Positions 1-64,000 of a stretch of 64,000 bases of DNA are shown here, piece by piece. Below the pieces are notes generated by a model, which was not told the DNA's origin, ran no database searches, and was given only the letters and a program-made list of their open reading frames with translations. Numbering within the stretch: the stretch's first letter is position 1; each line of letters begins with the position of its first letter. A program made the position numbers and the translations under genes. This DNA is from Octopus vulgaris (Eukaryota), in assembly GCA_951406725.2 (NCBI GenBank), contig OX597815.1, positions 179,180,001 to 179,244,000 on the forward strand, given 5' to 3'.

Positions 1-265
1 GTCGAACGAACTGACCCCCAGTATTTCCTTTTTTTACAAGCCTGGTAAATCGGCGTCTTTTGTCGAACTGCTAAGCTACAGGGGCAAACACACACAATCG
101 TACGACGAGCTTCTTTCAGTTTCCCTCTACCAAATTCACTCACAAGGCTATAATCCTCCCGAAGCTATAGTAGAAGACACCCGGCCAAGTTGTCAGGAAG
201 AGGGACAGAACCCAGAACCATGTGGTTGGGAAGCAAACTTCTTAACCACACAGCCACTCCTGCAT
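1..265 (-). mobile_element. SINE family A, diverged partial copy
   Basis: Matches other family A copies (ccatgtggttgggaagc...cttaaccacacagccactcctgc). Confidence 0.8.
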
Positions 266-2330
266 CTATTTCATTTCTCTCAAATTTTCTTGAGCGTTTT
301 CAAAAACCATGGAGCTTCACAAACCACACTTATTGTGTATTCACGCTAAACTAACAACAAAATATAGATCAACCATGGAACATGAAGTAATGTACTTCAT
401 GTAGCAATCAATTTGCTACATGGTCTCAATATTCGTCTGAAAATAATCCACTTGAAATATACAGCTAATGAACTTGAGAAAAGTATGCGCATCACGTTGT
501 CTCATTCGTTTATCTCAATAAATAAATAATTAAATAAATAAAGGAATGCTTATACCAAAAAGTAGTATCCACTTTTTTTGTGTCGCTGTAAGATGTTTTG
601 TTACAGTCTGATAGGTAGAGGAGGATATTTCTTCTGCGCATGCTCCGCGACCCAATGATCTACTATGATCTGTGTGAGATATTTAGATATGCTAGGAGAA
701 AAAAATATTAAAAAACATGAAATATATGAAATATATTTTTCATTAAAATATTGCAAAATATAGTCGTAAACTTGTCAACTAAAGTTAATTTAGAGCGACA
801 AGTGACAGTGATTTGTACATATTAATTCATTTACGGTAAATATTACCAATAAGAATGAATATATTTATTCCGTAGAATCGTAATAATGATGGCTGCAAAT
901 CTGAAAGTGAACTAGGTCTAGCGTTAAAAAGTGATGATACGGCCTAATTGCCAATATTTCGACAGTTATTTAAATTTTAGTGTCTCTCGAGCCGCAGACG
1001 AGAATCAAACATCCTTATTGTCGGTTGTGAGAAGAGAAATATTTTGGAAGAAACAATGGTATGTAGTTATTAAAAGCGATATCTATTTTACATTTAAACA
1101 TCCATATTTTCAAAAAAAGTTATTTTAAAAGTTTGACAGAACAGCAATTGAAGTACAGGCAATATTTTTTAAAAATACTTTGAGAGTTTCTGAAAAATGT
1201 TCAAATCACTTCACTTCAAATTTCTGAAATGGTTGTACAGAAACGAAAGCAGACTCTTTACTTAAGTAAATTATTCTGAATGTCGAAAGACGATTAAAAA
1301 CATGTTAGAAAACGAAACGGAACAAGAAATAAACAAAATTAACCCCTCAAATACAGTTTATTGAGGAATTATGGTGCTACCTGCAGATGCCGGAAAAAAT
1401 GTACAGAATGAACCAGAATTCAATTCACAGGCTAACGACTCTACTGACTCGTAACAAAACACAATTCCTTTCAGTGTTTGTTTCTCAGATAAATGCCGAA
1501 CAGTTATTCTGTGCTGACGGAAGGAAATAACCCAGGAATCGCGATACACAGATATTGTTTTGTGCTGAGTGGGGATGCTAAACTCCCTTGTCCGAAAATA
1601 TAAGGACATTGATAGTGTGTCGTATAGCCAGCTGGAGACGATGTTTCCTGGGGCTAAATAACAGTAATATTCGTCCTAAACCAGGACTGCCATGTTATGT
1701 TGGCAAATAAACTTTACTCTAGAGTACTGTTACTGAATGTCTTTCGTTGAGAGATTTACAAATAGAAATGTCTATTTTTTATTTTCCAGGACTGCCACGT
1801 CATGTCGGCAAATAATCTTTACCCATATTCGTTTTCTTTACTGCAAAAGAATGAAACGTACGACAAGAGGTCATATATCTCTGATATTTTATCTACTAAT
1901 TTTGAAAATGTGGATGAGCATAGAAAGTAATTTGTAATGATGGACTGGATGGGGTCTGTCCTGTTAAGTTTCAGTAAACAGCTCGGCAGAAAATTTTTAA
2001 TATTATCCAAATGCACTGAATCTCTTCATAGGGAGATACTCATTTCAAAATCATTCGCGGTCGAATTAAAATAGCAAAAAGTCGACGATCAAATTGCTGA
2101 AATGGATAATTTCATAATCAGCAGATTATTGAAGACTCATTTGAACAAATTTGCATCGATATGCATTCAATGCACAGAGGTATAATTTTTATACGGAGCT
2201 TAGATGGTTATTTAGATGCTAAAAAAACTATGAAGTACACATGGACATTTGCTCGTGAAAATGAAAATAAAAGCACGGACGCTTTTGTGAATAAATTTCG
2301 GATTTCTTGCTCGGAATATTTAGGGTGTAA

Positions 2331-2540
2331 AAGGCAGCGTGCTGGCAGGATAGTTACCACGCCGGGAAAATTCTTAGTGATACTTCTTCCGACTTCACGT
2401 TCTGTGCTCAAATGTCACTGGGGCCGACTTTGTCTTTCACTCTTTCCCGATTGATAAAATAAATACCAGTTGAAAAACGGGTTCTATGCAATCGACTTAC
2501 TTCGTCCCCTGAAATTTCTGGCCCTGTGCCGAAATTAGAA
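2331..2540 (+). mobile_element. SINE family B-related, diverged
   Basis: Starts aaggcagcgtgctggcagga, similar to B head aaggcggcgagctggcagaa; retains gataaa...taccag core. Confidence 0.6.
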
Positions 2541-2604
2541 GCCAATATTTAGTGAGTGGACATTATTATACTCACATAAATAAAAATTAGTTCTAATATT
2601 CTTT

Positions 2605-2997
2605 TCTTCACTAGGTACAAGGCTCCAAATTTTGTGGGAGGGGCCAGTCGAGTAGATCAACCTTAGTATGCAACTGGTACTTAATTTATCGACCCCGAAA
2701 GGATGAAACGCAAAGTTGACCACAGCGGCATTTGAACTCAGAACGCAACGGCAGACGAAATACCTATTTCTTTACTACCCACAAGGGGCTAAACACAGAG
2801 AGGACAAACAAGGACAGACAAACGAATTAAGTCGATTAAATCGACCCCAGTGCGTAACTGGTACTTAATTTTTCGACCCCGAAAGGATGAAAGGCAAAGT
2901 CGGCCTCGGCGGAATTTGAACTCAGAACGCAACGGCAGACGAAATACCGCTAAGCATTTCGCCAGGCGCGCTAACGTTTCTGCCAGCTCGCCGCCCT
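2605..2997 (-). mobile_element. SINE family B tandem (full copy plus head-less unit)
   Basis: tRNA-like head, B-box-like gagttcaaattcc, Meta-domain-like core gcctttcatcctttcggggtcgataaattaagtacc present twice. Confidence 0.85.
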
Positions 2998-3113
2998 TTT
3001 ACAAGCGTAATTATAATAACACCTTATACAAGCAAAAACTGGCCATATTCTCACACTGACACACAAATCGACGGCATTCCAGAAAACCGATGCCATTCGC
3101 AAAAATAATGTTG

Positions 3114-3517
3114 CTCTTTTACTCTTTTACTTGTTTCAGTCATTTGATTGCGGCCATGCTGGAGCACCGCCTTTTAGTCGAGCAAATCGACCACAGGACT
3201 TATTCTTTGTAAGCCTAGTACTTATTCTATCGGTCGCTTTTGCCGAACTGCTAAGCTACGTGGACGTAATCACACCAGCGTCGGTTGTCAAGCGATGTTG
3301 GGGGTACAAACACAGACACACAAACTAGCACACACATATATACATATACATATATACGACGGGCTTCTTTCAGTTTCCGTCTATCAAATCCACTCACAAG
3401 GCTTTGGTCGGCCCGAGGCTATAGTAGAAGACACTTACCCATGGTACCACGCAGTGGGACTGAAGCCGGAACCATGTGGTTGGTAAACAAGCTACTTACC
3501 ACAGCCACTCCCGCGCC
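3114..3517 (-). mobile_element. SINE family A, near full length
   Basis: tRNA-like head ggcgcgggagtggctgtggtaag...ggcttcagtccc, internal (TA/TG)n, gtaaaaga tail; many copies in window. Confidence 0.9.
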
Positions 3518-5492
3518 TATAAAGGTATTCCTGTTAAAAGGAGTACCTTTAAAAATGCGTCCTTTAAAAAGAGTAGGTGTGTAGGGGACACAATGAGCAA
3601 TATTTACTGCATTTCTGACCCCGAGAAAAAGACTTTTTACAAGTGTTTACTATCTTATACAAACTAAATCAGCCAAGCAAATGACTTTCACTAAATGCAT
3701 TCAAAAAAACTATAGCATATTAAGAACACTATTTCCGAAAATTATCTCCTTTTTCTTTGAACATGCTAAAAGCAAATTTAGGCGGGGCAAAATGAGCAAG
3801 ACAAAATAAGGTAAATTTGCCACTTTAATTATTCTCCATTTGAAAAAATCTCGTATGCATCATTATCTATTCTTAGTCATCAGAAAATCGAGAAATGCAA
3901 CAAAAATTTAAAATATCTGAGGCATAGGTATACGAAAGAAGAATATGGAAAAATGGCACATGATAAGAAATGAGCAAAACTCGACTAAATCTAAGACCCT
4001 AACATAAAATATTCTTCATAGCTTCTTCATGATTTGCTGGGGTGACTCTCTTCCTAGATATATCTACGCACCATATATTTAAAAGGACGTTATTGAACTT
4101 AGTTATCACTTACTTTGCCCCACCTAGGACATAATTTCTTTGAAAATTGAAAATTGAAAATTAGTCGTTAGTATAGGAAAATATTCACTTGGAACCCAAT
4201 TGAGAAAAGAATTGAGATTGTTAACATCAAAAATTATCCGGATATTTTATAAGCAGCCTTAATTACATTCGGGTCAAATTTGAAGAAAAAAATCTTGAAA
4301 AAACAAAAAACAAAACAAAAACAAAAAAACAAACAAAAATCCTGTCTGCTTTGTTTCAAACTCATCCAACCTCAACAACAACAACAATAATACTGAACGA
4401 CTTCTACTCCCAAGAATGATGGAACTACAAAATGATGGTGCACTACTTACAATATAATGGTGTGAAACAGTTAGAAAGAAAATAGCAAAAAAAAAGAACC
4501 CCAGAAATTATTCATTTTGCCAGTCCCTTAAAAATATCAAACTACGATAAAAGAAATTATTCGTGTTGTATTTGAAATTTATGTAAGTCAGAAAGAGTAA
4601 GTAAACGTGTATTATTCATCCTTAAACGCAGATAAATATCAAATTTCCATCTGTTGTTGGTTTGAAGTCTTGTGAAAAAGAGATATATTCTATGACATCC
4701 ATTGACGTAATTTTTGATTTTTATCGCAGAAGAATATCTTTCAGCTGTTTTTGTTTTAATTCAGTTTTCTCTTTTATATTTCTATGAATTGGAATCTTTT
4801 CTTCAATCAATATCTTTAAATTTAGAAAAAAAAAAAAAAGAAAAAAAGCACGGAGAGAGCGGCGTCGTTTCATTGAAGATGAAAAACGGGTATTTTGATC
4901 TTGGAAACGTCCAAATATTAAAAAAAAATATTGCCAAAAAGCTTCGGATTTATGCGTTTTTAATAATAATTCTTCATTTATTGAATAAAGAAATAAGTAC
5001 TAAATTATAAGCAAAAAGGCCTGTTCTAAAATCTCCCTAAGAGATCAACGCAGTTGTTGTACTAACAAGTCATGTTCATAGACACTTCAACATGGCTGTT
5101 CCACCGAACGGACTTTACTGCGATTTTTTATCCCCAAGAAGACATCTCCTCTAGTTGGTTAACGATGCATACGTGCATCCGATATATTACGAGTCGGGGG
5201 AACGAACCCCTACCATCCAGCGACGGAACCAGTACACCAGCCTGGTTTCGAGCTACTTCTGCTTCTCTTCCGTACTGGACACCAAGTCTGATAGAAATGG
5301 CAGTAGCTCGCAATATATATAAATTCAAGCGAACACACAGTCACTGATTTTGCAACAAGCAAAAAGTTACTTCTAAAAGTTACTTCTAAGACATGACCGC
5401 AGTTGTTGAACTCGCAAGTAATATACGTAGCCACTTCAACATGGCTGTTCCGTTCGAAAGGACTTTACTACGACTTGCAAAGATACATATAT

Positions 5493-5537
<45 letters not shown>

Positions 5538-5541
<4 letters not shown>

Positions 5542-5791
5542 CGTGATCACCATGACCGACCAGACTATCAGATGTTGCTACACATCGCTGGTCACAATGC
5601 GTTTCGCATTGTTTTAGCCTTCAAATGACGCCACCCCGCTGGCTAAGCGAACAGGCCAACAGAAGAAAGAGTGAGATAAAGTTGTGGCGAAAGAGTACAG
5701 CAGGGACCGCCACCACCCCCTGCCGGAGCCTCATGGAGCTTTAGATGTTTTCACTCAATAAGCTGTCCTAACCACTTGGCCATTGCGCCTC

Positions 5792-5794
<3 letters not shown>
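5538..5794 (-). mobile_element. SINE family C (tail type 1), internally deleted
   Basis: Head ggaggcgcaatggcc; body and tail shared with 8205-8509. Confidence 0.85.
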
Positions 5795-5880
<86 letters not shown>

Positions 5881-6040
5881 GTTAATCCAAACATGAAAAT
5901 ACAACAACGCGAGGACGTGGAACAAGTGTTATTGGACGCTCAGGAAAGGAAAGAAAGAAGGAGCATTTAACGTTTCAAGCGGAGCTTGAAGGGAAGACGA
6001 AGGAAAAAAATCCCCAACGGTACACACGCGGTCACATTTT
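5881..6040 (-). mobile_element. Short PLE terminal-repeat-like element (family F2) in (TA)n
   Basis: Reverse complement of 63129-63315; flanked by (TA)n. Confidence 0.6.
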
Positions 6041-6054
6041 GAATATATATAAAT

Positions 6055-6093
<39 letters not shown>

Positions 6094-6176
6094 TATATAC
6101 ACGTATATATATACACACACATATATATATACACATATATATACATATACACACGCACACGCACACACACACACAC

Positions 6177-6235
<59 letters not shown>

Positions 6236-6589
6236 AGTAAAATAAGGATTCAGATAGAGTCAGGTACTTGAAAAGATATGCACCAGGTAGGGTTGGATAA
6301 ACCTGTGGTTCCAGCCTGTGGTTGGTGAGTAACAAATAAGATATTCTGGTTGTGCACTCAGAGAAAACCAGCCATGTGAGTATTTGAGTATTTAACCCCT
6401 AGTCTGGTCCAAAGCACCCGTGACCTCGACAGACTTCAGCCACATCATTGGTGTATTCTTGGGATATTCTTTTGTTTGGAAAATTACTTCCCATCTGATG
6501 ATTTCGGTTTTTTGTAATGGAGCAATGTTCCCATTCTTCTATTAAAAAGATGCGTAAGAAACAGGTGTAATGAGCAACAATTATCCACG

Positions 6590-6770
6590 TTTGTCATTAT
6601 TCATTTGATTCTCCTTTTTTCTCTCCTTGTTTTTCCTGTGTCCCTTTCTGTGGAAGAGCGTAGGCTCGAAACGTAAAAAACTGTTTTCTATTCCTGAGCG
6701 TTATACTAATACATCTGTTTGTTTTGTACACCACCTGTCTTCGTCTTTTGTTTTTATCGTAAACTCTCCC
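6590..6770 (+). mobile_element. PLE terminal-repeat-like element (family F1) with hammerhead-like motif
   Basis: ttt-CTGTGGA-a-gagc-gtag-gctc-GAAA-cg-TA-aaa at ~6645-6678; homologous to 11775, 15071, 18128; ends at (TA)n. Confidence 0.6.
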
Positions 6771-6801
<31 letters not shown>

Positions 6802-8204
6802 CACATATTTGCTCGTACAAAAGATAGGATATTAATGTCGAGGAATCGCTGAGATATTCGTTGTCGTAAGAATTTTGCTTTTGTTTGGAGACGCAATAAA
6901 GTAGCGAACTGTTAATTTTCGTGATGTATCATGGTACCTTTCATCTCCAAGAGAAGCATTAAGCTGCTGGAATCGAACTTATCAGATCCATATCACTATC
7001 TCCATTCTTCGTTCCGCGATAATACTATTTCTCAAAAAAAATACAGATTTTTTCATCAATGAAAGAATTTCATACCTATCATTTTAACGAATTCCACTGT
7101 TCGATAGAAACTATTAATCAAACCATCAAAGATACCTAATATATGATTTATTATTTCACAATCTCATAATTTATATTTTTGTCAAAGAAGGGTGAATATT
7201 GTGATTTCGCGTTTCTTAACAATCGATATATCATTTAGCAAGTGAGTTCTTCCCCTTACTGAAACCGGAAGTTGAGCTGTACCATTAAGTTTTGAATAAA
7301 TCCCTCTATACAGACCGCTCATCGCGACTTCATTCGACAGGAACATTCTATGGCGATAGATATGTATATGAGCGTGAGGTAGATGTGAAATTCGCCTTTC
7401 CTCTGTTATATTAAGCTTATTTTCAATACGGAATCACTCTTGAAAAAGAATTTGTATAGCAATGATGGCCATTAAGCCCAGCGGGTGCGTATCAGGACAC
7501 GATGCAAATACAGAAGATAATTTAATTTTGGCGATCGCGTCTCAGTGGATTTCATCTAAAAGACGCACATAGCTAATAAGAATACATCTCCACTCATCCT
7601 GTCTCTTTCCTTTTACACCCTCTCTTCCTCTCTCTCTCTCTCTCTCACACACACGCAGATTCCCTATGTACGACTGTATGTATAAATGTATGTACTTATG
7701 TATATGCCTGTGTGTGCATGTGAGTATATATAGGTCTGTCAACACAATCACATACATATATAATTTCATAGATAGATGTTACTAGAGGCGATAAGATCAT
7801 AACCGGAAAATTAAAATCGAGATATTTCGAGATATAGCGAAGCGAAGAAACTAACGAAAACATACACACACGTTCATATACTTACACCCACGCACAATAC
7901 ATACACTTCAAGCACATGTAAAGTGGAAATACGTACGGAAGCAAAACCAGGAAACAACGGATATGTATTAAAACAGCCTCGCATTGGTTCGTAGACATAC
8001 ACACTGATTCATACTGAGGCACTCGAACAATCACATACATACGAATGCTCACACATACACACACAAAATTATACTTATTTTCTTGATTCTAAGTTTCATG
8101 CTAAATTGTGCATTCTTCAGATGGATGCAATTCAAGCGAAGGTTTCGACAAGAAAAAGAGATTCATCCAAGCACATACTCTATTTGTGACTGGATGTTGC
8201 CTAT

Positions 8205-8509
8205 ATCACCGTGACCGACCAGACTATCAGATGTTGCTACACACCGCTGGTCACAATGCGCTTCGCATTGTTTTAGCCTTCAAATGACGCCACCCCGCTG
8301 GCTAAGCGAGTAGGCCAACAGAAGAAAGAGTGAGAGAAACTTGTGGCGAAAGAGTACAGCAGGGATCACCACCACCTCCTGCCGGAGCCTCGTGGAGCCT
8401 TAGGTGTTTTCGCTCCATAAACACTCACAACGACCGGTCTGGGAATCGAAACCGCGATCCTACAACCACGAGTCCGCTGCCCTAACCACTGGGCCATTGC
8501 GCCTCCACA
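8205..8509 (-). mobile_element. SINE family C (tail type 1)
   Basis: tRNA-like head with A/B boxes (tggcccagtgg, gtttcgattcc); TSD gttgcctatat at 8196-8206 and 8510-8520. Confidence 0.9.
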
Positions 8510-9119
8510 GTTGCCTATATATTTGCATCAATATGTATATGCCTTAAATTCTCTCTTCATATTTCGCTCTTTAGCGCTGGTATCTTCTTACTGGAGTAAT
8601 TCGAAGCATGACTGGTTTCGATTTTGATATATTTAATATATTCACGGAGGGAATTTTCTATGTAATATTGCTTCGTTAACAAGTTGAGTTAAGAAATGAA
8701 GAACAAAATTCATGCTTTAATGGACGCATATCTCTGTAAACAGCAGTTCCTGATCGAAAAAAAAAGACGAAAGAATAACCAAGGGAATTAAATAAATGAC
8801 TGCGTATTTAGTTTACAGCCATTTACGTTTTCATTTCAATACTGTCTGAGACAGATTTCTATTTCATCTTTCCGGGCCGATAAATAGAGGAGCAGGCTAG
8901 TAGTGGACTAGATTTAATATTTCTATAAAGCATCTTGATATGAAATAGGAAAGTATTCCCGAACACTGTAACAATGAGTGTGTAACCAAGAAATATAACA
9001 CCAGAATAAAGAAATATTTCCCCCAGGCTTTTTTGCGTGCAATAAATCGATAACTTTGAATATATTTCTCGTACCTGTGCTCATAACAACATTTGGGTTT
9101 TCCGTACCAGGAATTTTAT

Positions 9120-9900
9120 CGTCAACAGTGATGTAGGTGACCGTTATTTAAAATGATAACATCGATCTAAACAGCTGCTGAATGCTGCATGACATCGCTT
9201 CGATAACATACATTAACCATTAAATATCAAAATCGTGTCTGCATACGTGAGACCTATAAAAAACACGATATTTGGAAAGGAGCTTCTTAGAAAGTATCCT
9301 CTGACTGATAAACTGGGACATATACTCAGGCGTGTTGCACAACCTCTATCACAGGTCACCAGAAGAGAAGAGCTCCATACGTACCGGCAAAAGGCATGTC
9401 TATATTCCCAGAAGGCTTTAAAGGGAGAACTACAGTGGCAACCAGAGAAATCTATTCTGGACTGACAACTGGGATATTCGCCCTTACGATGAAGGATATG
9501 CATTTGCAATGTAGGAGCTGGAAATAGGCAAAAAATATCGGATGCACAAAAGGGATAGAGATGCTGATAAGCCACCTAGATACAGCAACAGATAGAAGCC
9601 TAATGTTGAGGATATCATTCACATTATAGGTAGCTTCCCAAAAATGTGCTCACGAAACTATCTACTTGTGAGACATGATGTGGCTAGAATATTAATAAAA
9701 TCTGGAAAAAAAGATTATCCTGGGAAGACAAACATAAGGAACTGCTGTGATGTGAACGGTATAAAAGCACATGATTCGGATCACACTGGTGGGATGCCCA
9801 CACCACGCATGTAGTGAAATGCAAGCACAGCATGCCAGACATAATGATCAGGGACGAGAAAAGTAACCATGCAATTAGAATAAGTTATCTTGGAGAAGAC
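9120..9900 (+). mobile_element. Decayed R4/Dong-like LINE, C-terminal zinc finger and restriction-like endonuclease
   Basis: Translation gives EDIIHIIGSFPKM..NYLLVRHDVARI and HWWD...KCKHSMPDIMIRD, typical RHD and WWD..PD motifs; stops and frameshifts. Confidence 0.7.
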
Positions 9901-9904
9901 GACT

Positions 9905-10292
9905 CTCTTTACTCTTTCACTCTTTTATTTGTTTCAGTCATTTGACTGCGGCCATGCTGGAGCACCGCCTTTAGTCGAGCAAATCGATCCCAGGACTTAT
10001 TCTTCGTAAGCCTAGTACTTATTCTATCGGTATCTTTTGCCGAACCGCTAAGTTACGGGGATGTAAACACACCAGCATCGGTTGTTAAGCGATGTTGGGG
10101 GGGGGGGGGGCAAATACAGACACACAAACATATATACACATACATACATACATACATACACACTATAATCTCGGGCCGACCAAGGCCCGAGGTTATAGTA
10201 GAAGACACTTTCACAATGTGCCACGCAGTGGGACTGAACCCGGAACCATGTACTTGGTAAGCAAGCTACTTACCACACAGCCACTCCTGCGC
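9905..10292 (-). mobile_element. SINE family A
   Basis: Same head, body and tail as 3114-3517, small internal deletion. Confidence 0.9.
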
Positions 10293-10389
10293 TTGTTGAC
10301 TGTTGAGAAAGACAATATCTACGCCGGAATAAGTGAACGACACGTTTCTTCCGATTCGGTTAACCACTACTCTAATGCATACAATAGGA

Positions 10390-10770
10390 GGGAAGCACTC
10401 CGTCGGTTACGACGACGACGGTTCCGGTTGATCCGATCAACGGAACAGCCTGCTCGTGAAATTAACGTGTAAGTGGCTGAGCACTCCACAGACACGTGTA
10501 CCCTTAACGTAGTTCTCGGGGATATTCAGCGTGACACAGAGAGTGACAAGGCCGGCCCTTTGAAATACAGGTACAACAGAAACAGGAAGTAAGAGTGAGA
10601 GAAAGTTGTGGTGAAAGAGTACAGCAGGGATCACCACCATCCCTGCCGGAGCCTCGTGGAGCTTTAGGTGTTTTCGCTCAATAAACACTCACAACGCCCG
10701 GTCTGGGAATCGAAACCGCGATCCTACGACCGCGAGTCCGCTGCCCTGACCACTGGGCCATTGCGCCTCC
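10390..10770 (-). mobile_element. SINE family C (tail type 2)
   Basis: Family C head and body with a different 3' module; TSD gcatacaata at 10377-10386 and 10771-10780. Confidence 0.9.
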
Positions 10771-11282
10771 GCATACAATAATACATAATACTAATACTAA
10801 ATCTATATATTGTCTACATTTTCGTTTTTTAAAAATTTTTTTCATAATTCCATGTGATTATAATACATAAGTGTCTTGTCTGTTTTGCCTGAGACTAATA
10901 ACACAACTAAATTAATGCTGTCAATTGAGTTAAAATGCTTTAACTCGATTTCATCTTGAAAATAAAATGTCAGTTATATTTATCTTGGTGCTAGAGTTCT
11001 TTAAAGCGATTTTAAAACCAATTATTCAGATTTTTCGGTCGGTCATAGGAAGTATCGTAGATAACCCCGAGAAAAATGTTTCTGTCTCTCAATGATTTCG
11101 CTGCTTAATTTGCTCTTCCTTTGCCTTGTCGTCTTGCATCAGAAAAGTAGGAACGTAGCCGCATCTTTCCAGTTTAGAACACACCAACGAATGTGGTGGT
11201 GGTGGTGGAGAGGTAAAAGAAACACGCACATAGAGACAAGCACAGATACGCGTGCACACACACACATATATGATATAAATAA

Positions 11283-11774
<492 letters not shown>

Positions 11775-11779
<5 letters not shown>

Positions 11780-11845
11780 CTCTCCCTGTTTATTTTTGTG
11801 TTTCTGTCTGTTGAAGAGCGTAGGTTCGAAACGTAAAAGATTTTC
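11775..11845 (+). mobile_element. Family F1 partial copy with hammerhead-like motif
   Basis: CTGTTGA-a-gagc-gtag-gttc-GAAA-cg-TA-aaag at 11808-11839. Confidence 0.55.
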
Positions 11846-11849
11846 TCAA

Positions 11850-12340
11850 GTGTCAAAACAACTCATACCCACAATAATGCACCGCCTTATTTACTGACAA
11901 GGTTGAAAAATTGGTAACAATCCACCCTTATACCCCCCACCACATATATATAATGATATAGGGGCTGTTGACTTGTAGAGGAGGATGACCATCGCTAGAT
12001 AGACAATGGGATATCAACAATACTCGAGCTTAAATCAAATACAACATCCACAACATTGCTACTTCTCACCTACACAAGATCTTTGGCTTCGCAATGAGGC
12101 GGTTCTTATTTCGGAATTCCTTTCTTCCTGAGAAATAGCCAAACAAAGACTTGGGCGTCTCTCAACACCAGCTGTTGGATGGCTGTTGATTCTACTGAGT
12201 TCATCCCTCGTTTGACAGGTTTTGTTGTTCGTTTCTAACGAAAGCCATCACCCTTACATACCTTGGCAGGGTTGCTGGTTTAGTAGCCGACAGCCCGAGT
12301 GTGAAATGTTCTGTATTGGGTAACATGTTAGCAGTAAGAC
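11850..12340 (-). mobile_element. Possible decayed RTE-like LINE 5' fragment
   Basis: Higher-complexity segment resembling RTE 5' UTR and endonuclease start; weak similarity only. Confidence 0.3.
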
Positions 12341-12487
12341 TAAGAGTGAGCCGATATGCATACAGACACGCACAGCTACTTACATATATATATATATATA
12401 TATATCTTTAATAAATATTAGGGAATAAATCCAAAATTACAGGGAAAAAATCAGATTTAGGATTAAATCCAATTTTATAGTAAAATA

Positions 12488-12698
12488 TTATATAATATTA
12501 ATTCGAGACAAAACCACTATTTTGCAAATCAAACAAGGAAAGACTTAATTAATACATAAAAAAATTTAATATAAAGTAATTAGATTATATGTTGATTATA
12601 TATAGATTATATATAGATTATATATAGATTATATATATTTATTAAAATTTTCCTTGTTTGATTTGCAAAATAGTTGTCTCGAATTAATATTATATATA
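12488..12698. repeat. Imperfect inverted repeat in (TA)n context
   Basis: taatattaattcgagacaa...ttgcaaatcaaacaaggaaa mirrored by tttccttgtttgatttgcaa...ttgtctcgaattaatatta. Confidence 0.75.
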
Positions 12699-12700
12699 TA

Positions 12701-13095
12701 TCTTTATATATAAAGCGGAGGTTGTCTGTGTGTGTGTGTGGCAGGTTTGGTAGCCTTCAACTAACACTATCTCCTACGAGACCCTGCGGCGCAAGTTGAC
12801 CAAAATTGATAGAAGAAGGCTTGTTCTTCATTCCGTAGAAGAAAAAATTCAAATCGGACCATGTTAACACCAAAAATTATTTACATCAAAAAGGTGCTTT
12901 TTTACTATGAAAATCCTTACTTTTTTACGATTTTTTGACTGCTGTGTCGCGATTTTTCGGTGTATTTCAACCAGAAAAATGTTCACTTAAAGTGAATGAC
13001 AAGCTACATAATGCAAACTTTTTACTTTTCAAAAATTCCAATTCTAAAGGGTCGAAAAGAAAATAAACCCGAGCAACGCCGGGTTATACTGCTAG
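12701..13095 (+). mobile_element. Non-autonomous Helitron
   Basis: 5' TC (tctttatatataaa), 3' hairpin cccgagcaacgccggg then CTAG; inserted between A and T with no TSD. Confidence 0.8.
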
Positions 13096-13106
13096 TATAT
13101 ATAACT

Positions 13107-13335
13107 GGCGCAGGCGTGGCTGTGTGGTAAGAATTTCTCAATCATGTGGTGTTGGGTTCAGTGCCTCTGTGTGGCATCTTGGAATAGAGTCTTCTACTAT
13201 AGTCGCGGTTCGACGTACATAAGAAGCCCATTATAGATAGATAGATGTATCTTTATGTTTGTGTTTGGTCGACTGAACCCTTCAAAGTGGTGCCCCAGCA
13301 TGGCCGCAATGCCGTGGATTGAACATTTAAAAGTT
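13107..13335 (+). mobile_element. SINE family A, diverged and deleted
   Basis: ggcgcaggcgtggctgtgtggtaag head and ccagcatggccgca tail. Confidence 0.7.
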
Positions 13336-14178
13336 AAAAGCGATGAAAAGAAATACATAATGCGTGTTTGTGTTTGTGCGCGAAAGGCCGAGAGAGAAAG
13401 AAAGAAAGAAAAAGGAAAAGAAGATGAGTGACGTTCACTCACGCATCGATGTACATACATGTCTCTGTATGTGTGTACATGAGAGTGTATTAGTATGTTT
13501 GTGTGTATGGATGTGTGTGTATGGATGTGTGTGTATGTATGGATGAGTTTGTGGTTGTGCGTGCGGGCATTCGGTAAGTACATTTTATTGATTAAAACGT
13601 AATAAGGTCTTAGATGATCTGCCTGCAAGTTTTCAGCAATATGGCGGATGTACAGAACAGAGTAAGCAGTTTCTAAATCTTTATATTTTTGCATTTTATT
13701 TTATTTTATTTTAATTTATTTCAGTTTTAAGTTCAGAGGTCAGAAAATGTCTAACTCATTTCTATGATACTTCGGAGAAACAGTTCCTGGCCATATATAA
13801 AGCACGTCTTAATTCACACAGAGAGAGTTAATTAGAGATCGTTTGACAGCCGTTAGAAATTGCTAATACATCAACACAGCATGATTCCCAGCGTAATTAC
13901 TCTATCTCAGCACAGTTGAATTTTTAAAAACAAGCGTTGCCGTTACTGTGGAGTAGGGAAGCGGCGGGGGTGGTCTGGGGGGCGGTGCTACTGGGTATAT
14001 CTCATAAATAATGCAGCGTACGACTGTGAAATTACATTTTCAGATGTGCCCTTATGGAAACCGTGGTATATATTGATCTCTGGGATCTTCAAGTGTAAAT
14101 AAATCACCCAAAACGATGTGAAAGTGCATATATATATATATATACATACATACATACATACATACATACATACATACA

Positions 14179-14236
<58 letters not shown>

Positions 14237-14278
14237 GAACAATCTTACTTAGAAATGGATGCGTGCGTTCCGTCATAT

Positions 14279-15022
14279 AATAAATGAATAAATAAATAAA
14301 ACATATGCATATGCATATATGGGTACAGGACACCAAAAAAACGTCGAACACAATGAGAAACGAAAACATAAACACAAAACCAAGGAAATGGACATTTTTC
14401 TTAAACAACGAAAAAATAGAGTACAGGACATACAAAACAAGGAAAATTCCCCTTCTTCAGTCGCCTTTGTTTCATCTACTCCACGTTTCGAAGGTCAAGG
14501 CGATACATGACTTTAATGAAACAATCATTCCCGCGAAAATCAAATTAAATAAAATTTGAGATTTTTTTTGCGGAGGGGTAAAATTGATAACAAAAACAGG
14601 ACAGTAACGACAGTACAAAATATAAACAGTAAAAGACAGGACAAGGAGAATAGCAGTAGCACAAACAAGAAGGGCTGTTAAGCCGAACGAGATAAAATCA
14701 CAAATTTTATTTAATTTGATTTTCGCGGGAAGGATTGTTTCATTAAAGTCATGTATCGCCTTGACCTTCGAACGTGGAGTAGATGAAACAAAGGCGACTG
14801 AAGAAGGGGAATTTTCCTTGTTTTGTATGTCCTGTACTCTATTTTTTCGTTTTTTAAGAAAAATGTCCATTTCCTTGGTTTTGTGTTTATGTTTTCGTTT
14901 CTCGTTGTGTTCGACGTTTTTTTTGATGTCCTGTACCCATATATGCATGTATATATACATGTAGAGGTAGGTACGTACATATATGTATGTATATATGTAT
15001 ATGTTTTATTTATTTATTAATT
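14279..15022. repeat. Long fold-back element (arms ~14279-14565 and ~14694-15022), PLE-terminus-like
   Basis: Near-perfect inverted arms; partial copies at 28285-28520 and 34505-34583; contains ctgaaga and cgaaacg motifs. Confidence 0.85.
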
Positions 15023-15070
<48 letters not shown>

Positions 15071-15074
<4 letters not shown>

Positions 15075-15259
15075 AGAGTTTACGAAAAAAACAAAAGACG
15101 AAGACAGGTGGTGTACAAAACAAACAGATATATTAGTATAACACTCAGGAATAGAAAAAGTCTTTTACGTTTCGAGCCTACGCTCTTCTACAGAAAGGGA
15201 CACAGAAAAAAAACAAGGAGAGAAACAAGAAGAGAAAAAAGGAGAGAAAAAGGAGAGAA

Positions 15260-15260
<1 letters not shown>
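15071..15260 (-). mobile_element. Family F1 element with hammerhead-like motif
   Basis: Reverse complement cttt-CTGTAGA-a-gagc-gtag-gctc-GAAA-cg-TA-aaag at 15162-15197; between (TA)n tracts. Confidence 0.6.
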
Positions 15261-15295
<35 letters not shown>

Positions 15296-15313
15296 TTCTC
15301 TCTCTCTCTCTCT

Positions 15314-15391
<78 letters not shown>

Positions 15392-15464
15392 TGAGAAAGG
15401 TGATTACATGTTTAAACCTGGATATACACTATATACGTGTATATATGCGTATTCCTTCACTGAT

Positions 15465-15600
15465 ACCAGCCACTGACTGGTCAATTCCTCACCAAACGTT
15501 TCGGTGATATCACAAGCAGTTTCAGCTGCTTCACGTCCTTTTTTGAAGTTGAATAGCAAAATTGCTCGAATATTGCGCTTTGACCTTTCCATTTCAGATG
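15465..15600 (-). mobile_element. Mariner transposase N-terminal HTH fragment
   Basis: MERSKRNIRAILLFNFKKGREAAETACDITETFGE matches the Mos1-type first HTH. Confidence 0.75.
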
Positions 15601-16030
15601 ATTGTAACGACGGTGGAAAAATATCAATGTTCATTTATTGAAGCATTTGGGCAAGTTTATGTTTATATTATCAAACAATTGCAAAAAAAAAAAAAAAAGT
15701 TTAAGAAATTAAAAACTCTGGAAAAATCCGGTACAGATTCTTCATGGTTCAAAACGTTGCCCGCTTCTTAGTGAACCTGGTATATACCAAAGTACTGGAT
15801 CTCGTTATATTATGGTAAACGTTCTCGATATGGGTGTCCCAACTTGGCCGCAATATAATTAATGAAACCCATAAATGAATTAATTAAAATTATGTATGTA
15901 CATGTGTAACTGGGGATTCTAGTTTTCTGCTATCATACCGTCAACCTCCACTGCCACAAAATATAATTAATAAGGATAAACATGAAATCAAGAGAGAGAG
16001 AGAGAGAGAGAGAGAAGGAGAGAGAGAGAA

Positions 16031-16066
<36 letters not shown>

Positions 16067-16177
16067 GATAGTCAGTTGTTAGAAAGAAAAGTCGACGAAT
16101 AACAGGAAAGATATGCGACTGAGTTAATAAATTCTAACATATATACGTATGCCTATACATAACACACACACAAACAC

Positions 16178-16237
<60 letters not shown>

Positions 16238-17044
16238 GCGGTTAACATATAGAATGAACGAGCCTACTTAGAATATCAACAAGATCGTAATCACTTCCTC
16301 TGAGGCGAAACTTAATGACACTGGATTTAATTAATTTTTCAGATAATTGGATTTAGGCTGCTCTTCCGTATAGTTCCAGTTCGTCTTCATCCATTTAATT
16401 ATTATCGTTGAAAGCTTAACGTAGTTAACTGATTTATATACACGCCTGATTTTTCTGTTCATCTCTGCACTTACGATTCTGTACATAAAATATAATCGAT
16501 ATGAACACTTGATAAAATTAAACATACCATATGAGAAATCCAGGATGCAACCACAAGAAGCTAACTAATGAAGTATATTTGAATATACTTGATATAATAT
16601 TGAATGTCAGAACGGGGATTCACTATGAAACTTAAAAGCTACTATAGTAATGTCATTATTGTATACTATACAACATTTGAATACATTTGATACAGAAGGT
16701 ACTAAAGGTTAAGTGTACAATAATTGTACCATAAAAAGCACATTCTGTTATTAACTATTCAGGCTCTCTTATTCCACTAGCCGTAACCTAGTAATACACA
16801 ACGTGAGAAGACTTCCGAAGACCCGATGAAAATAGGAGACAAGACAAGGAAAAATGAATCCATCAACGGGAATATTGATAATATTAAAACGGCTGACAAG
16901 GCAGGAATAGTTAATAACAGACGGGATTCGGACTCTGACACCAATATAACACGCACTGCAGTGGGTGATGGTAGTAAACTAAGGAGCAGCAGAGACATGT
17001 AGCAGGAACTATAACACAATAAATAATAAAGCCAGGGAACTAGG

Positions 17045-17450
17045 TCTCTGTAAATGTGCTGGGAATAAAGTATGCCCCTTAAACTCTAGCTGTTTGACGA
17101 AGAACCTAGTATATAGATGCAAAACCACTTCCGAGGGAAGGTCGTACTTCTATATAGCGGCCAGCTCGCTAAATTTCAGAAAAAGACTTGCTAATCATTT
17201 AAGTTCATTTAGAGATAGAAATAAGATGAACAACACGAACCTAAGCAAAGTAATCTGGTCCCTTAAAAATAGGAACCATAGCTATATCACAGAGTGGGAG
17301 ATAATTAGTACAGCTAAACCGTATCATGCAGGAGAAAATAAACGTGAGCTTTGTATAGAAGGAATATAGCAAATCTTCACACCAAGACACAGATTACTTA
17401 ATAGTACACTGAAACAGGCTTTAAGATGCTTGCATAAACATACCAAAATA
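17045..17450 (+). mobile_element. Penelope-like element GIY-YIG endonuclease relic
   Basis: CKC..NKVCPL..CLTKNLVYRC...FYIA..NFRKRLANH..SF...TNLSKVIWSLK...EWEII..AKPY...LC. Confidence 0.8.
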
Positions 17451-18062
17451 TTTCAGAAATTTAACGAACGTTCTAGACACTCAATATCCTACCCACAGAT
17501 TGATGGGATAGGAAGGAAAGAAGCCTATTTCCACAAAACTTCACAAATACATGGCTTTGTCATAACTATCCTAGGATATATTCAGTCTGTCTTCTACTAC
17601 TCAGCACAAATAACAGTACGAAAATATGTGAATAACTAAAAACATTACAAGGACTACCCAACTACTACAATGCACAATGAAGCCTGCCAAAACAGCTCGA
17701 CCTAATTAGATAGAATCCTGACTTCGGCCAGCAACTGGTGTGATACCAAGCTCAACCACACAAGCTTACTAAGAGATCAGATTTCACATTCAAAACAACC
17801 TTCCATCAATTCTCTCTGAACCTTAACCAACAAACAACTAATTGTATTCAGTTCGCTTCGAGACTAGCTGGTGGACAAACACGGAATGAAGCTGTACAGA
17901 AAATTATGCCCGGTTGCATGTCCAACTGCCCATACTATATGCAGTGGAAACACGTGTAGGTCGAAATAACCATAAAAATATGCTGTATGAAATTGTAAAA
18001 TAAAAGGTAACAAATTTTGAGGATGAACAAGTCTCCATATTCTATATCGTTATAATTATTGC

Positions 18063-18114
<52 letters not shown>

Positions 18115-18127
18115 TGTGTGTATATAA

Positions 18128-18290
18128 TTTGAAATTTACAGGAAAATAAAAGACGAAGACAGGTGTATAAACAACAAGCAGGTGTTTTAGTTTGACGCAT
18201 GGGAAAGTGAGAAAGTCTTTTAGGTTTCGAGCCTACGTTCTTCAACAGAAACGAATAAGAGAAAATAAACAGAGAGAGAATAAAAAGCCT
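18128..18290 (-). mobile_element. Family F1 element with hammerhead-like motif
   Basis: Reverse complement ttt-CTGTTGA-a-gaac-gtag-gctc-GAAA at 18217-18251. Confidence 0.55.
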
Positions 18291-18468
18291 GTATATTTAG
18301 CGATCAAGCATAGCGACTGATTGGGCGGGGGCGGTTTGACAGGAGAGGCAGAAAGAAGGAGAGATAATAAAGTATTGGCGATCCAAAAACGAAGGTGCCC
18401 GAGCGTGTGTGTGTATGTGAGAATTTGTAGCGACTTTGACGTGGATGTGCACGCGTGTAAGTGAATGC

Positions 18469-18552
<84 letters not shown>

Positions 18553-18681
18553 AATACGGTTAGTAGGAGTATTTTGATGATATATTTGTAACTGAGGAAC
18601 CTGCAGATTAATCTTCATGTATTGAGAGAGGTGAATTAGTCATTTTAAACAACACTAAAATTAAAATGCATTCAGTTAGTT

Positions 18682-19070
18682 TACTCTTTTACTCTGTTAC
18701 TTGTTTCAGTCATTTGACTGCGGCCATGCTAGAGCACCGCCTTTAATCGATCAACTCGACCCCGGGACTAATTCTTTTGTAAGCCCAGTACTTATTCTAT
18801 CGGGTTTTTTTTTGCCGAACTGCTAAGTAACGGGAACGTAAACAAACCAGCATCGGTTGTCAAGCAATGCTAGGGGGACGAACACAGACACACACACACA
18901 TATATATACATATATACGACGGGGTTCTTTCAGTTTCCGTCTACCAAATCCACTCACAAGGCATTGGTCGGCCCGGGGCTATAGCAGAAGACACTTGCCC
19001 AAGGTGCCACGCAGTGGGACTGAACCCGGAACCATGTGGTTGGTTAGCAAGCTACTTACTACACAGCCAC
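18682..19070 (-). mobile_element. SINE family A
   Basis: High similarity to other A copies. Confidence 0.9.
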
Positions 19071-19599
19071 TTGTGAATTTCAACTTCACACCTGATTCTG
19101 ATTTTCATCATTCTGGAGCACCAAAAACAGTTACCAATATTACAAAGTTATTAATTGCTATAAACTCATTATATAAAGCCATAAATGTGGTTTGCATTCC
19201 TAGTTAGATGTCACTTAACTACGCACAATAAAAGGGACACTGAATCAAGCGTTATGTTTCTTTTTTAGTAGCAGCATAAGAATATGGTAGATCATTACTT
19301 GCAAACTAATAAAATATTCTTTTTTTTCATCGATGTTTTAAAGATGTACAATCGGAGAAAGAATGGGATATTTTTTATCTAATGCAGTATTTCGGAATTA
19401 ATTCTTTATCGCTATTAATTAAACAGTATTTTCTCTAACGAGCGAGTTTACTATAAGTTGCTTCTACAAAGCAACTCATTGTATAAATCAACATTTTAAA
19501 TTAAAGTGACAGTAAATTCTGTTTATATAAAATTTAATTATTTTACGACGCGTTGTGTAGGCATCAGTAATACAACTGAAGAAAGTAAATTTATATCAC

Positions 19600-21600
19600 G
19601 ATTAAAGATTCACCCGTTAGATTCGATGCCCAATTTTAGACTTTTAGTTTCCATTTTTGTTTATTTTCCATTCCTAAATATATTTCAAACCAATTCTAGA
19701 TTACGCTGATTCTTTAAAATAAGTTACTTTCATTGTCTGTATTCAAATTTCGATTTATTGCGTATTTGCTTTCATACCTAAATATGAAAGATAGCATTTT
19801 AATTCACTTTTCTTTGTTATTTCTGTCTTTTATCTCTATAAAAATTGTCATCTGATATCGTACTTTTCTGAGCTTTCTCTTTTTAGTGGATAAAAAAATT
19901 ATATTTTCCTTCTTTCTATTTAAATTTCTGTTTATATCTATCCAATTCTTATAAATATATATTTCCAGTCAATCTTAAAACATTCACCAAAATATACGAA
20001 GAAAGACTGTTTCTTGCTAAGGATTCGACCAACTCAAGAACTCTTTATTATGCAAACGCATCGATACGTTGTAAATGTATTAGAATATTACTAAAAAAAA
20101 TCATCCATACATCTAAAGAGTTTGTCTACATAGAATTCTGAAAAGATTAAGAATCTATAGAGCAACTTCAAACCCTGATATTTTATTAAAACTGGAATGA
20201 AGAAAAATTACTTATAGTAAAATCTGGATTTCAATAACTACTTTACCAAATCTGGCAGTAGTTATTATTTTGGCTTTGTTCTATTATATTCTTACTTTTT
20301 CCATATAAGCAAAATTGATTGCAAAAACTTTGTTAGAACGATTGAGTGTTATGAATATTTTCAACAGACTTGTAACACATTTTTATATATTACAAAAAAA
20401 CAGAGACAGAAGCGATAAAATCTTTTCGCATTTCATGAAGAGAAGAATTATGTCTGTTAATTCTCTAGAAAACTTTTCTGAAGCATTTTAGATTAAATAA
20501 TCAGGTTATACCATTAAATTAAACAGCTTCTAATTAATTGCTGCAGAAACTAACAAATCATCCGAACGACAAAAGGTTGAAAATGATATATCGTTATATG
20601 TTTTATTCCCCGAGAGAAAATTATTTAAAAGCAATAATTGTGTTGAAATTGTTCTTTTTAGAATAGGATTCCAAGCGGTAATTTTATAATTTATCGTTTC
20701 GGGCGGCTTATGTGCGAATATATTTTAAATGTTGATATATTTTCAATTAATAATATACAAAGTAAATTAGAAGAAAATATCAAATAATTATAGTTATATA
20801 AATTATAGTCGGAACAATATTGTAATGGTCAACATAGGTTTTTCAACAAACTTATAAATCTCATGTAAAGCATTCGGTGTCAACATTAATGTTAATACTT
20901 AGCCATCTCTGCATCATATCTCATATGAATATATCGTCGAAAGACAAATTACTGCAATATTCTTCCAGATATAACATCTCTGATGGGTGTAATGTGTTTA
21001 CAAATGTATCTGTGTGGACATCAGTGGGAGATGAAAATCAATCCCAGTAGTGACTTGCAAAAACGCCAAATGCACATGAATGACGTGTATTCGCAGCCAG
21101 TCACATGACTAAACGAAATTTGTTACCGATGCATAGAAAACAGTGATTAAAACATTTTGTATTATTAGAAACCGTCCAGCCGAATAAAAACCCGATATAT
21201 GCAATAGGAAGCAGTATTAGTTTTAAATAATCATCTCGGTATCATACAACATGGTTGAAAGTTAAATTGCTGATGAGGCTCAAGTTGGCCGACATGCCAA
21301 TGGCGAACTCGATAGCTGCTTCTTGCACGAATTTTGCTTCCCACTTATGTATATTGTATTTCTAAACACATCACATCTATGATAGATGATATCATCTCTA
21401 TTATAGATGTAATCAAATATCTGGTCAACAAGAACGTTATTATAAACATTCCATGGGTTTAGTTAAAAGTAAATCTGCGGAAAAATGCCATTACCTTATC
21501 AATGAATGCATCGTTAGTTTAAATTTACTGCAAGCTTTTTTTCGTTTCCGGACAGGATGTAAAACATTCTAGATTCAAGAATACATACCAAATTTTCTTG
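19600..21600 (-). pseudogene. Possible heavily decayed Toll-like receptor pseudogene
   Basis: Ordered remnants across stops and frameshifts: QIYFxLNPW, CFNHCFLC, DVHTDTF..EMLYLEE, hydrophobic IVPTIIYITIIIxYFLLIYFVYY, KTYNDISFSTFCRSDD, RLHNKEF, KYIxEWK. Confidence 0.3.
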
Positions 21601-21849
21601 GAATATGTTAAGAAAGTAATATGCTGAAAAATCTTCTAGAAGCTTTATTCAGAGACTAACCAGGAATAGTCTTCTTCATATCCGTAATATCTTCAATATG
21701 CATCTCCCATCCCAACTGCTTCACCTCAAAGTAAAAATGAAATGAATTAAGAATTGAAAATTTGATTTTTATGTATGTTTTCCTTAACAGTTCTTCGGAT
21801 TGGACATCAACTGGTTTACGGTTCCTTGCTCACAATGATCACATCTCCG

Positions 21850-22500
21850 CACCGTATGATCTATTGAAAATTATTATTCCTAAGAACCTGTAACATTCCA
21901 CTTCAGATATCGGAAAAATAACCAAGTGAGTAGCAATTTTTGTTTTGAGTATCAGTTTTGTTTTTGCTTGTATTAACTAGCTTGATATGCTTATGTCTCC
22001 GTTTACAGCTGATCAAAGTTCAGTTTGTGTACCATTATCAAGCAATCAAGTCATTTCCCTTAGCTGTTCTATCATGAAGTTTTGGGATCACAATCTCAAC
22101 AGTCCCTTCATTGATGTTCAATGTTCTGGGTTTAATATTAAATCAATATTTGTTGTGGATTTCTCGTACTCATCCTGCCCTCTCACCTCATTCTAGAGTT
22201 TTCTTTAGAATGACACTGAATCTCCTTGGGAACGAGCTGCTTTGATTTTTATGGATTGTTCTCTCGTGTCTCTGTAGATTACTGATTGGTTTCCATTGAA
22301 TTTCTTCTTAATCATTTTACTTTCAGCATCTCTCTTCTGATATCAGAGTTTTCAATGACAACTTTAATATCTCCAAACATTAAAAAAAAAAATATTTTTC
22401 ACTCTTTGTTGGTGGAGACTATATTGGTCTTTTCATATGTGATAAGCTACACGATATGACTGAAAGTTTTCCGAAGTGTTTCGAACTTAGAGGCTTCCGT
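21850..22500 (-). mobile_element. Decayed R4/Dong-like reverse transcriptase N-terminal fragment
   Basis: KKFNGNQSVIYRD and AKTKLILK resemble pre-RT motifs of RLE-type LINEs; many stops. Confidence 0.35.
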
Positions 22501-22608
22501 AGTTTTTCAAACTGATAGTTTCCCGAATATTGGAGAACCTTTTCCCCATTTTCAGCAATGGCACTTTTTTTTTATTGTTTCGCCTTTCTTTCATCTGTAT
22601 CACCAAGG

Positions 22609-22710
22609 TGTAGAGCCTTCTCTCCTTATTTTTGCAAACTAGCGCTTGTTCATATGCCCTATCATATAAACAAGCGCTAATTGGAAAAAATAAGGAGGGA
22701 AGGCTCTACA
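22609..22710. repeat. ~100 bp hairpin / mini fold-back
   Basis: tgtagagccttc...agcgcttgtt mirrored by aacaagcgct...gaaggctctaca. Confidence 0.8.
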
Positions 22711-22914
22711 TTGTAAATAAATCTCCTTCGCTTTTGTTAAACGTTGTTAGAGTCAGCACACTTGCCTTTTTATTTACTCTTGTCAGATGCTGTCTTTTAT
22801 GAAGAAGTAATCTTCTCTCGAAAAATTTCATTGAAAATATCTTTGAAATGTTTAAACACTTCGTTCTGTCAATGAATGGAATATTTTTATATTTTTACTG
22901 TTGTTACTAAATTC

Positions 22915-23624
22915 ACTTACAGCATGTTGGCAGTCAGCTTGAGTGTGTGCCAGCATAAAGCGGTAAACTTAGTTGCCAGGCAGCCTAAGAGTAGCAGAGA
23001 TCATTGTTGAGATTATGAAACCATGACCAGCAGGAAGGGGCCCAGCAGGCATTCTGACTGCGTCCGCACGCCGGGATTACCCCCACATCTTTGAAGAAGG
23101 TCTTAAGTTCAATTCAGATGGTTATGTGAAGCTGTTGGAGATTGTGGCCAATCCCTGGCTGGAGAAGATTGCTGCTGGAAGGCTATTTATGTGGAAGAAG
23201 AATTCGGCTCTTTACCATACCTCCAGAAATGATAAGTGGTGGTCGGAGAATTTCTACGACTTTACCAGCTCCAATTTCAGGCTCCTAATTCCCCGATTGT
23301 AATCCCATAGACAACTATGTGTGGGACACAGTTAAAAAAGATATCAACTGCTCTGCCTGAAATACCAATGCCAATTTGATGGTCAGAATCAAGCAGGTGT
23401 TCGGAGAATGTCCCTGGGAAGATAGTGAGGAACGCATGCACTTGGCTCCGGAGCCATCTGGAGACCGTGGCGGAAGTTTAGGGCGGCTACTTTGAGGAAA
23501 CTGTTATCTCCCGACCATAGTCCAGTTGGTATATTTTGATTTGTAAAATACCTTTATATTTGGATGGGATATCGTGTTTTCGTTTCCTTTTATGCAAACT
23601 GTCAAATTTAACCTGAGCACCCTG
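22915..23624 (+). mobile_element. Tc1/mariner (maT-like) transposon relic
   Basis: PHIFEEGLKFNSDGYVKLLE..PWL, NSPDCNPIDNYVW motif; ends caccctg followed by TA. Confidence 0.8.
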
Positions 23625-24949
23625 TACATTATCGCAGTAACTGCTATTGTAAGTTACACGATCAAATTCCTATCTCGATGGAATGGGGTTGTAAAATCTA
23701 CAATAATTGAACCCAGAACGCAATGTATGGCCAAAAATGTAATGAAACAGATTTTTCTTATTGATTTAAAGATAACGAATGCCGCGGGCTTTTATACATC
23801 AAATTAAATTTACAGAAGAAAATAATAAACACGTATTTTGACGGAAAAATTCATGTAAAAGACTTTCACACAAAACGTAACACATGATGTTAGAAAGACT
23901 TCTTATTAAAACAATAGTACAACAAAGTATTTCCAAAAAAGTTTAAACCGAAACGTGAAGATTAAGAAATAACTCTACGAGGATAATGTATTTGATAACG
24001 AAAAGAAAAGAAAATGTTATCGATTTGAAGTCGTGACGCAGTAAAAATCTATTTAAAATACATTTTTTGTTGTTGTAATAAGCAAGGAATTAACAATAAA
24101 ACACAATACCAACTTGAATTAACCCTATAATGCCCAAAAGGATCAATATGCAAGAAAACATATATTGGATATTTTCAGCTTATTTAAGAGGAAAGAATAT
24201 GATTTATCTAATACATAAAATATTCTTAAATATATGGTTTCGCGTGTTTCACTCCTTTCCCAGCGGATATGTTCGATCTTCGCCTCAAGGTTTTGCCGAT
24301 CGTATCAATCCCAACGCTTAATTCAGCCTAACACGTATTTTATCGATTTGTATCATTAAATTACGAAACATAAAGGAACATAGCGCGTATAACAGAAACA
24401 TAGATACAAAAATACAAATATTAGACACAAACATATAGACATGTATGAGATCTCTTCAACGATGGAACTGACAGCTACTTTCATCTAATTATATTCTTTA
24501 ATTCTTCGACGATGGGGTTGGTAACTACTAATATCCTTTATTAAGGATATTCCTTAATTCTTTCCTTCTGAAGACGGTAACTTTGATATAAAGGGAAATC
24601 TTTGTTCTTGTTCAGTGGCCTATGCACAACATGTACAATTATTCTAGAAATAATTGCCTCATTTCTTAATCCCTTACTTACTCTAATAACTCTGCAATTT
24701 TGTTTCAATTATAAATTACATGCTCTAAAGTGATACGGCATATTTGCTTGTTTATTCTTTCATTCTAATATACATATATATTTACCCGCTCAATAGCCAA
24801 TCATTACTCAACATATAGCCATTCATTACTAGGACACTATAACACCACTTTTGCTTTAGTTGAAATTCAAGGCGGAAATTCAGTGGTAAACCAACTCGAT
24901 CATTCATCGTACATATCTATTACATTATGTCATTAGACGGAATTTAAAT

Positions 24950-24950
24950 A

Positions 24951-24987
<37 letters not shown>

Positions 24988-25135
24988 CACATGTATATAT
25001 ATGCATATATATGTATATATATATATGGATGTATATATATATATATGTATATATATATATGCATGTATATATATGTATATATATATATGCATGTATATAT
25101 ATATGTATATATATATATGTATATGCATGTATATA

Positions 25136-25168
<33 letters not shown>

Positions 25169-25372
25169 GGATGTATATATATATACATATATATATGCAT
25201 ATATATATATGTATATATGTATATATATGTATATATATGCATATATATATATATCATATATATATATGTATATATGTATATATATGTATATATATGCATA
25301 TATATATGCATATATATATATATATGTATATATATATGTATATATATGTATATATATATATGCATATATATA

Positions 25373-25402
<30 letters not shown>
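24950..25402. repeat. Compound (CA)n/(TA)n/(TATG)n microsatellite
   Basis: Direct inspection. Confidence 0.95.
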
Positions 25403-25403
<1 letters not shown>

Positions 25404-25589
25404 TGAAAAAAGAGAAATGAACACGCAATCCAGCGAGAAAAGTATTAAAGATAACCGTTGACAAATTTGGATGTATAAACGCCCTCAGGCAAGCCGCATG
25501 TGCGAGTACACTCACTCATACAAGCATCCGCAAAAACGTGAGCATACGCACCCGTGAGGTTTGATTTGTGCAAAAATACATTTATATAT

Positions 25590-25970
25590 CTGTAGGCATC
25601 TCGAGAGTCGTTCAGAAATTATATTAATAATCTTCTCGTTAGTCCACAGGGATTCCTCGGAGCAGAGACGGAATCTCCTTGAAATTATATTGTATAGTTT
25701 CGCGTATGGACCAATTAATGCTGTACTTCATTTTATCTCCATTCATTCACCATACAAAATCTGCCAAAGATGTTGAATGTCTTTTATTGATTATCTTAAA
25801 GCTGGCAACATGGTCACGATAACATTTCTTAAATGAATCAACCGTCTGCCCAATGTAAACATACGGCCCTCCCCTTGTGTACACGGTTACATTTATATAC
25901 AAGATTTGTACTCATACAGAGATTCATCAAAGGACATTTTGATTTTTCTCTGCATGAGCATTTATTTGTA
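25590..25970 (-). mobile_element. Penelope-like GIY-YIG relic
   Basis: CSCREKSKCPLMNLCMSTNLVYKC...YIGQTVDSFKKCYRDHVASF...STSLADFVW...INWSI. Confidence 0.8.
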
Positions 25971-26158
25971 TATAATGCAGTCCCGACTCTATTTACCGGC
26001 GTTGTTACCGTGTTAGCTGAACCATAAGTATTTCTACTACTACAAATTGGTCGTAGTTGGTGTTTATCATTGCAGTTTATATCTCTTTGGTTGGTATTTA
26101 GATGCGCATGTTCGTTAGATCAAGTAGGTGGGTTATTGAACCATTGGCACACTTTGCT

Positions 26159-26204
<46 letters not shown>

Positions 26205-26979
26205 TATATATGTATATCTATGTGTGTATATACATATATCAATATACATATGTATATGCGTGTATATATATATCAATATATATATATATGTATATATATA
26301 TATGTTATATATGCGTGTGTATATATTCAGCTCATGGTCGCAGCTCTGAGCTGAAACTAGAAAAAATATATATGTATATGTATATATATATACTTACACA
26401 CTCATGCATATTATTCTTTAACAAAAATAATGTTGATAGTGACCTCGAAGTTTCGACGCTGCTTAGTCTTCATATAAATTTGTATACACACGCACTCGCA
26501 CTCGCACGCGCGCACACACATACACACACACTCACACACTAGATGCTGGACGAGTTGAAGTTCTTTTTTATCAAAAGAAAGAGTTGGCTGCACATCGCTC
26601 CCTCAATTCCTCACAATATGCCCAATGGCAAAACTAAAGCGAAGCCTTTGTGAGGATGCAAGAACTTGCTCTGATAGCCGAAAGGGTCGGTTTTATTTCA
26701 ATTTCTTCCATTTTCATTGGTACAGTCATCGACTCCTAATAGTGTTGTGAATTTGTTGGCAGTCATTCAGATTCGGTTGCATACAATTGGAGCAGCACAC
26801 ATATGGCTTATGTAAAATCTATTTTGTAAAAATCAAAAACATTATGAATTTAGCAAACATTATTATGTGCATATAAAAAGGCAGGAAGGACAGTCCTATG
26901 AAGTTAAATGTTTTCAATGTATTCTATGCCTCACAAGAAATGCAAACACTCACATACAGGTGTGCACATGAACGCACAG

Positions 26980-27278
26980 GGGAGGCACATGGCCTAGTGG
27001 TTAGAGCAGCGGACTCGCGATCAAGGGATCGCGGGTTCGAATCTCAGACCGGGCGATGTGTGTGTTTATGAGCAAAACACCTAAGCTCCAAGCGGCTCCG
27101 TCAGAAGGTAACGGCGAACTTCTGCTGACTTTTTCGCCACAACTTTTTCTCAATCTTTCCTCCTGCATCTTACAGCACACATGCGACGGATCGGCGTCCC
27201 GTCCAGGTGGGGAACCTATACGCCAAGGAAACCGGGAAACCGGCCCTTATGAGCCAGGCATGGCTCGAGAAGGAACAA
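26980..27278 (+). mobile_element. SINE family C (tail type 3)
   Basis: tRNA-like head tggcctagtgg / ggttcgaatct; V-domain-like tgcgacggatcggcgtcccgtccagg; TSD acatgaacgcacag at 26966-26979 and 27279-27292. Confidence 0.85.
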
Positions 27279-27695
27279 ACATGAACGCACAGACGCACTA
27301 ACGCACACTAAAGGAGATAGTTTTTTTGATTTACTGGAACTCTCTTCAGTTCCAGACCAAAGTAGAACAAATGCTTGGTGGCAGTTTGGATCAGTTCCAA
27401 ATAAGAAAATGTGATAATCTGAAGAAACATCATATTCTCCACAATCGATATACAATTGAAGAAACGGCAGTTCTTTTCCCTGCAGGATAAAGTACAGTTA
27501 TGTGCACTTGTATCTGCGCCAATAGGCGTTGTCAGCACAGCGTTTGTCTCCCTTAGCTCCGGCAGACGGGATCCTTAGAGACATCAACGGCCGATGGAAT
27601 TTGCATAAATGAAACGACAATGCACTAAGGGGAACAACTCTCAGTCACCAGTGACAAGTTTTAGACAGATAGGAATACATTAAATAGCGTGCAAG

Positions 27696-27754
<59 letters not shown>

Positions 27755-27756
<2 letters not shown>

Positions 27757-28099
27757 GCAAAATAGTATGTGACAATTATTCAATAGCCAAGATAAAACTC
27801 TGAGTTTCGGATGCCGAGGTGGAAATCCACAACACCATCTCTTCGGTTATCTGGCCATCTGAAAATCGCTATGAAAAAGACCGTTATACAAATTTCCCTT
27901 TGTATAACGGTCTTTTTTGATAGCGTTTTCAGATGGCCGAGATAACCGAAAGAGATGGTGTTGTGGATTTCCACCTCGGCATCCGAAACTCAGAGTTTTA
28001 TCTTGGCTATTGAATAATTGTCACATATTATTTTACAGATAAATTCCTCTATTTACACAATATTGAGGTCTCTTTCTTTTGTTATCTTACCGTTTTTTA

Positions 28100-28103
<4 letters not shown>
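27755..28103. mobile_element. Fold-back element with hammerhead-like motif in each arm plus unique 3' tail, in (TA)n
   Basis: ~135 bp inverted arms centred near 27895; agataa-CCGAAGA-gatg...catcc-GAAA-ctc-a-gag-TT-ttatct. Confidence 0.75.
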
Positions 28104-28150
<47 letters not shown>

Positions 28151-28152
<2 letters not shown>

Positions 28153-28243
28153 TCAAGGACACAACGTGTCGCCGGGAATTGAACTCACGACCTTACGAGC
28201 GCGATCCGAATACCCTAACCACTAAGTCATGCGGCGCCTTCAC
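28151..28243 (-). mobile_element. tRNA-derived SINE head fragment
   Basis: cttagtggttaggg...gagttcaattccc...tgtgtccttgagc. Confidence 0.6.
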
Positions 28244-28285
<42 letters not shown>

Positions 28286-28840
28286 CGACTGAAGAAGGGG
28301 TTTTCCTTGTGTTAATTGTCCTGTACTCCATTTTTTGTTGTTTTTAAAAAAGTGTCCAGTTCCTTTGGTTTGTGTCTATGTTTTCGTTTCTCTTTGTGTT
28401 CGACGTCCCTTTGGTGTCCTGTGCTCACATATGCGTGTATATGTACATGTAGAGGTAGATACGTACATATATGTTTATATATATGCATATGTTTTATTTC
28501 ATTTATTAATATATATATAAATATATATGGTGGATTTAAGCGATGATGTAATCTATGAATGCCTAAATAAAATGCTATCGAAACAGCTGTAGAAAATTTT
28601 TAGATCCCCATCTATGTTCTTTCGTACTTACGTCACTCCTGAGTCTAATCTACGGTTTATTTAGGATTTGCTACATTTAGTACCAACAAACGACAGCCTA
28701 TTGCTGCTTTAGCTGAAGCCAAAGTTATGATATCTAGCCAGTCCTGGCAACTTAGGCGATGATGTACCTAAATTCTGATGAATCTATGTATATGCATGTG
28801 TGCGCGCGAGCATATGTGCATATGTGTTGTGTATGTGTGT

Positions 28841-28883
<43 letters not shown>

Positions 28884-29202
28884 GGGGTGAGTGTGTGGTT
28901 GTATGCGTGTTTATGTATATATGAACGTATGTGCATGGCTATTTGTGTGATAATGCATAGAATTTCATAGTGAAGATAACGTATTTTATTAAGATAAAAT
29001 TCTAACAATGGTAAAATGTGTGTAGGGAAGAATGAAAAGAAATTAACTGCATGTGTTAATCGTATTTCCACGTATTTTCACTCTGAATATCATAAACAGT
29101 AATACTACTGAGTAGAACAGAAACCACACCGGATAATGATACTCTATGTACAGCTCTAAATTCACCAGTATCAGTCGTACTTCAAACTGTACATACAGGA
29201 AC

Positions 29203-29281
<79 letters not shown>

Positions 29282-29549
29282 AAATTGAGGATAAAATCTT
29301 TATAAGAAATTATCAGTAGTTAGCGTGAAAAACCTCGTAAGAGAAAAAATCCGTAAATTTTTCCACTTTGAAAATATTTATTTATATTATATAGAAGGTA
29401 CTACTATTCATAGATACCGCACGCTAGGAGGGACCTTTGCGGTCATATATATATATTTATACATACATACATGTGTATGTGTGTTTGGGTGTGTATATAT
29501 GTATGTGTGTATATATATATACACATATAAAATAGTGTACATTTAAACA

Positions 29550-29845
29550 CAAGAGAAAACTGCCTTCAACAGTTTTTACACGTTAGAAGAAGTAGGCAAA
29601 ACGCCCAAAACCAATTAATTATATGTTAGTGTTATGGCGCTATCACTGATCAGAAATTCGCCTAGCAAATTATTTTATTTGCTAATAAAAATTGGAAACC
29701 TAGGTCTGACCGGATTAAAATAACAAGGTAAAAGTTTTTATTTTTCATTCCTTTTGAAGATTGCTCTTAAATGTGGTTTTGATAGTTTTGACTACTTTTT
29801 CTAGCGTGTAAAAACTGCCTGTTGAAAGCAGTTTTCTATTTTATA
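29550..29845. repeat. Diverged inverted-repeat element
   Basis: agaaaactgccttcaacagtttttacacg mirrored by cgtgtaaaaactg...ttgaaagcagttttct. Confidence 0.6.
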
Positions 29846-30024
29846 TTGAGAATATATTGTCTATTGACTTTTTTATACATGCTAGGCCACTGGTAGTGAA
29901 ATTTCTAGAAAACTCATTACCCTATATTTTACGTAAATATACACACATACATACATATACATGTGATAGTGTGAGTGCGTAAGTGTGTGTGTAAATGTGC
30001 GTATGAGATGTCAATAATTGAACA

Positions 30025-31470
30025 ACTACTGACAGATATCCTAATTGCTTGCATGCTATAACATTGTTCAAAGGTAAACAATCCTTAGATCTCCCGCAAG
30101 CTTTCAATTTTATCGCTTTCTTGTACTAAGTGGAATGTGTTGGAAGCAGTAAGAATTATTAGTCGTTGGTTAAATCTGATCTGATATTTTGATTTTCAAA
30201 AGTGAAAAAAAAAAAAAAAAAAAAAAAACCATCCAAAAAAAAGTATAAAAAAAATCCCCCAAAATTAAAAAAGAAAGAAGGAAATATTTTTCAGGAATTA
30301 AATGACTAGAAATAAAAAAAAAAAAGATCCCTTTTGCTTTTTTTTCTTGTTTTATTAGTAGCTTAGTTGCTGGAAACATTCTTTTTGTATAATTGATGAA
30401 ATTAAGCGCAATATATTGCTGGTATTAATGTTATTACTGTAAATCCGTGGAAAGTAAATTCTACACGGAAAATTTGAACTCAGACATAAAAAGATATAAT
30501 TGGAGACTGCAAAGCATTTGATCTCGTAACGTACCATTATTAACAGCGATCTCTCCTTTATTTATGAAAAATGCTCATAGCAAACGAATATATTTTCTTG
30601 ATGTCGAGGATTCAACTTTTCATAATATCAAAATTTTGTATGTCAATTTAGAGGGTCAAGAAAATATGCATTTAATAATAAGTGTTTGTAGTTACTTTAA
30701 ACTGGGCATTAAAAGAAGTGTTGGTATTGTTAATTTCTCGAAGTATATTAAGGAATAAACAGAAGAAAAATCAAAGTAGATGTAGTTCGTTTATTCTACA
30801 AGTAAAATAAAATGCCTTCAAATATACGTATATAAGAAAGCATTCAAGTGTACCAATACATTGCACTGAGAAGAAATCGAGAAAATTGAAAGCTTGCAGG
30901 AGATCTAAGGAGTGTTAACGTTTGAACTACATTGTTGCATGCAAGTTATTAGGATATCTGATCATCATCATCATTGTTCGACCGTGGTCGAGACAATGGA
31001 ATTTACCATGCTACGCCAGACTTCACGGTCCATCATGGCATTACGGAGGTCCTGTTGCTGGATGCCTGTATCCCTGGAGATTACATCAGGGTAGGAGAGT
31101 GTGCGCCCTCTGGTATTGCGAGTAGATGGCTTCCAGAGGAGAAGAGTAGAAATTACTTCTTTTTCAGCTCTACAACAATGTCCAGCAAACTGGACTCTCC
31201 TACCTTTCACAAGAGATGACACAGGTGGTAGTTTCCCATATATTTGCATTTTGGTTGGATGGCGCTTCCACGAGAGATTTTGAGCTCTCATAAGGAGGCG
31301 AGTGTACGTTCCATCCAACCACCTCTCAAGCTTCTTTGATAGCGTTCAGGTTTCTGAGCTATATAGTAGAATTGGTTCGACTGTGGCTTTGAAGATTTCA
31401 AGTTTGAAGTCTCTACTTAGATTTGATGTCCAGATCTTATGCATGTCATTACATTGATATCTGATAGTGG
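30025..31470. mobile_element. TIR element (~100 bp TIRs) whose right TIR is interrupted by an RTE
   Basis: cagatatcctaa...ccttagatctcc.gcaagctttcaatttt inverted at ~30880-30960. Confidence 0.6.
30963..31455 (-). mobile_element. RTE-clade LINE, 5'-truncated 3' end
   Basis: DGTYTRLLMRAQNLSWKRH...RRVQFAGHCCR...LLLWKP...AMMDREVWR; (GAT)n tail; TSD gatatctgat at 30953-30962 and 31456-31465. Confidence 0.9.
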
Positions 31471-31500
31471 TTACATTATATATACATACATAAATATATA

Positions 31501-31785
31501 CTGCTGTGTCTGGGGAGAGTCATTCTCTTTTAGTGCCTTATAATTTAACACTCACTGGTAAAATTTCCACTTATTTCTTTTTGTTCTACTTTTCAATAGT
31601 TTTGAAAAGGTTGCAAGACGCAACGAAAATTTTAGAAAAATAAAAAAAGAAATAAGTGGAAATTTTATCGGTGTGTGTGTTAAATTATAAGGCACCAAAA
31701 GAGAATGACTCTCCCCAGACACAACAGAATATGCTTCAACACACGAACTCATATAAATAATCTTGCAAACCAAATCCCAAAACTA
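31501..31785. mobile_element. Fold-back element with hammerhead-like motif in the spacer
   Basis: ~80 bp inverted arms (31501-31582, 31645-31727); TTGAAAA-g-gttgc-aagac-gcaac-GAAA-attt-TA at 31602-31634. Confidence 0.7.
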
Positions 31786-32119
31786 TATATATATATATCA
31801 TTAAGGCGTCTTCTCGATTTTTCTCGTGATTTCCTGTATACCAGAATCCTGATTTTCAAACAGAACCAAGCATATACTCTGAGCCTAAGACTGCTTGGGA
31901 GACACAAGGCATATTATATAAACCTGCTCAGTGTCTCTATGGCAAGAAAACTATTGATAGCTCTTATTTTGAATACTATGTACATTAAATAATATTTGTC
32001 TCTCACTGGGTGGAGTAATTTTTGGCTGATTTTCCTTAACGATGACTTAGGATATATTCTTAATATACTCCAGCAGGATGGAATGTGAAATATGCTAGTC
32101 GCCAGTGTCGAGTAATCAC

Positions 32120-32550
32120 ACATAGATTCGGATCAATGGTTTGCATTGATCTATCTTCTAAATTGGATTCACTCTGTCATCGACGTCGTGTGGCTTCCTT
32201 GCCTCTTTTCAATAAGTATTTTCATGGACATTCTTCAGCTGAGCATGCTTCTCTGGTTCCTCCTTTAAGAACATATCAGCAATGAACTTGGCTTGCATCC
32301 AGTTCTCATCAATATACTGTGCAACCTCCTAAGTGTCGTAAAGCACTTCACAGTATCAGTTTCTTCCCTCGCACCTCTGAAATTTGGAATTCCCTTCTAA
32401 AGTCTTGTTTTCCTCTTCAATATGACTTCCAGTCTTTTAAGTCTAATGTACATCGTCACCTGTTGACTTCTGTTTAGCGTCCATTTTATTCTAGTAGCTC
32501 TTACGTTTTCAATGGTCTAATGAACTTGTAACGAGCGAATGCTTTAAAAA
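32120..32550 (+). mobile_element. CR1/Jockey-group LINE 3' end
   Basis: LDSLCHRRRVASLPLFNKYFHG...SFFPRTSEIWNSL...FP..YDFQSFKSNVHRHL. Confidence 0.8.
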
Positions 32551-32891
32551 AGAATTATCTCTGTGGAATGGAATTCAACACGATTGACATCGATTACAGT
32601 TTTTATTAACCGTTAAATTGTACGAGAGGAGAAACCATAATATCATAAAACTTTTCTTCTTGAAAAGACTTGGCACTTCAATTAAATGATTTTTCTGTTC
32701 TATTGAGATTAACAAAATGGAAACTATAACCTAATATATAAGCAATTTTCTTTTCTGGTTGTTTCTATCTAAAGATACCTGCTTTGTACCGCTCACCAGC
32801 AAAATACTTGTCCGTGTTACAATACAATTGTTTTATTCACCAGCGAACCATTGTCCTCTGGCACTCGTATGTTTCCGTAAGTTATCTTATA

Positions 32892-34023
32892 CAGGGTGCG
32901 TTAGGTAAATTGTCGTAATTTTATTTTTTTTTATTTCACGCATGCGCATTGTTTGTTTCTGATTTTGTCGCCTGCACAGTATAGTAGGGTCAGTTAGTCA
33001 CCGTCTGTGACAAAAACAGCATCATGACGCAATTCACTCTGCCAGAAATTTGGAAATGACATGCTGTACTGCTTGGCATTCGCGCCGGAAGCTTCAATAC
33101 GAACATTTCAGAGAATTTGGGTGTCAATCTGAGGACAGTGCAATCTGAGGACATGTACCGAGAGCGATAAGAATCAGACATTGTCAACATCATGGTGTTT
33201 GGAGTGATCACTAGTGATGGCGACGTTATGCCTCCATTCATCTTCCCACACGGCCTCGGACTTAACATAGAGGCCTACATGAAGTGGCTGGGGTAGATAG
33301 TGCTGCTCTAGGTCAAGAGGGTAGCTGCTGGAAGACCCTATGTCTGGCAACAGAACTCTACACCATGATCACCAGCAGGAGAACCTAGCCATGGCTGATA
33401 CACAATTTCTGCGACCATATCACACCTAACATCAGGCCACCTAACTCCCCAGACTGCAACCCTCTTGAATTTTATGCGGGGCACAGTTGAGCGAGAGACC
33501 AACAAAACGCCTTGTAACACCAAAAATAAACTGAAGGCAAATATTACGGCAGCATTCACCAATTTAAACAAAAAGACCGCCCAGAAGAGTTGCAGGAGAT
33601 TCTGAAGGCGTCTGGCGGCCGTAGTTGGAGCCAATGGGGATTTTATCGGATAAATTTATTCTTTAGTATTTCAAGATATTTTTATATAATTTTGGTAAAT
33701 ATATTTGTTAAAATGAGATGTCAGTGTTATTTGAATTTTTGCGTAATTTAGACGACAATATATTCACCGCATTAAGGCGGCGAGCTGGCAGAAACGTTAG
33801 CACGCCGGGCGAAATGCTTAGCGGTATTTCGTCTGTCGTTACGTTCTGAGTTCAAATTCCGCCGAGGTCGACTTTACCTTTATCCTTTCGGGGTCGATTA
33901 AATAAGTACCAGTTACGCACTTGGGTTGATCTAATCGACTTAATCCGTTTGTCTGTCCTTGTTTGTCCCCTCTATGTTTAGCCCCTTGTGGGCAGTAAAG
34001 AAATATATATTCACCGCACCCTG
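32892..34023 (+). mobile_element. Tc1/mariner (maT-like) transposon, internally deleted
   Basis: TA-cagggtgcg...cgcaccctg-TA termini; IMVFGVITSDGDVMPPFIFPHGL, YVWQQNS, PPNSPDCNPL motifs. Confidence 0.85.
33772..34004 (+). mobile_element. SINE family B inserted in the transposon TIR
   Basis: TSD atatattcaccgca at 33758-33771 and 34005-34018. Confidence 0.9.
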
Positions 34024-34107
34024 TATATGATCAAGCTGGATGTAAATTGTCCTGCGGATATGCAAATTTCATTCGCCCAGTGTCTGGAATGTATGTATGT
34101 AGTTTTC

Positions 34108-34475
34108 TTTTATTCTTGTACCTTTTTTCAGTCATTCGACTGTGGCCATACTGCAGCACCGACTTTGAAGGACTTTTAGTCGAATGAAACGATTCCATTG
34201 TTTAATTATGCTAAACTTGGAACTTATTCTATTGATATCTTTTGGTGAACCGCTAGGTTACGGTGACGCAAATACATCAGCACCGGTTATCGAGTGGTGG
34301 TCGGAGTGACACACACACACACGTCGGGCTTCTTTCAGTTACCGTCTGCCAAATCCTCTTACAAGGCCTTTATCGAGCGATAAAGACACTTACCCAAATT
34401 GCCACGCAGTGGGACTGAGCCTGAAACCGTTTGGTTGGGAAGCACACTTCTTACCACATAGCTACCCCTGTGCCT
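34108..34475 (-). mobile_element. SINE family A, diverged
   Basis: gccacgcagtgggactga and family A head and tail. Confidence 0.8.
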
Positions 34476-34584
34476 AGATTTTATATATGTATATATATAG
34501 ATATATAAAACGTTTTTTTTTTTGATGTCGTGTACCCATATATGCATGTATATATACATATAGATGTAGGTATGTACATATATG

Positions 34585-35378
34585 GGATCTTTTCCTTTTG
34601 AACGGCTGACAATTTCTAGTTAACTAAATACTTTAAAACTTCGTATACAGTTAGAATGTGTCAAAATAAAGCATTTTTTCTCTTGGCTTTCTTGAGAAAA
34701 TTGTAATTTGTTTGTTTAACGTAGTTTAATTTTTCGAATTTTAACCAATCCTATGCTCTCTTTTGAGCTAAAATCATTTGCTGCGTCTAAAACTGAGACA
34801 CTACCCCTCAACCTAACGCTAACCCTACTTTTTTTTTCTTAATTGTTAAATTAATTTAATTGTTACGCGTGTAAAAAAACCCGAAAGCAATGGAAAATGA
34901 TTTAAACAATTAACAAACAAAATAATTCTATAATTTTATACACACGCTTTCCGTAACACACGCTCTTCGTATACGTACGGAAAGCGTGTGTATAAAATTA
35001 TAGAATTATTTTGTATGTTAATTGTTTAAATTATTTTCCATTGCTTTAGTTTTTTTACACGCGTAACAATTAAATTGATTTAACAATTAAGAAAAAAAAT
35101 TAGGGTTAGGGTTAGGGGGAGGTTTAGGGTTAGTTACAGGATGTTGTCTCAGTTTTAGATGCAGCAAATGATTTTAGTTGAATGGAGGTAATTGATTGGT
35201 TAAAATTCCCGAAATGCTCGGATTTTCAGACGAAATATCTTACAAACTATAGAATTTTCTCAATAAAGCCAAGAAAAAAATGATGTTTTAAAAACACATT
35301 CTACCAGTATACGAAGTTTAAAAGTGTTTAGTTAACTAGAAATTGTGTTGACATCTGCCGTTCAAAAGGAAAAGATCC
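34585..35378. mobile_element. Fold-back MITE with GGATCTTTT termini and internal TTAGGG-like repeats
   Basis: Inverted along its whole length, centre ~34970; termini related to 52863-53213; no TSD visible. Confidence 0.8.
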
Positions 35379-36124
35379 GTTATTTTCCCCAAAAGAGAAA
35401 TTATAGGTTTCCCTTTTTTCCGGTTCAAAAATTAATTCCTTGCAAGAGGAACGACAGTTCAAATCCTCCCCCCCGTTTGGGGGCGGTGTGTAGCTCAATA
35501 ATGCCTATAAAGGCCAAATAATAACAATGTGTACTCCGTTAAAAATACATGGAATAAATAAATGCCAAATGGCCACAGAAATCTTTCTATTCCCCGGTGT
35601 CCCGGGAAATAATATACAGCTCAACGGTACTTGTATCGCAGAGTGGTCCCGGTTTGCACACACGCGCAGACGCGCGTCCGTGCTAGCCAGACGTAGGCAG
35701 TCGATCCTACAAGCTGACTGGCGCATGCACGATATATACGATATATACTTGTATCGATATATACGTGTATACGATATATACTTGTATATATACTTGTGCG
35801 ATACAAGTATATATCGTATATATACAAGTATATATCGTATACACGTATATATCGATACAAGTATTTATCGTATATATCGTGCATGCGCCAGTCAGCTTGT
35901 AGGATCGACTGCCTACGTCTGGCTAGCACGGACGCGCGTCTGCGCGCGTGCGCAAACCGGGACCACTATGCGATACAAGTACCCAGCTCAACAACACCTG
36001 CAAACAGACAGCAGTTCAACAATAAAAGTTTTTAACAAAAATACACAACGAATAACAAAATTTCAACAGAAAAATAATAACTTACAGCGCACAGAAAAAA
36101 AAACACGAACAACGTTGTTGAACT
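35379..36124 (-). mobile_element. 5' region of a Tx1-like LINE derivative
   Basis: Homologous to 52075-52438, which runs into Tx1-like RT sequence; preceded by a SINE-A head at 36125-36163. Confidence 0.6.
35626..35983. mobile_element. Near-perfect fold-back MITE (Mutator- or Merlin-like)
   Basis: ggtacttgtatcgca...tgcgatacaagtacc; 9 bp TSD cagctcaac at 35617-35625 and 35984-35992. Confidence 0.9.
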
Positions 36125-36401
36125 GGAAGCTAGTTTCTTACCACATAGCCCCCTCCCTGCGCCTATCGCAGCATAATTTGTTTGGTAAAACAAATATTCT
36201 GCTTAACAATCTTGTGATTACAGACATCTACCTATGTATATGTATGTGTGCGTGTATGTATGTATGTATGTATGTATGTATGTATGTATGTATGTATGTA
36301 TGTATGTATGATTGTATGTATGTATGAGTGTGTGTTTGTGTGTGTATGTATGTATGTATGCATCTATTTATCTATCTATCTATCTGTCTGTCTATACACA
36401 T

Positions 36402-36431
<30 letters not shown>

Positions 36432-36437
<6 letters not shown>

Positions 36438-36800
36438 TTATAAAAATGAAGTGAAAACGCCACTAGATAAGATAAATTTTAATTTTCTGAGAGATTTTAC
36501 ATGTTTCGGTTCTTCTTGAAAAATCGAATCTTATCAAAAATATTTTTAAAAGTTAAGTGTAATAAAAAAAGTTCATAACTGTTTCTTACTAGTCTCAACA
36601 GTCCACATTGTGGTGTTTTGTGTGTGAAACAATTATGAACATTTTTATTGCACTTAACTTTTAAAAATATTTTTGATAAGGTTCGATTTTTCAAGAAGAA
36701 CCGAAACATGTAAAATCTCTCAGAAAATTAAAATTTATCTTATATAGTGGCGTTTTCACGCTTCTTTTTTATAAATATATACCCACTCGTATGCCACCTA
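36432..36800. mobile_element. Fold-back element with hammerhead-like motif in each arm
   Basis: ~150 bp inverted arms; attt-TTGATAA-ggttc...gaacc-GAAA-catg-TA-aaat at 36669-36716. Confidence 0.75.
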
Positions 36801-36820
36801 CACTTTACACACACACTCAC

Positions 36821-36887
<67 letters not shown>

Positions 36888-36896
36888 ATACATACA

Positions 36897-37198
36897 TGGC
36901 TAATGTTTGCAAGTACACCGGCACGAAAAAATCTAGTTTTTTTTGAAAATTTTTCAGCGGAATCCTGTTTTTCCATATTATTAATCTGCATATTTTTCCA
37001 CGTAGACTGAAAAAAAAAAAAAAATTTCGAAAAAAAGTTGAAATTAAAAAATTTGTGGTGGGGAGGGAATTGAAAATTTTGAAAACATTATTTTTGGCAT
37101 ATTCAGAATCTCCGTCATCGAAACCACAAGGAATCCGCTGAAAAACATTTTTAAAAAAGGTCCAATTTTTTTCGTGCCTGTGTATTTGTAAATATTAA

Positions 37199-37201
<3 letters not shown>
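36897..37201. mobile_element. MITE with ~35 bp TIRs in (TA)n
   Basis: tggctaatgtttgcaagtacaccggcacgaaaaaa / ttttttcgtgcctgtgtatttgtaaatattaacca. Confidence 0.7.
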
Positions 37202-37276
<75 letters not shown>

Positions 37277-37279
<3 letters not shown>

Positions 37280-37639
37280 CACATAACCCCTAACATTTGG
37301 CCTGCTAATTCCCCAGATCTCAATCCACTGGACTATTACATGTGGAGCGTTGTTGAGAGAGAGGTCAATGAACATACTCATCACACCAAAGATTGAAAGC
37401 TGCTATAGTCAGAGTAATGTCCAAAATGAAACCAGTACCACTTGATTTGAGCATGTAGATTATTTAGATCTCATATAGAAACAGTTGTTGAAGCTGAAGG
37501 TGGCTTTATTGAATAACATGATAGAAAAGAAGGTTTATTTTTGTCCTTATAGCACTTTTTGATAAATAAAGTTATCTGTTATTATATATCTGTTTTTTTT
37601 TTATAAACAAATCTGGCCTCAAATATCTTACGCACCCTG
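37277..37639 (+). mobile_element. Tc1/mariner (maT-like) 3' fragment
   Basis: WPANSPDLNPLDYYMWSVVERE; ends cgcaccctg-TA. Confidence 0.85.
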
Positions 37640-37880
37640 TATGTACATAGGTAGATGTATGTAATCACACATGATTAATAAGCAGAGTGCTCGTTTTACG
37701 AAACAAATTATGCTTTCATGATATTTAAACGCTCGTCTGAGACTGGAGTATTTGAAATCGGGAGAAGCAGCATAAATTACTTGAGAATAACTACCTACAC
37801 ATAAAGAATTCGGAAGAAAAGAATTAACAGAGATATGTTCTCTGTAAAAAAAGTAATGCTCAAGATTCAGAAAGAGATTG

Positions 37881-37923
<43 letters not shown>

Positions 37924-38199
37924 ATAACATTAAATAAATGATAACGGGAACAGCATAACATTTTATTACATAGCGTAACAGTCAGATACTAGCGATTAAA
38001 AATACTCAGCTACTTACTAATATAACGAATAAGATGAATAAAAATCAATAGGCAGGAAACAGCGACCGAATCCAATCAATCAAACCGCAATAAACAAGGA
38101 AAATATTAACTTACACCCGTTATCTTTGTTAAAACAAAATTTATGCAATGGATTCTAAAACATGTTCATTGGGAATTACACACTCGCCAATGCACACTG

Positions 38200-38240
<41 letters not shown>

Positions 38241-38319
38241 TCTCTGTCCATTTCTCTCTCCCTTTCTCTCTATTTCTCTGTTTGTTTGTCTGTCTGTCTG
38301 TCTGCATTTAACTTCTATC

Positions 38320-39500
38320 GACAGAAAATCGGTGACCGCAATGGGCACGCGAATGGCCCCCTCCTTTGCTAACCGAGTCATGGGGTGCGTAGAAATCAAT
38401 CTTTATCGTAAGGTACATAAAAATACGGAAACCCATTTTCCCTGTACATAGAAAATAACTGGAAAATTTATCTAAATGACTGTTTCATTCTTTGGTACGA
38501 AAGTATAGACTTAAAGAATTTCAAGCACTTCTGAATGGACTTGACATAAACATTCAATTTACGATGGAATATAGCCACCTACAACTTCCATTCCTCGACA
38601 TCCTCATTAAGAAATCCAACAACAAAATAGAAATAGACATTTACTATAAGCCCACGGACTCTAAGCAATATCTGCCATCCAACTCTTGCCAGCCCAGACA
38701 CAGTAGAATGAATATCCTTTACAACTTGGCGAAAGGATTTGTACTATAGTAACTGATACAAGCACCAGGGACACACGATTACATGAACTAAAGCATACAT
38801 TCATCAGCAGGAACTACCCAGCATCACTAATTGATATAGGCTTTCAATGTGCCTTACAACTCAACATTCACGAACTCAGACACACCGGACTAAAGAAGGA
38901 TTTACAGCCAAAAGCCATACCATACATATCCCCACATATATAAACGATGAGGCCTTCGACACCATCCTCCAGAACACCCGTTTACTAAAAAGGGATCATA
39001 GAATGGATCAAATCCTCCAAACGCACACCATCATAAAGAGCAAAAGACAGCCCAAGTCATTATAAACTTTTCTAACACAGGCCCAAGTACACTCGTCAAC
39101 AACACCGAAACTGACAGTAAAAAAATGCGGAAGACCTAACTGTGGTATATGTGCCAACCTAACTGAAGGATCAGAATTCTCCTTCAAACAGGCTCAATGT
39201 TTTACAGTGAAATATAACTCCACATATGCTTCGGAAAGCCTAATATACCTATTAACTTGCTCAGGGTGTCGAGAAAAATATATTGGTCAAACTAAAAATA
39301 GTCTACACCAGAGGATGACGGTACATAGGTCCCAGATTAAAATACGAGAATACAGACAAATAGGATTAAGCAAGCGCCATTATTTGCGCCATTAAGGAAC
39401 AACCCAACGTTAGAATTTTTTCCCTCTATAAATTCAGGGACAATGCAACCTATAATCAGTGCGTTAGCAAAGAAGCATATTTTATCGCAAATTATTTTGA
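38320..39500 (+). mobile_element. Penelope-like retroelement: RT plus GIY-YIG, decayed
   Basis: TAMGTRMAPSFAN, YLND, NIQFTME..LPFLDI..DIYYKPTDSKQYL, CGRPNCGIC, LIYLLTCSGCREKYIGQT..LHQRMTVHR. Confidence 0.9.
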
Positions 39501-40138
39501 ATGCTTTCACCACAGATGAAACTACTACAAAAATTTAGAACAATTCCAGCCACTACTGTTACGACCACAACAGGTCACTTTTAGGTCATTTGACCATTAA
39601 AGAAGATTCCACGAACAATCTACTGTGTCACACCACTCCTGACATTTTTCTTTTCTTTCCCCTTCTTCCTCTTCTTTCCCTACTCCCATTTCTCTTCCTT
39701 CTTCATATCCCCCTCCCCTTCCTTCTTCTTCTTCTCCATCGGCTGCTCCTGCTTAAACCATCAATTCTCTGTACTCATAAAACTATTTCTTCAGATTTGC
39801 TACTACCTAAATACCAACCATTCACAAAGGAAGAGAGAAAAGAGAGAGACTATTTGAAGACTATGGAAATATTTACAAAACATTTCACTTAATTTTGTGC
39901 TCTCCAATTTAGTTGCTTTTCTTGTTTTACTCTAAGTTGAAAACGTCTAAAAGACGCAAACCAGTACTAAAATGTGCTTCGTGATAAAATTATTTTAGCA
40001 TTTTCTACCTTGTCTTATTTCCGACTAGCGGTCGCTTTGTATGAAACTCGCTCTTACTGCAGATTTTCGCTCGTACTTCAAGACAAAATTTCGCACGCGC
40101 CTTGGTTAGTACAGCAAATTACTCGTACAATGGTGCAC

Positions 40139-40208
<70 letters not shown>

Positions 40209-40209
<1 letters not shown>

Positions 40210-40394
40210 TTTTATTTTAAGCAGCAGAAAATTCAACAAAATCTGTTACTCTGAGTTTCTCGTTGCCGGCAACGAGAAACTCAGAGTAACAGATTTTGTT
40301 GAATTTTCTGCTGCTTAAAATAAAGCATATTACTCTACCACTGGTATTTGAGTACTCTTTTTTCCACCTTGTTTCACATTTATGTGTTTACTCC

Positions 40395-40396
<2 letters not shown>
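40209..40396. mobile_element. Spacer-less palindrome plus tail, same family as 57029-57256
   Basis: Arms meet at 40267/40268; between (TA)n tracts. Confidence 0.85.
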
Positions 40397-40483
<87 letters not shown>

Positions 40484-41033
40484 ATGTATGAATTTATGCA
40501 AATATACGTACGTGTTAGTTCTTGATAATAAAGTACTGCCACTTAATTTAAATGTGCTTTGCCATAAGTCGAATACATATTATTGACTTTTGCTAGAGTT
40601 ATGACCAAATCTAGAACATAGCGGAGCCGGAGAAAACTCGTATAATTCCATAATAAGTACTGATAACAACGTCTCTTAATAAATTTCGCCGTACCCCAAT
40701 ACATATTCAAAAACAAATAAACTATTCTAATATAAATATATGAAAAATATAGATATACAGAATGTTCATATCGAGAGCTGGTATAATCAACATAATAATA
40801 GGTAAGGATGAAAAGAGATGCCGACGGATAAATTATCCAGGCTTTAGGACATTCAAACATGCACGAGGAAAATATACTAGCTTAGTAGTACTGTATGTAT
40901 GTATGTATGTATGTATGTATGTATGTATGTATGTATGTATGTATGTATGTATGTATGTATCTATGTTTGTATGTATGTATGTATATATATATATATGTGT
41001 ATTATGTTTTCCAGTTTCAGCTCTTGAGCTGTG

Positions 41034-41086
<53 letters not shown>

Positions 41087-41286
41087 GGATATATACACAT
41101 GCATTTGTATGTGTGTGTGTGTGTGTGTACAGAAAGCATAATATCTATATATGATATAAAACAAAAAGAACAAAATACGCTGCACATGACCAAAGTATAC
41201 GGCTCTGCATTTGACTTTGCCGCAGAAAACCTCCAATAAAAAGAAAATTAATGGAACAATATCAATAATAATATTAAAAGTAAAAG

Positions 41287-41287
41287 C

Positions 41288-41343
<56 letters not shown>

Positions 41344-41392
41344 TAATAATCATGATGTTGATGATGATGATGATAATAATAATAATAATAAT
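41287..41392. repeat. (AAT)n/(GAT)n microsatellite
   Basis: Direct inspection. Confidence 0.95.
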
Positions 41393-42053
41393 GAAATTAT
41401 AAAAAGACTACGAAATGATAATAGATATCGCGGAGTCGATATTGGAAACAGATATAATCACCATAATAAGACTCTGGGTAAGAATATAATAACATAAGCC
41501 TATAAATCCTCGGAATCCGTAGAATTCGCACAAATGGAATTGAAAAAAAAAGAAAAGCAGGTATCAATATAAAGAATCTGTGCCGTCAATACATTTGCAG
41601 TGGTAGCTATAAAACATGGCTGCGTGGTATTGGAATAGAGAGCACCGGATCTAAATTACATAGACAAGAAATCTGCTAAAAATACGGTTATTAGGACAGA
41701 ATATGCCGGATTTACTATGATTGTACAATACTAGACGTGAAAGTGGTAGGAGACTATCGAGACACAGAGAATGATATCAGAAGTGCAGTTAGTAATGTTG
41801 CAGCATACATTTCCTATTCAGGCGAAGTTATGCTTCGTATCCTTGTTGGTTATGATCTTAAAATGATCGGAAATCGATTATATCCACAGCAAACAAAATT
41901 CTCACGGGAAATTCGGTGGAAACTTCATGCAGTTAGAATCGAAACCCGAAGCAGCAGCAAAATTGGACATGACTGATGAGCATCCTTAGTGAACAACCGT
42001 AAAAAAGTACTTTTTACATGGCTAATATTCCTGCGATAGGACTTAGAAAATTC

Positions 42054-42565
42054 ATATCACGTGATCGACAAGACTATCCGATGTTGTTATACATCATTGA
42101 GCACGATGCGCTTTTCATCGTTTTAACTTTCGAATGATGTCATCCCATTGATCATAAGGCGGCGAGCTGGCAGAATCGTTAGCACGCCGGGCGGGCGAAA
42201 TGTTTAGCGGTATTTCGTCTACCGTTACCTTCTGAGTTCAAATTCCGCCGAGGTCGACTTTGCCTTTCATCATTTCGGGGTCGATAAATTAAGTACCAGT
42301 TACACACTGGGGTCGATATAATCGACTTAATCCGTTTGTCTGTCTTTGTTTGTCCCCTCTGTGTGTAGCCCCTTGCGGGCAATGAAGAAATATGATGGCA
42401 TCCCATTGATCAGAAGGCTAGTTAAGTGTAGGGTGACCTGTTTACAGCTAAGTGAACTGGAGCAACGAGAAATAAAGTGTTTTGCTCAAAAAGACGACGC
42501 AACGCTCATTCCGGGGATCGAACCCCCGTTCTGGTAACACCCTATCCAGTAGGCTACGCGCCTTT
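42054..42565 (-). mobile_element. CORE-like SINE sharing the type 1 tail, interrupted by SINE B
   Basis: ggttcgatccc B box, ttgagcaaaacactttatttctcgttgctccagttcac; tail like 8205-8300. Confidence 0.6.
42155..42392 (+). mobile_element. SINE family B
   Basis: Full copy; flanking direct repeat catcccattgatca at 42141-42154 and 42399-42412. Confidence 0.9.
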
Positions 42566-42682
42566 ACAGATAATTCATATACAAATACAAAATATACCCC
42601 CGCCTGGATGGGCACACCCAGCTTGAATGGGCAAAAGATACAAAATATTTTCACGATACAACAGACCGTTACCGTTAGCATA

Positions 42683-42749
<67 letters not shown>

Positions 42750-43651
42750 GTTGGAAATAAGATTCGTACCCAAGGAATACCCAGCCATAACAAAAATATG
42801 CTCTTGATACCAAAGGCATCAAATTATTGTATTTGATTGTAATTGATTATCATTTCATCTTCCGGAGAAGAAAGAAAATCAGTGAAACTCAACGCGAAAA
42901 CAAAAGACGTACCTCGAGGGAAAGATTTACAGAGGTTAAAAACAACAGAGAACTGAAAAGAAAACGTATGCCAAAGAAAGCTAAAGAGAGAGACAACCTC
43001 TTTTATTCATATTCAATCTTCTGCAAAAGCTAGCAATGAAAAGAGCGGTGAACTAATATATAAAAGCCCGTAATAGTTCAAAGTCTCTAGATTTCGAGTA
43101 AATACGAAAAGGTTCGAAATTAATTGCATATGATCAAAGTCTAATCATAAGAGAAGTACGGAAATGCAATAATAAAACAAGAGACGAGCAGAAACAAGAG
43201 ATAATGCATACATATAAAGACGCTTAACTACAGTCTTTCTGACCAACAAGGTAGGTAGTTTTATTTGTTATTGGTTAGATATTTTCACATCAAATCTAAG
43301 TATAAAGTGAGAGCTGTCTGTCCAAACTGCCAAGAAGATTAAAGCGAACAGTCTAGAAACTAGAAAGCCTAAAAAAAAGAAAAGAAAAAATGACTAGAAG
43401 GAAAGCAAAATTGTCTCTGAGTTATCTCGTTCCCTTTGAACCAAAACATCGTTGCAAATAGATTTTAAAATATACAAGAGGACCGCAATACAATGAAAAG
43501 TCAGATGCCGTCATTGTAGAGATGATGAAAACGAAAGGAACCAAACATTTAAAATACTAGACGCGGCCCGAAAACTACAGGAACATATTCTATACAATGC
43601 ATTTTCAGAGTAGTAACACAACTCACACAATAGTTAATCTACGCCAGTTCA

Positions 43652-43717
<66 letters not shown>

Positions 43718-43871
43718 AATACAACAATAAGAATCAACAAAGAAATTCCGAAAATATGGTGTCTTATGCAACACAAACGCCTTTCTCACAACACAAAATG
43801 ACAGTGGTGAACGCACCAGGCACGAAACCCTTTCACTGGTGACCTATCGATTCTCCCACTATACCTTAGTA

Positions 43872-44290
43872 TACCTATTTCTTTACTACCCACAAGGAGC
43901 TAAACACAGAGACGACAAACAAGGACAGACAAACGGATTAAGTCGATTATATCGACCCCAGTGAGTAACTGGTACTTATTTAATCGACCCCGAAAGGATG
44001 GAAGGCAATGTCGACCTCAGCGGGATTTGAACTCAGAACATAAAGACAGACAAAATACCTATTTCTTTACTACCCAGAACGGGCTAAACACAGAGAGGAC
44101 AAAAAATAACAGACAAAAGGATTAAGTCGATTATATCGACCCCAGTGCGTAACTGGTACTTAATTTATCGATCCCGAAAGGATGAAAGGCAAAGTCGACC
44201 TCGGCGGAATTTGAACTTAGAACGTAGCGGCAGACGAAATACCGCTAAGCCTTTCTCCCGGCGTGCTAACGATTCTGCCAGCTCGCCGCC
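43872..44290 (-). mobile_element. SINE family B tandem
   Basis: Same internal junction as 2605-2997. Confidence 0.85.
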
Positions 44291-45209
44291 CTATCCCACT
44301 ATAATTTAGTATACCGAGACATCGAACTATCGGTACATATCCTTTACCCATTATTTAAACACAATAATTTACTCCTCAAACCTAAAACTGAAATATTCCT
44401 CTTTGCAAAAATAGTTGCAAATGTTACAGAACATACTTTTGTTTTATTGTTTACTCTTAATTAAATTTTGCGGCTCGAACAAGACCTGAACAAATTGTAG
44501 CATTGAAAATGTCTGGCATAAAGAATTGTGAAGTGATAAAACGGTTGAGAAAAATTTAAGGATTATGGTGAAAGCAAAGGGTGGCCATTTTGAATTAAAA
44601 GTATGCGTAAAATATTGTCAATAAATTTAACAAACAACCTGTAAACCTTCATTAATCAAAACCTAAAACCTTTTATTTTATGATAAAATGAATAATAAGT
44701 AAATTCATATATGATGCATCCGGTGGCTATTATCTCCAATTTCTTTCTTTGTAAAAACAAAAGATTAATATGTAATTAACTAATTTTAAAATCTCGAGTT
44801 GTGTCGTTGCTAAAGAGTTCAGAAGGAGGACGAAATAGTACTGTCTACGGCTACCAGAGATTTTAAGGACTTTATCGCATGAAAACATAAAAGAATTATA
44901 TGGAAATATATATATATATATATATATACTCTCTTCACTCTTTGATAATGATTTTATGTAAGGAAAATAAACTTAGAAGTGATTCTCTCCCTTAGATAGC
45001 AATCTCCAGTGTTTCCAACACTTGTCTTTTGTCATTCTCGTCCGTCGTTTATGTCTACCAAACAAACAAATATATGGTGCGCAACGCAAAGAATAACCAA
45101 ACTTCTTGTAGGCTGTGTTTGTTGCTCGATTTCGCGATCGTTTTCTTGTTTAGTTCTAGTTCATCCTTGACTAATGATCAACGCTATTCTAGTTACGAAC
45201 ATCTGGTCT

Positions 45210-45265
<56 letters not shown>

Positions 45266-45481
45266 GCAATTGCAGGATGCAACCGAGCAGCTTCTTCAGG
45301 GTCTGTCCATTTAGCTAGTATCGAAGTGAACTGATAAAGTGGTTTGTTAGTCAGGGTTCAAGGGGAGATGGAGGGGGGCGGAGGTAGTTTTGAACCTGGA
45401 ATTTGATCTGTTTCTAAGCTTGCGCTGTTGACCTCAGTTTCACACCGGTTACTGTCCAAAGTTAGGGTTGTATCTAACTAG

Positions 45482-45716
45482 AGACGGCGGCGAGCTGGCA
45501 GAAACGTTAGCACGCCGGGCGAAATGCTTAGCCGTGTTTCGTCTGCCGTTACGTTTTGAGTTCAAATTCCGCCGAGGTTGACTTTGCCTTTCATCTCTTC
45601 GGGGTCGATAAATTAAGTACCAGTTACGCACTGGGGTCGATATAATCGACTTAATCCGTCTGTCTGTCCTTGTTTGTCCCCTCTGTGTTTAGCCCCTTGT
45701 GGGTAGTAAAGAAACA
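45482..45716 (+). mobile_element. SINE family B
   Basis: TSD ggttgtatctaactag at 45466-45481 and 45717-45732. Confidence 0.9.
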
Positions 45717-45987
45717 GGTTGTATCTAACTAGGTCAAGGCTGGTGTTACATTTCTTAAGCGTTTTGGTATGTTTATGTAAGCATCTTAAGACCTGTTCAA
45801 GTCTAGTGTTACGTATAGTAGAAGACACTTGCTCAAAGTGCCGTGCAGGGGGACTGAACTCGGAACTATGTGGTTGGGAACTATATAGTTGGGAACCTTC
45901 TAACGCCTATTTAACATATATCTAAACTCACAGAACATTGCGATCCCAAGTGAGTTTTGATTATATTTCGAAAATTCTTATTTTACC

Positions 45988-46716
45988 AATTGCAGCGTGG
46001 GAAGTGTTTATAAGCCATTTAAAAACACACAAAATCTGTTAGATTCACTTCAACATTTAAATTTAATTTGTCAAAATATTTTCGTCGCTTTGAGGCCGCG
46101 ACCTGTTCACTGACAAAATTCCGTGCTACATAAAATACTAATTTATTTTTATAAAAATTTTTTTAAATTAGCCTCATTTTTGATATTTTCATAATAATAA
46201 TGATGCATTTTAAGGCGGCGAGCTGGCAGAATCGTTAGCACGCCGGGCGAAATGCGTAGCCGTATTTCGTCTGCCGTTACGTTCCGAGTTCAAATTCCAC
46301 TGTGATCGACTTTGCCTTTCATCATAAATTAAGTACCAGTTACGCACTGGGTTGATGTAATCGACTTAATCCGTTTGTCTGTCCTTGCTTGTCCCTTCTG
46401 TGTTTGGCTCCTTGTGGGTAGTAAAAGAAATAAATAATAATACATTTATCATAACTATGATAATACTTTTATGATAACTTTTAATTATTTTGATAAAAAT
46501 AAATGAGAAATATACGCAGCACGGAATTATGTCAGTGAACAGATAGCGGTCCCAAAGCGACGAAAATATTTTGACAAATTAAATTTTAATGTTGAAGTGA
46601 ATCTGACGGTTTTTGTGTGTTTATAAATGGCTTATAAACACCTTCCACGCTGCAATTGTTTTTGTTTCAGCACACGATCTCTGATCAGGTCACTTGCTAT
46701 ACAAGTACATCTCCGT
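45988..46716. mobile_element. Fold-back element with hammerhead-like motifs, spacer interrupted by SINE B
   Basis: Arms ~45988-46132 and ~46512-46658; tgtca-GTGAACA-g-gtcgc...gcgac-GAAA-atat-TT-tgaca. Confidence 0.75.
46211..46432 (+). mobile_element. SINE family B
   Basis: Family B head to gaaata tail. Confidence 0.9.
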
Positions 46717-47086
46717 AGTATTTTACCAATGTTCTTGAGAAGGTTATGAGCTTCACTGAATCTTGTTTCACATTAATCAGAAACTCACTTGCAGCATGAA
46801 AAATAAAAGTAAGGTAGAGTTGAATTTCATTCATCCTAGACAATCACGCGAATATAATTGGTTAAGAGGACAGTAAAATGGTTTTGTTATGTTGTTTTGA
46901 AAGGTTACAAGTCTCGAGCGATGAAACCTTAGAAGAATTGTTTATTAAGATTAATGAAATATAAAGAAAATGAATTTAAAGTAAAAACGAAATTCAAGTA
47001 TTCATAACATATCTCTACTCGGGGACAACGGAATGCACGACTAAACAATAATATGACGGAATGGAAACCACAATACACACAGGCAC

Positions 47087-47183
<97 letters not shown>

Positions 47184-47394
47184 GATACGCAAAGCAGCAA
47201 CGCCCACACATGAGCTTATTTGTATGTGCTGACACACACATATGGATGTGTATGTTTCTAATTTCATGATGATGATGATAATGATGATGATGATGATGAT
47301 CATCATCATCATCCTCATCGTTATCAAATTTATGTATATATATATATATATTTATGCTTACATGTATATAAACACGTGTGTTTGTGTGCGTATG

Positions 47395-47429
<35 letters not shown>

Positions 47430-47559
47430 ATACATATAAATATACAAACACACACACACATATATATACATTCATATAATATATGCATACATGCATACAC
47501 ATATAAACACACGCACACGTACCTTATGCATACTTACATACATACACACATGTATACGC

Positions 47560-47647
<88 letters not shown>

Positions 47648-47655
<8 letters not shown>

Positions 47656-47823
47656 ATACACTTCACATTTGGAAATGAAATTATATTTGATTTGCAGCCT
47701 CATAAAAAGAAAAAAAACTTTTTCTTTTCTTCATAACGTTTTACTTATTATCATTTAATTAGATATTTGCCGTCAACATTGTGTTTATTCAGAACAATCT
47801 TCCACCTTACAGAGTAGTATGCG

Positions 47824-47898
<75 letters not shown>

Positions 47899-48780
47899 TG
47901 TTATTATGATCATTTTTTTTTAGATAAGATTATAAGAAATGATTTACATTTCTAGCGGTTCAAACTTACATCTTCTGGCATACATTACAAATACGCTTTA
48001 AAATAAAAAATATTTATATTTTTGGATATAAATTTTTGTCTTACGAATGTAGGTTCTCCTGCCGTGAAGATAGCTGTGTTTTTATGCAAGCTGTCATAGA
48101 TTAGTTTCGGCAATCGTCAATTCACATCTGACGTGCCTCACGTTGTATGGTATTGTATAGTCAATCATAACGACGAGACAAAGACAAATAATGTGTATGA
48201 TGATGATGATGCTGTTGCTGCTGCTGATGATTGTAGTGGTAGTGATGAGGTAGATGATAAGGGTGATTGATACTGCTTCTGCTGTGGCTGCAGATAATAT
48301 CTGTTTTAGAGATGGTCTATAAATATTCGCCAGGGTAGGTGTAAGTATGAATATATGCTACGAGGGTACATGCATATCTGAATCGATTCTATTTGTGCAG
48401 AGTATATATTAGGGTAAATTTCGCTACTTTGTTTGCATGTACGCATGTGTGTGTGTGTGTGTCTGTGCAGATTGTTTGTGTAGGTGTGTATGCGTAGCTC
48501 TGTGTGTATGTATGTATGTGTGTGTGTGTGTGTGTGTATGCGTGTGTGCATGCATGTGTGTGTGGATATGCATGTTTGCATTCACGCTCGCGAATCTCAG
48601 AGTCACTCCTTTTGACTAGCATTCTCAGCCATTTTCTCTAAAGTTGTGAATATTCTTGAGAATTTCTTAATTTCCTGCTTACTTAGACGACATAAGAACA
48701 TATTTTCATAACTAGACATATTTTACAAACTTACACACATACACAAACACACATTATGTGCATTATGTGTTTGTGTGCCT
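47648..48780 (+). repeat. Local direct duplication, copy 1
   Basis: Colinear with 49923-51081, including (TTA)n and (GAT)n tracts. Confidence 0.95.
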
Positions 48781-48847
48781 TTATATATATATATATATAT
48801 ATATACATACATACATACATACATACATGCACACATACATACATACA

Positions 48848-48883
<36 letters not shown>

Positions 48884-49060
48884 TTTTATAGAAGGAGCTT
48901 CTACAGGACTAGAACTGTTTCATTCAGATGAAATCTTCAGGAAGCCCTGAATGAAACAGTTCTAGTCCTGTAGAAGCTCCTTCTATAAAATAAATTACTT
49001 TACTCTGCTATGTATTGAGTACCTTATTTACTGTGGTTAACTCCGACTCAACCCGGGACC
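48884..49060. mobile_element. Fold-back element (44 bp arms) plus tail in (TA)n
   Basis: 48884-48927 mirrored by 48947-48990. Confidence 0.85.
48897..48945 (-). ncRNA. Type I hammerhead ribozyme motif
   Basis: GCUUC-CUGAAGA-UUUCA-UC-UGAAU-GAAA-CAG-UUCUAGUC-CUG-UA-GAAGC: stems I, II, III and canonical core, GUA site. Confidence 0.7.
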
Positions 49061-49132
49061 TACATATATATATATATCAGAAATATTAAATTTCTAAATA
49101 TCTCATAGAGATATGTACGGTGGTGGAGCGAT

Positions 49133-49260
49133 AGAGTGGTTGTATACTGTCAGCTTAACGTGACAGTCCTGTTTTACACCGATGTTTCCTAGGGCTAAAC
49201 AGCGGTGGTGTAATTCCCTCACAGGACTGTCACGTTAAGTTGACAGTATACAACCACTCT
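49133..49260. mobile_element. Small MITE with ~39 bp TIRs
   Basis: agagtggttgtatactgtcagcttaacgtgacagtcctg / caggactgtcacgttaagttgacagtatacaaccactct; diverged relative near 1610-1720. Confidence 0.8.
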
Positions 49261-49272
49261 CTCTATATATAT

Positions 49273-49702
49273 AGGCGCAGGAGTGGCTGTGTAGTAAGAA
49301 GCTTGCTTCCCAGCCACATGGTTCCGGGTTCAGTCCCACTGCGTGGCACTTTGGGCAATTGACTTCTACTATAGCCTCGAGATGACCAAAGTCTTGTGAA
49401 TGGATTTGGTAGACGGAAACTGAAAGAAACCTGTCGTATATATGTATATGTATATATATATATGTGTGTGTGTGTGTTTGTACGCCCCCCCCACCAGCAT
49501 CGCTTGACAACCGATGCTGGTGTGTTTACGTCCACGTAACTTAGCGGTTCGGCAAAAGAGACTGATAGAATAAGTACTGGGCTTACAAAGAATAAGTCCC
49601 GGGGTTGAGTTGCTCGATTAAAAGGCAGTGCTCCAGCATGGCCGCAGTCAAATGATTGAAACAAGTAAAAGAGTAAAAGAAAGAGTAAAGAGTAAAGAGT
49701 AA
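49273..49702 (+). mobile_element. SINE family A, full length
   Basis: ggcgcaggagtggctgtgtagtaag head to (agtaaag)n tail. Confidence 0.9.
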
Positions 49703-49751
49703 ATATATTTAACAAATGAGTCATGAATTCTGGCCTATTCTGTGTATATGT

Positions 49752-49880
49752 ATTCTTTTACTTGTTTCAGTCATTTGATTGCCGCCATGCTGGAGCACCG
49801 CCTTTAGTCGAACAAATCGACCCCAGGACTTATTCTTTGTAAGCCTAGTACTTATTCTGTCAGTCTTTTTTTCTGAACCG

Positions 49881-49882
<2 letters not shown>
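49752..49882 (-). mobile_element. SINE family A 3' fragment
   Basis: Inverted relative to 49273-49702. Confidence 0.85.
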
Positions 49883-49922
<40 letters not shown>

Positions 49923-49930
<8 letters not shown>

Positions 49931-50115
49931 ATACACTTCACATTTGGAAATGAAATTATATTTGATTTGCAGCCTCATAAAAAGAAGAAAAAAACGAATT
50001 TTTCGAAGAAAACTTCTTTTCTTCATAACGTTTTACTTATTATCATTTAATTAGATATTTGCCGTCAACATTGTGTTTATTCAGAACAATCTTCCACCTT
50101 ACAGAGTATTATGTG

Positions 50116-50163
<48 letters not shown>

Positions 50164-50766
50164 TGTTATTATGATCATTTTTTTTTAGATAAGATTATAA
50201 AAAATGATTTACATTTCTAGCGGTTCAAACTTACATCTTCTGGCATACATTACAAATACGCTTTAAAATAAAAACAAAAAAAAAAGCAAGAAAATATTTT
50301 CTTGTTTTTATAGTTTTGGATATACATTTTTGTCTTACGAATGTAGGTTCTCCTGCCGTGAAGATAGCTGTGTTATTATGCAAGCTGTCATAGATTAGTT
50401 CGGCAATCGTCAATTCACATCTGACGTGCTTCACGTTGTATGGTATTGTATAGTCAATCGTAACGACGAGACAAAGACAAATAATGTGTATGATGATGAT
50501 GATGATGATGATGCTGTTGCTGCTGATGATGATTGCAGTGGTAGTGAAGAGGTAGATGATAAGGGTGATTGATACTGCTTCTGCTGTGGCTGCAGATAAT
50601 ATCTGTTTTAGAGATGGTCTATAAATATTCGCCAGGGTAGGTGTAAGTATGAATATATGCTACGAGGGTACGTGCATATCTGAATCGATTCTATTTGTGC
50701 AGAGTACATATAAGGGTAAATTTCGTTACTTTGTTTGCATGTACGCATGTGTGTGTGTGTGTGTGT

Positions 50767-50806
<40 letters not shown>

Positions 50807-51081
50807 ATTGTTTGTGCAGATTGTCTGTGTATGCGTGTGTGCATGCATGTGTGCGTGGATATGCATGTTTGCATTCACGTTCGCGAATCTCAGAGTCACT
50901 CCTTTTGACTAGCATTCTCAGCCATTTTCTTTAAAGTTGTGAATATTCTTGAGAATTTCTTAATTTCCTGCTTACTTAGACGACATAAGAACATATTTTC
51001 ATAACTAGACATATTTTACAAACTTACACATACACACACACACACACACAAACACACATGTGCATTATGTGTCTGTGTGCC
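49923..51081 (+). repeat. Local direct duplication, copy 2
   Basis: Colinear with 47648-48780. Confidence 0.95.
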
Positions 51082-51106
51082 TGTATATATACATACATAT
51101 ATACAG

Positions 51107-52438
51107 GCCAGAGGTGCCTCAACCTTAAGGCCAATTTTCGCATCCTCAGTCAAGGCATCCCTAGCTAACCCTTTAGCGGTTTTTGAAAGCAGTCAGAGCC
51201 CTTCACAAGTGGCTTTCCTACCTTCCACAAAAAGCGTAAAAGAATTCTTTCCAACTTGTTCAACCACAAATCGGGGCAAGGCACAGCGGTCAGGCGGTAG
51301 GTGATGACTGATGCTATGAACATCTGCGCCACCTCTGCCCGCCCCAGCAAAGATAACGCCCGCCCAGACGAGGTCTGGGTTAAGGCCATCACCTTGTTCG
51401 TGACCTCGCTCCAATTTTTCTCTATCTGGAGGTCTGGGCCGAATCAGACCCTAGCAGCTTAACCGGACTTTCCGTTCAACGCTCCACGACGTTATTGGAC
51501 GACATCGACTTGCCCTTCCAGGTGCCGAGTTGCAAGCCGACCGACTTTTCCTGGTTAACCTTTGCTCCTGCTACCGCCTCGTATCGTTTTAAACATTTCC
51601 TGGAGTTCCCCCAATGAGATCTCCAGACTTTCCATTTGTACTGCTGCGACTGCCGCAAAGCCTTTGGTGACTTATTTTGGAGGCTGGTTAGCCTCCAAAG
51701 CCTCACACTCTTCGAGAGAGCATTTTTCTCTTATTATTCCCACTGACTTTTCGGTCGCAATGAATAAGCAGAAAACACACGAACAAAAAAAAAAAAAAGA
51801 AAAGAAAAAAGGAAAATAGTTCCCAGATTTTTTTGGGCAATCAATAAGTTCAAATCCCACCCCTGTCAGTGGTGGGAGCGTGGCTCAATGAAGCCAAAAA
51901 TGGCTGAAAAAAAACAGTTCTTTTTTTCCAAAGGAAAAATTATAGGATTCCGTTCCTTTTTTTTTTTCTGTTCAAAAACATTACTTTCTCTCAAGAGAAA
52001 CAACAGTTCAAATCCAACCCTCATCAGGCGGAGCTCGAATAAAGAGCCTAAAACGGCTGAATACAATTTTTTTTCAAAAGAAAATCATAGGTTTCCCCCT
52101 TTTTTTTCCACAGTTCAAAAATTAAATTCTTCGCCATAGGAACAACAGTTCAAATCCCATCCTCGTTTGGGGGTGGGCCGCAGTTCAACAATGCTTACAA
52201 AGGATAACTTTTAAAAAATGCACTGCGTTGAAGAATCCAATCGAAGAAACAATTGCCAAATGGCTACAGAAATTTCACTATTCTCCGAAATACCGGGAAA
52301 TAAAATTCTCCAACGCAGCCTGCAGACAGGCAACAGTTCACAATAATAATTTTCAACAACAGTTTACAATAAATAACAGAATTTCAACAATTATAACTCA
52401 CAGAGCGGAAATAAAATCACGACCGAAGTCTTCAACCG
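51107..52438 (-). mobile_element. Internally deleted Tx1/L1-like LINE (5' region with ~150 bp subrepeats plus RT fragment)
   Basis: YEAVAGAKVNQEKS, LSLLGRAEV..FIASVITY, LERILLRFLW, PLKG..GMP motifs; cagttcaaatcc repeated three times. Confidence 0.8.
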
Positions 52439-52574
52439 GAAGCAAACTTCTTTATTTCATAGCCAGGCTATGCAAGATGTACATTAGAGGAGACAACACA
52501 AGATCGGGACAAAAAACAAAACGAATGGAAAGGATGAATTAATATAATGAAAGATAAAATGAAGCGACAACGTT

Positions 52575-54490
52575 TTTTTTATTAAAAAAAATTTTTTTTT
52601 TAAACCTAGTTTATAACAATTATTAGCGACAGCTAATTATCATTCCCCCGAAGGATGTTTACATTGTGCTTCCTTAAAATATCATAAACACGTAATTGTT
52701 TAGGCATTGAGCTGGTGTCCACTCACAGTCATGGTTTTCCTCAAAGTCTTTCAATCTTGATATATATTCTGGGTCTGCCACAACACAACGAAGGTACTCG
52801 GAGCATCGCTTTCACTCCTGATACATCAACTTTTATAACACTGTCCCACGAGTATATTTCGTGGATCTTTTCGGTTTGAACGGCAGTTTTTAAACGTGTT
52901 TATAAAACATCTTTTTCTCTTGGCTTTATTGAGAAAATTCTATAGTTTGTAAGATATCTGTTGTTTTTCTTCAACCAATCAATTACGTCCATTGAGGTAA
53001 ACAACATTCTGTGCCGTGTGAATATGTCCCTCCTTTAAGAGACAGATTGGGTTTATTTACATTTGTGAAGAAAAAAAGATACCCTTCCCCCAACCCCTAA
53101 CCCTAACTCTAAAACAGATTGAAATGCAATAGATCGATACTAGGGTCATAATTATGGGTGACAATTTCATATGACACCGCTAGAAAAAACTGCCGTTCAA
53201 ACCGAAAAGATCCTATTTCGTTATACACTTCTTCATTGTCTCTACGGTACATTATAACATATTTTTCAAAGGGCGAGGGTGGGGAAATTTGGGGCTCCTG
53301 TGTGTTTGTGTTTGTCAGGTAGGGCATGGAGAGGGCTGGTGTCTGTAGGGAGTGGTTGGGGTAGAGTGGATGTGGGCGAGAGCTGGGTGGGTGTGGGATG
53401 GGGTTCGTCCTTTACAGCGTGTGCCTTTTTTCCCTCTTCTCTTTTCCCCAGCTGTATCCCATTCATTGTCCATCTCCTCTTCTTCAACACTGGTACTGGT
53501 TTTTATCTGTAGCGCCACTCCACTCTCCTTTTCCTCAACCTCCACGGGTAGTAGAGCACCAGCCACTTTCTCATTCTCTTGTCTCTCCTTAGCCTTCACA
53601 TGTGATGGTGGCCAATCCGCTCTAATGTGGCCTTTTAAGCCACATTTATAGCATCACGGAAACTTCCATTCCACTCTACCTTTCAGTGTTGCGTCTCCGA
53701 CCGTGATTGTCTCTACCATATTTTCGATAACTTCCACGGCAACCTGTACCACCATATCGAGGTTTTGTCTTTACCAGTTCCTGTGGGATATTCTGGTGGC
53801 CTGAAGGACCACTACCTTCTCCTCCATGCTTAACAGTATGGCAGCTACCAGCGAGGCCATATCCACTTCTGGGGTAGATGAACCACTGCATCAGTTCTCA
53901 GCGGTGTTGCTGAGTGCAGCCTGGCAGTAGCTACCTCCCGAAACCGCACCTCCACTGTTCCAAATTTTCTACCTTTGGGGAGGTAGGTGATTCCCTGCCA
54001 GATTGGCCTAAGTGCCTTTTCTACCTGAGCCGTTGACATGATCTCAATCTTCCTGGCGGCCACCGAGTACGTTCTGTAACTTATTGTCTTCTCACTTTTT
54101 TCTTTTAAAACTTCTTTGGGGGTAAGGGGAACCCCTTCACTTCGTTCCCCTCCCTTTCAATCATTCCCTTGAACTTGCTCACGTCCTCCAGACTAACGTC
54201 TTTGCTTCTTTCTTTCGTCACCTCTGCATAATTATTCGTCTAGATTGCTTTATCAATCCTCTTCAAATACTCCACCATTTCCTCCTCAGACGACTCAAAG
54301 TCTGAAGAAGGATAGTTTACAAAGTTTAAAGAAGAACAATTCAAGCCTTCACAACTCCTCACCCGACGCCCCTCCATTAAACAAGAGGGAAAACGTCGCA
54401 CCGCCAAGACAGCAAAAAAACAAAACAAAACAAAACAAAAAACACGTGTGTTACTAGCAAAACCAACAATCCAACTGACAAACGCTATAC
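52575..54490 (-). mobile_element. Tx1/L1-like element with gag-like ORF1 only and A-rich 3' end
   Basis: Broken ORF with GRKFGTVEVRF and zinc knuckle CYKCGLKGHIRAD near 53610-53650; no ORF2 seen before the poly(A). Confidence 0.65.
52863..53213. mobile_element. Merlin-like MITE
   Basis: TIR ggatcttttcggtttgaacggcagttttt; 8 bp TSD tatttcgt at 52855-52862 and 53214-53221; GG termini. Confidence 0.85.
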
Positions 54491-55218
54491 CGGAAGCAAA
54501 TTTCTTACCACACAGCCACTCCTACGCCTATATATATATCTATATATACACACAAACATCCACATATATGCACATATACACACACACATTCATACACGCG
54601 CACACACACACAGTTTTGTTATGTTGTCGGAAAAATGAGTGTTACTTGGCCTCTGACAAGTAGAAAAAGAAATCATCTTGATATTATTTCTGCGTTGACA
54701 GGAACGGTTAGATCGCTTTCTAATGAATCCATATTCATTATTGTTTCGGGTTAAAATCTCTAGTGTGACAACGTTAAATTTAACATAAATTTTGTAATGT
54801 CGATGTGTGTGGATTAAATATTTATAAATTAGTTAAGCACTTCGTCTACAAATGCAAAACATGCAGCTCGGTTTGAGTTTGTGCTTGAGAAGAACGGGTT
54901 GAAGAATGAGGCATACATGAACTCCGAAGAGTAGCCAATCCGTCATGAAATATGTCAAGGGAGTATCATTTATTTTTCTTTTGTGCAAAGACAATAAAAA
55001 GTTGTACTTATGTTTGTGAAAATACAGAATACAGGAATTATTGCAACGTTACTGTAATGACGATAAATTTTTAAATACACGCTGTTTCTGAATAACACAC
55101 ACACACATTTTATATCTTAAAGATACTATATTCTAACTACATTGAATCTTGGGTTTTTTTAACACCTGCTGTTTGGGAATAATCCATCTATCCATTCATC
55201 AATAAATCCATCCACCCA

Positions 55219-55268
<50 letters not shown>

Positions 55269-55607
55269 TGCACATTTATGCATATGTATATATGCATAAT
55301 GAATACATATTTCTGTCGGTCTATCTGTATGTGTTTGTATGAGTGTGCCTTTGTCTGTATGTCTGTGAGTGCCTTTATACACTATGTTTTATATTTTATA
55401 AATCCGTCCATCTTTCTATGTATTTATTTTGCTCTGCATTTATAACTATACAGGTTTATCTATTTGCATTTATAAAAAAATTTTCCAGATGCTCACATAC
55501 TCATATTCACGAAAAAACAAACAAACAAAACACAAAATTATCCACAGGCATATTCACTCCGATATGCAGACATATATATATACATATATATATATATATA
55601 AACACAT

Positions 55608-55640
<33 letters not shown>

Positions 55641-55690
55641 AAACACATATACATACATACATATATATATATATATAAAAACACATATAC

Positions 55691-55736
<46 letters not shown>

Positions 55737-56438
55737 ACAAACATACATACATATATATATATATAAACACATATACATATATATACATATATATATATAT
55801 ATAAACACATATACATACATACACATTCACCCCACAAAAACACACACACACACACCTTGTACATCCACCTCGTGAAGACACACACAAAACTGCAGTACGT
55901 ATTTACATCCTTTTGTTTGCTCCTATAGTTGTGCACATCTAAGTTTTCATGTTAGTCTGTTGTTCATTTACACCGATTGACACACACACACACACACACA
56001 CACAGACATGCACACACATACCACCATGTGCACGCATCCGTATGCATACATAAGTATATACACATCCATATTTATAATTATTATCCGCATATATACATAC
56101 TTCTTTGCATATTTCCATACGCTCATATGCTTATCTATATTCAGAAAAAAAATTCACAATTATAATCCGCGCGCACACAAACACACGAACATGTTGATAC
56201 ACTTTTTCCAGGTACGCACAGACACTAAAAAATCTTATCAAGTATAAACTAATATACACACACATACACACCAATATGTATATGCGCACATATATTCTAT
56301 AAACGCACATATATACATATTAATTCACACACACGCAAACATGCTTCCAAACGCTTACATCCCAAAGTATAGCTACCAATTTATTGAACATGTACGTGTA
56401 GAGGTGCCAGAAAAACGCATACACATGCGTTCGTACAA

Positions 56439-56488
<50 letters not shown>

Positions 56489-56525
56489 ATTGATGACTTT
56501 TCTAAGCAGAACCAGAAATCTTGGA

Positions 56526-56937
56526 CTCTTTTACTTGTTTCAGTCATTTGACTGCGGCCATGCTTGGAGCACCGCCTTCAGTCGAGCAAATCGACCCCTT
56601 TACTCTTTTACTTGGACTTATTCTTTGTAAGCCCAGTACTTATTCTATCGGTCTCTTTTGCCGAACCGCTAAGTGACGGGGACGTAAACACACCAGCATC
56701 GGTTGTCAAGCAATGCTAGGGGGACAAACACAGACACACAAACACACACACACATACACATATATATACATATATACGACAGGCTTCTTTCAGTTTCCGT
56801 CTACGAAATCCACTCACAAGGCATTGGTTGGCCCGGGGCTATAGCAGAAGACACTTGCCCAAGATGCCACGCAGTGGGACTGAACCCGGAACCATATGGT
56901 TGGTTAGCAAGCTACTTACCACACAGCCAATCCTGCG

Positions 56938-56939
<2 letters not shown>
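56526..56939 (-). mobile_element. SINE family A
   Basis: Full copy. Confidence 0.9.
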
Positions 56940-56972
<33 letters not shown>

Positions 56973-57028
56973 TTTATTTTAAGCAGCAGAAAATTCAACA
57001 AAATCTGTTATATATATATATATATATA

Positions 57029-57256
57029 CTTTATTTTAAGCAGCAGAAAATTCAACAAAATCTGTTACTCTGAGTTTCTCGTTGCCGTTCATCGGACAGT
57101 TTTCTAGCAAAAACTGTCTGATGAACGGCAACGAGAAACTCAGAGTAACAGATTTTGTTGAATTTTCTGCTGCTTAAAATAAAGCATATTACTCTACCAC
57201 TGGTATTTGAGTACTCTTTTTTCCACCTTGTTTCACATTTATGTGTTTACTCCGGT
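57029..57256. mobile_element. Fold-back element (~75 bp arms) plus tail in (TA)n
   Basis: 57029-57103 mirrored by 57110-57184; partial duplicate at 56972-57010. Confidence 0.85.
57114..57151 (+). ncRNA. Minimal type I hammerhead ribozyme motif
   Basis: CUGU-CUGAUGA-A-CG-GCAA-CG-A-GAAA-CUC-A-GAG-UA-ACAG; predicted cleavage after A57147. Confidence 0.7.
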
Positions 57257-58796
57257 ATATATATATATATGCATATGCCCTTGCAACCCTAGTTACACAT
57301 TAATTCGTACTCGCTGTTAGTTCTGTTCTGCAATAAACACTTTTGCACATGTGAACCGATATATAAACAGATATCCACAGACGCAAACATTGACAGAGTC
57401 ATCCATCCGTATGGAGGGAAAATCAAACGAATATGAAAAATGAGTATAATGAAAAGAGTAAAGAAAATATAAGGAGAAAATGATAAATATTAAAGTGATT
57501 CATTTTGGTGCTACTTCTAACTGTTATATATCTATAGCAAAAATAGCCCAGGTCGTAATCAAAATAATAATCACAAGAATTTATACCTTTTTACGAACAG
57601 GAAAAATATTCTAACAAGAGATCTTGGAAGTGAGCCGGTTGATGCAGAGTTTTATATCCCAGTTCGTACAACTTGTGCTAAGTGGTCGAGTGTTATCTGA
57701 AGAAGAATTGGGTCTTTTCAATTCATCGATGCATTGTAGTTCTTTGTGAAGTTTATCGATTTGTTGGCAAGATTTATCTGATGCTGTTTCTGCAAAGCAT
57801 TCTACAAAATATAATAGCGATGACTTTCACTTGTTTATCAACCAGCCGTAGCCACAGCAACCTTCTTTTAATGCAGCTTCATTTTAGAAGAGTTTTAGTC
57901 GATCTCCTCAGTTCAGCTCAGTCACTACCATCAGCTTTACAGAAGCCATTTTTCGCAGACACAGTCAAGAAATCGATCTTTTTTGTTGCGTAAAAGCTGT
58001 GCAAAGGAGAATTCATAACGGTGTCTTTTGAATTTTCATTCTGTTTACTCAACGCTTCTTTGTCGATTTCCTAATGTAGTGCAAATATCGAACAACTTGC
58101 CTGAAAACACTAACATTGTTTTACGCGAGTCCCCTTCAAAAATAGACCTAAATATCTCTTTGGAAGTCGCGAAATATCATCTTCAAAACCTTCGCTTTCA
58201 TCTTCAAAACATTCGCTTTTCGTCTTCACTATGAATCTTTTGGGTCCAAATACTTAGTGCTGTATTCCATTTTGGACGCATACAAGAAATCTCTCGAATG
58301 ATTTCCATCTTCAATTGGAGAATGTAAAATTAGATAAGGATAAACAGTGAAATCAGATATATTAACAATAATCCAATCCAGAAATCGAAACCTGGGTCTT
58401 GAAATGTTGTACTCAGTGTTCATCGTGTAACAAAATTTTATTTCAAAGTAAGTACCAAAATTTAAAATAACATTTTTTGCACCAATGCAATCATTGTAGC
58501 ATCAATATAACTATATTATATATATTAGTTTTTGTACTAAAATAAACAAATAACGAAAAAGGTGAAAAATAAATTATGCACTGAATATTTGATAAAATAA
58601 CACATGAGATATATACCATAAAACCAATAAAGAAACATATAGTGCTTTAATCTTCAACGCATTTACAGAGACGCTATGCAAATATCACAATTAATGTATA
58701 TAATATTACAATTTGAACAATATCCTTAAAATACATGATACGCACAATAATATAAATTAATATAATATATTAATATACATATACATATATACATAA

Positions 58797-58827
<31 letters not shown>

Positions 58828-59130
58828 AACGCACACACAAACTCATACATACACACACAAATGCATACACGCACGTGTGTATACACACACATACACACGC
58901 AGAGATATGCATAATATCAAACTGTACATGTAATATATTATTACGACGCTATGAAACGTAATAAAACAGAATCTAATGCAATATAATTCTAAAAAGCGAT
59001 GGCTATAAATCAGAAAAATAAATATACATGCACTGATATACGCCGCGCGCGCACCCCCCCCCCACATACACATACACACACACACATTAACTCACACATG
59101 CAGGTATGCACAACCGCATGCAGATACACA

Positions 59131-59351
59131 TACGATGAAGTTATGAGAAGTTCCTGGCTTTGGGCAAAAGGAAATACAGGAAGATCAATTAATTATGATT
59201 TTATTCAACATATTCCCCTCTCAGATTCACACACTTATTGCAGTGGCCCTTCAGTTTTTCTAAGCCTTGTAAAAGAACCCGGAATGTTGGGCCTCCAAAC
59301 AAGCCTTTCGCGATACCTTTAAATACAGGGACTTTTCAGCACCCTCTTGTA
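59131..59351. mobile_element. Mariner-derived MITE
   Basis: Diverged TIRs tacga...agaagttcctg / cagggacttttcagcaccctcttgta. Confidence 0.6.
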
Positions 59352-59458
59352 CATATAATTTAATATCGTTTACTATATATTGAACTGTATAGCGCGCTAT
59401 ATAATAAAAATGCTATATGCTAAAGGGAAATATATACATACATATATATATATATATA

Positions 59459-59720
59459 TCACGTGATCACTGACCGACCAGACCATCAGATGTTGCTACA
59501 CTTCGCTGGTCACAATGCGTTCGCATTGTTTTACCCTTCGAACAGGCGAGCAGGCCAACAGAAGAAAGAGAGAAAGAGTGGTGAAAGAGTACAGCAGGGA
59601 TCACCACCCCTGCCGGAGCCTCGTGGAGCTTTTAGGTGTTTTCGTCCGATATGGGAATCGAAACTGCGATCCTACGACTGCAAGTCCGCTGCCCTAACCA
59701 CTGGGCCATTGCGCCTCCAC
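59459..59720 (-). mobile_element. SINE family C (tail type 1), deleted
   Basis: Matches 8205-8509. Confidence 0.85.
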
Positions 59721-59890
<170 letters not shown>

Positions 59891-60181
59891 GAAAAAATCT
59901 ATCAGAAAGGAACTCTAATCTTTTGATAAGCATAACAAATGCGCAACCGGTAAAAAGAACTTTAACCTAATTAAATTACTTAAATTACTTAAATTATTTT
60001 GTCAGCATTTTCTTCATTTCCTTTTTTATGTATCACAACTCGTGTTCCACATCTCCTTTTTTTAAATATATATATATATATATATCATACGATTGCGATG
60101 CCCCAGCATGGCCACAGTCAAATGACTGAAACAAGTAAGGTGTAAAGATAAAACATAAAAAACATACATATATAGTTTTAT

Positions 60182-60540
60182 AGGCGTGGCTGAGTGGTAT
60201 GAAGTTTGCTTCCTAACCACATGGTTTCGGATTCGGTCCCACTGCGTGGCACTTTGGGCAGGTGTCTTTTGCTATTGCCTCGGGCCTTCAAAAGCCTCGT
60301 CAGCGGGTTTGGTAGGCGATCTATGTGTGCTTGTCTTTGTATTTGTCCCCACCCCACTGTTTGACAACCGGTGATGGTGCGTTTACGTGTCAATAGCTTA
60401 GCGCTTCGACAACAGAGACTTACAAAGTAAGTTGTAGTCTTAAAAAGAATAAGTACGGGGGTCGATTTGTTTGTCTAAACCCATCAAAGAGGTAACCCAA
60501 CATGGCCGCAGTCCAAAGGTTGGAACCAGTAAATGATAAA
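60182..60540 (+). mobile_element. SINE family A, diverged
   Basis: gtcccactgcgtggcactttgggca and catggccgcagtc. Confidence 0.8.
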
Positions 60541-61842
60541 TATGTGTGTGTATATATGTATATATATATATATACACGCACACATACAATTACATATTTT
60601 ATATACGTACGCATAAACACTTAACCATACGTACATCTAAGCAGACGCACTGTGCATAAAAATTGACACATATTGTCACAAACGTACCTGTACACAAAAT
60701 GTGATAAAAATGAAATCAAACATTATAGATATCATGAAAATATTCACAAAATAATAAATATTTGATCAAAAAACGCATGTATAGAAATACGAAAATATGA
60801 AGCAAGTATAGATATAAAAACGGATGAACGAAATATGGAAACTATTAATTTCGTGAATGTAAACGTAATTTTTATGGTGTTTTATGGAGATTATTTTATG
60901 ACAAGCTTCGTGAGATAATTTTTGTAAGGTGTTTGTATATCAATTTTTGTAAGGTGTTTGTATATCAAAAAATATTTCTGTGAAATAACACAGATTACTG
61001 CGTTATTTACCTTGAGAGGACTCGTATATAATCGTGGCGCATAAATGCATTCGTATTTATCTCATTGAAAGATGAGAACAGTCTGCTTCCGTTGACAGAC
61101 GGTCCTCATCTACGAGTGTATTTATGCAACATGAGTCTATTTGAGAGGTCATCTCGAGGTAATTAACTCAGTATTCTGTGTTCTAACACTACTTGAAGGT
61201 TAAATTGTAGATCATGATTACCTTCAGGTATTCATGCTGCTTCCGTTGTTGTTTATTGCTTCTGTGAAAGCTTTTTTAAGTTGCTTCCCGATGTCTATAA
61301 AGTCAGGTATACATCCCGAAGATCAGCATCAAAATATTGATCTTTGAGTCGGCATTTAGAGATCCATTCATTAGCGTGAAGCTCTTCATTAGGATATTAC
61401 AATTTCTGCCAGGTAGAATTGATATCCGCTAGATTCGATGGGGGCATCGAGTAGATTTTCTAATGACTAACCAGTTTATTTCTAATGAATTATACCAAAT
61501 GTGTAGTGCTTCCATATTGAGTGTACTAAAAGGAGACTACGAAATGCATGTCGGATTTTAAAAAAAATGGGTTTAAGTCAATCTCATTTCTAACAGCACC
61601 ACGTGACCCACCTTGACCAATAGCAGTCCAGATAGGTATCTCCGACTTCTTGCATCTCTCCATTCAGTTAACTGCGCACGACGAGCCAGGTTTGAGTAAG
61701 AAGCTTGCGAAGCTTTAAGGTGCACGGGGCTGAATCAAACTGATTTATATGTAACTCATACTAAGTGTGTTGAGTGCCTCTTTCATTTCTCCACTCACCT
61801 GCATATACATACATACATACATACATACATACATACATACAT

Positions 61843-61875
<33 letters not shown>

Positions 61876-62653
61876 ACCATAGACACAAATACATGCGCAC
61901 GAAAGGATGCAGATCATAGAAGAACCAAATAGAGTAAGTGGAGCAAGAGCACACACGGAAACGAAAACTGTCACTAAAGAGGTCACAGATGTGTGACGAA
62001 AGATTTCCAGATAATGGTCATGAATTAAAATAAAAATATAAAAAATAAGAACAGTAAAAAGAAAGGAGGAGGTGTAGGGGAAGAAAGAAGAGGAAGACAG
62101 AAGATAAAAAGAAAGGGTGAAGAAAGAAAAGATGCAAGGAAGCGGGAAGAGAGAAGGAAAAAGGAGAAAAGAGGTGGGTTTTAAGTTAAACTATGCTAAT
62201 AGTTACATGTGACTTTTAACAAATATGATAGACAAGCGCAGTCATTTGGGAGGTGGAAGCGATTAAAAATCATTCAATAGAGAGAGAGAAATTAAATTGA
62301 TGGAGAACAACATATATTATCACTGGAAGGTACAGAGAAGGCAAAAACCCAAAACAGACGGATACACAAACACAGAAACTAGGACCCATCAAAATAAAGC
62401 AATCAAAATCACTTTCAAAATATGTAAGAACATGAAAAAATATACATTGGTATCTTGTATTTGTTCCAGTCATTAGACTGCGGCCATATATATGTAAAAA
62501 ATTAAAACTATCAATCCAAGGTAGGGGTTATAATTTATGGAAACAAGTAATACAATAAAGTAAAATGTAATATCGTAACAAATGTGTGTAAAACTTCCAT
62601 AGTGGTCGATAAAAGTTCATAATGAAAGAGGTGGACTTAAATAAAAAGTATCA

Positions 62654-62702
<49 letters not shown>

Positions 62703-63086
62703 CGCCTTTAGTCGAGCAAATCGACCCCAGGACTTATTCTTTGTGAGCCTAGTACTTATTCTATCGATTCTTTTGCCGAACCGCCAAGTGACGGGGACGC
62801 AAACACACCAGCATCGGTTGTCAAGCGACGTTGGGGGGACAAACACAGACGCACAAACATACATACATACATACATACATACATACATACATACATACAT
62901 ACATACATACATACATACATACATACGACGGGTTCCTTTCAGTTTCCGTCTACCAAATCCACTCACAAGGATTTGGTCGGCCCGAGGCTATAATAGAAGA
63001 CACTTGCCCAAGGTGCCACGCAGTGGGACTGAACCCGGAACCATGTGGTTGGTAAGCAAACTACTTACCACACAGCCACTCCTACG

Positions 63087-63088
<2 letters not shown>
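62703..63088 (-). mobile_element. SINE family A
   Basis: Near full copy with expanded (CATA)n. Confidence 0.9.
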
Positions 63089-63128
<40 letters not shown>

Positions 63129-63129
<1 letters not shown>

Positions 63130-63315
63130 CCTCGTGTGTACCGTTGGCGATTTTTTTTCCTCTGTCTTCCCTTCTCCTATGTTTCCGACGAAGAGCTCCG
63201 CTCGAAACGTTAAACCCTCCTTCTTTCCTTCTTTCCTGAGCGTCCAATAATACTATATTTGTTCCACGTCCTCGCGTTGTTGTGTTTTTTTGTGCTTTCT
63301 TGTTTGGATTAACTT
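63129..63315 (+). mobile_element. Family F2 element with hammerhead-like motif
   Basis: GTTT-CCGACGA-a-gagc-tcc-gctc-GAAA-cg-TT-AAAC at 63181-63215; flanked by (TA)n. Confidence 0.65.
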
Positions 63316-63348
<33 letters not shown>

Positions 63349-64000
63349 ATATATCGAAAACGACTGTCGAAAGGAAACATTTCAAGTTCAGGATTGCATA
63401 TATGCGAAAATATTTGAGGAAAAATATCAACTTAATCGAAGTTCTGCGAAAAGCAATAAAGCCAATGTGGTAGTGAAAAAGTGGCAATATTAATGTATTA
63501 ATCGTTCGGTGGCAAAAACCGCAAAACCAGAAACTTTGAAGAATACCAACAACAGTTCAAAAGCTCATATTGACTGTTCAAGGTCGATTTCTCTTGAAAG
63601 AGGGAAAATATTTTTCACTTAAGCATAACACACATATAAAACGGTGGTAGGATCCATTTCTGTATAGGCTTGCTCTTTCCAAGATAGAGCAATGGATTTT
63701 GAAAGGAGCGGAATAAATTTCTTTTAATTGCCATACATGTTCTGGTAAATTCATTGATGTAATGTTTACCGGGTATTTAAAGGAGTCTTTTTGTTGATAA
63801 GATCTCGTTTTGAAGCTATTTTCGGTGGCTCCGGTGTAAGCTTACTAGTAGGAGTATTATTGACCTGGACCTTAGCCCTAAAAATAACTCTTTTGATGAG
63901 GCAATTGCCGTTAAAAGAGCTGTTACTATACAGTTGTCAATTGTAAATATTAGTATATATACTCTAGCATCCATCTCTTCTTTTCCTTTTCTTTTTCCTT

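Follow-up and report, generated by a model that had tools for sequence, protein, structure and literature searches.

A SINE head as the landing site of L1-group LINEs and their ORF1-only passengers in Octopus vulgaris

SINE targeting by LINEs is real in Octopus vulgaris, as seen in a fixed 3' junction, a duplicated site, a SINE that resumes after the insertion, tandem stacking, and an intact family that uses the same base. In our reading, to which we give a probability of roughly 85%, site-specific LINEs of the L1 group (Tx1-like) and ORF1-only passengers insert at one base of a SINE head, with a target duplication of about 15 bp or less and likely by target-primed reverse transcription.

RESULTS

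Two SINE-head junctions and one tandem junction in the window

The window is a 64,000-nucleotide stretch of contig OX597815.1. Its relevant parts, from element B through A to C and an intact SINE, are:

54507..54528, minus strand: the initial ~22 nt of the target SINE head, left 5' of element B, recognised by sequence
54492..54506, minus strand: 15-bp target, first copy, oldest SINE variant (v1)
52453..54491, minus strand: element B, an ORF1-only passenger
54147-53609, minus strand: decayed ORF1 of B; weak zinc-knuckle match (E 0.023, below cut-off)
52863..53213, no strand: miniature inverted-repeat element within B; 29-bp terminal repeats, 8-bp target duplication
52438..52452, minus strand: 15-bp target, second copy, between B and A (the middle "SINE head" of the first-pass annotation)
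51110..52437, minus strand: element A, 3' end lost; 5' UTR, ORF1 start and a piece of ORF2
51746-51570, minus strand: ORF1 start of A, fused by deletion to ORF2
51592-51141, minus strand: ORF2 residues ~705-855 of A; 79-87% identical to the intact family Y
36140..36163, minus strand: second SINE head remnant, 5' of element C
36125..36139, minus strand: target copy ahead of C, v1 with two changes
35385..36124, minus strand: element C, limited to a 5' UTR that is ~76% alike to that of A
35626..35983, no strand: palindromic insertion within C; 9-bp target duplication
49270..49600, plus strand: target SINE with uninterrupted head and body, the empty-site reference

The first-pass annotation had proposed three junctions between a SINE head and an element, and the strings of all three are present on the minus strand. 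Two of them hold: a head is joined to an element at 36163-36125 and at 54528-54492, and both heads break at the base where intact copies go on CAACCACATGG. The middle one (~52464-52434) is instead the tail of B, a duplicated target and then A; positions 52500-52453 are the 3' tail common to copies of the B family. In total, two junctions with a SINE head are present in the window, plus a tandem one in which the order is head / B / duplicated target / A. A C-to-T change at position 7 is common to the target copies on either side of B, which is what a genuine duplication predicts, and the same change is found in two of the four intact v1 heads of the window. Chance as the origin of the junctions is excluded by the genome-wide samples described below.

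The first-pass annotation was right that the rest of the SINE is not visible at the 3' ends here: within the window no SINE body lies 3' of A, which stops near 51110, or of C, which stops near 35385. Neither an ORF remnant nor a 3' end was found for C. Members of the B family are ~1.70-1.76 kb long at 8 of 11 loci with both ends, and their 3' tail carries a small hairpin; the window copy is lengthened by a 351-bp insertion. The miniature inverted-repeat element in B and the palindromic insertion in C are both later insertions. ARAGORN found no tRNA gene within the window, and on that evidence a tRNA gene as the original target was set aside.

An intact family of the L1 group uses the same base

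Family Y, an intact 5.4-kb relative of A, uses the same SINE base. Its ORF2 matches Exo_endo_phos, RVT_1 and zf-RVT above cut-offs, and its ORF1 matches zf-CCHC (23.9 bits, above cut-off); a zinc knuckle agrees with Tx1-type ORF1 as described in PMC5203782. The best solved relative of ORF2 is human L1 ORF2p (E 1e-66, versus 1e-19 for R2). Homologue searches returned no Tx1-named sequence, the named relatives being fish and Capsaspora reverse transcriptase proteins at 26-30% identity. Element A is a decayed LINE of the L1 group and putatively Tx1-like. B is a ~1.7-kb ORF1-only passenger, and the passengers are ORF1-only deletion derivatives.

Genomic copies are flanked by the SINE site on both sides

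We collected genomic copies of A and B with element-only queries, excluding the window copies (n = 29 per end type). The SINE site lies at the 5' end of 26/29 A-type and 26/29 B-type copies; it directly follows 24/29 B-type 3' ends and follows two more behind an interrupting insertion (26/29), and the SINE resumes after most site-flanked B-type 3' ends. This is the flank check that the first-pass annotation had called for, and mostly unrelated 5' flanks, the outcome it had named as fatal, did not appear. All 30 Y 5' ends examined, of 83, are at the site. An 18-nt tail motif has 178 matches; among the first 100, the site follows in 94. Loci L111-L140 and L161-L190, which were selected with patterns that include the site, do not enter these estimates of specificity.

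The elements have no LTRs, a fixed 3' end, variable 5' truncation and a duplicated target, as in L1-group non-LTR retrotransposons. Most copies sit at one position of a repeat with both flanks derived from it, as in a sequence-specific LINE. In truncated copies the duplication can be as short as ~1 bp or as long as 16 bp, which implies a second cut without a fixed position. The site is nearly palindromic, and three tails (L165, L199 and L214) lie reversed at its mirror position, which fits a protein able to read CTT/AC on either strand.

The first-pass annotation had weighed a LINE family aimed at an abundant SINE against LINEs that captured the A-box head of the SINE. In the second case the head would serve as 5' end or promoter of the element itself, and insertion could occur anywhere. 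Capture has a precedent in crocodilian Tx1 families with snRNA-derived 5' ends (PMC4758252), and full-length Y copies do bear a few target-derived 5' bases whatever the target. However, the head lies outside the first target copy and precedes 5'-truncated copies (clear in 7 of 10 such Y copies), which makes it a target and not a captured promoter. In addition, 14 of 26 A-type 5' sites (by eye) and 4 of 30 Y 5' sites adjoin the tail of another element and no head. Capture is refuted by the 3' flanks, where the SINE resumes, and we regard it as almost certainly wrong; what survives of it is that full-length copies of the young family seem to bring ~5-7 target bases. Targeting of the SINE is upheld by the same 3' flanks, by the truncated copies behind the head, and by an intact APE- and RT-encoding family at the same base.

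Three SINE variants of different age are hit

Named octopus SINE families include OK, OR1 and OR2. The last of these is mentioned in PMC4758252. There are 72,753 exact heads of the target SINE in the genome, and its three variants are not equally old (v1 has on average 4.4 mismatches per 30 nt, v2 2.3 and v3 0.7). Diagnostic bases in the downstream SINE body agree with the 3' target variant in 27/28 called cases for v2 and 20/27 for v3, so the targets truly differ. Two simpler ideas were discarded. That young SINE variants escaped targeting is ruled out, as all three variants are hit. That the young family is restricted to v3 came from 12/12 intact copies with a 3' site, at loci chosen for intact ORF2, and is ruled out by equally young copies in v2.

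The site might be favoured through chromatin, or through RNA polymerase III factors bound to SINE heads, without any reading of its sequence. The site is just past the A-box-like part of the tRNA-like head (by inspection; ARAGORN calls no tRNA gene in the window), and v3 is over-used, with about 54 v3 and 27 v2 among the first 100 strict tail matches versus 28 and 43 among the first 100 intact heads. Such a preference, though, does not readily account for precision to a single base, for insertions at sites that were regenerated next to the tail of another element and lie kilobases away from the A box, or for the absence of Y tails at the oldest variant, the A variant (0/109, where this variant makes up 22 among the first 100 exact heads). 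We consider this explanation improbable.

Target bases at the 5' junction are likely carried by the RNA

Full-length Y copies inserted in v2 targets end in v3 sequence at the 5' junction in 15 of 15 cases, and an extra T at this junction is found in 12/15 copies in v2 targets versus 6/29 in v3 targets (Fisher p 2.6e-4; both hand tallies). The v3 bases were likely brought by the RNA, since full-length Y in v2 targets still show the bases of the youngest variant. A search for a 5'-end ribozyme at four loci gave no Rfam ribozyme match at E up to 5, only microsatellite matches, and element 5' ends fold no better than shuffles; both results come from methods that model pseudoknots poorly.

An antisense target motif in the 3' UTR of several families

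The tail hairpin is 90% paired, with 13 cells changed on both sides, and none of 500 shuffles scored as high, among rows that are related. Several families carry in the 3' UTR an 8-12-nt antisense copy of the target. In one tail group, the state of this motif agrees with the target base in 33 of 36 called tails. The motif changed six times on the tree, from which 7 of 39 rows were omitted (two with the motif uncalled, three too short, one duplicate and one of the other tail group), and no change went against the target in independent pairs; the test itself had three independent pairs on well-supported branches (median p 0.5). The match recurs in a second tail group, which has the motif at -80 rather than -46. 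The motif of family A makes a 12-bp stem in the fold and is split by a 1-nt bulge; ungapped it is 6 nt (p 0.2, not significant). B and three sister families that use other targets lack the motif, their longest match being 4-5 nt (p 0.56-1.0), which rules it out as a lineage-wide feature.

These observations could be by-products of a specificity set by protein alone, with the match of family to variant reflecting age and endonuclease drift. The motif and the carried 5' bases would then come from template-switch correction at a near-palindrome, or from a transcription start that happens to fall in the target copy. The variants do differ in age, as given above, and B has no motif. The hairpin-loop region of the endonuclease differs at 3 of 7 residues between families A (v1) and Y (v2/v3), and again in the sister family Z, a difference that is not significant alone at ~75% overall identity. 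The agreement in 33 of 36 tails, the six unopposed changes and the repeat in the second tail group speak against this explanation. So do three mismatched motif copies that persist, and hence correction at the locus is not automatic. On balance, we give specificity by protein alone a little less than an even chance.

DISCUSSION

A proposed model for insertion at the SINE head

For insertion at the SINE head we propose four steps. First, the ORF2 endonuclease would nick the bottom strand at 5'-CTT/AC-3', setting most of the specificity, and passengers such as B would borrow it via the shared tail hairpin. Second, full-length RNA would begin ~5-7 nt inside the donor's target copy, and the cDNA end would anneal to the new target and close the 5' junction, as proposed for R2; an RNA that starts there would explain why Y junctions end in bases of the youngest variant whatever the target. 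Third, each insertion would leave two usable sites, which would give arrays such as B / A. Fourth, and weakest, the antisense 3' UTR motif may tune the choice of SINE variant by pairing, either with read-through target sequence or with the top strand of the target. This pairing is not required, because B and the sister families are site-specific without the motif. A broader version, in which the RNA of an APE LINE tracks a moving target through 5' target bases and 3' UTR antisense, both updated across three SINE variants, so that pairing helps site choice and could retarget the element without protein change, seems to us rather doubtful.

The usual relation of the two element types is reversed here: LINEs have in the SINE a landing place that is safe and renews itself. 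Many copies carry at their ends pieces of this site that vary with the SINE sequence and may aid in finding or finishing insertions. Age-ordered single-base target variants, together with old, young and sister LINE families, form a natural series for the specificity of APE LINEs, which serves two questions: how such specificity is gained or shifted, and how the 5' junction is closed in LINE integration. If RNA motifs contribute, insertion here would be tuned in part by RNA, which would make the system interesting for targeted gene insertion.

Comparison with known systems

We found no SINE-targeting LINE in the literature searched, which excluded Repbase, subscription journals and bioRxiv supplements, any of which may hold one. 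The text of PMC13282606 has neither "target" nor "nested" and one supplement lacks "target"; the word "SINE" is absent from PMC8869645.

For SART1Bm and R1Bm it has been proposed that a short stretch resembling the target, located in the 3' UTR or in read-through RNA, anneals at the target during priming (PMC7265360). As there, a short target-derived sequence is proposed here to pair at the target. The SART1Bm and R1Bm motifs have the sense of the top strand and base-pair with the primer strand, whereas the octopus motif runs antisense and, in the usual orientation, is unable to pair with the primer.

The R2 ribozyme cuts upstream in the 28S rRNA and leaves target sequence at the 5' end of the RNA; according to a published proposal, this sequence anneals to the new site, which makes the 5' junctions uniform (PMC3774820). 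The same annealing of target bases is proposed here. R2 elements combine a restriction-like endonuclease with an HDV-like ribozyme and bring as many as 36 nt of an invariant target; the octopus elements are APE LINEs with ~5-7 nt, no ribozyme found, and a variable target. Because the target varies, the carried bases are visible here, unlike in R2.

Closest are the transposon-targeting Tx1 families in the available text of PMC4494074: Tx1L in Tx1D of Xenopus, and the crocodilian Tx1-Mar, Tx1-8_Crp, Tx1-4_AMi and Tx1-9_AMi, with the passenger SINEU-3. They share with our system an APE-type LINE at a set site of another mobile element, non-autonomous passengers at the same site, and tandem copies that sandwich a duplication. 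The Tx1 targets named in that text are piggyBac, Mariner, Harbinger and LTR elements, U2, U5, 5S, satellites and microsatellites, with no SINE among them. The octopus system differs in its SINE target with age-ordered variants and in passengers that are ORF1-only deletion derivatives; it is a variation on transposon-targeting Tx1-type LINEs.

Insertions at the SINE-A head

The first-pass annotation described three Tx1-like 5' ends joined to the same position of the head of SINE A, an abundant SINE with a tRNA-like head, and left two options: a LINE that targets the SINE, or LINEs that captured its head. All three reported strings are present in the window. Those before elements B and C are SINE-head junctions, but the middle one is not borne out: the sequence preceding it is a tail (element 3' end) common to many genomic copies, so the order in the window is SINE head, target, B, target, A. 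Here the target, or site, is 15 bp of the SINE-A head.

Features of the window (window positions)
54528-54492, minus strand: SINE-A head before B
54491-52453, minus strand: element B
53213-52863: miniature inverted-repeat element within a LINE remnant (B), with an 8-bp duplication; presumably hAT-like
52437-51110, minus strand: element A
36163-36125, minus strand: SINE-A head before C
36124-35385, minus strand: element C
35983-35626: palindromic element within a LINE remnant (C), with a 9-bp duplication; presumably Mutator-like
35378-34585: second copy of the miniature inverted-repeat family, within LINE remnants

A position-7 change is common to both target copies flanking B. Neither A nor C retains its 3' end, which explains why no SINE body is seen in the window. 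The insertions in B and C are later events, each with its own duplication.

We searched the genome (2.8 Gb, 227 contigs) with element sequence only, and took for each query the 30 top-ranking loci among 41-51 matches, the window itself being one of the 30. The 15-bp site lies 5' of 26 of the 29 other A-type 5' ends and of 26/29 other B-type 5' ends; where it is absent, mostly the element 5' end is missing or the site deleted. Upstream of the 26 A-type sites we found, by eye, another element's tail in 14 and a SINE head in 11. At the other B-type 3' ends, among which two loci are neighbouring duplicates, the site and remaining SINE come next in 22/29 (the site partly deleted in one), the site is followed by another element in two, it is reached beyond an interrupting insertion in two, and the element is joined to SINE body further downstream in two; nothing was seen in one. 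Exact genomic matches to an 18-nt tail motif number 178, and among the first 100 a strict site pattern follows 67; inspection of the remaining 33 revealed a variant site in 27, a deleted site in one, a partial site in one, reverse orientation at the mirror position in two, and probable chance matches in two.

The option of a SINE head captured as the element 5' end is ruled out, because 5'-truncated copies of Y, a young intact relative of A with the same insertion base, also adjoin the SINE head, clearly in 7 of 10 and partially in one. The data show targeted insertion into the SINE head by a LINE lineage, with a probability of roughly 0.85.

The target is nearly palindromic, and tails are joined at its mirror position in reverse orientation in L165:1518-1577, L199, and L214; the first of these is a short fold-back structure.

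Element families

B belongs to an ORF1-only family of ~1.7 kb, and no ORF2 was found between B-family ends in 13 loci. A is an old, decayed ORF1+ORF2 family with an internal deletion, whose ORF2 piece matches Y at 87-89%. Y is 5.44 kb long and encodes an ORF1 with a zinc knuckle and a 1133-aa ORF2 carrying APE, RT, and zf-RVT domains; its closest solved relative is human L1 ORF2p. ORF1 type and resemblance, rather than a tree, suggest placement in Tx1 proper. The genome holds 83 exact Y 5' 25-mers and 109 exact tail-plus-site 30-mers, hence Y copies seem mostly full length, an unusually high share for an L1-group element. The site was present at each of the 30 Y 5' ends examined, with a SINE head upstream in 26 and another tail in four. 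A 4-bp tail hairpin with compensatory changes is common to all these families (20 hand-chosen tails).

Sister families, 77-78% identical in the RT piece, are located in three other repeats with their own duplications. They have intact ORF2 and duplications of ~16-20 bp each (L154-L158, L301-L305, and L310; L306; L307-L308), and units of 5.28 kb from one family are arrayed in runs of six or more (near 29.18-29.21 Mb of G000:C5). Several further short families (~0.8-2 kb; L207, L232, L236-L238, L240-L244, L152, L164) have different 5' ends and no DNA match to Y, and they are found at the SINE-A insertion base, stacked with Y copies. L240-L244 (G000:C14, 73.45-74.31 Mb) represent a segmental duplication, in which a single insertion is present as five near-identical copies that share their flanks. 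A second abundant SINE (33772-33998, plus strand, and six further window copies) has a tail resembling those of these LINEs; downstream of many copies lies an internal fragment of this SINE, as if it were self-inserting, and one copy lies in a SINE-A site (L021).

Target variants and the 5' junction

The target SINE has 72,753 exact heads in the genome. The first 100 listed comprise, by hand count, 18 v1 (AAGAAGCTTGCTTCC), 43 v2 (AAGTAGCTTGCTTAC), 28 v3 (AAGTAGCTTGCTAAC), and 11 mixed. Divergence places v1 as oldest and v3 as youngest (15, 25, and 15 copies for v1, v2, and v3). SINE-body bases further downstream track the 3' target variant, so the variants represent different subfamilies. The window's families lie almost all in v1, and Y in v2 and v3. 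Target position 4 is A in 22/100 exact heads and in 0/109 targets next to Y.

Full-length Y 5' junctions end in CTAAC in 30/30 5' ends examined and in all copies with both junctions paired. In 15 Y copies with a v2 3' target, the 5' copy has the v3 ending in 15/15. An extra T is present at 12/15 Y 5' junctions in v2 targets versus 6/29 in v3 targets (p 2.6e-4, counted by hand), and L215, an older relative, has an extra T and a v1 ending. Truncated copies have target-type duplications of ~1-16 bp. We lean towards a model in which 5' junction bases are carried from the donor and guide the junction: Y RNA would start within the target copy of the donor, ~5-7 nt in, and the cDNA end would pair with the new site, cleanly when donor and target variants agree.

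Target and element start together form CTTCCGG in families A and B (54496-54488, 52442-52434), and other families (L232, L164, L270) begin with GCGCATGCG. We take these starts to resemble ETS and NRF1 promoter motifs, a hint that RNA polymerase II may start at the junction.

An antisense motif in the tail

The Y tail contains an exact 9-nt antisense match to the target at -80 (p 0.002 versus shuffles). Y relatives have an 8-nt match, and a third tail group has an 8-10-nt match at -46. The motif base pairing with target position 4 agrees with the target in 33/36 called tails of the -46 group, and such agreement is also seen in the -80 group. Together with read-through target, the motif forms a stem closing round the tail (Y z -2.15 versus -0.12 without read-through). 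A 32-tail tree implies 6 changes of the motif and 8 of the target, and well-supported branches provide only 3 independent motif-target pairs, none opposed (median p 0.5). A needed role is counted against by the absence of the motif from B and the sister families, by its bulged form in family A, and by an endonuclease loop that also varies between families. The present data fit a by-product as well as a function, and we regard a functional motif as rather unlikely.

Proposed mechanism and known systems

The junction anatomy is observed directly; by analogy with established TPRT chemistry, the ORF2 endonuclease would most likely nick the bottom strand at CTT/AC, reverse transcription would begin at the fixed tail end, and the cDNA end would be joined by pairing with the target. 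Each insertion would regenerate two sites, giving rise to stacks, and passengers such as B would use ORF2 in trans.

An octopus repeat annotation lists L1-Tx1 families, and a SINE target was not found in the text or supplement searched (PMC13282606). The openly accessible papers searched gave no description of a LINE with a SINE target. No ribozyme was found at the element 5' ends in the four loci compared with Rfam. The carried-base model parallels the R2 model with upstream ribozyme cleavage (PMC3774820). The lineage resembles the Tx1 families already described as targeting other transposons in having a target within another mobile element, passengers, and tandem copies (PMC4494074).
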